A stretch of 64,000 nucleotides of DNA from the human T2T-CHM13v2.0 reference genome, Homo sapiens: assembly GCF_009914755.1 (NCBI RefSeq), contig NC_060927.1; one strand, written 5' to 3'. The notes under the pieces are model-generated. The model made no database searches and had not been told where the DNA came from. It worked only from the letters and a program-made list of their open reading frames with translations. Positions 1-64,000 of the stretch are shown here, piece after piece. The position numbers and the translations under genes are program-made. Each line of letters starts with the position of its first letter. Positions within the stretch are counted from its first letter, which is position 1.

Positions 1-270
1 TTCCTGAGGATAAAATCAGTGATTTCTCCAAGAAACACTTGGCCCTTTTCTTAGATATTCGGAAACCAAGATCTTGATGGTTGGGTGTACTTATGGCTCC
101 TGAGGTGTCACTGCTTCTGAGCCTTCTTTTTGGGCAGAGTGAGGCAATATATTTATGCATATTAACCTACACATAAACACATTTATGATTGCTTTTGTGT
201 CTAAACATCTGAATATATATTAGGCTACACATAAATTCATACCCATACCTCTGACTCTAATCCTGCCATG
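1..270 (-). mobile_element. Old L1 (L1MD/L1MC-like) 3' UTR fragment
   Basis: 'gatttctccaagaa..gaaaccaagatct..ggtgtcactgcttct..ctgactctaatcc' resembles the recalled antisense L1MD 3' end. Confidence 0.6.
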
Positions 271-1113
271 TGCTTTTAATTCTTCTCTCTGTTTATTTAT
301 ATTGAAGGTATATGCATGTGTTTGCACTAAAGTAAGCAAATATTAGAAAGGAGTCATGTACAGAATTCATGGATATTTATGTACTGAATACATAGTTTTA
401 TTTTAACCTACTCCATTTGCTAATTCCTATTTTACTATAATAAAACCAGAGATTATAGAAAACAGGTGATTAACCATATTAAACATCTATTCAGTGGAAG
501 AACCAAAATAGCACTTGAATTAAGACAGATACATAAAATGCCGTAACAGCAATGTTTTTACTTTTTTTTTTTTTCAGTTTGGGGAAAATAAACATCTGAC
601 ATCACCTTTATTTCAAGAGTGTGTGTACGTGGTGACAATGAAGATATAAGAATTGGAAAAGAAATTTGAGAAGTTGAGAGTAATATAAAAGATTGTTACT
701 TAAAACAATAAATACAAATAAAAGCTGCATTGAATATTTATATCTTAATCTCTTACTAACTAAATGAAGTTAACATATTAAGTTTAAATATTCCTAAGCA
801 GCATCAATGCCTAAGGAAAGATTTATGGTAATGAAGTGTTGACAGTTTTTTGAAATTGCTTATGTATATGTTAGCTGACATTAACATAAGTAAATTGCTT
901 CTGTCTGGAATTCACCTTGAAGCCATTTTCGAATATAATAATTCCCTATCCTCTAATATGAAAGTCATATTTAAATAAAAAATGAGAAGAAAACTGTCTG
1001 TTACCCTTGGGTATTCAGTATGTCCCTGGATTTCTAACTATAGCAGATGATAATAATTGTCGTTATATAACCAGTACATACCAAATTCGACACAATTCAA
1101 ACTAGAGACTTAG

Positions 1114-1449
1114 TCTCATAGTTTCTTTAGTTGCACTGCAGTCTATATTCATATCTGTTCAAATCTAGTCAGTTCCATGTGCCAGTTATTTTTGAAAAAT
1201 AATATCTAGATCTGCTACATTGCTTTTTAAAATTTTTTTTATTTATTTATTTTTTTACAAAGTACCTTTTTCTTAGATTGCTCTGGAAAGCCTACACTTT
1301 TAATATAATTTGTATCCTGAACTTTTAATGCACTGACAGGTAGAATTAGTTGACCTACCATTAGATTGACTTATTTCCTCTGTAGAAAGTTTTATCAGGT
1401 GAGAAGTTTTGGTAATAGAAAAGGTGGCCACATCCTTAATCTGATCTTT
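1114..1449 (+). repeat. Copy 1 (likely donor) of a 335-bp dispersed direct duplication
   Basis: Aligns by eye to 20715-21048 with about 11 substitutions and one 2-nt indel. Confidence 0.95.
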
Positions 1450-3059
1450 TCTCCAGAAAAGGTAATCAACTATAATATTTGATCTCTTACTGTACTTGGT
1501 TTATTTGTATAGATGATTATTTTGGAATTCACCAGCAGAGCACCTTAAAGCCTCCCCTGATACTATCTAAGCTGTCAGTTGTTTCTTCAAGTAAAAATGC
1601 TATTCCATGGAAAAAAAGATTACTTCAACCCTCTACTCAAAATGATAGCACATGTGCTTTTGGATAATCATCGTATGTTCATATACAGCTGAAAGACGTT
1701 TTACATACTTCTGGTTTCATCATACAGAATATTTTTAAAACACGTAGTAACAATCAAGCTTTCATAAAATTAATAAATTGTACCGATTCCTGAAAGACAA
1801 GCTTCAGTGAAACTTTTTTTCCCCTAGGAATACGTGATGGAAAAAAATAACATGACTATCGGTACAGGGTAGTGCCATTGAATTCATGCTAAGGTAACAG
1901 AAGTAATAACCGTCAAAGTAAATGACAATACAGTTGTTCCTGATATACCCTGATATTAAAATCTATCATTAAACTCTTTCAATATAATAGCACAATTTGT
2001 GTTCATTTCCAAGCATTTCCATAGAAGAAGATTTTCTTTGATGATTAGCTGGTACTGATACCCAATAAAAAAAGCAAAACTGCAAGTCCACATATTATCT
2101 GTAGATTCATTCACTTGTAAGACATAGGCATAATTCTACTGATAACACATGGTGTCAATCAATCTTTATGCATACAGCTAAGCATTTCATTTGACAAGTT
2201 ACCTTCTCATTGTAAAAGAACAGTTCTGTGATTTCTGTTACTTCTCATCAAGCAGGCATTCAGCAATGTCAACTGCATAAAGCTTTATTAATCATCTAGC
2301 TATTGAGTGCCTTTCTCTAACCAAGGTAATACAGTGTGATGATTTACCCTGTTAAGACACTTCAGTGGCTTTTTCATTTGCAGTTTGGAAAATTATAAAA
2401 TAAAATTAGAACTCCAAAATATCTTATTGTCTATATTTGAAATATTTAGATCTGTTTCCTTTAAAAGCTAAGCAATTCATTTCAAAACAATGCTACAATT
2501 TAACTGAGAGTATAAGCTTATTTGAAAATCTTTTGTTGTGTAAGACACAAGGGATAAATTATTAACATTTATAAAGCCAAAAATAATACCATTTTTTTAT
2601 ATCAGTGGTCACTACTTAAACTATTTTTTAAAATTTCTTTTGGAGTAAATTTCTGTACTTCATGGGCCAAAAATCTATTTTACCTTTTTCAGCATTGTTT
2701 GACATAGACAATGAATGTGTGGGCTGAAAAAGCAAGTCTTCTGGTTTCCCCCTTTAAACCAATACTCCACTTTGAAACATCAGAAAAATTCCCAACATGT
2801 AAATTTCAATAACCACTTATAATCTCATTAAATAACATTTTTTTGCATGCTTGCTATTGCACCAAATTATCTAGCCGTTCTTTTAATCAGACAGGCCTTT
2901 TTGGTCTCCTTTGCTTGGTCTCCTTTGCTTGCTCCTGCCTCTAAATGTCAAGAGTGTCTCAGTTGAGGGTCTTGCAAAAGTAGCAATTCCTTCTCTCTTT
3001 GGCATGGTCCTCACTATAATCATTCTGATATCAATTAAGGATAATAAAAATCAGGTGAA

Positions 3060-3976
3060 TTAAAGCGGCATGAAGAGAAATTCTAAGCAGAAAAGGGTGA
3101 GTCCCAGGCAAAACTCCACCCTCAAGCTGAAAAGCCTAAAACTTGCCCAAAGTGAGAATTTCTATCCCTGTTTTCTCACTCAAATGTTGCCTTTTCCTAA
3201 ACCACTCATAGCCCTGCCCCACCCTACCCTGTGCCTATAAAAATCCCAGACTCAGCTGGTAGACGGGACTGTGACTGGATATCCGAGAGAAGTGGCTTGA
3301 CTTCAGGGGGACAGCTTAATGGCATAACTTCAGAGAAGAATCTGGCTAGCAATTGCTGTAATTCAGAGGAAGATGAACTGCCTGCCCCATCCTCTTTTCA
3401 GCTCCCCTTCCTGCTGACGGCCACTTTCATCAGCAATAAAAATCCCCCCACATTTGCCATCCTTCAATTCATTTGTGTGATGCCATTTTTCCTGGATGCC
3501 AGACAAGAGCTCGGGAGCCACGAGTTTGGATATGAAAGGCTATCATACTGGCACTTTGCCCTTACTGGTGGAGGGCAGCTCCCTCATGCAGAAAGGCAAA
3601 GTTAACACTTAAGCCGTCTGTGGACAGCAGAGCTAAAAAAGCACTGCAACATGCCCTCTGGGGCTTCAGGAGTAGCAGCCACCCCTGCCTGGATGCTGCC
3701 ACTGGACGTGCACGGAGTTCCCTCTTGCCCAAAGCACACATGCTGGCTCCCACACCCACTCACCTGTGTACTCCCTGCCATGAGGGGTGAAACACACTGG
3801 GTCCAAGTGAGTGGAGTTTGATCCCACTGGCACTGAAGCAGCCGGCCATTTCCAGTGCTCATGCATTCCATTTGCTCATGCACTCCCTCCTGAGAGGAGT
3901 TGAGAGCAGTGGGCTGAGTCAATGAGGCACACCTGTCAGGGGTCCTGCGAGGGTGTCACGGAAATGTCCTGCTTCA
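3060..3976 (+). mobile_element. ERV1 solo LTR, LTR28/LTR27/LTR1-like
   Basis: 'gagaaattctaagcag..ccaccctcaag..gtgcctataaaaatcccagactcag' with a TATA-like box, aataaa at ~3436, and a 3' end 'gaaatgtcctgcttca'; 5' boundary uncertain. Confidence 0.8.
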
Positions 3977-4399
3977 CTATGATATAAAGTTCTAAGCACT
4001 ATCCACTCTGGTTTTGGAGCTAAAAAAGTTGAATTATTCAATATAAAAGTTCTTGTCCTATGACCTGACAGGCTCACTAAGCATTAGCAACTAGTTATTT
4101 TTATTTTTATAATTATAAAAGTCAAACAGAGAAATTTTTCTCACAACCTTCCTCCAACCTTCTAGGCAACTAGCCTATGATTTCTTTCCTTGGGGCATAA
4201 TTTGTGGAATCTATACAAATGTGTTTTACCTTACTTCCAATACAAAGAAAAGTGTTTTCCCCCAGTTTGACTATAGGGACATACTTGCCAAGATAATAAG
4301 AAGGCAAGGAGTCTAAACAAAGATTATTGAATCAGGGGAGTTTCAAGTACTGCATGTAATCTAATCTCATTGCAGATCTTGACAGATTCATGATGGCTG

Positions 4400-6190
4400 A
4401 AGAAACTTTAACCCTCCTTTTATTAAAAGGCAAGGTCTGTTTATTTATCCCTTTGAATCTGAGCTGTCCTATGACTTCTTGAACCAGAAGAATAGGCCCA
4501 TACTGGGCATAGCTTCTTCAGCTTTTTATCACTCTTGGGGAGCTCTAAGATGCCGTGTATTAAATCTAATTATGCTGCTGGCAGCATCATGTGTGGAAGA
4601 CTCTAGAATGCATAGAGAGGAAGGTGTACAAATGGAAGCTTTCTTCTAGCCACCTTCACCAAGTCACGAGACCAAAAGGCTGTCAACTGAATACTGCCAA
4701 GTGACAGCATTGTTGCTACATTGAGCAGAGGAATCCACCAGCCAAGTCTTGTCTGAATCTCTGACTCCTACATTATTAAATATAATTATATTGTTGTTGT
4801 TTAAAGGCATCAAGTTTTGAGGTAGCTTGCTAGGCAGCAATAGATAGCCCTAACAGAATTTGGAAACCGATAGTGAAGTTCCACCATGATAAAAGCAAAA
4901 ATAGTTTTGGTTATGAAACTAGATAATGGTCGGAATCTGAAAAGATCTTAAGAAGAATTTTAGTGGATGCTGGAAGACTTTTAAGACAGTACATGGACAC
5001 CTCAATGGTAAAAAGAAAAACATTATTGGAGGCAAGAGAAAAATGGACACTCTGGATACTCGTTATCTAATTGCAGAAAGTTTGGCAACATTGTCCATGA
5101 CATAATGGAGAAACTAGCAAGGTACTTAATAAATTTGTCTGTCTGGTTGTTGAATCTTTGATACAAAGTATAAAAATTACTTTTTAAAAATTATGATAAA
5201 ATAAGAGATAGGTGCATTAAAGAAGAAAATAAGTTTTTAGTAGAATTTACAGGAAATATAAAAGCAGCCAGGATATCCTGTTAACACAAGCATGCGTGCA
5301 CACACACACACACACACATGCGCTCGTGCACATGCACTTCAAAACAAACAATACGTTTCTCAGTCCATTGTTCTTTTCAGCCATTTCAAGGGCTTTTAAG
5401 GAGCTAAAATGTATGTCTTTGTAGCCTTGCTCTTTTAAATTATAGTTTCTCTAAGAATCCTAAGGATTTTCTGTTCCAGCAGTCTCATATGCCACCTACC
5501 ATGACAAAAAGCATGTCTCAAAAAAACAGCATATGAATATGTCAAATGGAGTAAACGCTAGTGAAATTCATAGAAAACCCACAAAGTTTTTGATACAATG
5601 ATAAAAAATAAAAAGAGACTTTGGAGTCCCCCAAATACAATGAGAATGAAGAAGGTAGAAAAGCCTAGTGTCTTGCAAATCTAGGCCATTTCTTATGAAA
5701 AAGAAGGGATATCACAAAGGGTGGTGTCAAGAACACAAAGCAAGACAATATTCAAGGAGAACAATGGAATGTGGAGCGATAATCAGAACTTGAAAATAAT
5801 GCATCCAAATGAGAGAACTGAAATTGAGATGGGCAGAACCAGTCCAGACTGCAAGAACTGTAAACAATGAACTAAATAGAATAAGTGCATTTTAAGTTGC
5901 TGAGTTTCAGAGCAGTTTGCTATGAAGCAAAACTTTGCTGACACAACCATGTTAGATTACATCCTAACTATTACAGAAAAGTGGTACAAGAGAGTGAAGG
6001 AATGTCATAAAAATGACCTACATTCATAGCAGTTTTATAATACAGCAAGGGTAACAATAGAGGAGGTTTGAAAGGTAATGACACATGCAATTCTATGGCA
6101 AAACATCCGTTAAACTGTCACCTGAAATACTTCAGAAGGTAGACTGCCTACCAACACAGCCTATAATTTGGGCATAATTGGTTGCAAATT
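4400..6190 (+). mobile_element. MaLR MLT1 (G/H-like) LTR plus degraded MLT1 internal sequence
   Basis: 'ccctttgaatctgagctg..' LTR body ending '..agcaatagatagccctaaca', followed by an internal-type start 'gaatttggaaacc'; a second LTR-end motif at ~5880-5945. Confidence 0.6.
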
Positions 6191-6460
6191 TGATTTCTTT
6201 TAGCATGTGTGCATTTCAGTAATTATGCAAAGCATGTTCTGATAAAATCAGAAAGATCATCTATATACCTTTCGTTAAGGGGAAGGCCTTCAATGTTTCC
6301 ATTCTCTTTTCTTATTAAAAAAAAACCCATACCCCACATCTTGTTGGTAATGAAACATAATTATTTCTGCCTCAGTAAAAATAGAATAAAATTAACCTTC
6401 GCTGGAGGTAGGAAGTTATGTTTTGGCACTTATAAAGGTATTCTTGTTTAAAACAAGCTT

Positions 6461-6991
6461 TGTGGAACCCAGTCTCCAAGATGGCCCCCAGTAGTTCTCA
6501 CCTCCCATTTTTCATCAGCTTGTCCAATGCCCTCACACACTGAATACAGTAAATTTATATGATCATTAGGAAAACATGGAGGTGGCAGTATGTAATTTCT
6601 GGGGCTAGATAATAAAAGGCACTGTCACTTAAGCTTCTGTCTTTTGGATCATTCACACTGGGGAAACGCTGCTATGTTGTGAGAACCCTTAAGCAGCGCT
6701 GGGGAAAGAATTCCATGGATTGGATGGAGGACTGAGGCCCCCTGTCACCAACCAGCTGACCATGCTAGTGAGTCACTTTGGAAGTGGCTCCTTCAGCCCC
6801 AGTGAAATCTTTAGATAACTCTATCCCTGGCTAATGTTTTGATTGAAATCTCATGAGAGACCCCAAACCAGAACTTCTCAGCTAAATGGTTCCCCAATTT
6901 CTGGTCTGTACATACTGTGAGAAAAAAAAATGTTTCTTGTTATTTTAACTATATTTTCAGGCAATTACTAATCCAGCAATAAATAACTAAT
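6461..6991 (+). mobile_element. MLT1E/F-like LTR
   Basis: 'tgtgg..tctccaagatggccccc..' start; 'tgagagaccc..ccagaac..' body; end 'agcaataaataactaata'. Confidence 0.7.
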
Positions 6992-7003
6992 AAAACTATA
7001 AAC

Positions 7004-8124
7004 AAACCCTAGAAGAAAACCTAGGTAATACCATTCAGGACATAGGCATGGGCAAGGGCTTTATGTCTAAAACACCAAAAGCAATGACAACAAAAGCTAA
7101 AATTGACAAATGGGACCTAATTAAACAAAAGAGCTTCTGCACAGCAAAAGAAACTACTATCAGAGTGAACAGGCAACCTACAGAATGGGAGAAAATTTTT
7201 GCAATCTACTCATCTGACGAAGGGCTAATATCCAGAATCTACAATGAACTCAAACAAATTTACAAGAAAAAAGCAAACAACCCCATCAACAAGTGGGCGA
7301 AAGATATGAACAGACCCTTCTCAAAACAAGACATTTATGCAGCCAAAAAGACACATGGAAAAATGCTCATAATCACTGGCCATCAGAGAAATGCAAATCA
7401 AAACCACTATGAGATACCATCTCACACCAGTTAGAATGGCGATCATTAAAAAGTCAGGAAACAACAGGTGCTGGAGAGGATGTGGAGAAATAGGAACACT
7501 TTTACACTGTTGGTGGGACTGTAAACTAGTTCAACCATTGTGGAAGTCAGTGTGGCGATTCCTCAGGGATCTAGAACTAGAAATACCATTTGACCCAGCC
7601 ATCCCATTACTGGGTATATACCCAAAGGATTATAAATCATGCTGCTATAAAGACACATGCACACGTATGTTTATTGTGGCACTATTCACAATAGCAAAGA
7701 CTTGGAACCAACCCAAATGTCCAACAATGATAGACTGGATTAAGAAAATGTGGCACATATACACCATGGAATACTATGCTGCCATAAAAAATGATGAGTT
7801 CATGTCCTTTGTAGGGACATGGATGAAGCTGGAAACCACCATTCTCAGCAAACTATCGCAAGGACAAAAAACCAAACACCGCATATTCTCATTCACAGGT
7901 GGGAATTGAACAATGAGAACACATGGACACAGGAAGGGGAACATCACACACAGGGGCCTGTTGTGGGGTGGGGGGAGCGGGGAGGCGTAGCATTAGTAGA
8001 TATACCTAATGTTAAATGATGAGTTACTGGGTACAGCACACCAACGTGGCACATGTATACATATGTAACTAACCTGCACGTTGCGCACATGTATCCTAAA
8101 ACTTAAAGTATAATAATAAAAAAA
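7004..8124 (+). mobile_element. 5'-truncated L1PA (about L1PA3-5): ORF2 C-terminus and 3' UTR
   Basis: ORFs 7048-7434 and 7391-7909 translate to the L1 ORF2p C-terminus ([18 protein letters not shown] zinc knuckle) with a frameshift near 7350; G-rich 3' UTR and A tail; perfect 16-bp TSD aaaactataaacaaac at 6992-7007 and 8121-8136. Confidence 0.97.
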
Positions 8125-8204
8125 CTATAAACAAACATTTTATGTCTTAAATTTTACTTGACTGCTGTATTGCTTTTTCTTTAAAAGTACTGTCTTTGGA
8201 CACA

Positions 8205-8381
8205 GCACTTGAATTTGCCACTTTGTAAATTTGAGCAAGTTGTTCATTTTCATATGCCCCATTTCTCCAATCTGCAAAGTGGAATAATAATGGTAATCAC
8301 ATGGTTAAGGCTTATGCAATTTACATGAAATAACATACATAAGTGATTGAAAATATACCTGGCACATAGTAAACACCCAAC
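8205..8381 (+). mobile_element. MIR fragment
   Basis: 'ttgagcaagtt..tctgcaaagtggaataataatgg..cctggcacatagtaaacac' matches the MIR core and 3' end. Confidence 0.7.
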
Positions 8382-10382
8382 CTCTATCAAAATTAATTTT
8401 TGTGGAAAGGCTAATGGCTTAAGGTTGAATATACAGCAAATCACATTTTCCCAGATTCTAATATTTCAGGCTTTTTTTTTTTTTTACAAAATATGATACT
8501 TAATAAAACTGTTATTTTTTTCTCATGAAATATTTCTCAAAGTTCCTTTCATTTCTACTTGTTATTGTTTCACAATATCGTTACACATTTTGTATTCCGG
8601 CTATAATCAAGACAAACTTTATTAAGATAGGTAGTGGTTGTTTCTAATAAATGAAATAGCCATCCTAAGGCACAGTATGGAAGATGAATATCACTTCAAA
8701 GTCTAGATACAGAGTAGAGACTTCTATTAAGTATGCACTCTCCAATTTTAGACTCACATTCTTTATCTGAGCTTTGCACTCCTTGGGAGACATATCAAAT
8801 TGTAATTATTGCCCTTTTGATATTTACTACAGCAAATAATTTATTTCCTATGATCCTTTTCATTTTACTTTCATAAATAAAACATTCTTTCACTTATTGT
8901 ATGTTTTATTGTTATTGAGACCAAATTCTAGGACTAGCATCAGAAATGTATTTCTTCAGTTGGCCATTTTATTGTTCCTTTTGCTACCATTTGTTGGAAA
9001 TAATTATGCATTACATGCTATGAATATTAGAAGCCATCACTTGTATAACTCGTGTCTGTTTTCTAAGTTGCGAATGACTGATTCTTCCCTAAATAATGCT
9101 TTTTTTTTTCAAGCACAACTATTTCCCATACATATGATGAAAAAGTCATGCTCTCAAAATATAACAAGTATAATATTAACTACCCTGGCTCTATGTTGTT
9201 TTTGAAACATTATACTTCAATCATTGAGGTTAATTATTGACTCTTTCTCAAGAAAACAAAATAAAAATGACAACTTAATGTGGCTAACAATGTAATAATT
9301 TAATAGAGATACTGACATCTAAATTGGGCTGTGTTTTATTCGTTCAATAGAAATTATAGTTTCAAGTATGGAAGAAAACGTCAATGAGATTATAAATTGT
9401 ATTTATCATATAAATTAATATAATAAAGAGTCCATTTTCAATTTATTATATAGGAAGAAATAGGAAAGGCTCTCATGCCATCATTGGTTTTACTTTTGGC
9501 TTGGCTAATGACAGCACTAAAGACACATTTCATTGTGTGTTTTTTTGTGCAGAACAGGAAAGTACACATACAGCATTCTGTGTTCTAGTTACTAGAACAC
9601 AGCCAGTTAGGTGACATTTGAAAACTGTTACTGCCAAAGCAAGTCAGTTTGCAAAATGTAATATCAAATTTTGAAACATTTGTATGAAATGACTTGTCAC
9701 ATGCTGAGTGTTTGCCATACACAACACAGAGATTTGCTTTACTTTTTTTTTAATCCTCAAAAGAGAATAGGAAAGAAAAGGTCCACTCTGCATTTTCCCC
9801 CCATTCCTATCTCTGCTTGAGTAAAACATAGTCTGTGGCTGTGGAAGAAACTCCCAGTCATATCATACAGACACTTGACAGGAGAAGCATTATATATTCA
9901 ATTAGCCAAAAATATATTAATGAGTGTGTGTGTATATATATATATATATATGTAAATACATACACACATACTGCATTCCTGCTAGATTGCTTCTCACTCG
10001 GTAACTCTACACAGGCTCTGGAGTATGTCCAGAGAAATTGTCTCCATCGTGTGTCTAAGCAGTTCATATTTCTCCCTAAATGATCTGAGAAATGTTTTTA
10101 ATTAAAATTAATTTTTCCAAATCAAAGGACACATTTCCTAAGAATGAACTGGTGCAGAAGTTTTTAACCACATGTAACCTGGAGCAATATTTACTAGAAT
10201 GTTTTCCCTAATTTTGCTTGCATACCTTTTTTTGTCATTGTAATTGCGCTAGCAAAAATACCAAGGAATAGGTCATACTACCTTAGTCCAGGCCAAAAAT
10301 AAGAAATGGGTTTTATGCATATCTTATGTACTTAATTACAAATAATAATAAAGCACAATAAAACAGAATATTATTAAATATA

Positions 10383-10468
10383 GAAAAGAAAGAAAAAAGG
10401 AGAGGGAAGACGGGAGGGAGGGAAGGAAGGAAAGAATGTATGAGGGAGGGATTGAAGGAAGGAAGCAA
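10383..10468 (+). repeat. Purine-rich (GA/GGAA) low-complexity tract
   Basis: 'gaaaagaaagaaaaaaggagagggaagacgggagggagggaaggaagg..'. Confidence 0.8.
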
Positions 10469-11296
10469 GCTACTTGGTACTTGGTTTTCCTATGAAACCA
10501 CCTAATTTACACAAAAGAAAGTATTTCTGCATGTCTTCCGCTTTCTGCCTGAGGAAGAAGAGGAGTGATAATGACCTCTGAGTCTAGAAACTCTCTGCCA
10601 GAGACTAGGAGGTAGTGAACATAGAGGAAGAGGATTTGCAGCCAGCATACAGTGAAATATTATATTAAAAAAATTATTACATAGGAATAACTTACCAACT
10701 CAGACAAATGCTGAGATTTAAAATCAAGAAAACTTAATAAAATTAAGTTCAAAGGATGCACTTCAGGAAGAAATATAATTATCCCAGAAGAAAAGTTAAA
10801 AGTATCATAAATGTATTGAAAAAACCTGGCATGGGTTGGAAGGTGAAAGAGAAAAAATAACTGATTTGTTAATTCACTTAGATTTTGATAAAAATTTTCA
10901 AATAATTTAAACACATGGAAGAAAGTAATTAGTTTTAAGAGTGTTACTATTTGGAAATATATCTACTTCAAATCAGACAAAACACGTAAAAAATAAAAGA
11001 TATTTTCAAATATTTATCTGTTCTCATCTTGAGGCTTGAAACCATGGTTAGAAAAGGGTTTTCTGGATGAGGGAAGCTGATATGTTGATTATTATGTTTG
11101 TCCTTATATGTCTAAACTTTTGCTTCATGACGTCTCTCCTAATACCACAAAAGCAACTCCTAAGTATCTGAATTCACCTCAGCTTGCTAATTTTCTATTA
11201 CAGATGACTTATTTTTTACACAAACTAGAAAGTATTTATGGCATTATTGGTGCAACACTATAGCCTTGAAGTAAAAAGTTCTAACCTTAGAAGTCA

Positions 11297-11297
<1 letters not shown>

Positions 11298-11329
<32 letters not shown>
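11298..11329 (+). repeat. (CA)n microsatellite
   Basis: About 16 uninterrupted CA units. Confidence 0.95.
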
Positions 11330-11331
<2 letters not shown>

Positions 11332-12540
11332 GTTTCTCATTCAGTCTAACAAGGAAGAATGTTCTCATTTCAATAGTCAATATTGCTTTTTATCAACTTA
11401 TTGCAAACTGAAAATAGTGACATACTTTTGTTTCAAAAGCGCATACAATGAATTGGGGGAACGGGTGGTAAAAATGTGAAAATCAAATAAAGAGGTTTTT
11501 TTCTTGATTGATTAATTTTATTTTCAATGCAATATTTTAATTAAATAGTACTGCTAAATTTTCTGCCCAAATGACTTCCAATAAAACAATATTCATATCA
11601 AAACACAGGATGTGGGAGATGTTAGTATATATTTGATGCAATTTTCATCTCTGTATATGATATATGTATTTGTATGTATATGGTATATATATATGTTGTG
11701 TATGTAATTTTCATATCTGTATATGGTAGGAGGAAAGGGAAAACTTTTAGACTTTACATTTATTTTTCTAGAGTTTTTAAAGTATTATATAGATTTCTAG
11801 TTAGTACATTCAATAAATGTTTTTTATATATAATACGGCAATTCCAGTAGTCTTCGGTAGCAATATGTAGAGTACAAATAGACATTTTTGTTTAATAACA
11901 CATTATTGAATAAAATTGGAAAAATAGCCTCAGTTTCCATGTACATAAAAGCTTTTAAATATCCGTAGAATAAATTCATGTAGATATAACAACAGAGTAC
12001 ATATTTTTCAGTGAAATTTTCAAATTTATTTACTTGTTGATTCTGAATTATTAAGCAAATAATAATCTTCCCTGTTATCCACCCAGTAATATCAGCTTTC
12101 TTGGATGTTTACAGTATTCTATCATTATCTTGGTAGTGAATCTCTTACTAAAATGTTTCGTGAATTTTTTACTAGTCTGCTACTAAAATTGCTTTCTGAA
12201 TTTTTCTTTCATTCTATTTCCTTTTAAGTTTTTTTTCCATTTACATAATTAAAACATTTTAAATGGGGAAACAGAAACCTTTAGGATTAATGGACAGAGT
12301 AATTTGTCTCATAATGTACAAAATTTACTTTTATTCATTCATTTGTATTTTCGTTTATGCATGAACTCAGTCCACATTTGCTAATCACTTTCTATTTTTC
12401 AGAGATTTATGGTTAGTATATTGGGTACAAAAATAAAGAACTTTCTCTGATTATAATATGGATCAGTATTTTAATTTGTAGATAGATTGTTTTAATAACT
12501 CAGGAGTTGTTAAAACATCTCTACTTGGAAAAGAGAGGTT

Positions 12541-12600
12541 ATGACTGAAGAATCTCTTTCAGAGTTCTGGATGACTGAAGAATCTCTTTCAGAGTTCTGG
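12541..12600 (+). repeat. Perfect 30-bp tandem duplication
   Basis: atgactgaagaatctctttcagagttctgg x2. Confidence 0.97.
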
Positions 12601-13509
12601 GTCTTCAGCACTAGTGGAAACTTTTGTCAGCCAATCATAAGAACAATGGGATATTTCATTCAGAGAGTAGAATTACATGTAAGAAATTTCACTGGTGAGG
12701 CAAGTGGAGAGTGAAGAACTCAAAAAAAATGTCTAGGAAGCAGAATGACTAGAATTAAGGATTCTTTCATCAAGAGATTGATCAATTTTTCCATTCAACA
12801 ATGTAACATTACTATTGTTTTGTGTGTGTGTCTGTGTGTGTGTGTATGTGTCTTTATAGCTATGGTTTCAGGGACAAAGCTCAAGCCTTGTCTTGAACTG
12901 GCTATGAAATGTTCTGTGCATATTTTCATCTCTTCTCTCTGAATTTGTGATAGTCTCTAACACATATTGAATTTCAGTAAATATTTATTGAATGATTAAA
13001 ATAAAATGGTTTGTAAGATGAGAAAGGCCATGAAACTAAAAAAAATGTATGTTTTAAAGACTAAGACATTTACCAGTCTGAATAGAGCCCAGTATTCCCC
13101 AAAACATTTTGGAATCATTCTATACTATGTAGTGAACTGGAAAAATATTCTCTAAGACTTAAGGCTTTTTAAAAAGTCATGAAGTCTGGTTATTGTAGTC
13201 TAACATCAATTTGGGGTCACAAGTACTTATAACAAATCAATTCATTTAATTCATTCTGTTTGCTGTTATAATTTCATATGATAATAAAAATTTTTAATAT
13301 ACTTTTGAAATGTTCTAAAATCCCCTGAATTATAATTTCTCCATTGTAACTGACCATATACCAAAATTTTCTTTTTGAAATCAATGTAACTGAGATGCCT
13401 ATTTCATTTTCTGTTCCCTTATTAAAATAAAAAAATGACTTAGGTTTGTGGCAGATGGCAAATCACTTCAAGATCAAAATAATAATGAAGTAATATAATT
13501 AAAAACACA

Positions 13510-13880
13510 TTAGTTAAATGAAAACCTGTCCATGTTAAGGCTGGTACAAAATATTCATTACGGCTTTATTCATAAAAGCAAAAATTGATAAACAATCTAA
13601 ATGTCCATGTAAAAGCAATAAAATGAATCCAACTATTGAATAATAACAGGCAATGAGCTACTGATATATACACCATGAAGGAATCCCAAAAGCATTATGC
13701 TAAGTAAAAGAAGCAAGATATACATGACTGCACACTGTAGAATTACATTTTTAAGTTCTAAAAATGGCAAAACAATAGTGATGGCAGATATGTGGTTGCC
13801 AGGGACTGAGAGTGAGAAAAGGAGATTGACCAGAAAGGAACACAGAAAGCAGGTGGGGTAAAACTGTGGGAAGATATAGA
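13510..13880 (+). mobile_element. Old L1 (L1MB/L1ME-like) 3' fragment
   Basis: 'ctttattcataa..aaacaatctaaatgtcca..cattatgctaagtaaaagaagc..gtggttgccaggg'. Confidence 0.7.
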
Positions 13881-14191
13881 GAAATGAAAAATCAAACACA
13901 AACAAAGTAGAGTCTTGCAGAGTTAACTGTCATTTTCCCAGTAGAATCAAAGCTTAGAGTCAACCAATACAAGTGCAGGAATGAGCAGTGTATCTATCAA
14001 CTCACAGGTCATGGATAAAGCAAAGCAGCATAGAGAGAAGGGACATGTGTCTGTAGGTACCACTCAGTGGTAACTTGTAAATCTCCAGACTAAATTCCAT
14101 CAAAAGCAGTGAGCAAAGAAAATGTGCCAGGAACAGGTTGTGTTACCTGTAGGCATTCTTTACCCCAGCTTACCCACTAAATAACATAGTT

Positions 14192-14542
14192 CAGTGTTGC
14201 TCATTTGAGAACCAGCTGAGGTTTAGGGGACTCCTAAGAAACCCTAAGATCTTTTCAGGCAGTCTATGAGTTCAAAACTGTTTTTATAATAATAGAAACA
14301 CTTAGTATTACATAATCTTGTCATTCTCATTCTCTCACAATGTATAGTAGGATACATCTCAGAGACTACACTACATGTGATGACATCATTGCTTAATGGC
14401 TAATGGAATGTGTGTTTTTATATTTTTGGGTTTTAAACATTTTGGGGTTTTAACTATTGCTGTGGCAAGCATCTGAAGAGATAACTCACCCAAATAAAAG
14501 CGTAGAAATGAGTCCTAAGATAGGGAAGTTTGAGAATTGCTA
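14192..14542 (+). mobile_element. hAT-Charlie family non-autonomous DNA transposon (MER119/Chap1-like)
   Basis: Ends 'cagtgttgctca' and 'tttgagaattgcta' resemble Charlie terminal inverted repeats; internal 'tcaaaactgtttttataataata', 'atggctaatggaatgtgtg'. Confidence 0.6.
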
Positions 14543-15099
14543 GCATGGTTAAATAAATACTGAACCACTCTCAAGATTGGGCCTGGAACCTCTCCTTCCC
14601 AGAAGTATAGAAAGCAGCTTTGTTTCAAGCTTTGAGAATTACTTCCTAAACACAGAAAAATATTTGCATGAGAAGATCATATGGTTGAAAAGCAGAATAT
14701 AGCCAAGTGTCACTACAGACCTGTATAACAAACACATATAAAAATGAAAAAAGTCTAAATGATCTGTTTTTCTATTCAATAATGTAACATTACCCTAATG
14801 CATTCCAATTTAGGCTTCATCCTTATTTCAGTCTGCTGACGACAAACCATGCCTACTTAAAGGAAGTCTCAGCGACAGCTCTCCCGTTCAGAGGAATAAA
14901 TAGACTACTACAACTGTAAGGAAAATATACTAATTATCATAGTGCTGCCCTCAAACATAAAAGCACAACAACAGACAAAAATTCTTAACTATAGATTACA
15001 TTAAAGAAAATCTTTACTATGAACATTGACAACAATTGGTCCAGTGACAAAACTGGATCTATAGATCTGAGGACAAAACCGCAATACTATGTAATCAAT

Positions 15100-15850
15100 A
15101 GAATAGAATCTAGAGCATCTTCTGTTTAGAAAATTTTATGAACTTCTCTAAAAGGGAGGGAATCAGAGAAGACGAAGTTATTGTAAATTAAAATGTAATT
15201 CCTATAAGTAAAACTTCAATAGAATGTCTGGAAAAGAGGACACACATATAAGTGACCAGTAATTTAAAATTCAAAATTTCTCCCAGAAGGTTCAGCAACA
15301 AGTAAAAGATATAAAAATGTAATAGAGCAGTTCAGAGATACAGAGCACAAAGCTGAATATTCTAACATCCATATAATAGGAGTTCTAACAGGACAAAGTA
15401 AAGAGAATTTAGGGCAATAAATAAATGAAAATATCCCTGACTTGAACTAGTCTTCACATTTAGATGGCCCACCAAATGCCAAAGAAGGAAATCATTTTTA
15501 AAAATACATATCTAGACACAAATGTATATTTCACAAAGAATAAAAACCTTACTTCCAGATCCATCAGAATAAAATTGACCTAAGATATCTCATCAATAAC
15601 ATTTGATGCCAATTAAATGACAAAATAAGGAATTTTTTTATCCATCAGAATAAAATTGACCTAAGATATCTCATCAATAACATTTGATGCCAATTAAATG
15701 ACAAAATAAGGAATTTTTTTCCTTCAAAATGTTAACTATCGTGGATCCTATAATTATATGTGACAAAAACGCTCAATTGTGACAGTAAAATAAAAATATT
15801 TTTACATATAGAAGAACCCCCAAAGCCTATTTTATTCATAGTCTTCCTAA
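15100..15850 (+). mobile_element. Ancient L1M/HAL1 ORF1-like fragment
   Basis: 'tctaacatccatataataggagtt', 'gaaaatatccctgacttgaa', 'atctagacaca' are ORF1-type motifs; heavily decayed. Confidence 0.5.
15559..15720 (+). repeat. Perfect 81-bp tandem duplication
   Basis: 15559-15639 is identical to 15640-15720 by eye. Confidence 0.97.
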
Positions 15851-16262
15851 AAAAAACTTCAATTTCCTTATCTGTAAAATGAGTCTTTAAGAGTCTTAAT
15901 TTCTTAATAAAATCCTAGATGATTTCAAACAGGCCATTTCTGCCTGACATTTTGCTAACACAACTAACAAAAAACTATCAGCTACAAAAACAAAAGTAAC
16001 CCAATGAAATGTACAAGAAAAAGTAAAAGATTATTATCTGAATCTAAAAGATATTATCTAAATCTAATCAAGGAATGGAATTGACAAATGTGTGTTAGAT
16101 CCAGGCAGCAGGCCAAAGAATCTACAGGTCCAAATGGTGAGAACTCTTAGATTCTGTGAACTGACATGGTCCCATACAGTTTCACTGCATAATTGATAAG
16201 ACCTATGCCTCAAATCTTATATTCCATCTTCCAGGGCAGATATGGGAAGCAAGCAAACCTAC

Positions 16263-16630
16263 ATCTATCACTCAGGAGAGGCTGTGATATGCTAAAACAA
16301 GCCCACATCCTCAGTGGCTAAGAAAAACATTAATATTTCACTTGTGGTAAATGCCTATCATAGATTTAGCTGGGGATTCTACTCTGCCATTCACCCAAGG
16401 GCCCAGGGGAAACAGATGCAATCTCTCGGCTTGGGTACTTGCTGAAATCAGAAGAAATACACGTGGTAAACTATGCCCAGGGTCAATGCTGTCAGCCAAA
16501 AGTGTACAAAGAACATGTTTTCATCCATGTTTTATTCATTGAAGCACAACTAACTTCTGGGGTAGTAAATTATAATCCTGCATCAAACAAAAGTATCACA
16601 ATATTTGATAGCATTTATGACTATCATATT
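16263..16630 (-). mobile_element. MLT1K-like LTR
   Basis: 'tcagtggctaagaaaaaca..atttc' antisense MLT1 3' end; 'cattcacccaagggcccagg'. Confidence 0.55.
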
Positions 16631-17898
16631 TTGTGAGAATTATGACCTAATTTTATCTTATCACAACATTATTTTTGACAAATAATGGAGAAATTTATTT
16701 CTATAAAAAAGCAGTTATTAATGTACTTACACACACAGGTTTGGGCCTGGATTCTTCTCCACTGTCAAAGACAATGTAGCCTTTATGTCTCCTTGAGTAA
16801 TTATAGGCAAATCACTCTATCTCTAACAACTTTCATTTCCTCAGGTATACAGTGAATTTCTAAGATCCTCAATTTTCATACTAATAAAATCTTAAATGTT
16901 CTTAAAGTGATTTTCTCTTCTTTATTGACATTTTCTTTTACTTTACAGACAAGAAAATAAGAAATTTTATGCACAGAAAAGATATGTGAGTTAAAGACCA
17001 TCATAGTATATTTAGTGATCAACTTGAAATTGATTGTATCATTTATGAATCTAACATTTCATGTATTTTATGTCAAACAGACATACGCACATACACACAC
17101 ACACAGCAAATTTCTCAAAACAAAAGCAAAATATAGCAATAATAACCACAGCCACAAAACAGAATCTGTTTTAAGAAGCCCAAATTATCTATTTTCTTTT
17201 TCAAATCTCCATTTACCTATCACCTGCCAAGTTTATAACGGTTAATTATGGTTATAGAATTTTTAAAATATGAAATAAATGTAAAAGTGCCCTGAAAAAA
17301 TATGTCACATCATAGTCAAGACAGTATCTAAGATGTATTGCATAAAAGATTTGTCAGTAAAATGCTCTTTAATCTCTACAGGATTCTCTGCACTTGAAAG
17401 ACCAGATGTTCATTGTATTTGATGAGCTACAGAACCACTGCCTGTATTGAAAACAACGACTAAGAATGAAGTGACATTGACGTGTGGCAAAAGCAGTCCC
17501 ACTTTACAGTAAATTGATGTTCAGCTGTTTTAACCCCCAGTGAGTATTCTGTGAATCTTACAAATAGTTTTTATAACAAAAAAATTCATTTTGCTTCATT
17601 TTAAATTATGGGTTTCCTTAAGTCATTTTCCCGCAAGATGAGAGACAGTATCTTATAATGTATGCAACATAGATTTTTATTTTCAATGATACAAGTAATA
17701 CATAATAATTGTATTTTCCTCATAAAAATACAAGATTTGTAATGATAAATTAGTTAAAAAGTAAAATTGTCTTTCATATTTCCCTTTTCCTCAAGGATTC
17801 AGTTACTCTTTTCAGTTTTCCACATATCTTCATAGGCAATTATGTATGTTTATATGCCCATCTGTACATAAAGTTAAAGTGTGTGAGTGTAAATATGT

Positions 17899-18230
17899 TG
17901 TATTAGTCCATTCTCACACTGCTATAGAGAAATACCCGAGACTGGGTAATTTATACAGGAGAGAGGTTTAATTGACTCACAGTTCTGCATGGCTGGGGAG
18001 GCCTCAGGAAACTTACAATCATGGTGGAAGGGGAAGCAGAAGGCACTTACAAAACCATCAGATCTCGAGAGAACTCACTCACTAACAAGAGATCAGCATG
18101 GGGGAAAACTGGCGCCATGATCCAATCACCTCCTTCTCTCAACACGTGGGTATTGCAGGTCGTTCCTTCGACACGTGGGGATTACAATTCAAGAGGAAAT
18201 TTAGGTGGGAACACAGAGCCAAACCTATCA
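17899..18230 (-). mobile_element. THE1D/MSTA-like solo LTR
   Basis: tgtattagtccattctc...gccaaacctatca; 5-bp TSD tatgt at 17894-17898 and 18231-18235. Confidence 0.92.
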
Positions 18231-19921
18231 TATGTGTATGTCTATGTGTGCATATGTGTGTAGTTTAGGATATAAATGGAGTTATAATGTGTCTACTTCT
18301 GTGCATATAGCATTATTTCTCAGACATGAAGATCTCTGATCTCTTGAAAGTTCAACACTAAGCTAATATAAAACCATTATTCTCTAACATGACAAGATCA
18401 GTTCTTAAAATATGAAAATAATTTCATAATTTTAAAGTAAGTAGCATTTAGCCTAACCCTCCCACTTTCCCCAGCCAACTCAGCCCCTCCTTCAGGAGCT
18501 CCAAGACCCAGCAACCAAAAGATCAACACTTGGCATAATAGGCCTCAGAAACTGCTCCAGCACCCTGGGCAGCCAGCAACTCTTCTGAATGACCAAGGCA
18601 GTTGTTAAATATTGGAAATGTAGCCCTAGATGTATCAAAATAGAATTTGTCATTTCACTGTTGGTAGCTCTTTCTCCAGTTCTCTTATACTACTTCATTT
18701 TGTAACACTTTTCACCTTTTGACAAACCATAAAATTTAATTATAATTACATTAACTTAGTGAGGGCGGGGATTTTTTGTTTTGTTTATTTACTGCTATAT
18801 TCCAAGCGCCAGGATATGGTAAGTTTGATTACATTTCATTGAATTAATAGCCTCATGGGCTTACCAACATTGAAAATCTTTATAATTTTGCTAATAAAAT
18901 AAAGAAAACATATGGTGTTGTTTTGTCAGTTCACATTTAGCATATTACAACTGAATCGAACATCATAATTTTTTAAAAGTTGTTGTTTTATATATACAAT
19001 TATTCTATAGATACATATTTTTCAATTTTTTATAGTTAAATGGATTGTTTTCTCTTATATTTATTTTCGATAAATTCATTTAAATCCTTTTGCTTTGCTG
19101 ATGGCTATTTTGTAGCTAAAACAGGTTATCACTTATTGTTTCCATTCAAGATTAATCTGCATATTTAATTTAATTCCTTCATAAATCCAGGGTACACTTT
19201 ATAAAATGCTGCTATTTAAAATTTTTGCTTCATTTCTGTTAATTACCAGTTTTGTTTTGCCCCAGTAAGAAAAACGGGCTTGTATGATTTGTTTTATTTT
19301 GGAAATTTATTTTTAATTTTAGTAAAATTGTATTAGGCCTAGTAGGTTTGTACTATGGTACTATACAACTCCAGGTTCTCAGAGACTTAGCATATAAAAA
19401 ATTCTTTTTCACCCTTTGTTTCACATGGGTTGATATAAGGACTCAGTTCCACACAATCATTCAGGGTCTTAAGCTTTTGACATCCCCAAGACATATAGTT
19501 GCAAGACAAGTAACATGCAACCTTCAGAAAACAGCAGAAAAAATCATTTCAATGGTTGGCCTGGCAGGAAGCTGCATACATTTCTTTCACACAGAAATAA
19601 TTGGCCTGAACTAGTCCTATGGCCATAACTCCCTGTAAAAGGGCTGGCAAATGTGAGTAAACATGGAATATGAGGTAAGTACATCTCTTTACTAATGTAT
19701 TATTCCGGTCCCACACACTCCTTTACTCCCTCTTTTTCTTTAATAAAACTTAAATCAAATTCTTCTTAAGGGAACAAAACCCAAACCCTGTCCATTCAAC
19801 GTTTGGGGTCGCTGGGTGATATGTGGTAGTCACTGCATCATTCTGAAAATGTTTCCTCTTCGTTCAGAGAAACAGGTAAAACAAGTTACTATCCCATCCC
19901 CCACACACCCCATCTTGGCCA

Positions 19922-19935
19922 TACACACACACACA

Positions 19936-19974
<39 letters not shown>
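19922..19974 (+). repeat. Interrupted (CA)n microsatellite
   Basis: About 25 CA units with one interruption. Confidence 0.95.
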
Positions 19975-19975
<1 letters not shown>

Positions 19976-20192
19976 TTTATACAATGGTAAAGCTAGGATT
20001 ACTCAATTGCAATACATTTTTCCTGGTGGAAAGACAAAGCATTTGATAGTAATATTTCCAAAATTGTACAAGTTAACATTGTGAGGGCCCTTATCCTGGA
20101 AATAAGGAATGTTTTCAAATTAGGCATTGATTTGGCTCTTAGCAGACTCCTTTGTTCATTTTTCACCACAGCTCTAGACTTTGTAGTCAAGG

Positions 20193-20578
20193 TGTTGTGG
20201 AATGAATGTGCCACCCTGCAAATTCAAATGCTGAAGACCTAAACTCCAGTGTGGCTGTTTTGGAGATGGCAACTCTAAGAAAAATAATTCGCATAAGGTC
20301 ATAAACATGGAGCCCTAATTCAAAAGGATTAATGTCCTTCTAAGAAGAGACACCAGAGAGATAAGTCTCGCTTTCTCTCCCAGTGACCACACACTGAGGA
20401 AGATCCATATGAGGACATAGCAAGAAGGCAGCCTTCTACTGGCCAGAAAAGAGGCCTTATAAGAAAATAACTTGGCGGGCAGCTTGACCTGGGATTTCCA
20501 GCCTCCAGAACTGTGTGATTTGTTTAAGCCACTCCACGTATGGTATTTTTGTCCTGGCAGCCAGGGCAAACTGATACA
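20193..20578 (+). mobile_element. MLT1A-family solo LTR
   Basis: tgttgtggaatgaatgtg..aaattcaaatgctgaag..ccagcctccagaactgtg..aaactgataca. Confidence 0.85.
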
Positions 20579-20714
20579 GAGGCATTTCCTTTGGTGTCAT
20601 CCTTAGTGGTTGCTGAGAAATATGGCCAGCTTTCAGGATCCCCTTCCTATTTACAGCAGGTTGGGGATTCAAGGGCTACTTGCTTTCAAATAGTCATGGC
20701 CTTTTGAAACTTGA

Positions 20715-21048
20715 TCTCATAGTTTCTTTAGTTGCACTGCAGTCTATATTCATCTGTTCAAATCTAGTCAGTTCCATGTGCCAGTTATTTTTGAAAAATA
20801 ATATCTAGATCTGCTACATTGCTTTTTAAAATTTTTTAAATTTTTTAATTTTTTTACAAAGTATCTTTTTCTCAGAGTGCTCTGGAAAGCCTACACCTTT
20901 AATATAATTTGTATCCTGAACTTTTAATGCACTGACAGGTAGAATTAGTTGACCTACCATTAGATTGACTTATTTCCTCTGTAAGAAGTTTTATCAGGTG
21001 AGAAATTTTGGTAATAGAAAAGGTGGCCACATCCTTAATCTGATCTTT
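20715..21048 (+). repeat. Copy 2 (likely inserted) of the 335-bp dispersed duplication
   Basis: Matches 1114-1449; flanked by tgatct at both junctions. Confidence 0.95.
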
Positions 21049-21629
21049 GCTTCAACGCTGATTTTCAAAGGACTTAGTTGCTCATATGTTTTCTTAATTA
21101 TATCTCTTGCATGAGTTTGAGCTGACTGCTTCAACTTTAAAGACCCTGAATTTATCGAATTTCTATATTACATATATTTTGGCTTGAAACCAGTCTATTT
21201 TCTGAGCTCATCATTTTCATGTAATACCTGGTCAAATCCAGTCAATCATGACCAATAGTATTACAATTCAATTTCCCAATATCTTCTCTAGGAGCTAAAA
21301 GTGCATTAAGTATGTGATCTAATTTCCAAGTTAAGTCTGATGAGAGTTTTACTAAATATGTTACCATTGAGTGACATGTGATATTATTTTTCCCTTCCCA
21401 GGAATCAGTTTCTTAACTTACCACCACCTGATCCTTAAAATAATGTCATCTCTTTTAGGCTTCTGTGATGGCAGCCTCACTTCCAATGACAATACCACTA
21501 TCCCTGTTAGTCAAAATAGAACAGGACATATTATGCTATGATAATAACACTAAAATATCATTGGCTTAAAACAACATATGTATTTCTAGTTCCAATGTCA
21601 TGTATAATATGAACTGGCGGGGGTTTCTG

Positions 21630-22310
21630 CTCTATCAAGAAGTGGGATCTATTTCTTCACTCTTTGAATTTGAGCTTGGTCCAATTTACCAATATGATAG
21701 TAGGAAATGTGATACAAACAGAGACTTGAAAACACTAGTACATTGAGTTTTGCCCTTGTTTGCTATAACAAAACAATGAAAGAAACAGATGAATAAGCCC
21801 ATGATATTCTACTCGATAAAAGCTAAGGCTCCCGATGTCATAATTTAATAACTTCCCAAGATGTGAGGAAGGCCATCTTATATCATCTCATCAGCTTCCC
21901 AGCTGTCTATAGACAAAAAAGAGAGTGCAACAGAAATTATTTGAGGCCCCTCAGAGCAGAACTACTAAAAAACTTATGAAGTGGGTAAAATAATTAGATT
22001 TTGAAGCCAAGAACTTTACTAAGTCAGATTTTTTTCTCAGTTTTTAGGCTCTAGGTTTATTTAATATAGAAAAATCTAGTGGAGACATGAACTGTTACCT
22101 AGAAATGGGGGGCTGCTATAAGAAAAACTTAAAACATGTCACATTAGTCTTAGGTCTGAGAGTTGAAGTCTGGAAAAGCAGCCAGGAAACACATGATGGA
22201 GCTTAGAAAAGTGGCAAAGATACTACTACATCACTGTGGAAAATGCCAACCTGATGGAAAAATTGTTAAAACTGCTGCTTGTGGTAATGTAGAATATAGA
22301 AACGTACCCA
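21630..22310 (+). mobile_element. MLT1 LTR fragment plus start of internal sequence
   Basis: 'tctctttgaatttgagcttgg', 'gatgtgaggaaggccatctta', then 'actgttacctagaaatggggggctgctataa'. Confidence 0.55.
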
Positions 22311-22311
22311 A

Positions 22312-22603
22312 GACCAGGCACAGTGTCTCACACCTGTCATCTCAGCACTTTGGGAGGCTGAGGCATGTGGATCATTTGAAGTCAGGAGTTTGAGACCAGC
22401 CTGACCAACATGGTGAAACCCCATCTCTACTAAAATACAAATATTAGCCGAGTGTGGTGGCAGGTGCCTGTAATTTCAGCTACTTGGGAGGCTGAAGCAG
22501 GAGAATCACTTGAACCGGGAGGCAGAGGTTGCAGTGAGCAGAGAACGTGCCACTGCTGCACTCCAGCCTGGGCCACAGAGAGAAAGACTCCCTCTCAAAA
22601 AAA
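22312..22603 (+). mobile_element. AluS (Sx/Sz-like)
   Basis: Dimeric Alu with a short A tail; degenerate TSD aaacgtacccaa / aaatgtaccccaa. Confidence 0.95.
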
Positions 22604-24264
22604 TGTACCCCAAAAACTTGTAAGCTTGGCCAAAAAGATTTCTAGATATTGAATACAGTAAATTCACAAATATTTATAATGTTGAATCAATAATATTACC
22701 CTTTTTCTCTGACACTCCTATTCCCCTCTAGATATAGCCTCTACCCTTCTTTGCAGGAGACTCAACAGTGTGGGCTACATTAGTAGGGTATATTACACCC
22801 TGACTTGTATTAAGTTCAAAAATTTAGGAGCACTGGATGAGAGGGCAGGGAAATTCTTATATTTAATACCATGGCTCCTTTCCTGTGAAGACACAGGTTG
22901 ATAGAGATTGAGTTCTACTACTAAAGGTCCTAATTCCTATCCCACTTACAGTTACGGCTCTCTCTCCAGTTTCTTTCTCCTGGTTTCTTCTTTTAAGACC
23001 TGGCTGGTAACAGCTTTCCACTGTTGTTAGACCAGGAGTGCTTTACACTACTTAATGGATTTCTTTTAAGTCTTCCTGGATTTTTTTAATAGCACCCTGA
23101 GTTACACATCAATTGAAAGATTATTATCATTAATATTATTATAACTAAGATAACTAGTTAGAAAGCCCTTAAAATTATAGATTACTTTTACAGGTCTTAA
23201 TTTGTAAGGCTTCTTTGTATTTAATATGATAAAGACAGATTTATGCTGAGTACTATCTACTTTTCTTGTAGCTAAAGAGAAAGAGGAACTATTTTCTATC
23301 CACATGACAATGACTTTTTTAGAAAACTGTTAGAACAACCTGCAATTCTTTAATGCCTAATACTTGAATTTTACTACTTAGTACAGAGGGGGAAAAAAGG
23401 CTAGGGGGTGGCCTGAGAAACCTAAAACAAATTATACAAAAAATAAAGACAGAATAGGATTATTAACAAATGGAGCATGGGGCATGACCTCCTATCAATT
23501 TATGTATCATTTGTACAAGTTTCAAAATACAATTTAATATAATGTTTAAGAAAACATTTATTTGTGTTATAACAGTAGGAAAAAAATCAGATTAGTTACC
23601 CCTATAGGAAGGCAGGGGATGACTTGGAAGTGTCATATGTTTATAAATATAAATGTAATAAACTGTGGCATGTATAAATAAGAAAAAAAATAGATGAATG
23701 TAATCACGTACTGCAGAGGAATACTGGAAATGATTAAGTATTACTTTACATCAATTTTACAATTTATTTTGAACACATTGAAATGAAAAGTTAGTTGGAA
23801 TTTACATGAAATAAGTCATTTTAAAGGAAATTTAGGTAAAAATCCATTGCTTAAGTGGTAAAATTATAATCACATATAAATAACGATAATGCTTCACTGT
23901 AAAGAAACATCAAAACAGAATTTTCTAAGTAGGCTTGAAAAGCATATATAAATAATGAAAAATGTCACAAATATTATCTAGAAAAAAAATAGTAAAAGGG
24001 AGACTATGTATCAGACGATGCCAACAAATCTTTTTCCTCTTTTATGTGTGGGCCAACAAAATATTCTCTAAACTGGCAATTATGAGAATCTCAGCAAAGA
24101 TAATTAACATAAATACTAAATGCACCAGTCAACATACCATTTACTCGCTAAAATGCATTTACTCTGTTTTCTTACTAAATGTAAATATGTTTATTTAATA
24201 TAATATTTTCACTTTCTCTTCAATCTTAGAATACATTTTGGACTTATTGCAAATGTTATTTAGC

Positions 24265-25170
24265 TTTAAATATCATCTATAACCTGGATAATTCAAAATT
24301 TATACTCCTGTCACAGAAGTTTCTTGAACTTCAGATGTGCAAATCCAGTTGTCTACTTGAAATCTCTACTCAGATCCCTCACAGATATTAAACTCAACTA
24401 GTGCAAAGCTAACCTCTTGATCTGCCCAACTCCCAAGCCTATTGCATGCACAGTCATTAACATAACATTTGATGAAGAACTTATTCTTTCATTTGCTCAG
24501 ACTAAAAGTTTTGGAGGCATCTTTGATTTTCTTTCTCTCACATGCCACATCCAGTTCATCAGGAAATTCTGTTGCCTATTCCTTCAAAATGCATCCAGGA
24601 TCTGACCACTTCTTTCCCTATCCATTACCATAATCCTCATCCAAGACACCATGAATTCCAGCCTGGACCACTACAATATTCTCCCAACTCATTTTTATTT
24701 TCATCCCTGCTAAGCAGTATTTTTTAAACATGTATGCCAAATCACAATTTTGTTTCAAAACTCTGCAGTAGCTTCTCATTTTCCTGAGAATAAAAGCCAG
24801 AAATGTTTTTTGTTTCTCATTCTGTCCAATCCACAATGGTCATTTTTCTGCTTCTTGATCAGATTACATACACCCCCATCTTAGAACATTTACATTGGCT
24901 GAAAAGCTCTCTTCTCAGATATTTGCCTTACTAATTCCCTCACCTTTTCAAGTTTGCTCAAATGTCACCACCACATTGAGGACTATGTAGTCCAAATTAT
25001 GGCAAGGTCACTGCCTCCTTTCCACCTATTCTTGATCTTCCTTACACTATTCTATCTTTGTGTTTGTATTTATTTATATATTTAACTTTTTCAATGGTAG
25101 TTATATATATAGTGTCAGGCACATAATATATGTTAAAAATATTTGTTGAGTAAATAGATAAATGAAAAAA
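24265..25170 (+). mobile_element. L2 (L2a-like) 3' fragment
   Basis: 'aaactcaac..ctcagactaaaag..catctttga..ccttcaaaatgcatccaggatctgaccactt' and the terminal 'ggcacataa..aatatttgttgagtaaat'. Confidence 0.8.
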
Positions 25171-26599
25171 TGAACATTTATAACTAATGTATTCTAAAAT
25201 TAGGTAGGACGTAAATGCATAAAACACATAATTGGCAAACACGCTAATATAATTTCTATTTTCAGAGGATTAAGTCATTTGAAGCTCATCCATTTTAGTA
25301 CTACTTAAATTAGTATAATTGCATTTTAGCTTCCCTTTTTTCTCAGGTAAATGCCTTCCCACTTATATTTTAAATGTCATTTGATTTTCACAGTTCCTAC
25401 TAGTATATTTGCAAATAAAGGCAATTTAAATAAAAAAAATTACGATCATAAGATAAACCCATTTAATGAGATGGTTTACACAAATTATATACAATTTAAA
25501 TATAGATAAGATTTTGTATAAACTGACATCTTGCTATATGTCTCATATTTATGTTGTTTCTTGTTTGTTTATACTCCTCAACAGCTATTTTTTTAAGTTT
25601 ATATGAAAATATAATTTTGAGGTCTACATGATAGGTAAAATGATTTTATTACTACGTATATCACTGCCACAATGGAAACAAAACACTGAATACTACTTAG
25701 ATTAGAAAGATTTTATTTCATTTCATTAGATATAATGACAATTGTACTTTCATGCAGCATCGAAAGCAGTTTTGATTTTGTTTTCTCAGGATTTGCTTTG
25801 CCCTATTGAGTTTGGAAAGTTGGTACATTTAAAAGTTGTAAAATTAACTTTCCACATTCAACTAAAATGTAATATGATAATATTGTGGTTCTTCTTCTAG
25901 AAATTAGTAAAAGAACAAGTTACAGTACTGAGTACAAGATCTGATAACTAAACATAGCATCTCCACCCTGCTCACATAGCTGGAGAATTTTGAGATAAGA
26001 GGAAAGTAAATTTTACTTATAGATTAAGGTCACTGGAGACATAAATACTCTGAAGAGTCACATGAAACTAGGGAGAATGATAGTAAAAAAGAACAAATTT
26101 AAATGTGCAGATGTATCCAGAATCAGATTTTATCAGCATAATTTTGCATTCATTGCATCTTTGCTTTGAGCCAACAATAGAAAAGAATGAAATTTAAAAT
26201 TTTGAAAAATAAATATATACAAACATTACATTTTTTGCTCTTTTAGAGCACAAATTTTTATCTTTTTTTCCTGAATTTATTGAAATGTACCTTTATTTTT
26301 AATAAAAGGAGTTTAGAATGATAAGATTGTGGTGGATAATAATTAAAGTATCAATTTTAAGGAGCTATCATATGCATTCAGTTTTTGTCTTAAATTTACT
26401 TGAATTTCATCACTCGACAGCTGCAGAAAATTTTTCCAATAATTTCTAAATAATATAGTTTCATAGTGAGAAACTGTCATAGAAATATTGTATTTTATTC
26501 ATCAACTGGCAGTAAGGCACAGGCTATGATCAATACTGTTCTTATAATAAGTAAATTGGTAGTATTGGGGCTGAATGAGCATAAATGCATGATACTTTT

Positions 26600-27192
26600 C
26601 CTCATCCATCATAAGGATCACAGTCTACACTTCTTACAAGAGACAGATCAGCAGGAGAAAAGCATAACAAATTTGTTTAATCAAAATTTTAAACAACAAG
26701 GCAGTCTTCAGAAATGAAACCCTAAAGACACAGGAAAAACTGTTGTTTTGCTGGCATTAGATGAAAAATGTACAGCCATATAGAAATGCAAATGCACAAA
26801 ATTATAAACCAGTGGTAGACTGAAGGGGGAACCCAACAAAGTCTGTCTGTTTGTATTCTTCTTGGCCTCTTTGTGGAGCATTCCTTCCCCCTAGCATGGG
26901 GCAGGACTTCTCTGGAATGAGAGTTTTAAAGGGAGAAGGGAGGAGGGGAAGCAGTATTTTTCTAGATTTTATGGCTTCTTTTTTAAGGAGAGGAGTGCTA
27001 GTTTCTATGACCTGCCTTAGAAAAAAAGAATTCTGACTTCTATGACTTACTGTAGAGGAGAAACTGGGACAGGAGACGGAAGTACTAAAGCTCAGAGAGA
27101 TGTTACTTCTGAGACTCCTTCAATGTTCTTCAGCTCAAAGCACCTGCATGCCAAAGTGCCGTAATTTGGAATATCATGTTCTGAGCCCTAGC
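26600..27192 (-). mobile_element. ERV1 LTR (MER67/MER31-like)
   Basis: 'aaagcataacaaattt..cttcagaaatgaa' and the antisense LTR start 'gcatgccaaagtgcc..gttctgagccc'. Confidence 0.65.
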
Positions 27193-27193
27193 T

Positions 27194-27620
27194 GGTGTCA
27201 GAACACATCATCCCAAAATATGACTGTAGAAAACCAGAATATAGCACCACAAAATATAATTCTTTGGCATATTTTGAGCAGGTTATATTAAGAAATCGCA
27301 GCCACAGGAGTACCTCTAAAAACCTTTTTGTAAAGGAAATTTATATCTATGAAGCAAATTTTCATTAGTAAAAGGGATCTGTATCAGAAAGAGAGCTGCT
27401 CACAGACAACTTTTATCTTCTGAAATACTTTTATCTGCATAACAAGGCAACCTTTATTCACCATATATTTCTGCCCTTCATCCTTCCATAATTTGTCTCC
27501 ACCAGGACCCCTAATCTCTTATTCCTTTATGTAACTCAATATGTTATATAAGCTTCAATCATCTGGTCCTTCTTTGAGTTTCACATTTTTGTACGACTCT
27601 CATGTGTGAGCATGTAATTA
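27194..27620 (+). mobile_element. MER34-like LTR, 3'-truncated
   Basis: 'tcagaacac..cccaaaatatgactgtag..accagaatat..ctttggcatattttgagc'. Confidence 0.7.
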
Positions 27621-29694
27621 ACCCCATCACCCCTGTTTATTCTAGACCTATAACTAAAGTCCCAGTGGGCCCCTAGAGGTGAGGTTGAGCGTGTGACCTA
27701 TGAGGAGGTATGGTATGCTCAAAAAGAACCACTTAAGTTTTCTAATTTATATAAGCAGAAATCTGGAGAACAGGCATGGGAATGGATATTAAGGATGTGG
27801 GATAATGGTGGAAGAAACATAGGGTTAGATAGGCTGAATTTATTGATTTGGGCCCACTAAGTAAGGATTCTGCATTTAATATTGCAGTTTGGGGAGTTAA
27901 AAGGAAGGATCTAATGGTTTATTTGCTTGGTTAGCAGAAATATGGATTAAAAGATGTCCTGTTGTGAGCAAGCTGAAAATGCCTGATCTCCTTTGGTTTA
28001 ACACAGAAGAAGGGATCCAAAGGCTTAGGAGGACTGGGATGGTGGAGTGCATTTGTAGCTTTAGACCTGCTCATCACAGCTGGGAGAATCCGGAAGATAT
28101 AAACTTCACCAATGCCTTGCAAAATAGATTTGTGAGGGTAGCACCTGCATCTTTGAAGAGGCCTGTAATTGCTCTTTTCTGTATGTCAGATATAACAATG
28201 AGAACCACAGTTACACAACTACAAAATTTAAATACAATGAGAATAATTGGATCCCGAAGTGGAAGGGGCCAAGTGGCAGCACTCAACCATCAAAGGCAAG
28301 GTGGACATAGCTACCATAATGGACAGCAGAGGCAAAGAAGCAATCAGAATAGTCTGACTTGCGTAGAGCTTTGGCATTGGCTAATTAGTTACAGTGTTCT
28401 TATAAGTGAAATTGATAGGAAGCCTACTGCATTCCTACTGAATTTACATAAACAGAAAATTTCCAGCTCGAATGGACAAAAGATTAATTTGAATTATAAA
28501 AAATGAGAATCATGGCCCCTCAGTCAATTTCCAGACTAGAGCCAGTCCCAGAACCCCTTGAATGAAGGGGAGGCCAGGTCTCAAGGAGAAAGGATCCCAC
28601 TACACTACCAACAATTTATGGTTTTAATCTTTCTCCCATCCTTTCCCAAGGAGACCTCTGGCCTTTTATCAAGGTAACTGTGCACCAAAGAAAGGGAAAT
28701 GATAAGACTTTTCAGGGACTATTGGACAGTGGCTGTGAGCTGATATTGATTCCAGGGAACCCAAAACATCGTTGTGGTCTTCCAGTTAAATTATGGGCTT
28801 ATGGAGGGCAGGTAATTAATGGAATTTTAGCTCAGGTCTGACTTACAGTGTGTCCAGTTGGTCCCCGGACTCATCCTGTGGTCATTTCTCCAGTGCCAGA
28901 ATGCATAATTTGCACAGACGTACTTAGCAGCTGGCAGAACCCTCCATATTGGTTCCCTGACTGCTAAGGTGAGGGCTATTATAGTGGGAAAGGCCAAATA
29001 GAAGCCATTAGAGCTGCCTCTCCCTAGAAAAATATTAAATCAAAAACAATATTGCATACCTGGAGAGATTGTGGAGATTAGCGCCACCATCAAAGACTTG
29101 AAAGACGCAGGGGTGGTGATTCCCACCACATCCCCATTCAACTCTCCTATTTTCCTGTGCAGAAGACAGATGGATCTTGGAGAATGACAGTGAATTATCA
29201 TAAGTTTAACCAAGTAGTGACTCCAATTGTACCTGGTATGCAGCCATTGATTTGGCAAATGCCTTTTTCTTCATTCCTGTCCATAAGGCCCACCAGAAGC
29301 AATTTACCTTCAGCTGAGAAGGCCAGCAATATATCAATATACCGGGTGTGTTACTCCGACCCATTTATTGAGTAACCTGAAAGACTGCAGGTTTTGAGAA
29401 GGGTCCAGAACAGGAGAAGGCTCTGCAAAAGGCCCAGGCTGCTGTGCAAGTTGCTCTACCACTTGGACCATATGACCCAACAGATCCAATCCAATGGTGC
29501 TTGAGGTGTCCCTGGCAGAGAAGGATGCTGTTTGGAGCCTTTGGCAGGCCCCAACAGGTAAATCACAGCAAAGACCTTTAGGGTTTTGGAGCAAAGTTGG
29601 GCCATCCTCTGCAGATAAATAGTATTCTTTTGAGAGACAGCTCTTGGCCTGTTACTGGGCTTTGGTGGAAATTGAACGTCTGACTATGGGTAAT
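27621..29694 (+). mobile_element. HERV-L internal region: partial gag, protease and internally deleted RT/RNase H
   Basis: Gag-like ORF 27964-28506; protease motif 'ctattggacagtggc' (LLDSG) at ~28720; RT motif QKTDGSWRMTV; multiple stops and frameshifts. Confidence 0.92.
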
Positions 29695-29873
29695 TGATAT
29701 GGTTTAGCTCTGTGTCCCCAACCAAATATCATCTTGTAGCTCCCATAATTCCCACATTTTGTGAGAGGGAGCTGGGGGGATATAATTGAATCAGGGAGGT
29801 GGATCTTTCCGGTGCTGTTCTCATGATAGTTAATAAGCCTCATGATATCTGATGGCTTTAAAAACTGGAGTTT
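29695..29873 (+). mobile_element. THE1 LTR, 5' half only
   Basis: 'tgatatggtttagctctgtgtcccc..tgctgttctcatgatag..tctgatggctttaaaaa' ends abruptly. Confidence 0.9.
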
Positions 29874-30664
29874 AATCTCCTTTGGCAACACCCTTGCATA
29901 TAAACTCAGGATCAATACTTTGCATCCTTCAATCCAATCAAGCTGACACTCAGTATTAATCATCATGAGTTCACCCCTTATCAACGTGAACCCATATACA
30001 TCCCCTGAGATTATACATAATCTTCAAATAAAGAAAATAATAAGGTCATAATTATGCCTAACATAATACAACTACCCTTTGTACAACTGGAAACACACCA
30101 ATCCCCAACCCAAATGCTATTACATAAAGTTAACAATACTTAAATGCTCATATAAAATCAACAAATCTTATGTCACATGATAAAGGAAAAAGGAAATAAA
30201 ATGCAAATATTTTCTTAGTACAAGTGTATACATGCACAAACATGTTTTTAACAAAAGTAGGAGGAAATACTCATGACAATTACAGTCCTCTTATCTGCAA
30301 CTGGTCATGTGGCGATAGCTGGTATTGATGACTACCTTCTTCTACTACCCATTCTGTATTCCCTTTGCCTTCAGCAAGCATTTCAGCAGGTCGTGGTTTT
30401 ATTCCTGGTGGAGTGACCCAAACCTTCATTCCTTGAAGAGTCTGGGCCATTTGCGGTCCTGCCTGGATTGGGCTGTTGTAGTTTCCCATTGACCTTAATC
30501 ATAGGGCATGGTAATACTAAGAGACGCTATAATGGATCTTTTGTGTTCCATGTGTACTCTTCCTTACCTCCGTTGTGGAGTAGGACTGATTTCATCTTGA
30601 TAGTCTGGGTCAATCACCCCAGTCAACACTGTAACTGTCTTCTTAGCCTGTTGACTTAAAGGTA
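29874..30664 (-). mobile_element. Inverted HERV-L 3' internal segment plus the first ~95 nt of the MLT2A 3' LTR
   Basis: The reverse complement reads HERV-L 3' region then 'tgatgattaatactgagtgtcagcttgattggattgaaggatgc..gggtgttgccaaaggagatt'. Confidence 0.88.
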
Positions 30665-30911
30665 TATATGGTACTGTTTCTCCCATAGCCAGGATTCATG
30701 GATCCAGGAATCAAGGGGTAGAAGTGGAAGTGGCACCACTCACCATCACCCCTAGTGATCCACTAGCAAAATTTTCGCTGCCTTTTCCTGCGACTTTACG
30801 TTCTGCTGGCCTAGAAGTCTTAGCTCCAGAGGGGGAAACACTTCCACCAGGAGACACAACGATGATTCCATTAAACTGGAAGTTAAGATAGTCACCTGGA
30901 CACTTTAGGCT
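30664..30911 (+). mobile_element. HERV-L integrase C-terminal / dUTPase-start segment
   Basis: 'atatatggtactgtttctcccatagccagg..ccattaaactggaagttaaga..cctggacacttt'. Confidence 0.85.
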
Positions 30912-31021
30912 TCAGCTGTCAGTGAGGCCAGGATATAAAGCAGGCAGGAAAATGTAGAAAGGCTAGACTGGCTTAGCCTCCCAGCCTACATCTTTCTCCC
31001 TTGCTAGATGCTTCCTGCCCT

Positions 31022-31103
<82 letters not shown>

Positions 31104-31277
31104 ATATATGTGTATATATGTATATATATATATACACACACATATATACACATATATGTGTATATATGTGTATATATATGTGTGTGTATATATCTATACA
31201 CACACATATATACACACACACACACACATATATATATATATCTTATTAGTTTTGTCCCTCTAGAGAACCCTAATACA
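30912..31277 (+). mobile_element. MLT2A LTR, middle and 3' end, with an expanded TA/TG/CA tract
   Basis: 'ctagactggcttagcctcccagcctacatc' and the end 'tattagttttgtccctctagagaaccctaataca'. Confidence 0.9.
31026..31240. repeat. Compound (TA)n/(TG)n/(CA)n microsatellite
   Basis: About 215 nt of almost uninterrupted alternating purine-pyrimidine sequence. Confidence 0.97.
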
Positions 31278-32149
31278 TATGTTTATGGCTAAATCAAGTC
31301 TAAATTGTGAATTTAAGAAACATATTATTGTATTTCCTAAATTGTCACTAAATAACAGTTGTTATTCAACAGTTTATTTGATTTCTTTTAATATTAATAT
31401 TTATTTTCAGTTTGTATTACTTGTGGGAAATGTTTACATTTCAAAAGAGGATTCTGAAGATAAAATGTAGATATAGATAGTCTTGCCTCAGGCAGTATGT
31501 AATACTTAGACAATACCACAAAATAGTTATAAAACAAGTGCCATAAGGAGGATAAAAAATAATCTGCAAACTAGCATTTCAAGAAATGCAGGCTTAATCC
31601 ACATAGCATTTTAATGGGTTTTTCAGATAGTTCAAAAATATTAATTTTTGATAAGTTGAACCTTGACTTTTTAGTCTTAGTTTAATTTAGAGTTTTCAAA
31701 GGCAGTTACAATAACCAGTGTTTTCACATTGCTCCAGAGGCCGAGGTCATAGGTTTGACATATCGGCTGGCTTGTTGGTTTAACCTAAAAACCGTCGACT
31801 TCCTGGTGAAGAGTCCAAAGGCCTCTCACAAGTGGCCCTCAGTGAAAATGCTAATGTCACAGCAGGAACTCATCACCAATGGAGAGAAAAATACATAGAA
31901 TGGTGATGTTCTGACACAGACTGTAATATCTTTCTAGTCCAGACCCCACAAGCTAACACTTGCAATTTGACTGAACATCAAGGGATCATTTGAAAAGAGT
32001 AATCATAATTAATTTATGTCAGTAAATAATTGCTAGCTATGATCATCTACACACACAAATTTACTCATTTGTCACAACGAACAACTGTGCCAGTTATTGT
32101 TTCTTTGTGTGTGTTTACCTCTCTAGAATGAGTTGCTTTTACTTATATG

Positions 32150-32184
<35 letters not shown>
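32150..32184 (+). repeat. (CA)n microsatellite
   Basis: About 17 CA units. Confidence 0.95.
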
Positions 32185-32185
<1 letters not shown>

Positions 32186-34116
32186 TTCTGTAAGGATTAA
32201 AAGAGCTAATAACTGCAGTATATATTTACTTGAAAGTAATGTTGATTTTCTGCCAATGAAATAGTTATAAAGACAGTACTTGATTAAAGAAGCAGGACTT
32301 GGTATCCTTGTTGTGTGGAATATTACCTAGATGAAATAGTGGGCATGGACCAGACAGGTTCACAGGCCAAATTAAAATGCTCAAATCACGTGGTTTATTA
32401 AATATACATACTCCACACAGCATGAAGCAAGTTGAAAGAGATGAAGTACGTTAAACCATTTAAAATAGAGTGTCAGTGCATTGGAAAGACCATGCTATCT
32501 GAATTCATGTTACACAATGTTCAATTGTCCTCCCTCTCTGCCTTCCCAATGATGATTTGGTTACCACAGTGAGAGCTGAGGTTCAATCAGGGGGGCCCGG
32601 TGTCAGAAAGTACTCTGGGCAAATGACACCGTAACAAACAACAGAGAAACACACGTATAAATATGTTTGGCAAACAGATATAGCAGCCAATTAACTTGTT
32701 GAGCAGCCATAGGTCTTATGTGAGTTTATTGGGCATAGAACTTTCGAGGCAAACATGGCTGTCAACAATGGGTGCCTGAATTAAGACCTCATAAATAATG
32801 AGTGCTTCATATGCCTCATGTATATTTACCATATCCTATTGCTCAATGCCTGCCTGTGGGCCTCATGAATATTTAATGCCTCATGAATAAACTGCACTCT
32901 TGGTCCTTCCATCCTTCTCTATGTTTAACCTACACATGCTCTAATTACTAACTTCTTGTCTGTACTTAACACAAATTGTGAGTTTCTGGGTTTTTTTTTG
33001 CTAGAATTGGATATTCTCAGACAATACAAGAAATTCACATTGTAATCTCCTCCTCAGCTATCAAACTGAACTGTTTTCAACAACTAATATAATAAGAATT
33101 TTCAAAACAGGAAAAAGAGAATATGTGTATGGATACATTTTCATGTGTGTGTTGAGATGTAGGTGTGGGTGTATGTCTGGATGGATATAAGACAGATGAT
33201 TGACAGGCATTACAGACAGATAATAAAGATAGATATTTAGTTTACTTTTTCACAATTAATTGCATTCACATGTAATTTTGAGAAACTGACTTAAATGTAT
33301 AACAATTATTTTTGTTTGGAAACATGGGAGTCACAAGGTACATGGTTATTAAAGAAAATTTTTGAACATTAACATAAATTTAATTAATTGATAACAAAGT
33401 CAACAACAAAAGTATTTCAAAAGCAGGTGTTTTTTCTGAAGAGCTAATTAGCCATTGAGTTATTTTATAAAATTAAATGTATAATAATGTTAAAACTTAT
33501 CCTTTTGTCTCTTTACTTCTGCAAAGTTATTAAATCTGAATATAAAATAATATATATCCAGTTTATATTATTCTATGTGCCAACTACCATTACTACTGGG
33601 TAAGACGACCTTATCCTGTAGCATTTGTCAGCCTTCACATGTTCAATCTCCATAATATAATGTCTAGGAAATTCCATTTGGTAAACTGCATCAGTTTTTC
33701 AGTGTAATCCAGTTTGTCGATTTGTGTGTATGTGTATGTTGGGACTAAAAGTAGAAACAATTGTATAAGCTTTCTGTACACAGTATCTGTACACAGATAC
33801 TACATGGTGATAATGAACTTGCTTGAAAGAAAACAAAAAGGCAGAAAAACAGCCATAATATAGAATGTCAGTTTTAAATTAATCAGAATAATACACGTAT
33901 GTGGCTTTATGGATTAGATCACATTTACTTTTAAATGTTGCGTGTTTTGTTTTGTTCCTTCTGCAATCAAACTAAAATGAGACCAATTATACACCATTTA
34001 TACACTGCAAAGAAATGTACATGTTTGTGGAGAGCTGAATATGGGTGTGAAGTGATCAGTTCTAGTATTGATCTACATATTTAAATTTTAAATGATATAA
34101 AGTGAAATAAATATGA

Positions 34117-34453
<337 letters not shown>

Positions 34454-34485
34454 CACCAATAATTTTAAATGTATTAATTCAAATT

Positions 34486-35079
34486 GTATATCAAAAGTAT
34501 CTGAGATCGATCTCAATCAATTTAGGGAGTTTGTTTTGCCACGGTTAAGGACATGCTGGTAAACAGCTGAAGGAGATCCTGAAGACACGTGCCCAAGGTG
34601 GTCAGGTTCCAGCTTGGTTTTAGACATTTTAGAGAGACATGAAACATCCATCAGTACTTGTAAGGTATACATGAGTTCACTCCAGAAAGTCAGGGCAACT
34701 AGAAGGGGGGTGGGAGGCATCCAGGTCACAGATCAAGTTAAAGATTTTCTGATTTTCAATTGGTTGAAAGTGTTATTATTAACAGAAAGGAATGTCTGGT
34801 TATGATAAGGGGTTGTGGAGAACAAAATTTTATCATGCACATGAAGCTTCCAAGTCGGAGGCTTCAGAGAGAATAGATTGTACATGTTTCTTATCAGACT
34901 GAAAGAGTCTGTTCCATCAGTAATTTCAAAAGCGAGGAAGATATAATGAGAAGCATGTCCAGCTCACTCTTCCTATCATGCCTGAATTAGTTTTTCAGGT
35001 CAACTTTGGAATGCCCTTGGCCAAGAGTAGGGGGTCCATTCATATGGCTGGGGAAACTTTAAACTCGTTTTGGTTAACA
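34486..35079 (-). mobile_element. MER4 solo LTR
   Basis: 'tctcaatcaatttag..ttttgcc..gtgcccaaggtggtcagg..ggcttcagagagaatagattg..ttttggttaaca'. Confidence 0.85.
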
Positions 35080-35121
35080 AAAGTTAAATATTATCACCAA
35101 CTTTCCAACTTGCAACGAAAT

Positions 35122-36483
35122 TGCTATGGGATCTTTGGGGTGTCAGTTTTCAAGCCAGAAACCTGTGGCTGGTGTTGCCTTTGCCCAAGTTTTGCTCAGG
35201 CCCACTGGGCTGATTGTGCCAACTTGGCCTGGCAGTCTGTGCTAAGCTCATGCTACCAGCCTGGGTCCCATGCCTCCAAGGGAGACTGGAGACAGGCATG
35301 GAGCAGCAAGGGGTGTGTGAGCTCCTGGCCACTGCACAGTCAAACACACCAGCTGTTGCCACAGGGCAGGCAGCTCCAGGTACTGGCATGGCCACCAGCT
35401 CTATGAGATGTTGCAGCTAGACCAGGCACACCACAAGCAGCTTCACCAGCTGGGAGCAAGGAATGCTGCAGTGCTTGGAAGCTTGGAGACACCAGGAACC
35501 ACAGGGCTCCAAAGAGGGAGTCACAGCCCTGGCTTGGGGAGCTCCCAGGTCTGAGACCCCTGAAGGGCCATAGCTCATCTATCCTTTCCTTTACCGGCAA
35601 CAGGGTGAGCAAGGAGCATGTTTAAGCCCTGTGTGTGTTACAGCAACTCTTTTAGCTTTGCCATTCAGCAGGTTCCAAGTTCTTCTCCTGCAACCAGGAA
35701 GAATGAGGTATGTAGACAAGTGGAGGGTGAGCAGATGGAGATGAACTTTATTGAGCAATAGAACAGCTCAGAGAATACCTACATTGGGCAGCTTTTCTCC
35801 ATAGCCAGGGTGTCCTTACAAGTGTTCAGCTCCTAGCAGAGAGGGTGGCTCCTCTCTGCAGGCAGGTCATCCCAACAAGTGTTCTTTTCTCAGGAGAGAG
35901 GGTAGCTCCTCTCTGCAACTGGTCATTCTGACAAGTGTTCAGCTATCATCAGAGAGGGTAGCTCCTCTCTGCAGCTTGTCATCACATTGTCTGCACCTCT
36001 TGGCAGACAGGAAGCCCTAGAGAGGATGGCTCCTCTCTGCAGGCAGGCCATCCCATTGTCTGCAGCTATTGGCAGAGAGGGCAGACCATCTCTGCAGATG
36101 GTTGTCCCATCGTGTCTCTCTCCTCTGCTCTGCTCTGCCTGAGCCCAGGACTTTTATGGGCTTCAGAGGGGAGGAAGTGTGTGCTGATTAGTCCACGGCA
36201 GCCATGGGTGGGTCTGGAAAAGGCAACACAAGTTCCCAAGTGGGACTGGCAGCCTGGCCCCCAGCCTTCAGGCTCTCCTGGCCTGAAGGTAGAGCCCCAG
36301 CAGGGACCCGACCCTTTCCACCCAGGAACCTGTGTGCCTCCTGTTGCTGCTCATGGTGACTGGGCTCAGTTCTAACTCTGCTCTGAGGTTGGGGCAGTCA
36401 CTGACAGCAGGGAGAAGCCATGCAGCAGAAGCAGGCACTTCTAAACCTGCAAGGGCAGGGGCGGCCTTCCCAAGCCCTAAAAG
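35122..36483 (-). mobile_element. MER52-like LTR, truncated at its right-hand end
   Basis: 'tgctatgggatctttggggtgtc..'; antisense poly(A) signal 'ctttattg' at ~35746; ~50-bp internal repeats 'caagtgttcagct..gctcctctctgca' at 35815-36110. Confidence 0.8.
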
Positions 36484-37398
36484 TATATAAGTATACACTG
36501 TAAGTCTACTTGAGATCCAAAGGATTTGCCTTTGTGGAGTTTGAAGCAAAAACAAAAGAAGCAAAATCTACTGAAGTAGTTCAGATCCTAAAAAGAAAAA
36601 AAATGCAAAAAATTTAACAAGTATTATAAATAGTAAAGCTTTTTTTGCAATCATTTCGGTTTTTTATCAACCCACCAGAAGCAGCACCAAAGAAAACTGG
36701 CATGTTCTCTAAGAGTGAAAACTAAACCTATTTTGCTCTTTAATAACTGTAGTTGAAGGAAACTGAAATTAATGATAGCATTGTTACAGAAGAAAAGGAA
36801 AGGAAAAATAAGAAGAAAGGCTGAATGACGGAAGACAATGGCCAGGCTAAAAAGTTAATATTGACACAGGCAATACAAGCATCTGCAAAAGGAAAAAATT
36901 GAGAACTACATCTGGAGGCTCTGAAATAGATACTACTAAACCTCAAAAGCAACCTTTAAAGGTAAAGAAAAATTGAGAAAAACCTGAAATATTCAGCTTT
37001 CCTGAAGTCAGAACAGGGAAAAAGAGAAATAGCTCTGAAAATGCAGAATTCCTGGCTTCCAAACCAAAAGCAAATAAAATGTCTCAAAACACACATTTTA
37101 AAATCTTTAAAAGTTTACAAAGAAAACAGAGGTATAGCAACTTTAAGATTATAATTAGATAAACAAGGTTATGTTTTACCCATTTCATAGCCACAAATGT
37201 CTTAACTGGGTTTTTAATTGCTCAAGATTTAGAAATCTCTACTGAAGAGGAAAAGGATACTGAAGATATAAAAGATGACGCTCTCTTTAAAATAAGGAAG
37301 CATTAAAAAAAACATAAAAAGAAATATAATATGGGAAAGGTTATCCATTAAGAGTACTATCAAAATAAGTATATGGTAAAAATTCTATTGCCATTGGC
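36484..37398 (+). pseudogene. LARP7: Decayed, intron-retaining fragment of LARP7 (four consecutive internal exons plus introns)
   Basis: Pieces translate to ..GFAFVEFE.. (RRM1), FFINPPEAAPKKTGMFSK, EEKERKNKKKG*M, PEVRTGK, DLEISTEEEKDTEDIKD and PLRVLS, colinear with recalled LARP7 (FLNNPPEEAPRKPGIFPK; DIEISTEEEKDTGDLKD; VIPLRVLSK). Introns at 36576-36659 and 37132-37226; stops and frameshifts present. Confidence 0.88.
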
Positions 37399-37449
37399 AA
37401 TTGATATTACACTCCATATAATTGTTATATTTTTGTTTCATGTTCCCAT

Positions 37450-39530
37450 TGTTTGTAATTTACATATAAAAACAAATGATTTTTGTAGATTGGAATTTTT
37501 TTGGTAAATTGATTAACTGTAGAATATTTTGTGGATTTTTTTCTATGTAAAAAGTCAGGTTTATAGAATTAAGTCATTTGTCTTCTTTTTGTTTAAACTC
37601 TATGCCTTTCGTTACTTTTTGTGTTCTTTTTTAATTATTATTATTTTTTGTAGGAATAAGGTCTCATTAGTTTGCCCAGACTGGTCTGCAACTCCTGCCT
37701 CAGGTGATCCTCCCACCTCAGCCTCCCACAGTGCTGGGATTAAAGAAGTGAGCCACTGCGCTCAATCTACTTATGTTATTCAACTGGCTTGGACTTCCAG
37801 TATGATGTGTAATGAATTGTGAAAGTGGACTTACATTCTCTTTGGAGAAATATGCTTAATATTTTCACTATTAAATATGTTGTTAGATGAAGATTTTTCA
37901 TAAATGTTCTTTATAAATTAGAAGCCCCATTCTATTTATAATTCATTGAGTTTTTTCTTAAACAAGTTTATAGATTGTCAATTGTTCTTTTTGCATTGAT
38001 TGAAATAGTCTTATGACTAAAGAGACCACTTTTTAAAATTTTTGATGTCATTGTGTGAGTTAGAATAATGGATTTTTAAATATTAAACCAACTGTGTAAT
38101 ACTGGCATAAATCTAATTTTTCACTGGTATTTTCCTTTTTATATTTTGGTGAATTTGATTTTCTAAAATTTTGTTTTGTTTTATTTATAAAACATTTGAC
38201 TTTGTAATTTCATTTTAAAATTCTTGTGAGATTTTTGGATCAGGGTCTTCCTGGCCTCACAAAAGCAATTGGATATTTTTTTCTGTGTTGTTTTCTAAAA
38301 GAGTTTTGTTTGTTTAATATCAGTATTTCTTTTTTAAACATTTGATAGACTTCATCAGTGAAGCCATCTAGGCCAAGAGATTTTTGTGGAAGGGTTTTCC
38401 TTTAGGATTTTATTTTTTTAGTAGATATGGGGTATTCAGGTTGTCTTTATTCTTGGGTCAGTTTTTGCAATTTGTGTTACCTAAAGAACTTGTCCATTTC
38501 ATCTATTGCGTCTAATGGCATAAAATTATTCATAATATTCACTTACCTTTTTAGTGTCTGTAAGATCTTTGTACTATTTTATTTCATTCCTATTATTGTT
38601 AATTGATAATTCACCTATTTTTCATTTTCAGTCTTGCCATGCATGCATAAAATATCTTAATATTTTCAAAAAAACTCATTTTTTTCTTCATTGATTTTCG
38701 TTGTTTTTACATTTTCTAGTTCAGTGATTTCTGATCTTTTCTTTATTGTCTTTTCTCGTACTTATTTAAGTTTATTACTCTTACTTTTCTATCTTCTTGA
38801 TATGAAAACTTAGATTATTAAGTTTAACATGCTTTAATTTTCTAATGTAAGCCTTTAACACTATGAGTATCTAAGCACAATCAATATGTTGTATTATTAA
38901 TGTTTGTTTCAAAATTTTCTAAATTTCTCGTTCTTTTTAGTGTAATTTTTTAAATATCTTGCTTGATTTCAAATATTTAGGGCAATATTTAACTTTATGA
39001 TAGTCACAAATATATTCTGTATAGTGTTACTCCTTAAAATGTCTTGAGAATTGTGTTTTTTCTCTTAAGGATATTGTCTATTCATGTACACTCAAAAGAA
39101 TTTGTTTTCTATACTTGTTGGATTGGGTGCTTTGAAATGTCTACTAAGCCTAGTTGTCTTAAGTAAGGTACTAAAAGAAGTTGTTAAAGTTTCCAATTAT
39201 GAGGGTAGGTCTATATATATCTCCCATTATTTTGATTAATTTTTGAGTCATATGCTTTGAAGTTCTACTGTTAAATTTGTTTCTGTATTTGATGAATTGA
39301 CTCTTTTATCATTATGAAATGTTTCTCTTTATCTATGGTACTACTCTATTTATGTCTGTTTTGTATGATATTAATGTAGTTATTGCAGCTTTGTTATGAT
39401 TAATATTTGCATTTATATATGTGTATATATATACATACATATATAAAATATATATATATAGTTCTTCTCTTCTAAATAGCATATGGTTAGTTCGTGCTTT
39501 TTTATTGCGATATTTTACTTTTAATTAGAG
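37450..39530 (-). mobile_element. Ancient L1M ORF2 fragments
   Basis: T-rich antisense L1 motifs: 'ggacttccagtatgatg', 'cagtgaagccatctaggcc', 'gactcttttatcattatgaaatg'. Confidence 0.75.
37643..37765 (-). mobile_element. FLAM/Alu monomer
   Basis: 'aggtctc..gcccagactggtc..gatcctcccacctcagcctccc..gtgagccactgcgc'. Confidence 0.85.
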
Positions 39531-39540
39531 TGTTGCATAG

Positions 39541-41060
39541 AACAATAACAATAATGAGATTGAAGCTATAATAAAAAGTATCCCAACAAAGAAAAGTCCA
39601 TGACCTGATGGCTTTGCTGTTGGATTCTATTGAAGATTTAAAGAAGAAATAATACCAATCTTACTCAAGTTATTCTGAAAAATAGAAGAGGAGGCAATAC
39701 TTCTAAACTCATTCTATGAGGCCACCATTATCCTGATACCAAAACCAGACAAAGACACATCAAAAAAAGAAAACCACAGGTCACTATCCCTGATGAACAT
39801 TGGTGCAAAAATCCTCAACAAATAACTAGCAAACTGAATTCAACAACACATTAGAAAGAAAAGATCATTCATCATGAACAAGTAGGATTTATCTCAGGGA
39901 TGCAAGGATGGTCCAGTGTATGCAAATCCATCAGTATCATACATCACATCCACAGAATACAGGACAAAATCCATATGATCATTTTAATTGATGCTAAAAC
40001 AGTAATTGATAAAATTCGACTTCTTTCATAATAAGAACCCTAAAAGAACTAGGTATAGAGTGAACATATCTCAACACAATGAAAACCATTTATGACAGAC
40101 CCACAGCTGGTATCATATTGAATAGGGAAAAAGTGAAAGCCTTTCCTCTAAGATCTGGAACAAGACAATAATGTCCCCTTTCACCACTGTTATTCAACAC
40201 GGTACTGAAAGTCCTCACTAGAGCATTTGGATAAGAGAAAGATATTTAGGCCATGCTGAATGGAAAGGAAGAAGTCAAATGATCCTGTTTGCAGATGATA
40301 TGAACTTATATTCGGGAAAACCTAACTACTCCACCTGAAAACTATTATAACTGATAAACAATTCAGTAAAGTTGCAGAACACAAAGTCAACATACAAAAA
40401 TCAGTATCATTTCTATATGCTAAAAGAAAATAATCTGAAAAAAATCAAGAAAGTAATCTCATTTACAATAGCTACAAATAAAGTTAAATAACCTTGCATT
40501 TAACTTAATCAAATAAGTGAACAATCTCTATAATAAAAACTATAATGATGGAAGAAATGGAACAGGACAAAAAAAAAGGAAAGATATTCTATGTCAATGG
40601 GCTAGAAGAATCAATATTGCTAAAATATTCATACTACCCAAAGCAGGTTACGAGTCAAGACAATCCCTAGCAAAATAACAATGACATTCTTCGCAGAAAT
40701 AGAAAAATTAATCCTGAAATTTTTAAAGAACCAGAAAAGACCTGGAATAGTCAATACTATCCTGAGCAAAAAGTACAAAACTGGGGCCAGGCACAGTGGC
40801 TAATGCCTGTAATCCCAGTCCTTTGGGAGTCAAAGGCAGGAGGATTGCTTGAGGCTAGGAGTTCAAGAGCAGCCTAGGCAACAAAGTGATAACCCATCGC
40901 TACAAAATAAAAAATTAGTGGCAGGGGTGCATGCCTGTAATGCCAGCTACTTGTGAAGCTAAGGTGGGAGGATTTCTTGAGCTCAGGACTTTGAGGATTA
41001 CCATGAGCCATAATCATATCATTCCACTGCACCGCAGGCAACAGAGCAAGATCCTGTCTC

Positions 41061-41093
<33 letters not shown>

Positions 41094-42673
41094 TGTACAT
41101 AACTGGAGGGTTCATTAGATAACTTCACATTACACTACAAAGCTTTAGTAACCAAAATAGCATGGTACTACCATAGAAACAGACACATAGACCAATGGGA
41201 CAGAAAGGAGAACCCTGAAATAAATCCATGTATCTACAGTGAACTCATTTTTTACAAAGGTGCAAAGAATGTAGACTGAGGAAAGGACAGTTTCTTCAAT
41301 AAATAGTGCTGGGAAATCTGGATATCCATATATAGGAGGATAAAATTTAAACTCTATCTCTCCCCATTTACAAAAATCAAATAACGGGTAAGACTTAAAT
41401 TTGAGACCTCAAGCTATTAAAAAACTAAAAGAAAACACTGGGGAAATTCTCTATGACACATGTTGAGCAATGATTTCTTGAGTAATACCCTATGCAAAAA
41501 TGGACAAATGGGATCACATCAAATTAAAAAGCTTCTGCACAATGAAGAAAACAATCAGCAAGGGGAAAGATAACCCAGAGAATGGGAGAAAAATATTTGC
41601 ACACTACCCCTCTGACAAGGGATTAATACCCAGAACACATTAGGAGCTTAAACAATCCAATAGGAAAAAAATTTAATAATCTTATTTTAAAATTTATCTA
41701 AAGATAGCAATAGACATATCTCAAAATATGACATACAAATGGCAAAGAGTGTTTGAAGTAGTGCTCAACATCGTTGATGATCAGAGAAATGCAAATCAAA
41801 ACAACAATGAGTTATCATCTCATCCCAGTTAAATGGCTGTTGCCCAAAAAACAGGCAATAACAAATGCCATCAAGGATGTGGAGAAAAGGGGACCCCCTT
41901 ACACTGGTAGGGGGAATGGAAATTAGAATAACTATTATGGAAAACACTGGAAATTCTCAAAAAACTAACTATTGAAATACCATATGATTCAGCAATCACA
42001 AAGATTAAGTATGTACCTAAAAAAGGAAATCAGTATGTCAAAGATATATTGGCACTCACATGTTTATTGGAGCGCTATTCACAATAGCCAAGATTTGGAA
42101 GCAACCTAAATGTCCATTGACAGATGAATAGATTATAAAAATGAAGTACATATACACAATGCAGTACTATTGAGCCATAAAAAAGAATGAGATCTTGTCA
42201 TTTGCAACAACATAGATGGAACTGGAGACATTCTGTTAAGTGAAATAAGCCAGATACACAAAGGCAAACTTTGCATGTTCTCACTTATTTGTGAATGGTA
42301 AAAATTAAAACAGTTGAACACATAGAGACGGAGAGTAGAATGATGGATACCAGAGGCTAGGAAAGGCAGTGGTTTCAGGGAAGCGGGCATGGTTAATGGA
42401 TTAAAAAATGTAAATAGAATGAATATGAATTACTATTTGACAGCACAATAGGGTGATTACACTCAACAATAATTTATTGTATGTTTAAAATATCTATATG
42501 AGTACAATTGGATTGTTTGTAACATAAAATGAATAAATGCTGAGGTGATGTGTACTCAAGTTACCCTGATGTGATTATTATACGTTGTATGCCTACATCA
42601 AAATATTTCACGTATACCACAAATATGTATATATACCTACTATGTAGTCACAAAATTAACCAAAAAAAAAAAG
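39541..42673 (+). mobile_element. L1MA (about L1MA2-4), 3' ~2.8 kb
   Basis: RT region ('tttgcagatgatatg' = FADDM) through an L1MA-type 3' UTR 'taccctgatgtgattatta..tgtatgcct' and A tail. Confidence 0.9.
40785..41094 (+). mobile_element. AluJ inserted in the L1MA, with an A17(TA)n tail
   Basis: 'ggaggattgcttgagg' is J-type; TSD gtacaaaactgg / gtacataactgg. Confidence 0.92.
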
Positions 42674-42679
42674 AAAGTT

Positions 42680-44050
42680 TTCAGGACCACAGGCAAAGAC
42701 ATAAAATGTACTACAAATGTAAGAGAATCTGAATACATCAATTTACTTTAAAAATACAAAAAAGAAGGTAACATCATGGATAATTTTCAAGAAACAGGAA
42801 ATTAAAATAAAAACCAAAAAACTTAAGAAATGCAAACCAACTTGTCCTTGAAGTTTCAAGATTAAAGCAAAACAGTTTTTAATGTATTGGAACTCAGATA
42901 ATACTTGTAAAATCTTTCCAAGGAATCTTCTAAAGGATTAGCTTCAACCAACCAAAAAATGACGACAATACAATGTAAACAGACTAATGGGTAAGTATTT
43001 TATATATTTATTTCTAAAGCTAAGAGTAAAACAAGGGTAGGTCCATATATTGAAAAATAGTCAACATTGTTTTGATGAAGAAATAATGCACCTAATAAGA
43101 TGGAAGCAGGAAAAAAAGAGGAAGTAGAAAAATATAAATTGACTATAGTATAGGAGAACAGACTGGATTCAAAGGATACGATTTAAAATTGATGGAAAGT
43201 AAAATGTTAAATAAGAAAAAGGGAGTTTAAAGGTCTCCAAAAAGCATTAATACACAAAAACTACCAGAATCGAAAGGCAAACTTTCCTAAAAACCCAGAG
43301 AAATTAGAGGCATAAAAACAAAGATAATCAAAGAAAAAGAAACACAGTAAATATAAAATAATATAAACAGTAATTAGAACATAATATAGCAGAGTTGAGA
43401 TCAAACATGAGAATAATAACAAATAGAAATGGGCCTATTTAAAAGAAAAGGTTTTAAAATTGGCTCTTAAAACGACATCTAATTCTATGCTGTTTTCAAG
43501 AGACACATTAAAATACATTGATTCGTATAGATGAAAAATAAGAAAATCCATAAAGATTTACCAGAAAAATGAAACAAAAAGAAAACAGAATTTGCAATTC
43601 TGATATCAAAGTAGACTTCAACCTAAAGAGCACTAAATGAAACAGAAAAGTCATACTTTATAATGTTAAAAGCCACCTTCTAAAATGCAGATAGCTGTTG
43701 AGCCTATCATTTGGCAAACAAATAATAAATAAATATCTATATTAAACAAAAACTAGGGAAGATGCAATAATAATTAAGAACATGCTGATAACAGAAGACA
43801 ACACTTCATTCTCACATGAGACAGGCAAGTGAACAAAACTAATTTGGGATGTAAAATCTTTAAAAGACATAAAGTATATGTTTTGAATATATATAGAACA
43901 CTATGCTCTGATAATACAGAATGTACCTGCTTCCAAGCACTCATGGAACTTTCATGAAAATGGATCATGTACTAGACACAAGGAAAATATGAGTTTTCAC
44001 AGAACAGAAATATTATGAACAATATTCAATTATCACAATAAAAAGATTAT
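42680..44050 (+). mobile_element. Ancient L1M inter-ORF / endonuclease fragment
   Basis: 'aaatggg..attctatgctgttttcaagagacaca', 'tatagaacact..caagcactcatggaac' are ORF2 endonuclease motifs. Confidence 0.7.
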
Positions 44051-45045
44051 AATTAAAAAGTAAACTATCATATTTAATAATACAATATTAATAATTGTTT
44101 AATAACTCTATAATTAATATATAAAATACTTACCCATCCATCTATTTATATTGTTCTTTCAGTCACCTTTTGATTGCTTGAAGCTCATCTTTTAGTAGGT
44201 ACCTTGGAAACAATAGCTTCCTTTATAAATCAATTTTTAATAAATCATCTTCTTTTATTGCTTATCAAGACAATTGGTTTTGATGCACATTAGTATATTT
44301 AAAAATATTCTCAGTTACTTCTACACACTTATGTATGAGACAACAAAATAAGAGTAATCATTAAATAAAAAATCTAGTAGCAGTAATATGACAAATATTG
44401 TGAGATTAATTGATGCATTGGATCAAAATATCTTATATATTTTTATGAAAATAATATAGAATTGTAAGATAATAATTATACAAATTATTCCAATATAATA
44501 TGTTATGAGGTAAGGACTTTATGGTGAAAAATAACCCTGGTTTAAATCTTAGTTATCTCATAACAAACCACATTTGAAATGTGGTTTCAAAATAAGAGAC
44601 TCATTTTCTACACTCATAGAAGTAAAGTTTCTATCCTGGTCTTTTGCTTAGTACATGGTGCAAATGGCATTGAATACTGTTGTGATAGTTTTCTAAATAT
44701 AATGAGCTAACATACACCCAAAAATACCATGGTACCAAACCGGTGTAGTCAGAAATAGAACACTTTATGAAGGTGATAGACTGTGGCATGCAGAGTTCTT
44801 CAGTGTAGAAAACATAAATAACCCTAGCTAGATTAAGTAGCAGGAACTTATTTCCAGGTATTAGTAACATATGTTTGTAAAGGGTGGTACAAGATTATAA
44901 CTGGAACTTCTTAGGAATATTCTCAGAATTATTGCAGAACTAACCGGAAAAGCAGCAATTGCTACCACTGACACAAAATCTACCCTTTACCTTTCCCAAA
45001 AAATGGAGCCATCCATTTTCAGCTGCATATGGATGTGTCTTTTTA

Positions 45046-45171
45046 TTGACAAAACCTGTCTGTTTCTGTGTCCTGGCAGCATAAGAATTCTGAGAAGTGT
45101 CAGTTTGGGCAACTCCAAACTCACACTTTCCAGAATTCTTATGCTGCCAGGACACAGAAAGGCTTTGTCAA
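45046..45171. repeat. Long inverted repeat / hairpin
   Basis: 45063-45092 is the exact reverse complement of 45131-45160; the stem extends inward to a 6-nt loop and outward past a bulge. Confidence 0.95.
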
Positions 45172-46104
45172 AGTGTGACTTTGGAGTGAGTTTGCGTGAA
45201 AGCATGTTGAAAATGTGGTATCTCCACACTGTGGAACATGATCAGAATATAGAAATGGTAGTCAAAACTTTTGGGACTGTTACAAATAACAGTAGTCAAC
45301 TACAGAGGGAAACACTATCCTTGCTAGTTGAAATTCTGCCCTAGAGCAATGATGCCCTATATTGCAAGGAAAACATCTGTTCAGTTTGATGGGCATAAAT
45401 CATATTGTTAAGGCAGTCCAATCAGTTTAATGCCATTACAGTTTTGAATTATATAATTGATTGTTGTGAATTTCTGCAGGCCATGCAATCATTTAATAAT
45501 TTGACTTTCCAAATACTTTTCCTTGAGCAAAGAATGTTCATGTCAACTTAAAACTTTCGTGTAACTTACATTATTGATCTAAATCAATATCTTGGTACTT
45601 TGGTTTACACACGCCAGTCTTTCAGTTTCTATTAAGTTCAGATAGCATCATTAGTCTCATCAACTCTATGGTCCTGAGAATGTTTCTGGAGTATTAAATC
45701 ATTAGGAAAATCCTATCCTTTGAGTTACTTCATTAGAAAGTTATTGATCTTGTTTGATGATGAATTGTTACTTCTCTGAAAGTTTGAAAGTCCTACCATC
45801 TCAACAAATTAGACTGCTTTTGTTATTTGCATCAGTTAATTAGGCAGTTTTGTTATTTGCATCAACATTTTGTCTTGGTGCATTTTTTGCATTGTTTAAT
45901 TTTTATTTTATAATTTTATGTATATTATCCATGTTGAATTTTTTAAAAATTACAACAGCAAGACATTTATTTTAGAAACACTACTGATGTCCTATTGCAC
46001 GAAAAATTCTATAAAACTAATTATGTTACTTAACCAAACTTCCCTAAGTTATTTGTAGGTGTTTGAGTAATTTAAAACTTAGTTAAAAGTAAAAATGCTA
46101 ATTG

Positions 46105-46514
46105 TTTTTACAATTTCAGCTTTTATCATAGATTAAAGGGTACACAAACAGGTTTGTTACATGGGTATACTGCATGATGCTGAAGCTTGGGCCACCAGGC
46201 AGTAAACACCGTACCCAACAGGTGTTCTCAGCCCACACTGCCTTCCCATCCTCTCTTATCTATTGGTCCCCAGTGTCTATGCTTGGGGTCCCAACGATCC
46301 CATCACCCGGACAGTAAGCACAGTACCCAATAGGCTGTTCTCAGCCCACACTCCCTTCCCATCCTCTCTTATCTAGTGGTCCCCAGGGTCTATTGCTTTC
46401 ATCTTTACATTAATGTGTATACAGGGTTTAGCTCCCACTTTAAGTGAGAATATGCTATATTTGGTTTTCTGTTCTTGCATTAGTTTACTTAGGATAATGG
46501 TCTCCAGACTGCAT
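46105..46514 (-). mobile_element. L1PA15/16-like 3' end with an internal tandem duplication
   Basis: 'caggtttgttacatgggtatactgcatgatgctga..tttagctcccact..gtgagaa..ttaggataatgg'. Confidence 0.85.
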
Positions 46515-49500
46515 AGGGCATGATGAGGTTTCTTATTTAAAGTATAATGAATAAATCCAAAGATTTATATAAAAATAATCTAATTCTGGCCTTAATATTT
46601 TGAGCCCCCTCATAAGAATGTTATTAAACATTCCTAATCATTCCCTTCATAGTTACTTCATCTTTCTGCCATGGTTTACACTCCAGGAATTGCTGGAATT
46701 GCTGCTATTTATATCTTTCCTGACCTTTAGAACCACTACAGTCAAACAAAAATATTGTATCAAAATCATAAATGAGAAGAAAGTCAATACTATTGGCTCC
46801 AACTATAGGAAAAATTTCAGTTTGTTCACACGCACACACACACACACATACATACACACACACATTTATATGCAGATAATGAGCCCTAAGGATAGTTGAA
46901 CTAAAGCCATTTCATTTAAGACAATTCTGCTTTCCCAGATGACATGCTAATGAACCAAGTAAGCAGTTCTAAGTCATTGATATCACATTATTCAGCACAC
47001 AATTTCCAAAAACAAGTTAATGAACCAGTTTTTGAAAATCATTTAGAAGAGACACAGTTTGACACATACCAATGAAGCCAGTTCATTTGCTTGCTAAAAT
47101 AGACTGTATCTTGGGTCCTTTCTAAACTAAAGCTAGCTTGACTTTGGCTGTCATCAGAAATAGTATAAAAATAAAAATGAATAAGTGCATTCCTAGGCCA
47201 TTGAGAGGACTGTTTTTTTCTATTAACGTAATAAACTATATTCAAATGACCACTTATATCACCATAAGAACTAAATGCCTGATGAAAAAGTTGAAACAAA
47301 GCCTGTGTCCCTCATTTACTTAAGTGTCCTGGAAGTAATTCAAAGACCCTCTATAAGAAGAAAATGGCTTTCCTCATTCTGAGGTATTGGTATATCATTT
47401 GTTTTTACTGTGTTTGTGTGCATCCTTCCCTGTTTCTGGTGGTTTCTGTTTATGTGGAGACAAAAGAAGCTGGAATATTTTAGTCTACTGTTTCTCATAC
47501 ACATTCTCTAAGGCAAATACTATGTGAATTTTGTTGCGCTTATCGGTGCTTCAACTGAGAGTTTCTACGAAAACACTTTTAGAAAAATCCAGGAGGAAAT
47601 ATTCCCTGCATATATAAAACACTTTTTCTATCGTCCATCATTACATCTCCTCTCTCCTAAACACTTTCATGCTTCCTTACTGTGACTGTCTCTAACCATT
47701 TTTGGTAATCCAAGAATTTATCACAAAAAAGATTCAATTTCTGAAAACACAAATATTGCAACCTCTAACCAGAAGCTCTTTCCTTTTAATTTTCTCAATG
47801 ATTTTACTTACATTTTACCCATTGTTAATCTAATCTAGACAAAACCATTTATAGATATCTGCTCCATTGCTGTCACATAGCTTTCAGTCTATTGAGAGAC
47901 ATTGAATAATAAACAATTCTATTACAATATGATTCAGTGCTGTGATAAGCCAGCATTTTCTCAGGTCTTGTGGTTTTTATTTACTTAATACCTCCCAAAT
48001 GCATCCACCAATTTTCTCTCTTTACTATATGTTTTTAAAAAATCACAGCCATCTTTTACCTGGATGATTCTGACAGTTCCTCAGTGAACCTTCTTGACTT
48101 ATAGATATGTGTTCAATCCATTTCTCATGGAGCTGCCAGAATAATCTATTTAATAGAAGCATCTTTTACTCCTTCCTTAAAATATTTCCTTGTGGTCATC
48201 CCGTTAATACTGAAGTGAGGAACTAATTTTTTTACATGATTTGCTAGACCCATGGGACATTTCTTCTACTGTCCTATCTCTTTATCCTCACCTTATTTCC
48301 TGCCCCCTAGTTGTAATACGTAATCTACAGTCTAGCCATGCTGCATTGTTTTGGACGAATTATGTTTCATACTTAGCAACAATGCACATACCATTTCTCT
48401 GATTGAAACACACTTCCCATAATCAGCTTCCCCAACTTCTAGTTAACTTCTCTTTTCTTTGGCCTCAGAATTTTCATGCACTCGTGGGAAGAATAGTGTT
48501 TCATTGTGTTTACTGTATTTTTCAGCCAGGTTGGAGTCCAGGATCATACATAAGCTAAATTCTGCATAGATTTATGTCTTTAAATAGAAAGTCCTATGAA
48601 TTAATAATTAATGTCCATGCCTTTAAATAAAAAGTGCTTGGATGTGGGATCCCTCTGAAAGAAATACCCCAGCCTTACTTTTTTTTATTTTATTGGATAA
48701 TAATTACGTTTCTGGCTCTAGCAATATCCAAGATATCTTTCTTTTGAAATCTCTTCAAAAGCAACTAAACCTAGGTTTATTTCTTTTTCTCTTTCACAGC
48801 TATTTTCGCTGATTGTTAAGAGACATTAAGTTCACTATCTAAATTTGTAATTTCTGTTGTTTTTACTTCCAGTGTCAAACTAAACTGTACAAACTAAGTT
48901 GTGGATTCATGTAGCTAGCCCATGCTAAATATCTGCCATCTACAACATGGGCCTCTATTTATTCTGGATGCCTTAATCACATAAGCATCATCCTTGGATT
49001 TAAATTTCAGATTGCTAGACTGTCACTACCATTCATAGAGGTAGAGTTTAATAAAAAAAACATGAGAAAGTAACAGGAGTCTTAATTATGAAAGGGGCAT
49101 GCCTTCTCTTTGGATTCAGTAAAGAAAAAAATGTATTGAAGTTATTACAAACCAAAGACTAAAATAGGAATTTGAAACATGTGTGCACAGTAGAGTCTCT
49201 TTCTAGAAATTGGATTTTCTTATGAAGTCAAATAATAATGGAATTTGATTTAAAAACATGTTTATTTAGTTTTACCTTCAAAATAGGAGCAGTGTGAAGC
49301 AGCATGGGCATAAAACAATTGTAAAGCAAAATATGCTGGTTAAACCGAGGAAGAGAGAGAATTCCTTAGCACAACATTTAAGATCTTAGAGAACAGAGTA
49401 GGTAGACATGAAAGAGAAAAATAAATGAACCTGGGTCTAGTTGCTTTTGAAAATATTAAAAAAAAAGATGTCCTAGGTATTACTAGAGCCAAGAGTGTAA

Positions 49501-50449
49501 TTATTACCCAAAGAAAAATGTAAAAAGTCAGGCTGAAGTGATTCTTTTAGAGGTATCCCAGATCCAAAAAAGCATGTGGAGTCATATTGTTAAGGTGTGT
49601 ACAGTGAGAGCTATTGGTGAACAAGCTCTTGAAGACTGAGACAGCCTTGCAAAGTGGTTACATAAAAGACAGACTGATTTAAGAGGCAAACAAATGGGAA
49701 TATCAGAACAAGTGTTAAAATATTTTTTGAAGTGTTTCACATGACACAGTAACTGTGGTTGTTAATACAGATACTGCCTGTGTCCTGAGGAAATGCACAA
49801 TATAAATTTTGAAAATAGAAATTTAAAGGATGTGATATGTACTAAATACAGGACATAAAATATGCTGAAATTGATCTTGGCAGTACTATGATACATTGAA
49901 TGCTGTATTAGATTAGTTATTAGTCTAATTGAAAAATGCCCCCTGTATGCTATTGTGCAGCTCAGAGAAGTAAAGAAAGGCAAGATTATCTTTAAACAGC
50001 AGATAATTGTTCACTTGCAAGCAAATGAATTCATACTTATTACTGAGTTCACTCATAAGAAAAAAAATGTAAAGAATATGCCATCAAATAGACGTTTGAG
50101 CCTGAAAGCAAAAGCTAAGTTAAAGGAGAGCAGGAAGTGCTGGTACCCAAGCAAGAGGCCAACGTAACCAGGTTACATGGAAAAAATGCAGATGATTGCC
50201 TTCTCAAAAGGAATACATCAGAGGAAAATAACACCCAAGTTACATATCTCACAACTGCAGAGGATATAGTGGAAGAATGATTAGCATACTTCTAGTGAAG
50301 ATGAGCAAGTAACTTGTTTCAAGACTGTTCTTTCTCCCAAAAACATGGCCATGGTATATGAAATACAAAATGATAAAACAAGAAGATATCCAGATCAAAA
50401 ATGATATACTCCTCTGTAATAGTTTATACTGCCATCAGCAGTAGATTAA

Positions 50450-50920
50450 CCTATTAGTACTAACTTAATTTCTTAAAACAACACAAACTTATTGCATTAA
50501 TTTCTGTAGGTTTAAAAATCCAACACAAGTCTCACTGGATTAAAAATCAAGGTGGCAGGAGGGCTATATGTCTTTCTGGATATTCTAGGGAATAATCCAT
50601 TTCTGAGCCTTTTCCAATTTCTAGAGGCTGGCTGTATTTCTTGGCTCATAATCACCTCTTCTATCTTCAAATCCAGCAACAGTGAGTGCAGTCCTTTTCA
50701 CAACACATCAATTTGATCTTCTCTTCTCTTCCTTCTTACACTTTTAGGATTCTTAGAATTACATGGGCCCCACCCAGAAGAGGCAGCATAACTTCCTTAT
50801 TGTAAAGTCAGCTGATTGGCAACTCTAACTCCCCCTTGACATGTATTATAACATATCAGCAAGTTCTAGGGATTAAGATTTAGACATCTTGGGGGAAGGG
50901 TGCTATTTTGTCTTCCAAAA
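50450..50920 (-). mobile_element. MLT1D-like LTR
   Basis: 'ttaaaacaacacaaa..aaaatcaaggtggcagg..ttctagaggctg..tcttcaaatccagcaa..gttctagggattaaga'. Confidence 0.8.
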
Positions 50921-52022
50921 TAGACGCTTCTGTGTAATAGCAGTGGAACAAAGGATAAGCAAGGTTAATATGGGCATGAAGGCAGTGGCAATCAGGGAAT
51001 CTGGCTTTTGAGATATATTATATTAGGTGTTATGCTATTCTATTGGACACATTATAAAATATCTGTAATAAAATAATACAATGAGTAGTGCTAGGACATT
51101 TGGATTTTGTCCATAAGGAACGAGATAAAATTAGATTCATTCTTTACCATATGCCAGGAAAAATTTTCAAAATTTATAAGTAAAATATAAATCATAGCAT
51201 ATTAAAGAAAAAGATAGATGTGGGGCAGACTTTCTAGCCATGATGTAAAATGCACACAGAGAAAATATATTGGTAACTTATAAAAATTAAGGTAAAAGAA
51301 ATTTTTGTGAACTAGCCTTACAAAAGTGAGAGCAGGGCTTTCCTTATAGATTGCTAATTTCCTCCAGGGGCAATGACTTTCCTGGATAATTAGAGAAGTA
51401 AAGGCTAAATCTAATTAGCAAAAGCAAAATACACACACAAAATAAAAATAAAATAAAAATAAAGGAAATGTTAGAAAATAACTTACATTCCTCTGGTCTC
51501 CTTTCAATCAGAGTCATCAGGTAGAGTCACAGTCCCTCTCCTTCTCCTATCCCAGGAAATCTAACATGCCTTGAATCTTGACATTTTAAAATTGGTTGGC
51601 ACTAACCCATCAAAATACTAAAGGTAAAAATTCTTAATTTATTTCAGCTATATTAGTTACAAATATCATCTCCTAACTGTCTTACCTTTTTACAATCCTC
51701 AATGTCTCTTTTGGTAAAATGTCTAATTTAAAGCTTATTGTCTCAATCTTTTTCTTTACATTGAATATTTTTGCATATCGCTTAACAAGTCCTTCTCTAC
51801 TCTTAGGTCATGAGGATATGCTTCTATGTTTTCTTTTCAAAATTTAATAATGTTGTTTTTCACATTTTGCTTTCAATTCAGTTTGATAAAAAGAAAGTAG
51901 AATAAGCACTACCACAAACAGGATTATTCAAATAGCCAACAAACATACAAAATGGTATTCAACTTCCTTACTAATTGGATAGATAAATAAACAAATAAAA
52001 TTAAAATAATATGCCTGGCTAA

Positions 52023-52284
52023 TTTTTTTTTTTTTTTTTGAGACAGAGTCTCACTCTGTTGCCCAGGCTAGAGTGTGGTGGCACAGTCCTGATTCACTGC
52101 AACCTCCACCTGCCAAGTTCAAGTGGTTCTGGTGACTCAGCCTGTTGAGTAGCTGGGATTACAGGTGTGCAACACCATGCCTGGCTAATTTGTTTTGGTA
52201 TTTTTAGTAGAGATGGGGTTTCATTATGTTGGTCATGCTGGTCTCCAACTTCCGGACTACCTAGGCCTCCCAAAGTGCTGGGAT
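52023..52284 (-). mobile_element. Alu (copy A of a tandem pair)
   Basis: Antisense Alu lacking its 5'-most ~25 nt; shares private variants with the adjacent copy. Confidence 0.92.
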
Positions 52285-52316
52285 TTTTTATTTTTATTAT
52301 TGATTGATTGATTGAT

Positions 52317-52620
52317 TTTTTTTTTTTTTTTTTGAGACAGAATCTCACTCTATTGCCCAGGCTAGAGTGCAGTGGCACAGTCCTGGTTCACTGCAACCTC
52401 CACCTACCAGGTTCAAGTTATTCTGGTGACTCAGCCTGTTAAGTAGCTGGGATTACAGATGTGCAGCACCATGCCTGGCTAATTTGTTTTGGTATTTTTA
52501 GCAGAGATGGGGTTTCATTATGTTGGCCATGCTGGTCTTGAACTTCCAGCCCACCTAGGCCTAGGGTCACCTACACCTCCCAAAGTGCTGGGATCACAGG
52601 TGTGAGCCACCATGCCCAGC
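52317..52620 (-). mobile_element. Alu (copy B of a tandem pair)
   Basis: Antisense Alu; cctggctaa flanks the whole pair as a TSD-like repeat. Confidence 0.92.
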
Positions 52621-52793
52621 ATACCCTGGCTAAAATTTTTAATGTTTGACAGTTTCAAATACTGGTGACGACATGAAGCATGAGAAATTTAAGCACCGAT
52701 TTGGGGAGTGTCTGTCAGGGATACTTGCACCAGCATGTAACCGGTACAAGCTTTTAGAAAAAAACAGCCATTATTTAATAAGTTGAAGATATA

Positions 52794-53190
52794 CAAACAT
52801 ACTTTGTTTTATTGCACTTTGCTTTTTCACACTTTGCAGATAATGCATTTTTCACAAATTGATCATTTATAGTGATCCTGCATTCAGCAACTGTATTAGG
52901 AACATTTTCCAAAAGCAGGTGCTCACCTTGTGTCTGTGCCACATTTTGCAATTGCTGCAATATTTCAAACTTTACATTATTAATATATCCACATTATTAA
53001 TTAATGTGTCCACATACATTATTATATTAATATATCCACATACATTATTAATATATCCACAGTGCTTTCTGATTAGTGACCTTCGATATTACTATTGTAA
53101 TTATTTTGGGATGACACAAGCTGTTACTATATAGGATGGCAAACTTATTCAACAAATGTGTGTATTCAGATGAATCCACTGACCAGACCT
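52794..53190 (+). mobile_element. Tigger1 5' fragment
   Basis: TA followed by 'caaacatactttgttttattgcactttgc..gcagata'; 'aatatttcaaacttt'. Confidence 0.85.
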
Positions 53191-54673
53191 TTCTGCAATG
53201 TAAAATATGTTCTTATTGTCTTTGTGAAAAGTAAATTGACTGTAAATGTCTAGATTTATTTCTGGGTTCTCTAGTTTGTTCTTATCACATTGCATTACTC
53301 TGATCTTCTCTTCTGTTCCCTCCTTAAAATGTCCCAATATAGAGAACCCAATTCTATGGGTTCTATTTATATGCTTATATATCTATGTGTCTGTTTATAT
53401 GCCAGTACCATGTTGTTTTGTTTACTATGGCTTTGTAGTATATTTTGAAGTCAGATAGTATGATGCTATCAGCTTGATTCTTTTTATTCAGGAATGCTTT
53501 GGCTATTTAGGGTCTTTTGTGGGTCTATACAAATTTTAGATTTTTTTTTGTTTATGTGAAGAATGTCATTGTGTTGGTCTTTTGATAGAAATTGAATTGA
53601 ATTTGTGGGTCACTTTAGGTGGTATTGACATTTTAACAATATTAATTCTTTCAATCCATGAACTTGAGATGTCTTTCCATTTTTTGTCTATCATATTAAA
53701 TTTTTTTCATCAGTGTTCTGTAGTTTTTATTGTAGAGATATTTAATTCCTTTGGTTAAATTTATTCCTAGGTATTTTACATTTTTGCACCTATTGTAAAT
53801 GGAAGCGATTTCTTTTTCAGTTTGTTCTCTATTGCAGTATATAAATGTTTGTTTATATTGCATCCTAAAACTTTACTGAATTTATTGGTTCTAATAGTTT
53901 TTTTTCTGGTTGAGGTTTTAGGCTTTTAATTTTTAAAATCCATAAAAAAATTTTTAAATAGAGCTTGGGGTACAAGTAGTTTTTAGTTATGTAGATGAAT
54001 TATATAGTGGTGAATTCTGAGATTTTAGTGCACCTGTCACCTGAGTAATGTACATTGTACCCAGTGTGTAGTTTTATATCAAGCCCCCTCCCATCATCCC
54101 CCTTCTGAGTTTCTGAAGTCCGATATATCACTCTGTATGCCTTTGTGTACTTATAGCTTAGCTCCCACTTATCAGGGAGAATAGACAGAATTTGGCTTTA
54201 AATTCCTGAGTTACATCACTTAGAATAGTGGCCTCCAGCTCCACCCAAGTTGCTGCAAAAGACATTGTTTTGTGTTCCTCTTTGTGGCTGAGTGGTATTC
54301 CATGGTGTACACATATATGACATTTTCCTTATCCATTCGTTGGTTGATAGGCACTTAGGTTGATTCCATTTCTTTGCAATTGTGAATTGGGCTAAAATAA
54401 ACATATGTGTGCATGTGTCTTTTTCATATAATGATTTCTTTTCCTTTGGATAGATACCCAGTAGTGAGATTGCTGGATCAAATGGTAGATCTACTTTTAG
54501 TTATTTAAGGAATCTCCATACCATTTTCCATAGAGGTTATACTAATTTACATTCCCACCAAGAGTATACAAGGGTTCCCTTTTCTCCACATCCATGCTGA
54601 AATGTATTGTTTTTTAACTTTTTAATAATGGCCATTTTTGCAGGAGTAAGGTGGCATCTCACTGTAGTTTTAA

Positions 54674-55043
<370 letters not shown>

Positions 55044-56592
55044 TGGCCATTTTTATATGTTCTTTTGAGAAATGTCTGTTTATGTTATTTGCCCACTTTT
55101 CGATAGTATTGTTTGTTTTTTTCTTGCTGAGTTGTTTGAGTTCCTTGTAGATTCTGAATACAAGTTCTTTGTCAGATGCCTAGTTTGCAAACATTTTCTC
55201 CCTTTCCATGGGTTGTTTGTTTACTCTGATAATTATCTTTTACTGTACAGGAGCTTTTTAAATTTAACCAGGTTTCATTTATTTATTTTCATTTTTGTTC
55301 CATTTGCTTTTGGAGTCTTAGTCATGAATTCCTTGCCTCGGCCAATGTCCAAAAGAGTTTTTCCAAGGTTATCTTCCAGAATTTTTTATGGTTTTAGGTC
55401 TTAGGTTTAAGTCTTGGATCATTTTGAGTTAATTTTTGCTTAAGGGATCCAGTTTCATTCTTCTACATGTGGCTAGCCAGTTTTGCTAGCATCATTTATT
55501 AAATGGGGTGTCCTTCCCCAGTTTACATTTTTGTGTGCTTGATCGAAGACCAATTGGTTGTATTTGTCTTTACTTCCAAGTTTTCTGTTCTGTTTTACTG
55601 GTCTATGTGACTACTTTTATGACAGTACCAAACTGTTTTAATAACTATTGCCTTGTAGTATAACTTGAAGTCCAGTAAGGTAGTGTGCCTCCAGGTTTGT
55701 TCTTTTTGCTTAGAATTGTTTTGGCTATGTGGGCTCCTTTTTGGTCCCATATGGATTTTAGAATTGTTTTTCTAGTTCTGTGAAAAGTGATGTTGTTATT
55801 TTGATAGGAAGTACATTGTATCTATAGATTGCTTTGGGGAGTATACCTTCCACAAGAATGATTCTTCCAATCCATGAGTGTGGGATGTATTTCCATTTGT
55901 TTGTGTCATTTATAATTTCATTCAGCAGTGTTTTGTACTTCTCCTTTTACAGATCCTTCACTTCCATTGTCAAGTATATTCCTAGGTTGTTTTTTGTTTT
56001 GTTTTGTTTTTTCTGCAGCTGTTTTTAAAGGAATTGAGTTTTTTATTTGATTCTCAGCTTGGTCATTGTCGATGTATAGCAGTGCTACTGATTTGTATAC
56101 ACTGATTTTGTAACCTGAGACTTAACTGAATTCATTTATTAAATCTAGAAATCTTTTGGCAGAGTTCTTAGGATTTTCTAGGTATATGATCCTATCTTTG
56201 GTGAACAGCAATAATTTGAATATCTCTTTTCCAATTTGGATACCATTTCTTTCTCTTGCCTGATTACTCTAGCTAGTACTTACATTACTATGTGGAATAG
56301 AAGTGGTGAAAGTGAGGACACTTGTCTTATTCCACTTCTTAGGGGAAATGCTTTCAACTTTTCCCTATTCAGTATGATGTTGACTATGGGTTTGTCATAT
56401 ATGGCTTCTATTAGTTCGAGGTAAGTCCCTTTTATGCCTACTTGGTTGAGGGTTTTTTTTTTTTTTTCAGAAAGGGAAGCTGGATTTTATTGAATGCTTC
56501 TTGTGCATCTGTTGAGATAAATATATAGTTTTTGTTTTTAATTATATGTATGTGATGTATTACATTTATTGACTTGTATATAGTAAATCATC

Positions 56593-57013
56593 TGATATGG
56601 TTTGGATCCCTGTCTCCATCCAAATCTCCTGTGGAAATTTAGTCTCCAAGCTGGAGGTAGAACATGGTGGGATGGGATTCGATCATGGGGGCCATTTCTC
56701 ATGAATGGTTTAACACCATCTTTCTAGTGCTATTCTCATGATACAGTTCTCACAAGATCCAGTTGTTTAAAAGTGTGTAGCACCTCCCACCTCTCTTTCT
56801 TTCTCCTGCTCTGAACCATGTGAAGTGATGGCTCGCCCTTCACCTTCCATCATGATTGTAAGTTCCCTGAGGCCTCCAAGAAACCAACGCCACTATGTTT
56901 CCAGTACAGTCTGTACTGTACTGGAAGTACAGTACCCCAATTAAACATCTTTTCTTTATAAATCACCCAGTCTCAGGTATTTCTTTATAGCAATGTGAGA
57001 ACAGACTAATACA
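56593..57013 (+). mobile_element. MSTA-like solo LTR
   Basis: tgatatggtttggatc...gactaataca; TSD tcatc / ccatc. Confidence 0.9.
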
Positions 57014-59241
57014 CCATCTCTGAATCCCTGAGATAAAACCCACTTGATCATGATGTATTATTGTCTTGTTGTATTTGGTTAGCTGTTATTTTGTTGAACA
57101 TTTTTGCATCAGTTGTTCATCAGGGATATTGGTCTGTAGTTTTCTTTCTTTTTCTTTCTGTTATGTCCTTTCCTGCTTATGGTATTAGAGTAATACTGGC
57201 TTCATAGGATAACTTAATGAGAATTCCTTCTTTCTCGATCTTTTGGAATAGTTTCAGTAGGATTGGTACCAATTCATCTTTGAATGTCTGGTAGAATTCA
57301 GCTATGTAACCATCTGGCCCTGGGCTTCTTTTTTGTTTGTTTTTTTATTATTACTTATTCAATTTTGCTGCTTATTATTGGTCTCTTCAGGGTTCCTATT
57401 TCTTTCTGATTTAATCTAGGAGCATTGTATGTTTCCAGGAATTTATCCATTTCCTCTAGGTTTTCTAGTTTGTGTGCATAGAGGTGATCATAGTAGTCTG
57501 AAATTATCTTTTGTATTTCTATGGTGTCAGTGGTAATGTCTCCAGTTTTATTTCTAATTGAGCTTTGAGTCTTCTTTCTTCTTTGCTTGGCTAACCTAGC
57601 TAATGATTGATCAATTCATTTATGTTTTCAAAGCTTTCTTTTTCATTGATATTTCAAATATTTTTTGTTTGTTTCAATTTTATTTAGTTCTGCTGTGATA
57701 TTTGTTATTTCTTTTCTTCCCCTAACTTTGGGTTTAGTTGTTTTTGTTTCTTTAATTCCATGAGGTGTGACATTAGTTTGTCAATTTTTGATTTTTCAGA
57801 CTTTTGGATATAGGGATTTAGTGCTATACTCTCCTCTTAGCATTGCTTTTGCTGTCTCTCAGAGGTTTTTATAACTTGTTTCAATATTATTATTCATTTC
57901 AAGACATTTTTAAATTTTTACCTTGATTTCATTTTTAACCCAAAAGTCATTCTGGAGCAGATTGTTTAATTTCTATGTATTTGTATAGTTTTGGGTATTC
58001 CTTTGGAGTTGATTTCTAGATTGATTCCACTGTGATCTGAGAAGGTATTTGATATGATTTCTATATTCTTAAATTTATTGAGACTTATTTTGTGGCCTTT
58101 CACACAGTATGTGTTGGAGAATGTTACACATGTTGATTAGAAGAATGTATACTCTGCAGTTTTGGGTAGAATATTTTGTAAATACCTGTTAAGTTCATTT
58201 GTTCTAGAATGTAGATTAATCCTTTGTTTCTTTGTTGATTTTTTGTCTTGATGATCTGTCTAGTGCTGTCAATGGAGTATTGAAGTGCCCTACTAGTAAT
58301 GTGTTGCTGTCTATCTCATTTCTTATTCTAGTAGTAATTGTTTTATGAATCTGGGACCTAAAGTGTTAGGTGAATATACATTTAGGATGATAATATCTTC
58401 TTGGTGGATTGATTCTTTTATCATTATATAATGTCCTTCTTTGTCTTTTTATTTTAACTGTTGTTGCTTTAAAGTCTGTTTTATTTGATATAAAACAGCT
58501 ACTTCTGCTCACTTTTGGTTTCCATTTCTGTAGAATATCTTCTTCCGCCTCTTCACCTTGAATTGATGTGAATCCTTACATGTTAGGTGAGTCTCTTGAA
58601 GAAAGCAGATATTTGGTTTGTGATTTTTTATCCATTCTGTCAATCTGTGTCTTTTATGTGAAGCATTTAGGCCATTTACATTCAGTGTTAATGCTGAGAT
58701 GTGAGGTACTGTTCCATTCACCATGTTGTAGCCTACTTGGTTTTTTTCATTGTGTTATGATTTTATAGACCCTGAGAAGTTTATGCTTTCAATAGGTTCT
58801 ATTTCGGTGCATGTTGAGTTTTGTTTCAAGAATTAGAACTCTTTTTAGCATTATCATGTTATCAGTAAACAGGAATAATTTGACTTTTTTTCTTCCTAAT
58901 TTGGATGCCCTTCATTTTTTTTTCTCTTAATTGCTCTGGCTAAATCTTCCACTAACATGGAATTGCTACTAAAGTGTTACTTTTTAGTTACTACTAAAAA
59001 GTGGTAAAAGTGGACATCCTTGTTCCATTTCAAATCTAAAAGAAAATGTTTGTAATTCGTTCCCATTCAGTGTATAATGTGAAATGTGGGTTTGTCACAT
59101 ATGGCTTTTATTGTTTTGAGATATGTTTCATCTATACAGAGTTTGTTGAGTTTTATCATAAAGAGATGTTGTATTTTGTCAAATGAGTTTTCAGCATCTA
59201 TTCAAATGATCATATGGTTTGTGTGTTTGATTCTGTTGATG

Positions 59242-59729
59242 TGCAGTGTGATAATTAAGGAATCAGAGAGACTGAGGGGTTGAGGAGGAATTATTTAATT
59301 ATTTAGGTGCACCGACCCAGTCAGATTAACATCCAAATGACTGAGCCCTGAACAAAGAGTCAAGCTGCCTTTTAAGCATTTTGTGGGGTGGGGGGAGATC
59401 TGTGCAGGAGGAAGTGTATTACAGAAGTGAGAAACAAAGGCAGTTATTCAGTTAAGACATGCATTACATTATTTCTTACTTTTCAAGGAACAACATGTTT
59501 TACAACTTGAGATTATCTTTCTAGTGACTTTGCAGCTGCACAGCTAGAGAAACAGTCTTCACAATGCCTGGGAAAGGGAGAGATAAGGCTCACTAGCCAC
59601 AGACAGAAAAACAGGCAGTTAATTTTAAAGGACTCCAGCCCTTTCTCTTCCTCAAGGGGAATTGGGTTTTCTTACATACAACTGAGTTTTTGCTTATGCA
59701 GTCTTTAATTTCTTTTAATTCCTGTTCCA
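59242..59729 (-). mobile_element. Solo LTR, probably ERVK (LTR14-like)
   Basis: The reverse complement starts 'tggaacaggaattaaaagaaattaaag'; TG..CA ends; gatg on both flanks; interrupts a contiguous L1. Confidence 0.75.
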
Positions 59730-62122
59730 GATGGGATGTTTCACATTTATTGATTTGCATATGTTGATTCATCCTTGCATTCCTGAGATGAATCCCACTT
59801 GAACATGGGGAATAATCTTTTAATGTGTTATATTTGGTTTGCTACTCTTTTCTTGAGGAATTTTGTTTTTATACTCATCACAGATATCGACATGTGATTT
59901 TCTTTTTTGTTGTGATTTTGCTGCTTTAGTTTTTGTTTGGTTATTAGGATAATGCTGGCCTCACAGAATGAATTTAAAAGTGTTTCTTCCTCTAAAATTT
60001 TCAGAATAGTTTGAGCAAAATTAATATTAGTTCTTTTTAAAATATTTGGTATAATTCCACATCAAAGCCATCAGGTCCTGGGATTTCCTTTGATGGAAAA
60101 ACTTTTATTACTACTTTCATCTTGTTACTTGTCAGTGGTTTGCTCAGGTTTACTATTTCCACATGGTTCAGTCTTGGTTGGTTGTATATGTCCAGAAATT
60201 TATCAGTTTTTTCTAAGTTTTACAATGTGTTGGTGTATATTTGCTCATAATACTTTCTAATGATGTTTTGTATTTCTGTGACATTAGTCATTATGCCTCC
60301 TTTTTTGTTTCTGATTTTACTAATTTGGGTCTTCTCTCTTCTTAGTCTAGCTAAAGCTTTGTTAATATTACTTTTTTTTAGAAAACCAACTTTATTTTAT
60401 TGGCTTTTTAAAATTATATTTTAGTTTCAATTTTATTTATTTTTGCCCTGATATTTATTATTTTTTTCCTTGTATTAATTTGGGTTTTGTTTGTTCTTGA
60501 CTTTCTAGTTTATTGAGCCACATCATTAGGTTGCTTATTTAAAATATTTCTACTTTTTTGATATAGGATTTATTGCTATCAACTTACCTTTTGTACTGAT
60601 TTTTATGTTTTCTCTGTATTTTTGTATGATCTATTTCATTTGTTTCAAGAAATTTTTTGACGTTCTTCTTAATTTCTTCATGAGCTATTTATTGCTCAGG
60701 ACCATGTTGTTTAATTTCCATGTGTTTGCATAGTGTTCACAGCTTTTCTTGTTATTGATTTATAGTTTTATTCTATTAGTCAGAAAACATACTTCATATG
60801 CTTTTGACACTTCTGAAGTTGCTGAAACTTATTTTGCAACCTAACATATGGTCTATCCTAGAGAATGTTTCATGTACTGATTAGAAGAACATGTGTTCTG
60901 CAGCAGTTGAATAAAATGTTCTATAATTATCAGTTAGGTCCATTTGATCTAGAGTATAACTCCATGTTTCTTTGACAAATTTCTATTGGGATGATATTTT
61001 CATTAATTACAGTGGGATATTGAAGTCCCCTAATATTAAGGTATGTTAGTCTATGTCTTTTTTAGTATTAATGTTTGTTTTATATATTTAATATGACTGG
61101 TGTTGGATGCATATATATTCATAACTGTTATATCCTCTTGCTGAATTGATTGCTTTATCATTATATAGTGACCTTTTATTCTCTTTTCACAAGGCTATAT
61201 TATCTGTTACAAGTACAACCACTTTTAATCTTTCTTGATTTCCATTTGCATGTGATTTTTTTCCCCATTCCTTTACTTTTAGTCTACATGTGTCTTTATA
61301 GCTGAAGTGGATATCTAGTAGACACATACAGTTAGGTCTTGTTATTCCATCCATTTGGCCACTCCGTCTTCTAATTGGAGCTATTAGTTCACTTACATTT
61401 GATAATATTATTGATAGGAAACAATTTACTACCACCATTTGTTGCTCGTTCTTTGGTTGTTTTGTAACCCTTTTGTTCCATTCTTCTCTTATTTCTGTCT
61501 TCCTTTGTGGTTAAGTGATTTTTCTCTGGCAGTATGTTTAATTTGTTGCTTTTTTAATTTTACTGTGTGTATTACATGATTTTGCTCTGTGGTTACAATG
61601 ATATTAGAAAAAAGAGTCATATAGCTACAACAAGTTATTTTGAACAGATGACCATCTTCTTATGTTGTTTATTTCTTAACAGATTGTTGTAGTTTACTGT
61701 TATTTTTGTTAGATTTGTTTTTTAGTCTTGATACTAGTGATATGAGGGGATTACACACCACAATTACAGTATTAAAGTATTGAGAGTTTGTTGTTATATT
61801 CACCTTTTTCATTGAGTTTTAAAGCCTCAAATGTTTTCTTTTTGAACGTTAGGAATTTTTTTTCTTTCAGATTAAAGAACACTCTTCAGTTTTTATGTAG
61901 ACAAGTCTAGTGGTGATTAAAAACCCTCTATTTTTATTATTCTGGGAAAGAGACTTTACCTCTCCTTCATATTTGAAGAATGATCTGCTTGATACAGTAA
62001 CCTTGGTTGGCAGGTTTTCTTCCTTCAGCATTTTGAATATGTTGCCACACTCTCTCCTGGTCTATATAGTTTCCATTGAGAAGTATTTTGCCCGACAAAT
62101 CAAAGCCCCTTTATGTGTTATT

Positions 62123-62927
<805 letters not shown>

Positions 62928-64000
62928 TTTAGCTTTTTTTTTCCCCTTGCTACTTTTTGGATCCTCTCTTTACCCTTCCTCTTTGAGACTTTGATTGTTA
63001 TATGCCTTGGAGTAGTCTTATTTGGGTTAAATCTGTTTGGTGATCTCTAATCTCTTGTACCTGGATATTTATATATTTCTCTAGGTTTGGAAAGCTTTCT
63101 GTTAATATTTCTTTGAATATTTTCTTGATCTTGCTCAAATCCCTCTTGAATGCCAATAACTTCTAGATTTTCTCTTTTAAGGTTATTCTGTATATCTTGC
63201 AGATGATTTTGTTTCTTTCCACATGTTTTTAAATTTATTTATCTGATTGTTTTCCAGAAGCCTTTGAGCTCACTGATTGTTTCTTCTACTTGATCCATTA
63301 TGCTGTTCAGAGCCTCCAATACATTTTTTAGCTCAACAAATATCTTTCTCCTTTCCCAAATTTATGTTTGGTTTTCAAAAGTATTTCAGTTCCTTTGTTA
63401 AATTTTTCTAAGTTTTTTAATTGATTTTCTGTGTTTCCTTGGAGTTTGCTGAGTTTTATTAGAATTGCTATTTTTAAATTTTTATTTGAAAGCTTATGCA
63501 TTCCGTCACTGGCTCTTGCTTTTTTCATTTGGAAAGGTCATGTTTCCCTGATTGCTATTGTTTCTGTTGGATATCCATATATGGCTTCAAATGAAGGATG
63601 ATTTATTCCAGTCTTCACAGTCTGGCTTGTTTTGGTTGTTTTAGAGTATGTTTGCCTAGAAGTTGTTTTTTTTCTTTTTTCAGTTGCCTGTGGGTGATAA
63701 AAATATCAATCAAAGTAACTGGGAAGGAGTGGGATGTTAAAAGAAGTCAAAGCTGGCAACATCTTGCAGTTGAGGAATGACAGGAGAAATGCTTTGAGTC
63801 AGATACAGCATAGTGGTAACCTTGAGCATTCTGTTCAGCTTGAAGTAGGATTCTGCTCATGGCTTGTGTTACATCATAGTATCCATCCTTACGAATAAAA
63901 TTGTGATGATATGAGTAGAAATATGGGAGAACTAGTATACAAGGAATGAAATAGTGAGATAATTGAATACATGACTTTGACAAATAAAGAAGTAGAAACA

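What the first reader, a model, noticed from the sequence alone, without database searches (positions are those of the whole stretch)
36484..37398. Hidden LARP7 copy that retains its introns
Seen: a segment between a MER52 LTR and old L1 debris, missed by the ORF track because of stops and frameshifts. It encodes colinear LARP7 peptides (RRM1 GFAFVEFE; NPPEAAPKK; Lys-rich linker; PEVRTGK; EISTEEEKDT; PLRVLS). These are separated by intron-like inserts: gt..tttcgg (36576-36659, decayed ag), a ~37-48 nt stretch ending ttacag (to 36789), gt..ctcaag (37132-37226), and a decayed donor 'ataagt' at 37365. Known: LARP7 is the La-related 7SK snRNP protein, and ordinary retrocopies lose introns. Inference: this is not a standard processed pseudogene but a small DNA-level capture or a retrocopy of an RNA that was unspliced in the LARP7 sense. 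The heavy divergence suggests it is old.
Basis: partly seen in the sequence, partly recalled or inferred. Interest (0 to 1): 0.8.

Follow-up and report, generated by a model that had tools for sequence, protein, structure and literature searches.

The report
Retrocopy of cropped miR-302 host RNA
The "LARP7 pseudogene" that keeps its introns is most likely an old reverse-transcribed copy of the RNA made from the opposite strand of LARP7, the miR-302/367 host transcript, and the copy starts just where that transcript is cut to release its last microRNA.

Summary
Window 36484-37416 aligns colinearly with the real LARP7 locus on chr4 (E about 1e-157). The alignment covers three small LARP7 introns and the first 42 nt of the next intron.

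The copy probably does not descend from a LARP7 RNA. On chr4 the miR-302b/c/a/d/367 cluster lies on the opposite strand, and homology to the copy stops at the 3' edge of the mir-367 hairpin.

Two sister copies share that boundary. The chr7 copy (about 98% identical) has a perfect 17-bp target-site duplication and a T-run at the host gene's antisense poly(A) site. It begins exactly one base after the 3' end of mature miR-367-3p, which is the Drosha cut. The chr12 copy (about 74% identical) has a T-run at that poly(A) site and the same far boundary.

LARP7P4 is therefore best read as an L1-type retrocopy of the unspliced, Drosha-cropped, polyadenylated 3' part of the miR-302/367 primary transcript (MIR302CHG). 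Its poly(A) end has been lost at a junction with a truncated LTR-like repeat.

Spliced MIR302CHG retrocopies are in print (Sci Rep 2020). For human, that paper's Table S2 lists only the chr16 and chr6 copies. I rate this a new variant of a known kind, of moderate interest.

The parts
36484..37416 (-). The whole copy (LARP7P4). It is colinear with chr4 L002:1501-2517. The strand given is that of the inferred source RNA (MIR302CHG sense, which is LARP7 antisense). The LARP7-like reading is on the + strand.
   Evidence: 72.4% over 1018 columns, E about 1e-157; extension to 37416; no similarity beyond.
37365..37416 (-). Equivalent of the first 42 nt of LARP7 intron 8. This is the 5' end of the inferred source RNA, starting at the position matching the Drosha cut 3' of mir-367 (L002 2517).
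   Evidence: In the last 18 nt, 13 of 18 bases match the parent, and both old copies carry a 10-nt insertion just before this stretch.
37227..37364 (+). LARP7 exon 8 equivalent (EISTEEEKDT ... PLRVLSK), with stops and frameshifts.
37132..37226 (+). LARP7 intron 7 equivalent. The parent's intron is 140 nt. The copy lacks a 46-nt AT-rich stretch, as does the chr12 copy.
36790..37131 (+). LARP7 exon 7 equivalent (Lys-rich linker, PEVRTGK), decayed.
36739..36789 (+). Remnant of LARP7 intron 6. The acceptor ttacag is kept and the donor side is deleted.
36660..36738 (+). LARP7 exon 6 equivalent (NPPEAAPKK).
36576..36659 (+). LARP7 intron 5 equivalent. On the minus strand it holds the unused polypyrimidine tract and AG acceptor of the last MIR302CHG exon (AG at 36588-36589).
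   Evidence: The chr6 and chr16 spliced copies mark this acceptor.
36484..36587 (-). Equivalent of the first 109 nt of the last MIR302CHG exon (E3, L002 1609 down to 1501). On the + strand it overlaps the 3' part of LARP7 exon 5 (GFAFVEFE). The remaining roughly 135 nt of E3, both poly(A) signals and the tail are missing.
35113..36483 (+). It is complete at its 5' end but lacks at least about 500 bp of its 3' part, so the junction at 36483/36484 truncates both elements.
   Evidence: 1612 first-look candidates, 40 scored.

Best explanation
LARP7P4 is an L1-type retrocopy of an RNA transcribed from the strand opposite to LARP7. That RNA is the primary transcript of the miR-302/367 host gene, MIR302CHG.

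The proposed sequence of events is as follows:
1. MIR302CHG is transcribed through LARP7 intron 8, exons 8-5 and their small introns, in antisense.
2. The Microprocessor (Drosha) crops the five hairpins from the first host-gene intron.
3. The RNA downstream of the last cut (3' of mir-367) stays unspliced.
4. It is cleaved and polyadenylated at the host gene's own poly(A) site, giving an RNA of about 1.15 kb.
5. The L1 machinery occasionally reverse-transcribes it into the genome, full length from the Drosha-made 5' end.

This RNA is complementary to LARP7 exons and introns alike, so its copies look like LARP7 pseudogenes that kept their introns.

In the chr3 copy the poly(A)-side end (about 135 nt plus the tail) was later lost, at a junction with a likewise truncated LTR-like repeat.

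What is shown:
- the colinearity with genomic LARP7, introns included;
- the position and strand of the microRNA cluster;
- the common boundary of three copies at the cut;
- the target-site duplication and T-run of the chr7 copy, and the T-run of the chr12 copy.

What is inferred:
- that chr3 arose in the same way as its sister copies;
- that Drosha, rather than another process, made the 5' end;
- that L1 was the reverse transcriptase;
- that a later deletion removed the tail.
For: 1. Strand and place of the cluster. Rfam finds mir-367 and four mir-302 hairpins on the minus strand of chr4. In L002 numbering mir-367 lies at 2515-2582 and the mir-302 hairpins at 2645-3193. The antisense of L002 2539-2518 equals the miR-367-3p sequence printed in PMC7816280. 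The Drosha cut on the 3' arm therefore lies between L002 2518 and 2517.

2. Literature. The cluster lies in LARP7 intron 8 on the opposite strand. The host RNA has 2-3 exons and two poly(A) signals at the end of its last exon (bioRxiv 10.1101/497131, passages). I find ATTAAA at L002 1422-1417 and AATAAA at 1383-1378 on the antisense strand.

3. The chr7 copy is 98.4% identical over 243 nt. It is flanked by a perfect 17-bp direct repeat, has a T-run on the LARP7-sense 5' side at the antisense poly(A) site, and its other end is exactly L002 2517.

4. The chr12 copy is about 74-80% identical. It has a run of 8 T followed by L002 1362-1417 (3 of 1000 shuffles reach the score). By alignment it ends at the position matching L002 2517.

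5. The chr3 copy ends at the same aligned position. Beyond it, similarity to the parent is at chance level (449 of 1000 shuffles reach the score). The 182 nt before it score 107 against a null of 16.4 +/- 2.8 (0 of 1000).

6. No copy carries a hairpin. A search with L002 2480-3700 found outside chr4 only the chr6 exon-1 piece, the last 38 nt of the chr7 copy and three short matches (33-40 nt) within query 1074-1120. Rfam finds no mir-302 or mir-367 in window 35000-39000 or in the chr12, chr7, chr6 and chr16 loci.

7. There is no A-run on the LARP7-sense 3' side of any of the three copies.

8. The chr6 and chr16 copies are spliced in the antisense sense, at a polypyrimidine-AG acceptor at L002 1610-1611. 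They match the published MIR302CHG retrocopies T2S5 (chr6) and T1S1 (chr16, IQCK) (PMC7692494 Table S2). This transcript is therefore a proven L1 template.

9. The fold of pri-mir-367 puts the cut in the middle of a continuous helix. Three more base pairs follow the cut directly (to L002 2515), and after two small internal loops the pairing runs on to about L002 2498. A reverse transcriptase halted by the hairpin base would stop about 20 nt earlier.
Against: - The chr3 copy itself shows neither a tail nor a target-site duplication. Its poly(A)-side end is missing, and no remainder was found in the window. The strand of its source RNA therefore rests on analogy with chr7 and chr12.
- The chr3 end point rests on a weak terminal alignment: 13 of 18 bases, after a 10-nt insertion shared with chr12.
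- The putative 11-bp target-site duplication of chr12 (9 of 11 bases) is not significant (59 of 300 shuffles do as well).
- There are only three copies.
- The chr7 copy has an internal 791-nt gap with no splice-site motifs on either strand, which I cannot explain.
- Drosha cleavage is inferred from position only. No RNA data were available.
- No other mammalian genome could be examined.
Confidence: 0.75

Rival explanations
1. The copy is an antisense (MIR302CHG) retrocopy as above, but its 5' end was not made by Drosha. Either reverse transcription of an uncropped, intron-retaining primary transcript stopped at the mir-367 hairpin, or an internal promoter starts transcription there.
For: L1 copies are commonly 5'-truncated (recalled). 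The hairpin is very stable (-44.8 kcal/mol, z -4.95). No RNA data were available to show the cropped species.
Against: The chr7 end, fixed by its target-site duplication, is exactly the base after the miR-367-3p 3' end. That point lies inside a continuous helix whose pairing continues to about L002 2498 on the 3' side. A halt at the hairpin base would fall about 20 nt short of it. Three independent copies share the point. In chr7 the first base of the insert directly abuts the target-site duplication, with no extra base between them, so there is no sign of a copied cap (my reading).
Confidence: 0.12
2. The copy is a small DNA-level duplication or capture of about 1 kb of the LARP7 gene (a non-processed pseudogene fragment).
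For: The introns are kept. The chr3 copy has no tail and no target-site duplication. Exon and intron equivalents have diverged equally, though any dead copy would show that.
Against: No flanking homology to chr4 exists on either side. The boundary is the same as in a copy with a perfect target-site duplication and T-run (chr7) and in one with a T-run at the antisense poly(A) site (chr12). These lie on three different chromosomes and share no flanks. Three DNA duplications ending at a microRNA cut site would be an unlikely coincidence.
Confidence: 0.08
3. The copy is a retrocopy of an intron-retaining LARP7 pre-mRNA in the sense orientation (a semi-processed LARP7 pseudogene).
For: The three introns are very short (78, 71 and 140 nt), so they could be retained together. 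Variable LARP7-sense 5' ends with a shared 3' end look at first like 5' truncation.
Against: No A-run follows the LARP7-sense 3' end in chr3, chr12 or chr7. I saw no AATAAA or ATTAAA on the sense strand in the roughly 100 nt before that end (reading). The T-runs sit at the opposite end in chr7, chr12 and chr6. The chr7 target-site duplication starts with AAAT when read in the antisense orientation.
Confidence: 0.04

Closest known systems
MIR302CHG retrocopies T1 and T2 of placental mammals (Sci Rep 2020, PMC7692494; passages and Table S2 read)
   Same: They have the same parental gene and strand and the same poly(A) site, and are L1-type insertions with a tail and target-site duplications. Two of the copies found here (chr16 in IQCK, and chr6) are the paper's T1S1-Human and T2S5-Human.
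   Different: The published copies are spliced (E1+E302+E3 or E1+E3) and start at the host gene's transcription start. The chr3, chr12 and chr7 copies are unspliced and start at the mir-367 cut. They contain LARP7 exons 5-8 with their introns in antisense. They are not among the human rows of Table S2. The words 'LARP7', 'unspliced' and 'intron retention' do not occur in the paper's main text.
[quoted passage not shown]
   Same: [quoted passage not shown]
   Different: Those copies are the hairpin itself with a tail attached at its end. Here the copy is the long by-product downstream of the last hairpin, with the gene's regular poly(A) site, and it holds no hairpin.
Processed LARP7 pseudogene (the reading implied by the gene name LARP7P4)
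   Same: It has sequence similarity to LARP7 exons 5-8 and carries disabling stops and frameshifts.
   Different: The introns are present. There is no tail on the LARP7-sense 3' end, and the boundaries are those of the antisense transcript.
3' product of Microprocessor cleavage of lncRNA-hosted pri-miRNAs, normally degraded by Xrn2 (review PMC6150625, passage read, citing Dhir et al. 2015, which I did not read)
   Same: It is the same RNA species: the piece downstream of the Drosha cut in a non-coding microRNA host transcript.
   Different: According to that passage this product is degraded by Xrn2, and the cleavage serves as 3'-end formation on such genes. The copies here imply that at MIR302CHG the product sometimes survives, reaches the poly(A) site and is polyadenylated.

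Membership tests
Processed (retrotransposed, spliced) LARP7 pseudogene | Parent introns absent | tested here: not met
   Three parent introns and 42 nt of a fourth align colinearly.
Processed (retrotransposed, spliced) LARP7 pseudogene | A-rich tail at the LARP7-sense 3' end | tested here: not met
   There is no A-run after about 37416, nor in the chr12 and chr7 copies.
L1-type retrocopy of a MIR302CHG transcript | Homology confined to the transcribed unit of MIR302CHG, ending at transcript-defined points | tested here: met
   The far end matches the mir-367 Drosha cut. The near end of chr12, chr7 and chr6 is at the antisense poly(A) site. In chr3 the near end is truncated.
L1-type retrocopy of a MIR302CHG transcript | Poly(A) tail, seen as a T-run on the LARP7-sense strand | tested here: not met
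   It is absent in chr3, where the junction with a truncated repeat lies at 36483/36484 and no remainder was found. It is present in chr12 (8 T), chr6 (7 T) and chr7 (8 T in all, 3 of them shared with the target-site duplication). For chr3 I read this as lost, not as never present.
L1-type retrocopy of a MIR302CHG transcript | Target-site duplication | tested here: inconclusive
   chr3: one end is lost, so this cannot be tested. chr7: perfect 17 bp. chr12: 9 of 11 bases, not significant (59 of 300 shuffles). chr6: none, as the paper's 'possible L1-mediated deletion' would predict.
L1-type retrocopy of a MIR302CHG transcript | Host-gene introns removed (as in the published T1 and T2 copies) | tested here: not met
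   The antisense acceptor at window 36588-36589 is unused and the sequence runs through it. I therefore class this as a variant and not as a member of T1 or T2.
Non-processed (DNA-duplicated) pseudogene | Homology continues into flanking non-transcribed DNA, or its ends are unrelated to transcript ends | tested here: not met
   There is no flanking homology. Three copies on three chromosomes share one end at the microRNA cut.

The most novel reading that the evidence does not exclude
The 3' by-product of Microprocessor cropping of a non-coding pri-miRNA can escape 5'-3' decay, be polyadenylated while still unspliced, and serve repeatedly as an L1 template. This would have happened at least three times, once recently and twice long ago (about 100 million years by a rough calibration). 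Such 'cropped pri-miRNA tail' retrocopies would be genomic fossils that record the order of cropping, splicing and polyadenylation in the germ line or early embryo. They may form a general, unrecognised class, now filed as intron-containing or 'unprocessed' pseudogenes of whichever gene lies on the other strand.
Probability: 0.35. Interest if true: 0.65.

Novelty: new variant of a known kind. Interest (0 to 1): 0.55.

Why it matters
1. It corrects an annotation. LARP7P4, and by the same reasoning the chr12 and chr7 LARP7-like fragments, would be copies of MIR302CHG and not of LARP7.

2. It explains, without any unusual DNA-level mechanism, why a "pseudogene" keeps its parent's introns. The same trap exists wherever two genes overlap in antisense.

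3. The shared start at the mir-367 cut is natural, heritable evidence about RNA processing. It suggests that a Drosha-cropped, unspliced, polyadenylated 3' fragment of the miR-302/367 primary transcript exists in cells that contribute to the germ line. It also suggests that this has happened both in a recent copy (about 2% diverged) and in two copies whose divergence suggests roughly 100 million years. This bears on how microRNA host lncRNAs are terminated and degraded. It also gives a simple genome-wide test: compare retrocopy 5' ends with annotated Drosha cut sites.

Tried and rejected
- **Missing poly(A)-side part of the chr3 copy (L002 1366-1500).** A sensitive BLAST of the whole window found nothing. 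Local alignment against window 30000-36483 scored 20 against a shuffled null of 17.1 +/- 2.3. The 100 nt just upstream of the repeat also gave nothing (173 of 500 and 76 of 500 shuffles do as well).
- **Homology beyond the cut.** It is at chance level for chr3 (449 of 1000) and chr12 (306 of 1000).
- **chr12 target-site duplication.** It is suggestive by position but not significant (59 of 300).
- **Splice motifs at the internal junction of the chr7 copy (L002 1483 joined to 2275).** No GT..AG or AT..AC on either strand (my reading). Left unexplained.
- **Alternative poly(A) signal to explain the chr3 break.** TATAAA lies on the antisense strand at L002 1504-1499, but a signal there would place cleavage further on, not at 1501. 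Not adopted.
- **Downstream flank as 'L1 debris'.** Window 37417-37630 matched only itself. Because the search skips very common words, this is not evidence against it being a repeat.
- **Single origin of chr3 and chr12.** They share no flanks. Each is at least as close to the parent as to the other. Shared indels against the parent could be the parent's older state. This cannot be settled without an outgroup.
- **chr8 fragment (L002 1438-1602, 75%).** It is too short to assign to LARP7 or MIR302CHG.
- **Sources that were closed.** Barroso-del Jesus et al. 2008 (PMC2573233) is not held, so the annotated middle exon E2 of the host gene could not be placed. The PDF and alignment supplements of PMC7692494 could not be read. 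They may show further human copies that Table S2 does not list.

Full report
**1. The observation**

Window 36484-37398 gives one colinear BLASTN match to chr4:115955200-115956205 (L002:1501-2506). The match has 72.4% identity over 1018 columns with 115 gap columns, E 6.7e-157.

The chr4 locus is the real LARP7 gene. The open frame L002:1432-1596 translates to 55 residues identical to residues 130-184 of PDB 4wkr_A, 'La-related protein 7'.

Reading the parent sequence and its frames shows that this part of LARP7 has unusually short introns. They lie at L002 1597-1674 (78 nt), 1769-1839 (71 nt) and 2191-2330 (140 nt), and the next intron starts at 2476.

In the five-sequence alignment A1 these map to window 36576-36659, about 36739-36789 and 37132-37226, and the start of the next intron maps to 37365.

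Identity without gaps is 78.3% in exon equivalents (653 sites) and 79.1% in intron equivalents (258 sites). The K2P distance is about 0.25-0.26.

A pairwise alignment extends the homology to about 37416.

**2. Other copies in the same genome**

A search of the whole assembly with L002:1200-2800 listed 16 matches:
- 6 on chr4 itself: the query, four short repeats within the locus and one inverted match;
- chr3, which is this copy;
- chr7 (two pieces) and chr12 (two pieces);
- chr6;
- chr16 (two pieces);
- chr8;
- two 35-nt matches, on chr3:69.87 Mb and chr19. Their query stretch is an A-run, so I discount them as low complexity.

Several of these also include LARP7 intron sequence. That prompted a look at the other strand.

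**3. What lies on the other strand of the parent**

Rfam at gathering threshold finds five microRNA hairpins on the minus strand of chr4. In L002 numbering, mir-367 lies at 2515-2582 and four mir-302 hairpins lie between 2645 and 3193.

The literature agrees. [quoted passage not shown] The human host RNA has 2-3 exons and two poly(A) signals at the end of its last exon (bioRxiv 10.1101/497131, passages).

By that numbering, the LARP7 exons in the copy are exons 5 (partial), 6, 7 and 8.

On the antisense strand of the parent I find:
- a TATA box at L002 3373-3366 with an exon 1 after it;
- a long polypyrimidine tract with an AG acceptor at L002 1611-1610, so the last exon E3 starts at 1609;
- ATTAAA at 1422-1417 and AATAAA at 1383-1378.

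The antisense of L002 2539-2518 equals the miR-367-3p sequence printed in PMC7816280 (passage). The Drosha cut on the 3' arm therefore falls between 2518 and 2517. That the 3p arm's 3' end is made by Drosha is established knowledge, recalled.

**4. The sister copies show how the copies arose**

*chr7 (L008, read on its minus strand).* This copy consists of L002 about 1368-1483 joined to 2275-2517. It is 98.4% identical over 243 nt.

It is flanked by a perfect 17-bp direct repeat. On the LARP7-sense 5' side a T-run precedes the sequence that lies 12-14 nt from the antisense AATAAA. On the other side the insert ends exactly at L002 2517, and the target-site duplication follows directly.

Read in the antisense orientation, this is a classical L1-type insertion: target-site duplication, RNA copy, short A-tail, target-site duplication. 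The duplication starts with AAAT, which is compatible with the L1 endonuclease preference (recalled). Its first base is the base after the miR-367-3p 3' end.

*chr12 (L010).* This copy has a run of 8 T followed by L002 1362-1417 (score 24 against a null of 14.9 +/- 2.4; 3 of 1000 shuffles reach it). It then has an internal deletion of roughly L002 1420-1620, followed by L002 1621-2517 interrupted by an Alu.

It ends at the aligned equivalent of L002 2517. A possible 11-bp target-site duplication (9 of 11 bases) sits directly at both ends, but it is not significant (59 of 300 shuffles).

*chr6 (L009) and chr16 (L013).* These are spliced in the antisense sense. In chr6, E3 (L002 1609 down to about 1365, then 7 T) is joined to exon 1 (L002 3338-3270 region). 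In chr16, E3 is joined to a piece at L002 2885-2905 next to mir-302a.

They correspond to the published MIR302CHG retrocopies (PMC7692494, Table S2):
- T2S5-Human: chr6, 319 bp, between CNKSR3 and SCAF8;
- T1S1-Human: chr16, IQCK intron, interrupted by an AluSx1.

The lack of a target-site duplication at chr6 fits the paper's 'possible L1-mediated deletion'. The longer exon 1 in chr6 fits the paper's alternative donor SS2, which it says is mutated in the present human gene.

**5. The chr3 copy**

The chr3 copy spans L002 1501-2517.

Its far end aligns to the same point as chr7 and chr12. It shares with chr12 a 10-nt insertion just before that point, and 13 of the last 18 bases match the parent.

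Beyond the cut, similarity to the parent is at chance level (score 11 against 10.6 +/- 1.5; 449 of 1000 shuffles). The 182 nt before it score 107 against 16.4 +/- 2.8 (0 of 1000).

Rfam finds no mir-302 or mir-367 in window 35000-39000. The single match there, at E 0.39, is to an unrelated snoRNA family.

The copy runs unspliced through the antisense acceptor (window 36588-36589). It holds only the first 109 nt of E3.

At 36483/36484 it abuts a dispersed repeat that occupies 35113-36483 (1612 first-look candidates of which 40 were scored). Other members of that repeat continue for at least about 500 bp beyond the matching point. Both elements are therefore truncated at the junction.

The simplest reading is a later deletion that removed the end of the repeat together with the last roughly 135 nt and the tail of the retrocopy. 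This is an inference. No remainder was found.

**6. Mechanism**

The three unspliced copies (chr3, chr12, chr7) lie on three chromosomes and share no flanks. All begin at the mir-367 cut: one exactly, fixed by its target-site duplication, and two by alignment.

None carries a hairpin. A search with L002 2480-3700 found outside chr4 only the chr6 exon-1 piece, the last 38 nt of the chr7 copy and three short matches (33-40 nt) within query 1074-1120.

The predicted pri-mir-367 structure places the cut inside a continuous helix whose pairing continues to about L002 2498. A reverse transcriptase stopped by the hairpin would be expected to stop at the base of the stem, not at the cut.

I therefore propose that the template was the 3' product of Microprocessor cleavage. 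This RNA comprises the rest of host intron 1, whatever lies between, and E3. It would be unspliced and polyadenylated at the regular site, about 1.15 kb long.

[quoted passage not shown] The copies imply that at MIR302CHG some of it survives long enough to be polyadenylated and used by L1.

**7. Age**

The mismatch fraction between the chr3 copy and the parent is about 0.21-0.22.

PMC7692494 Table S4 gives an expected substitution frequency of 0.20-0.23 for its T1S1 event, dated 105-96 Mya (row seen). By that calibration the chr3 copy is of the order of 100 million years old. This is a rough estimate: it comes from one alignment, without an outgroup, and the parent's exons are under constraint.

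The chr7 copy, at about 2% divergence, is recent. No other mammalian genome was available to test presence or absence.

**8. Comparison with what is known, and novelty**

Retrocopies of MIR302CHG are known (PMC7692494), and that paper suggests Drosha-made 5' ends for mir-373 retrocopies. The copies it describes from MIR302CHG are spliced and start at the promoter.

Its human rows in Table S2 are three: T1S1 (chr16) and T2S5 (chr6) from MIR302CHG, and 498-S1, which derives from mir-498 and not from MIR302CHG. A search of that table for chr3, chr12, chr7 and chr6 returned nothing, because it uses NC_ accessions.

The words LARP7, unspliced and intron retention are absent from the paper's main text. 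Its PDF and alignment supplements could not be read.

Literature searches gave the following:
- A search for LARP7P1-P4 or 'LARP7 pseudogene' found one paper, which names LARP7P4 once (title on genetic studies of eczema; search listing only).
- A search for MIR302CHG with 'pseudogene' found two papers.
- A search combining Drosha, pri-miRNA and retrocopy terms listed no paper on retrocopies of cleavage by-products among the 15 shown of 84.

I therefore rate the finding as a new variant of a known kind. I cannot see GENCODE or HGNC notes on these pseudogenes.

**9. Verdict**

The finding is real, but it is named after the wrong parent gene. Interest is moderate.

The explanation is ordinary in its machinery: L1 acting on a polyadenylated RNA. 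It is unusual in its template, a cropped, unspliced pri-miRNA tail.

The weakest point is that the chr3 copy has lost the end that would prove its strand.

Noticed in passing
L008 1501-1873 (chr7:101628997-101629369, minus strand): The young chr7 copy lacks L002 1484-2274 (791 nt). The junction has no splice motifs on either strand and no microhomology. It could be a template jump during reverse transcription or a later deletion.
   Followed up: partly
L009 1501-1816 (chr6:155744497-155744812): This is a spliced MIR302CHG retrocopy (published as T2S5). Its exon 1 runs about 25 nt past the donor used today, and the matching site in the present human gene has no GT. It has 7 T at the poly(A) site and no target-site duplication.
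   Followed up: partly
L014 1501-1665 (chr8:130325059-130325223): A 165-nt fragment is 75% identical to L002 1438-1602. Similarity seems to run a little into LARP7 intron 4, which would favour an origin from host exon E3. The fragment is too short to decide.
   Followed up: partly
L002 2225-2270 (chr4, LARP7 intron 7): The parent's intron 7 holds a 46-nt AT-rich, internally repetitive stretch that both old copies (chr3 and chr12) lack. It probably expanded in the parent after the copies were made.
   Followed up: no
window 35113-36483: The LTR-like dispersed repeat next to the copy is complete at its 5' end but lacks at least about 500 bp at its 3' end, compared with members on chr11, chr2 and chrX.
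   Followed up: partly
window 34155-34448 and 37632-37761: These stretches also match the flanks of unrelated loci fetched here (L025, L027). They are probably Alu-type repeats, and the second looks Alu-like by eye. They lie on either side of the repeat plus retrocopy block.
   Followed up: no
L002 1499-1504 (antisense strand): A TATAAA hexamer lies on the antisense strand right at the point where the chr3 copy breaks off (L002 1501). I judged this a coincidence, because cleavage would be expected further downstream.
   Followed up: partly

What the first reader, a model, noticed from the sequence alone, without database searches (positions are those of the whole stretch)
37227..37460. LARP7 similarity appears to stop just inside the miR-302/367 host intron: possible retrocopy of the antisense pri-miR-302 transcript
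Seen: after the exon ending PLRVLS(K), only ~35 nt look like an intron start (ataagtatatggtaaaaattct..cattggc) before unrelated T-rich/L1 sequence begins. I see no miR-367 (aattgcacttt or its complement) or miR-302 (taagtgcttcc or its complement) sequence nearby. Known: the pluripotency miR-302/367 cluster lies antisense in LARP7 intron 8. As I recall, miR-367 is nearest the upstream exon and the host transcript (MIR302CHG) reads antisense across the upstream LARP7 exons. Inference: a polyadenylated antisense host RNA, either its 3' exon or the 3' product left by Drosha cleavage, would carry LARP7 exons plus introns and begin next to miR-367, which is the structure seen here. It would also be abundant in early embryonic cells, where L1 retrotransposition is heritable. 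The predicted poly(A) (poly-T on + strand, to the left) is absent, but that end seems to have been deleted together with the MER52 end.
Basis: inference. Interest (0 to 1): 0.78.

Follow-up and report, generated by a model that had tools for sequence, protein, structure and literature searches.

The report
Retrocopy of Drosha-cut miR-302/367 host RNA
The chr3 "LARP7 pseudogene 4" appears to be an old reverse-transcribed copy of the antisense miR-302/367 host RNA that starts where Drosha cuts off the last microRNA hairpin, and two other human copies start at the same place.

Summary
Window 36484-37404 is colinear, introns included, with about 1 kb of the LARP7 locus on chr4 (about 77% identity). 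Homology stops 42 nt into the intron that holds miR-302/367, and no miRNA hairpin is present.

The stop point aligns with the nucleotide right after mature miR-367-3p, where the 3' product of Drosha cleavage begins. For this old copy the placement is good to about 5 nt.

Two more human copies share this end.
- **chr7 (2.2% diverged):** it starts exactly at that nucleotide. It has a perfect 17-nt target-site duplication, and an AATAAA signal and A-tail in the antisense orientation.
- **chr12 (old):** it ends at the same nucleotide as chr3 but has unrelated flanks. It keeps a T-run next to the host gene's polyadenylation-signal region.

A chr6 copy, published as T2S5, shows the normal spliced host RNA and so defines the last exon (E3).

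LARP7P4 is therefore best read as an L1-type retrocopy of the unspliced, polyadenylated 3' remnant of the host RNA (MIR302CHG) left after Drosha cropping. Its poly(A) end was lost in a deletion that also cut the neighbouring repeat.

Spliced MIR302CHG retrocopies are in print (Pan & Lin 2020). I did not find this Drosha-remnant class there or in four other literature searches. I rate it a new variant of a known kind, with no present function expected.

The parts
36484..37404 (-). Body of the retrocopy (NCBI: LARP7P4). The RNA sense is on the minus strand. It is colinear with chr4 parent 9200-10216 (C4:115955200-115956216), introns included.
   Evidence: one colinear BLAST match, 72% over 1018 columns; 607 of 789 ungapped columns identical (76.9%).
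37398..37404 (-). 5' end of the copied RNA. It aligns with parent 10216, the first nucleotide after mature miR-367-3p and so the start of the Drosha 3' product.
   Evidence: Searches place the miR-367 3' end at parent 10217. Searches give the alignments; chr3 and chr12 share 34 of 40 nt to the left of this point and 14 of 40 to the right.
36588..37404 (-). Part derived from the host-gene intron, from the Drosha cut down to the E3 acceptor. It is left unspliced.
   Evidence: The acceptor (T-tract plus AG on the antisense strand, parent 9310-9309) is defined by the spliced chr6 copy. It maps to window 36588-36589.
36484..36587 (-). Part derived from host-gene exon E3. It is truncated: parent 9066-9199, the poly(A) signal, the tail and the TSD are missing.
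   Evidence: The only significant window match to parent 9000-9330 is 36484-36602.
37227..37364 (+). Stretch homologous to the LARP7 exon ending …PLRVLS(K), the exon that precedes the miR-302/367 intron (parent 10030-10174).
36790..37131 (+). Stretch homologous to the large lysine-rich LARP7 exon (parent 9539-9889).
36660..36738 (+). Stretch homologous to the LARP7 exon at parent 9374-9467. Its 3' part is deleted in the copy.
36484..36575 (+). Stretch homologous to the 3' part of the LARP7 RRM exon (parent 9200-9295). The same DNA is E3 on the other strand.
36110..36483 (.). It is truncated at the junction with the retrocopy.
   Evidence: 1261 first-look candidates, 40 scored; 11 of 11 other copies keep sharing homology for about 100 nt past the point where this copy stops.
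37405..37640 (.). Right flank, unrelated to LARP7 and to the chr12 flank. It is single-copy at the search's sensitivity.
   Evidence: 1 match, itself; local score of the 300-nt flanks is 21 against shuffles of 20.8 +/- 2.7.

Best explanation
LARP7P4 is a dead, ancient L1-type retrocopy of an RNA from the opposite strand of LARP7, not of LARP7 itself. The template was the 3' remnant of the primary miR-302/367 transcript (host gene MIR302CHG).

The proposed sequence of events is inferred. The sequence relations behind it are shown.
1. The host gene is transcribed in early embryonic or germ-line cells.
2. The Microprocessor (Drosha/DGCR8) crops the five hairpins.
3. The piece downstream of the last hairpin (miR-367) has lost its 5' splice donor. 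It keeps the rest of the intron plus exon E3 and is polyadenylated at the E3 signal.
4. L1 reverse transcriptase primes on that tail and runs to the physical 5' end of the RNA, which is the Drosha cut.
5. The cDNA integrates.

Because the remnant overlaps four LARP7 exons and three short introns in antisense, the copy looks like an intron-containing LARP7 fragment.

On chr3 a later deletion removed the poly(A) end, the target-site duplication and part of the neighbouring repeat.

No present-day function is expected.
For: **Host gene structure**
- Rfam places mir-367 at parent 10214-10281 (minus strand) and four mir-302 hairpins upstream of it in the transcript.
- The published mature miR-367 (Table 1 of PMC9209417) ends at parent 10217, so the Drosha 3' product starts at 10216.
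- The chr6 copy (the published T2S5) joins exon E1 to parent 9308 across the whole cluster. This defines E3 and its acceptor.

**chr7 copy**
- It starts at parent 10216 with no alignment slack.
- It has a 17-nt perfect TSD, AATAAA and an A-run, all in the antisense orientation.
- It has 8 mismatches in 360 aligned nt.

**chr3 and chr12 copies**
- They share 34 of 40 nt up to the same last nucleotide. After it they share 14 of 40 nt, and the 300-nt flanks score no better than shuffled sequence.
- chr12 keeps a T8 run next to the E3 poly(A)-signal region: score 58.5 against 36.3 +/- 4.8, with 0 of 300 shuffles as high.

**No copy holds a hairpin**
- Outside the parent, no genome match covers parent 10217-10900. 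There were 4 matches: the parent and the three copies, ending at query 216, 205 and 205.

**chr3 and chr12 look like separate events**
- The differences they share against the parent sit where the parent is free to change.
- Substitutions, shared to copy-specific: 40:120 in exon columns and 37:36 in intron columns (Fisher p = 1.6e-4).
- Indels, shared to copy-specific: 1:15 in exon columns and 8:7 in intron columns.

**The cut lies inside the helix**
- In the predicted pri-miR-367 fold the cut is about 16-20 nt above the base of the helix.
- A stall of reverse transcriptase at the hairpin base would therefore end short of 10216.
Against: - The chr3 copy itself has no poly(A) or poly-T, no TSD and no L1 endonuclease site left. 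Its retro-origin rests on its sister copies and on its boundaries.
- For chr3 and chr12 the last 12 nt differ from today's parent by two substitutions and a 5-nt gap, shared by both copies. Rfam's mir-367 consensus shows the UGG after the cut as conserved. So their 5' end is placed only to within about 5 nt, and a common source other than today's parent sequence is not excluded.
- In intron columns the shared class (37) outnumbers each copy-specific class (22 and 14). Some shared history of the two copies therefore cannot be ruled out.
- No TSD could be found for chr12: no shared word of 8 nt or more.
- The chr7 copy has an unexplained internal 791-nt gap that is not a splice.
- No RNA data and no orthologous loci were available, so the Drosha product as template is inferred from coordinates alone.
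Confidence: 0.8

Rival explanations
1. It is a retrocopy of an unspliced or intron-retaining MIR302CHG RNA that still carried the hairpins. Its cDNA was 5'-truncated by chance, or by a stall of L1 reverse transcriptase at the stable pri-miR-367 hairpin, without Drosha cleavage.
For: 5' truncation is common in L1-mediated copies (general knowledge). The hairpin is very stable, -45.1 kcal/mol with z = -5.6. For the two old copies the end is placed only to within about 5 nt.
Against: The chr7 copy starts exactly one nucleotide after mature miR-367-3p. That point is inside the helix, 16-20 nt above its base, so the enzyme would already have read the 3' strand of the lower stem. Three insertion sites share the end. 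By my own estimate, not a tool result, the chance of coincidence on a roughly 2-kb unspliced transcript is about 5e-4 for an exact hit times about 3e-3 for each further copy within 5 nt.
Confidence: 0.08
2. It is a retrocopy of a separate capped antisense transcript whose transcription start happens to lie just downstream of miR-367.
For: A fixed RNA 5' end is all that the shared boundary strictly demands.
Against: The start would have to coincide to the nucleotide with the end of mature miR-367-3p. No extra 5' G beyond the TSD, as sometimes seen at capped ends, is visible in the chr7 copy. Pan & Lin place the host gene's start in E1, upstream of the cluster (passages).
Confidence: 0.05
3. It is an unprocessed pseudogene: a DNA-level duplication of about 1 kb of LARP7, as the name LARP7P4 and the retained introns suggest.
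For: Introns are retained and the copy is colinear with genomic DNA. The chr3 copy has no poly(A) or TSD.
Against: Three copies on three chromosomes share one boundary that is an RNA-processing site, with unrelated flanks. The other boundary, where preserved, is the antisense poly(A) site with an A-tail (chr7) or a T-run (chr12). chr7 has a 17-nt TSD.
Confidence: 0.03
4. It is a retrocopy of a LARP7 sense pre-mRNA that kept its introns and was prematurely polyadenylated in the miR-302 intron.
For: The orientation NCBI gives is LARP7 sense, and the LARP7 exons are recognisable.
Against: There is no A-run after the right-hand end in chr3 or chr12. In chr7 the AATAAA and A-tail are on the antisense strand, and the end that would be the sense 3' end abuts the TSD directly with no A/T run. 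The copies begin inside an exon, or at the antisense poly(A) site, rather than at a LARP7 start.
Confidence: 0.01

Closest known systems
MIR302CHG retrocopies, types T1 (E1-E302-E3) and T2 (E1-E3), of Pan & Lin 2020, Sci Rep 10:20612 (PMC7692494). I read the abstract, passages, sections 6, 7 and 17, and Table S2.
   Same: Same parental gene. Same last exon E3 and poly(A) site. L1-type insertion. Origin attributed to cells with high L1 activity. Their two human entries, T1S1 in IQCK on chr16 and T2S5 on chr6, turned up in my search too.
   Different: Those copies come from spliced RNA, begin in E1 and lack the intron. The chr3, chr12 and chr7 copies have no E1, keep the intron from the Drosha cut to E3, and start at the Drosha cut. 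Table S2 lists no human chr3, chr7 or chr12 entry, and 'LARP7' occurs 0 times in the main text. Their PDF figures and alignment files could not be read.
[quoted passage not shown]
   Same: The authors suggest that the 5' ends of the mir-373 template RNAs were made by Drosha cleavage (passage from section 13).
   Different: Those copies are the hairpin itself with a poly(A) tract attached directly to its end. Here the hairpin is absent and the copy is the downstream remnant with a normal poly(A) site.
Ordinary processed pseudogenes of capped, spliced mRNAs
   Same: Poly(A) tail, TSD and colinearity with an RNA, as seen in the chr7 sister copy.
   Different: The template is non-coding and unspliced. 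If the reading is right, it was an uncapped cleavage product with a 5' monophosphate (inferred).
Unprocessed (duplicated) pseudogene, the class implied by 'LARP7 pseudogene 4' with introns
   Same: It contains LARP7 exons and introns in genomic order.
   Different: Its limits are those of an antisense RNA, not of a DNA segment. Sister copies carry retrotransposition hallmarks.

Membership tests
L1-mediated retrocopy (processed pseudogene in the wide sense) | Poly(A) tail at the 3' end of the copied RNA | tested here: not met
   chr3 has no T-run at the left end; the copy stops 134 nt short of the poly(A) site. It is met in the chr7 sister (A-run after AATAAA) and probably in chr12 (T8 run). 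The loss on chr3 is explained by a deletion.
L1-mediated retrocopy (processed pseudogene in the wide sense) | Target-site duplication flanking the insert | not testable with these tools
   The left end of the chr3 copy is deleted. The chr7 sister has a 17-nt perfect TSD. For chr12 no shared word of 8 nt or more was found.
L1-mediated retrocopy (processed pseudogene in the wide sense) | The insert's limits coincide with the ends of an RNA, not of a DNA segment | tested here: met
   The right end is the Drosha 3' cut, within 5 nt. The same end occurs in 3 of 3 intron-containing copies.
MIR302CHG retrocopies T1/T2 (Pan & Lin 2020) | Derived from MIR302CHG and contains exon E3 | tested here: met
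   Window 36484-36587 corresponds to parent 9200-9308, inside E3 as defined by the chr6 copy.
MIR302CHG retrocopies T1/T2 (Pan & Lin 2020) | Exon E1 joined to E302 or E3 with the miRNA intron removed | tested here: not met
   There is no E1 homology, and the intron from parent 9311 to 10216 is retained. It is therefore a third, undescribed type and not T1 or T2.
LARP7 processed pseudogene (from LARP7 mRNA) | Intronless LARP7 cDNA with a sense-strand poly(A) | tested here: not met
   Three LARP7 introns are retained. There is no A-run at the sense 3' end.
Unprocessed LARP7 pseudogene (DNA duplication) | Homology continues into flanking genomic DNA without regard to transcript limits | tested here: not met
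   Homology stops at the Drosha cut in three copies. Where the left limit is preserved it is the antisense poly(A) site.
miRNA gene copy (mir-367 / mir-302) | Presence of the hairpin | tested here: not met
   no hit in or near the copy.

The most novel reading that the evidence does not exclude
The polyadenylated 3' remnants that the Microprocessor leaves after cropping a pri-miRNA are uncapped and unspliced, and are usually thought to be degraded quickly. They may nevertheless be recurrent templates for L1 retrotransposition in the mammalian germ line or early embryo. For MIR302CHG this seems to have happened at least twice, and probably three times, over roughly 100 million years. It accounts for 3 of the 6 host-gene-derived copies I found in the human genome. 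If general, 'Drosha-end retrocopies' would be genomic fossils that record ancient Drosha cut sites and the survival of cleavage products. Some intron-containing 'unprocessed pseudogenes' would then be re-assigned to antisense or intronic miRNA host transcripts.
Probability: 0.4. Interest if true: 0.75.

Novelty: new variant of a known kind. Interest (0 to 1): 0.6.

Why it matters
- **Annotation.** It corrects a record: LARP7P4 would descend from the miR-302/367 host gene on the opposite strand, not from LARP7. The unlisted chr12 and chr7 copies would have the same origin.
- **RNA biology.** It is natural evidence that the 3' product of Drosha cleavage of an intronic miRNA cluster can escape both splicing and 5'-3' decay, be polyadenylated, and reach the L1 machinery in cells that contribute to the germ line.
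- **L1 substrates.** It would show that an RNA without a cap can be copied to its very 5' end.
- **A searchable signature.** A retrocopy 5' end at the nucleotide after the last mature 3p miRNA of a host transcript can be looked for across genomes.

The element itself is a decayed fossil with no expected function.

Tried and rejected
- **Splicing as the cause of the 791-nt gap in the chr7 copy.** The gap (parent 9183-9973) has no GT-AG or other known splice-site pair on either strand and no microhomology. I read it as a deletion during or after insertion.
- **Missing 3' end elsewhere in the window.** I looked for it on the far side of the neighbouring repeat, as expected if the repeat had simply inserted into the copy. 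The only significant match to parent 9000-9330 is 36484-36602; the next best has E = 0.008 and is an A/T-rich chance hit.
- **Right flank as a continuation of the repeat or an L1.** Window 37405-37640 matches only itself.
- **TSD for the chr12 copy.** No shared word of 8-12 nt between its right flank and the 860 nt to its left. By eye there is a weak 10-of-22 resemblance, which I do not claim.
- **chr3 and chr12 as DNA duplicates of each other.** Rejected because flank homology is absent and shared differences sit in intron columns. The shared changes in the first 12 nt remain unexplained.
- **chr8 match as a LARP7 mRNA pseudogene.** Rejected. It spans the whole of E3, including intron-side bases of LARP7, in the host-gene orientation.
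- **Sources not available.** The paper on the host gene's structure, Barroso-delJesus 2008, was not held. I know its content only through Pan & Lin's text.
- **Literature searches for this class.** Searches found only Pan & Lin 2020.
Full report
**What is in the window**

Window 36484-37404 gives one colinear match to chr4, C4:115955200-115956205, at 72% identity over 1018 columns. Below I use 'parent' coordinates, where 1 = C4:115946001.

Reading the parent shows four LARP7 exons at 9131-9295, 9374-9467, 9539-9889 and 10030-10174. They are separated by introns of 78, 71 and 140 nt. The chr3 copy carries the exons and the introns in order.

The last exon (…PLRVLS) ends at window 37364. A further 40 nt, to 37404, match the next intron. 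The flagged observation is therefore real.

**Where the homology stops**

Rfam finds mir-367 at parent 10214-10281 and four mir-302 hairpins at 10344-10892. All are on the strand opposite to LARP7, and mir-367 is the one nearest the exon.

The mature miR-367 printed in Table 1 of PMC9209417 (passage) occupies parent 10238-10217 on that strand. Its 3' end marks the Drosha cut on the 3' arm, so the downstream cleavage product begins at 10216.

In the predicted fold of the region (-45.1 kcal/mol, z = -5.6) this point lies inside the helix, 16-20 nt above its base.

BLAST loses the chr3 copy at parent 10205. Multiple alignments place its last base opposite 10216, with two substitutions and a 5-nt gap in the final 12 nt. 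For this old copy the end is therefore fixed to within about 5 nt.

No miR-367 or miR-302 sequence is present near the copy.

**Other copies in the genome**

Searches with the chr3 copy and with the parent found five further places.

- **chr7** (L009 4997-5369; its plus strand is the antisense of LARP7).
  - It starts at parent 10216 exactly.
  - It is flanked by a perfect 17-nt direct repeat.
  - It ends with the parent's AATAAA, about 15 nt of sequence and an A-run.
  - It differs from the parent at 8 of 360 aligned positions, so it is recent.
  - It lacks parent 9183-9973. The junction has no splice-site dinucleotides on either strand and no microhomology, so I take it as a deletion.
- **chr12** (L008 about 5038-6261, interrupted by an Alu).
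  - It is as old as the chr3 copy.
  - Its right end is the same nucleotide as in chr3. The two share 34 of the last 40 nt. After it they share 14 of 40 nt, and their 300-nt flanks align no better than shuffled sequence, 21 against 20.8 +/- 2.7.
  - At its left end a T8 run is followed by a match to the E3 poly(A)-signal region, parent 9057-9125. The score is 58.5 against 36.3 +/- 4.8, and 0 of 300 shuffles reach it.
  - About 190 nt in between are missing.
- **chr6** (96% identity). It joins parent 11037-10969 to 9310-9062. On the antisense strand the join falls after a T-tract and AG at 9310-9309. It is therefore a copy of the spliced host RNA with the whole miRNA intron removed, ending in an A-run.
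- **chr16.** It starts at the same acceptor and carries an Alu.
- **chr8.** A 69%-identical match covers the whole of E3 in the host-gene orientation.

Outside the parent, nothing in the genome covers the hairpins. One search gave 4 matches: the parent and the three copies, ending at query 216, 205 and 205.

**What is already in print**

Pan & Lin (2020, PMC7692494) describe L1-mediated retrocopies of MIR302CHG made from spliced RNA, either E1-E302-E3 or E1-E3. I read the abstract, passages, sections 6, 7 and 17, and Table S2.

- Their two human entries are T1S1 in IQCK on chr16, with an AluSx1 interruption, and T2S5 on chr6 between CNKSR3 and SCAF8, 319 nt long. These correspond to my chr16 and chr6 copies.
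- They note that the long-form E1 donor (SS2) is mutated in the present human gene. The parent indeed has TT where the chr6 copy implies a donor.
- Their table has no human chr3, chr7 or chr12 entry, and the word LARP7 does not occur in the main text.
- They do suggest Drosha-made 5' ends for mir-373 retrocopies. Those are hairpins with a tail attached, which is a different thing.
- Their PDF figures and alignment files could not be read here.
- Searches found no other paper on such copies.
- The original description of the host gene, Barroso-delJesus 2008, was not held.

**Interpretation**

The three intron-containing copies are bounded on one side by the Drosha cut after the last hairpin. 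Where that side is preserved, the other boundary is the poly(A) site of the host gene's last exon. Tail and TSD are in the antisense orientation.

The simplest template is the 3' remnant of the primary transcript after cropping: about 1150 nt made of the rest of the intron plus E3, polyadenylated. It is unspliced because its donor was cut away. That only the piece after the last hairpin appears as copies fits the idea, since it is the only piece that carries the tail.

These are the steps that are shown:
- the coordinates;
- the shared boundary;
- the hallmarks in chr7;
- the T-run and poly(A)-signal region in chr12;
- the spliced reference structure.

These steps are inferred:
- Drosha made the end;
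- the RNA was uncapped;
- L1 did the copying;
- the events took place in early embryonic or germ cells.

**The left end on chr3**

The copy begins at parent 9200, inside E3, and lacks 134 nt plus the tail. It abuts a GC-rich repeat with more than 1261 first-look candidates in the genome.

That repeat is itself cut at the junction. 11 of 11 other copies go on sharing homology with one another for about 100 nt beyond it. The missing E3 part is nowhere in the 64-kb window. The right flank is not the rest of the repeat.

The family name MER52 could not be checked.

**Are the two old copies independent?**

Pairwise identities are alike:
- parent-chr3: 607/789;
- parent-chr12: 644/819;
- chr3-chr12: 605/777.

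Differences shared by both copies against the parent are concentrated in LARP7-intron columns.
- Substitutions, shared to copy-specific: 40:120 in exon columns and 37:36 in intron columns, Fisher p = 1.6e-4.
- Indels: 1:15 in exon columns and 8:7 in intron columns. The single 'shared' exon case is an overlap of two different deletions.

This is what changes in the parent lineage would give, because the parent's exons are constrained. It argues against a long common history of the two copies.

Against this, in intron columns the shared class (37) exceeds each copy-specific class (22 and 14). The two copies also share two substitutions and a 5-nt gap in their first 12 nt, at a place where Rfam's consensus shows UGG as conserved. 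I cannot resolve this without other mammals.

I therefore count at least two events, ancient and recent, and probably three.

**Age** (rough inference)

The E3 part of the chr3 copy is 83% identical to the parent. [quoted passage not shown] The chr7 copy, at 2.2% divergence, should be confined to apes or a subset of them.

**Rivals**

- **Chance truncation or a reverse-transcriptase stall at the hairpin.** This is disfavoured by the exact hit in chr7 inside the helix and by its recurrence.
- **A capped start at this nucleotide.** It would be an unlikely coincidence with the miRNA's end.
- **DNA duplication, or a LARP7 sense pre-mRNA as template.** Both are contradicted by the antisense tail and TSD and by the RNA-defined boundaries.

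**Verdict**

The element is a decayed fossil without expected function. Its origin from a Microprocessor cleavage product, repeated at three sites, is a variant of retrocopy formation that I did not find described.

Noticed in passing
L016 1488-1741 (C8:130325046-130325299): A very old match (69% identity) to the whole of host-gene exon E3, in host-gene orientation. Just upstream there is a weak hint of E1 (E = 0.067). It may be a further MIR302CHG retrocopy that is not in Pan & Lin's Table S2.
   Followed up: partly
L009 5239/5240 (chr7 copy): A blunt internal 791-nt gap (parent 9183-9973) with no splice signals and no microhomology. Its cause is unknown: a template jump during reverse transcription or a later deletion.
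   Followed up: partly
L007 166 (parent 10166; C4:115956166): All three copies, including the young chr7 one, have A where the parent has G, in a valine codon of LARP7 (GTG against GTA). This suggests a recent synonymous change in the parent lineage.
   Followed up: no
L007 about 968-969 (parent antisense, end of long-form E1): The donor implied by the chr6 copy reads TT in today's human gene. This agrees with Pan & Lin's statement that splice site SS2 is mutated in humans.
   Followed up: yes
window 35808-36113: The repeat to the left of the copy holds 4-5 tandem units of about 56 nt, each with an internal palindrome-like core.
   Followed up: no
window 34171-34452 and about 37655-37770: Alu-type sequence. 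There are weak SRP-RNA and mir-1268 model hits below gathering score at 34171-34452. An Alu-like fragment lies in the right flank (also weak matches to the parent's Alus).
   Followed up: no
L008 5802-6053 (chr12 copy): An Alu in reverse orientation, truncated at one end, interrupts the chr12 copy between parent 9995 and 10010. It has a short duplication of about 7 nt.
   Followed up: partly
window 37393-37404; L008 6250-6261: The first 12 nt of both old copies share two substitutions and a 5-nt gap against the human parent, in the lower stem of pri-miR-367. Rfam's consensus shows the three bases after the cut as conserved. Unexplained.
   Followed up: partly
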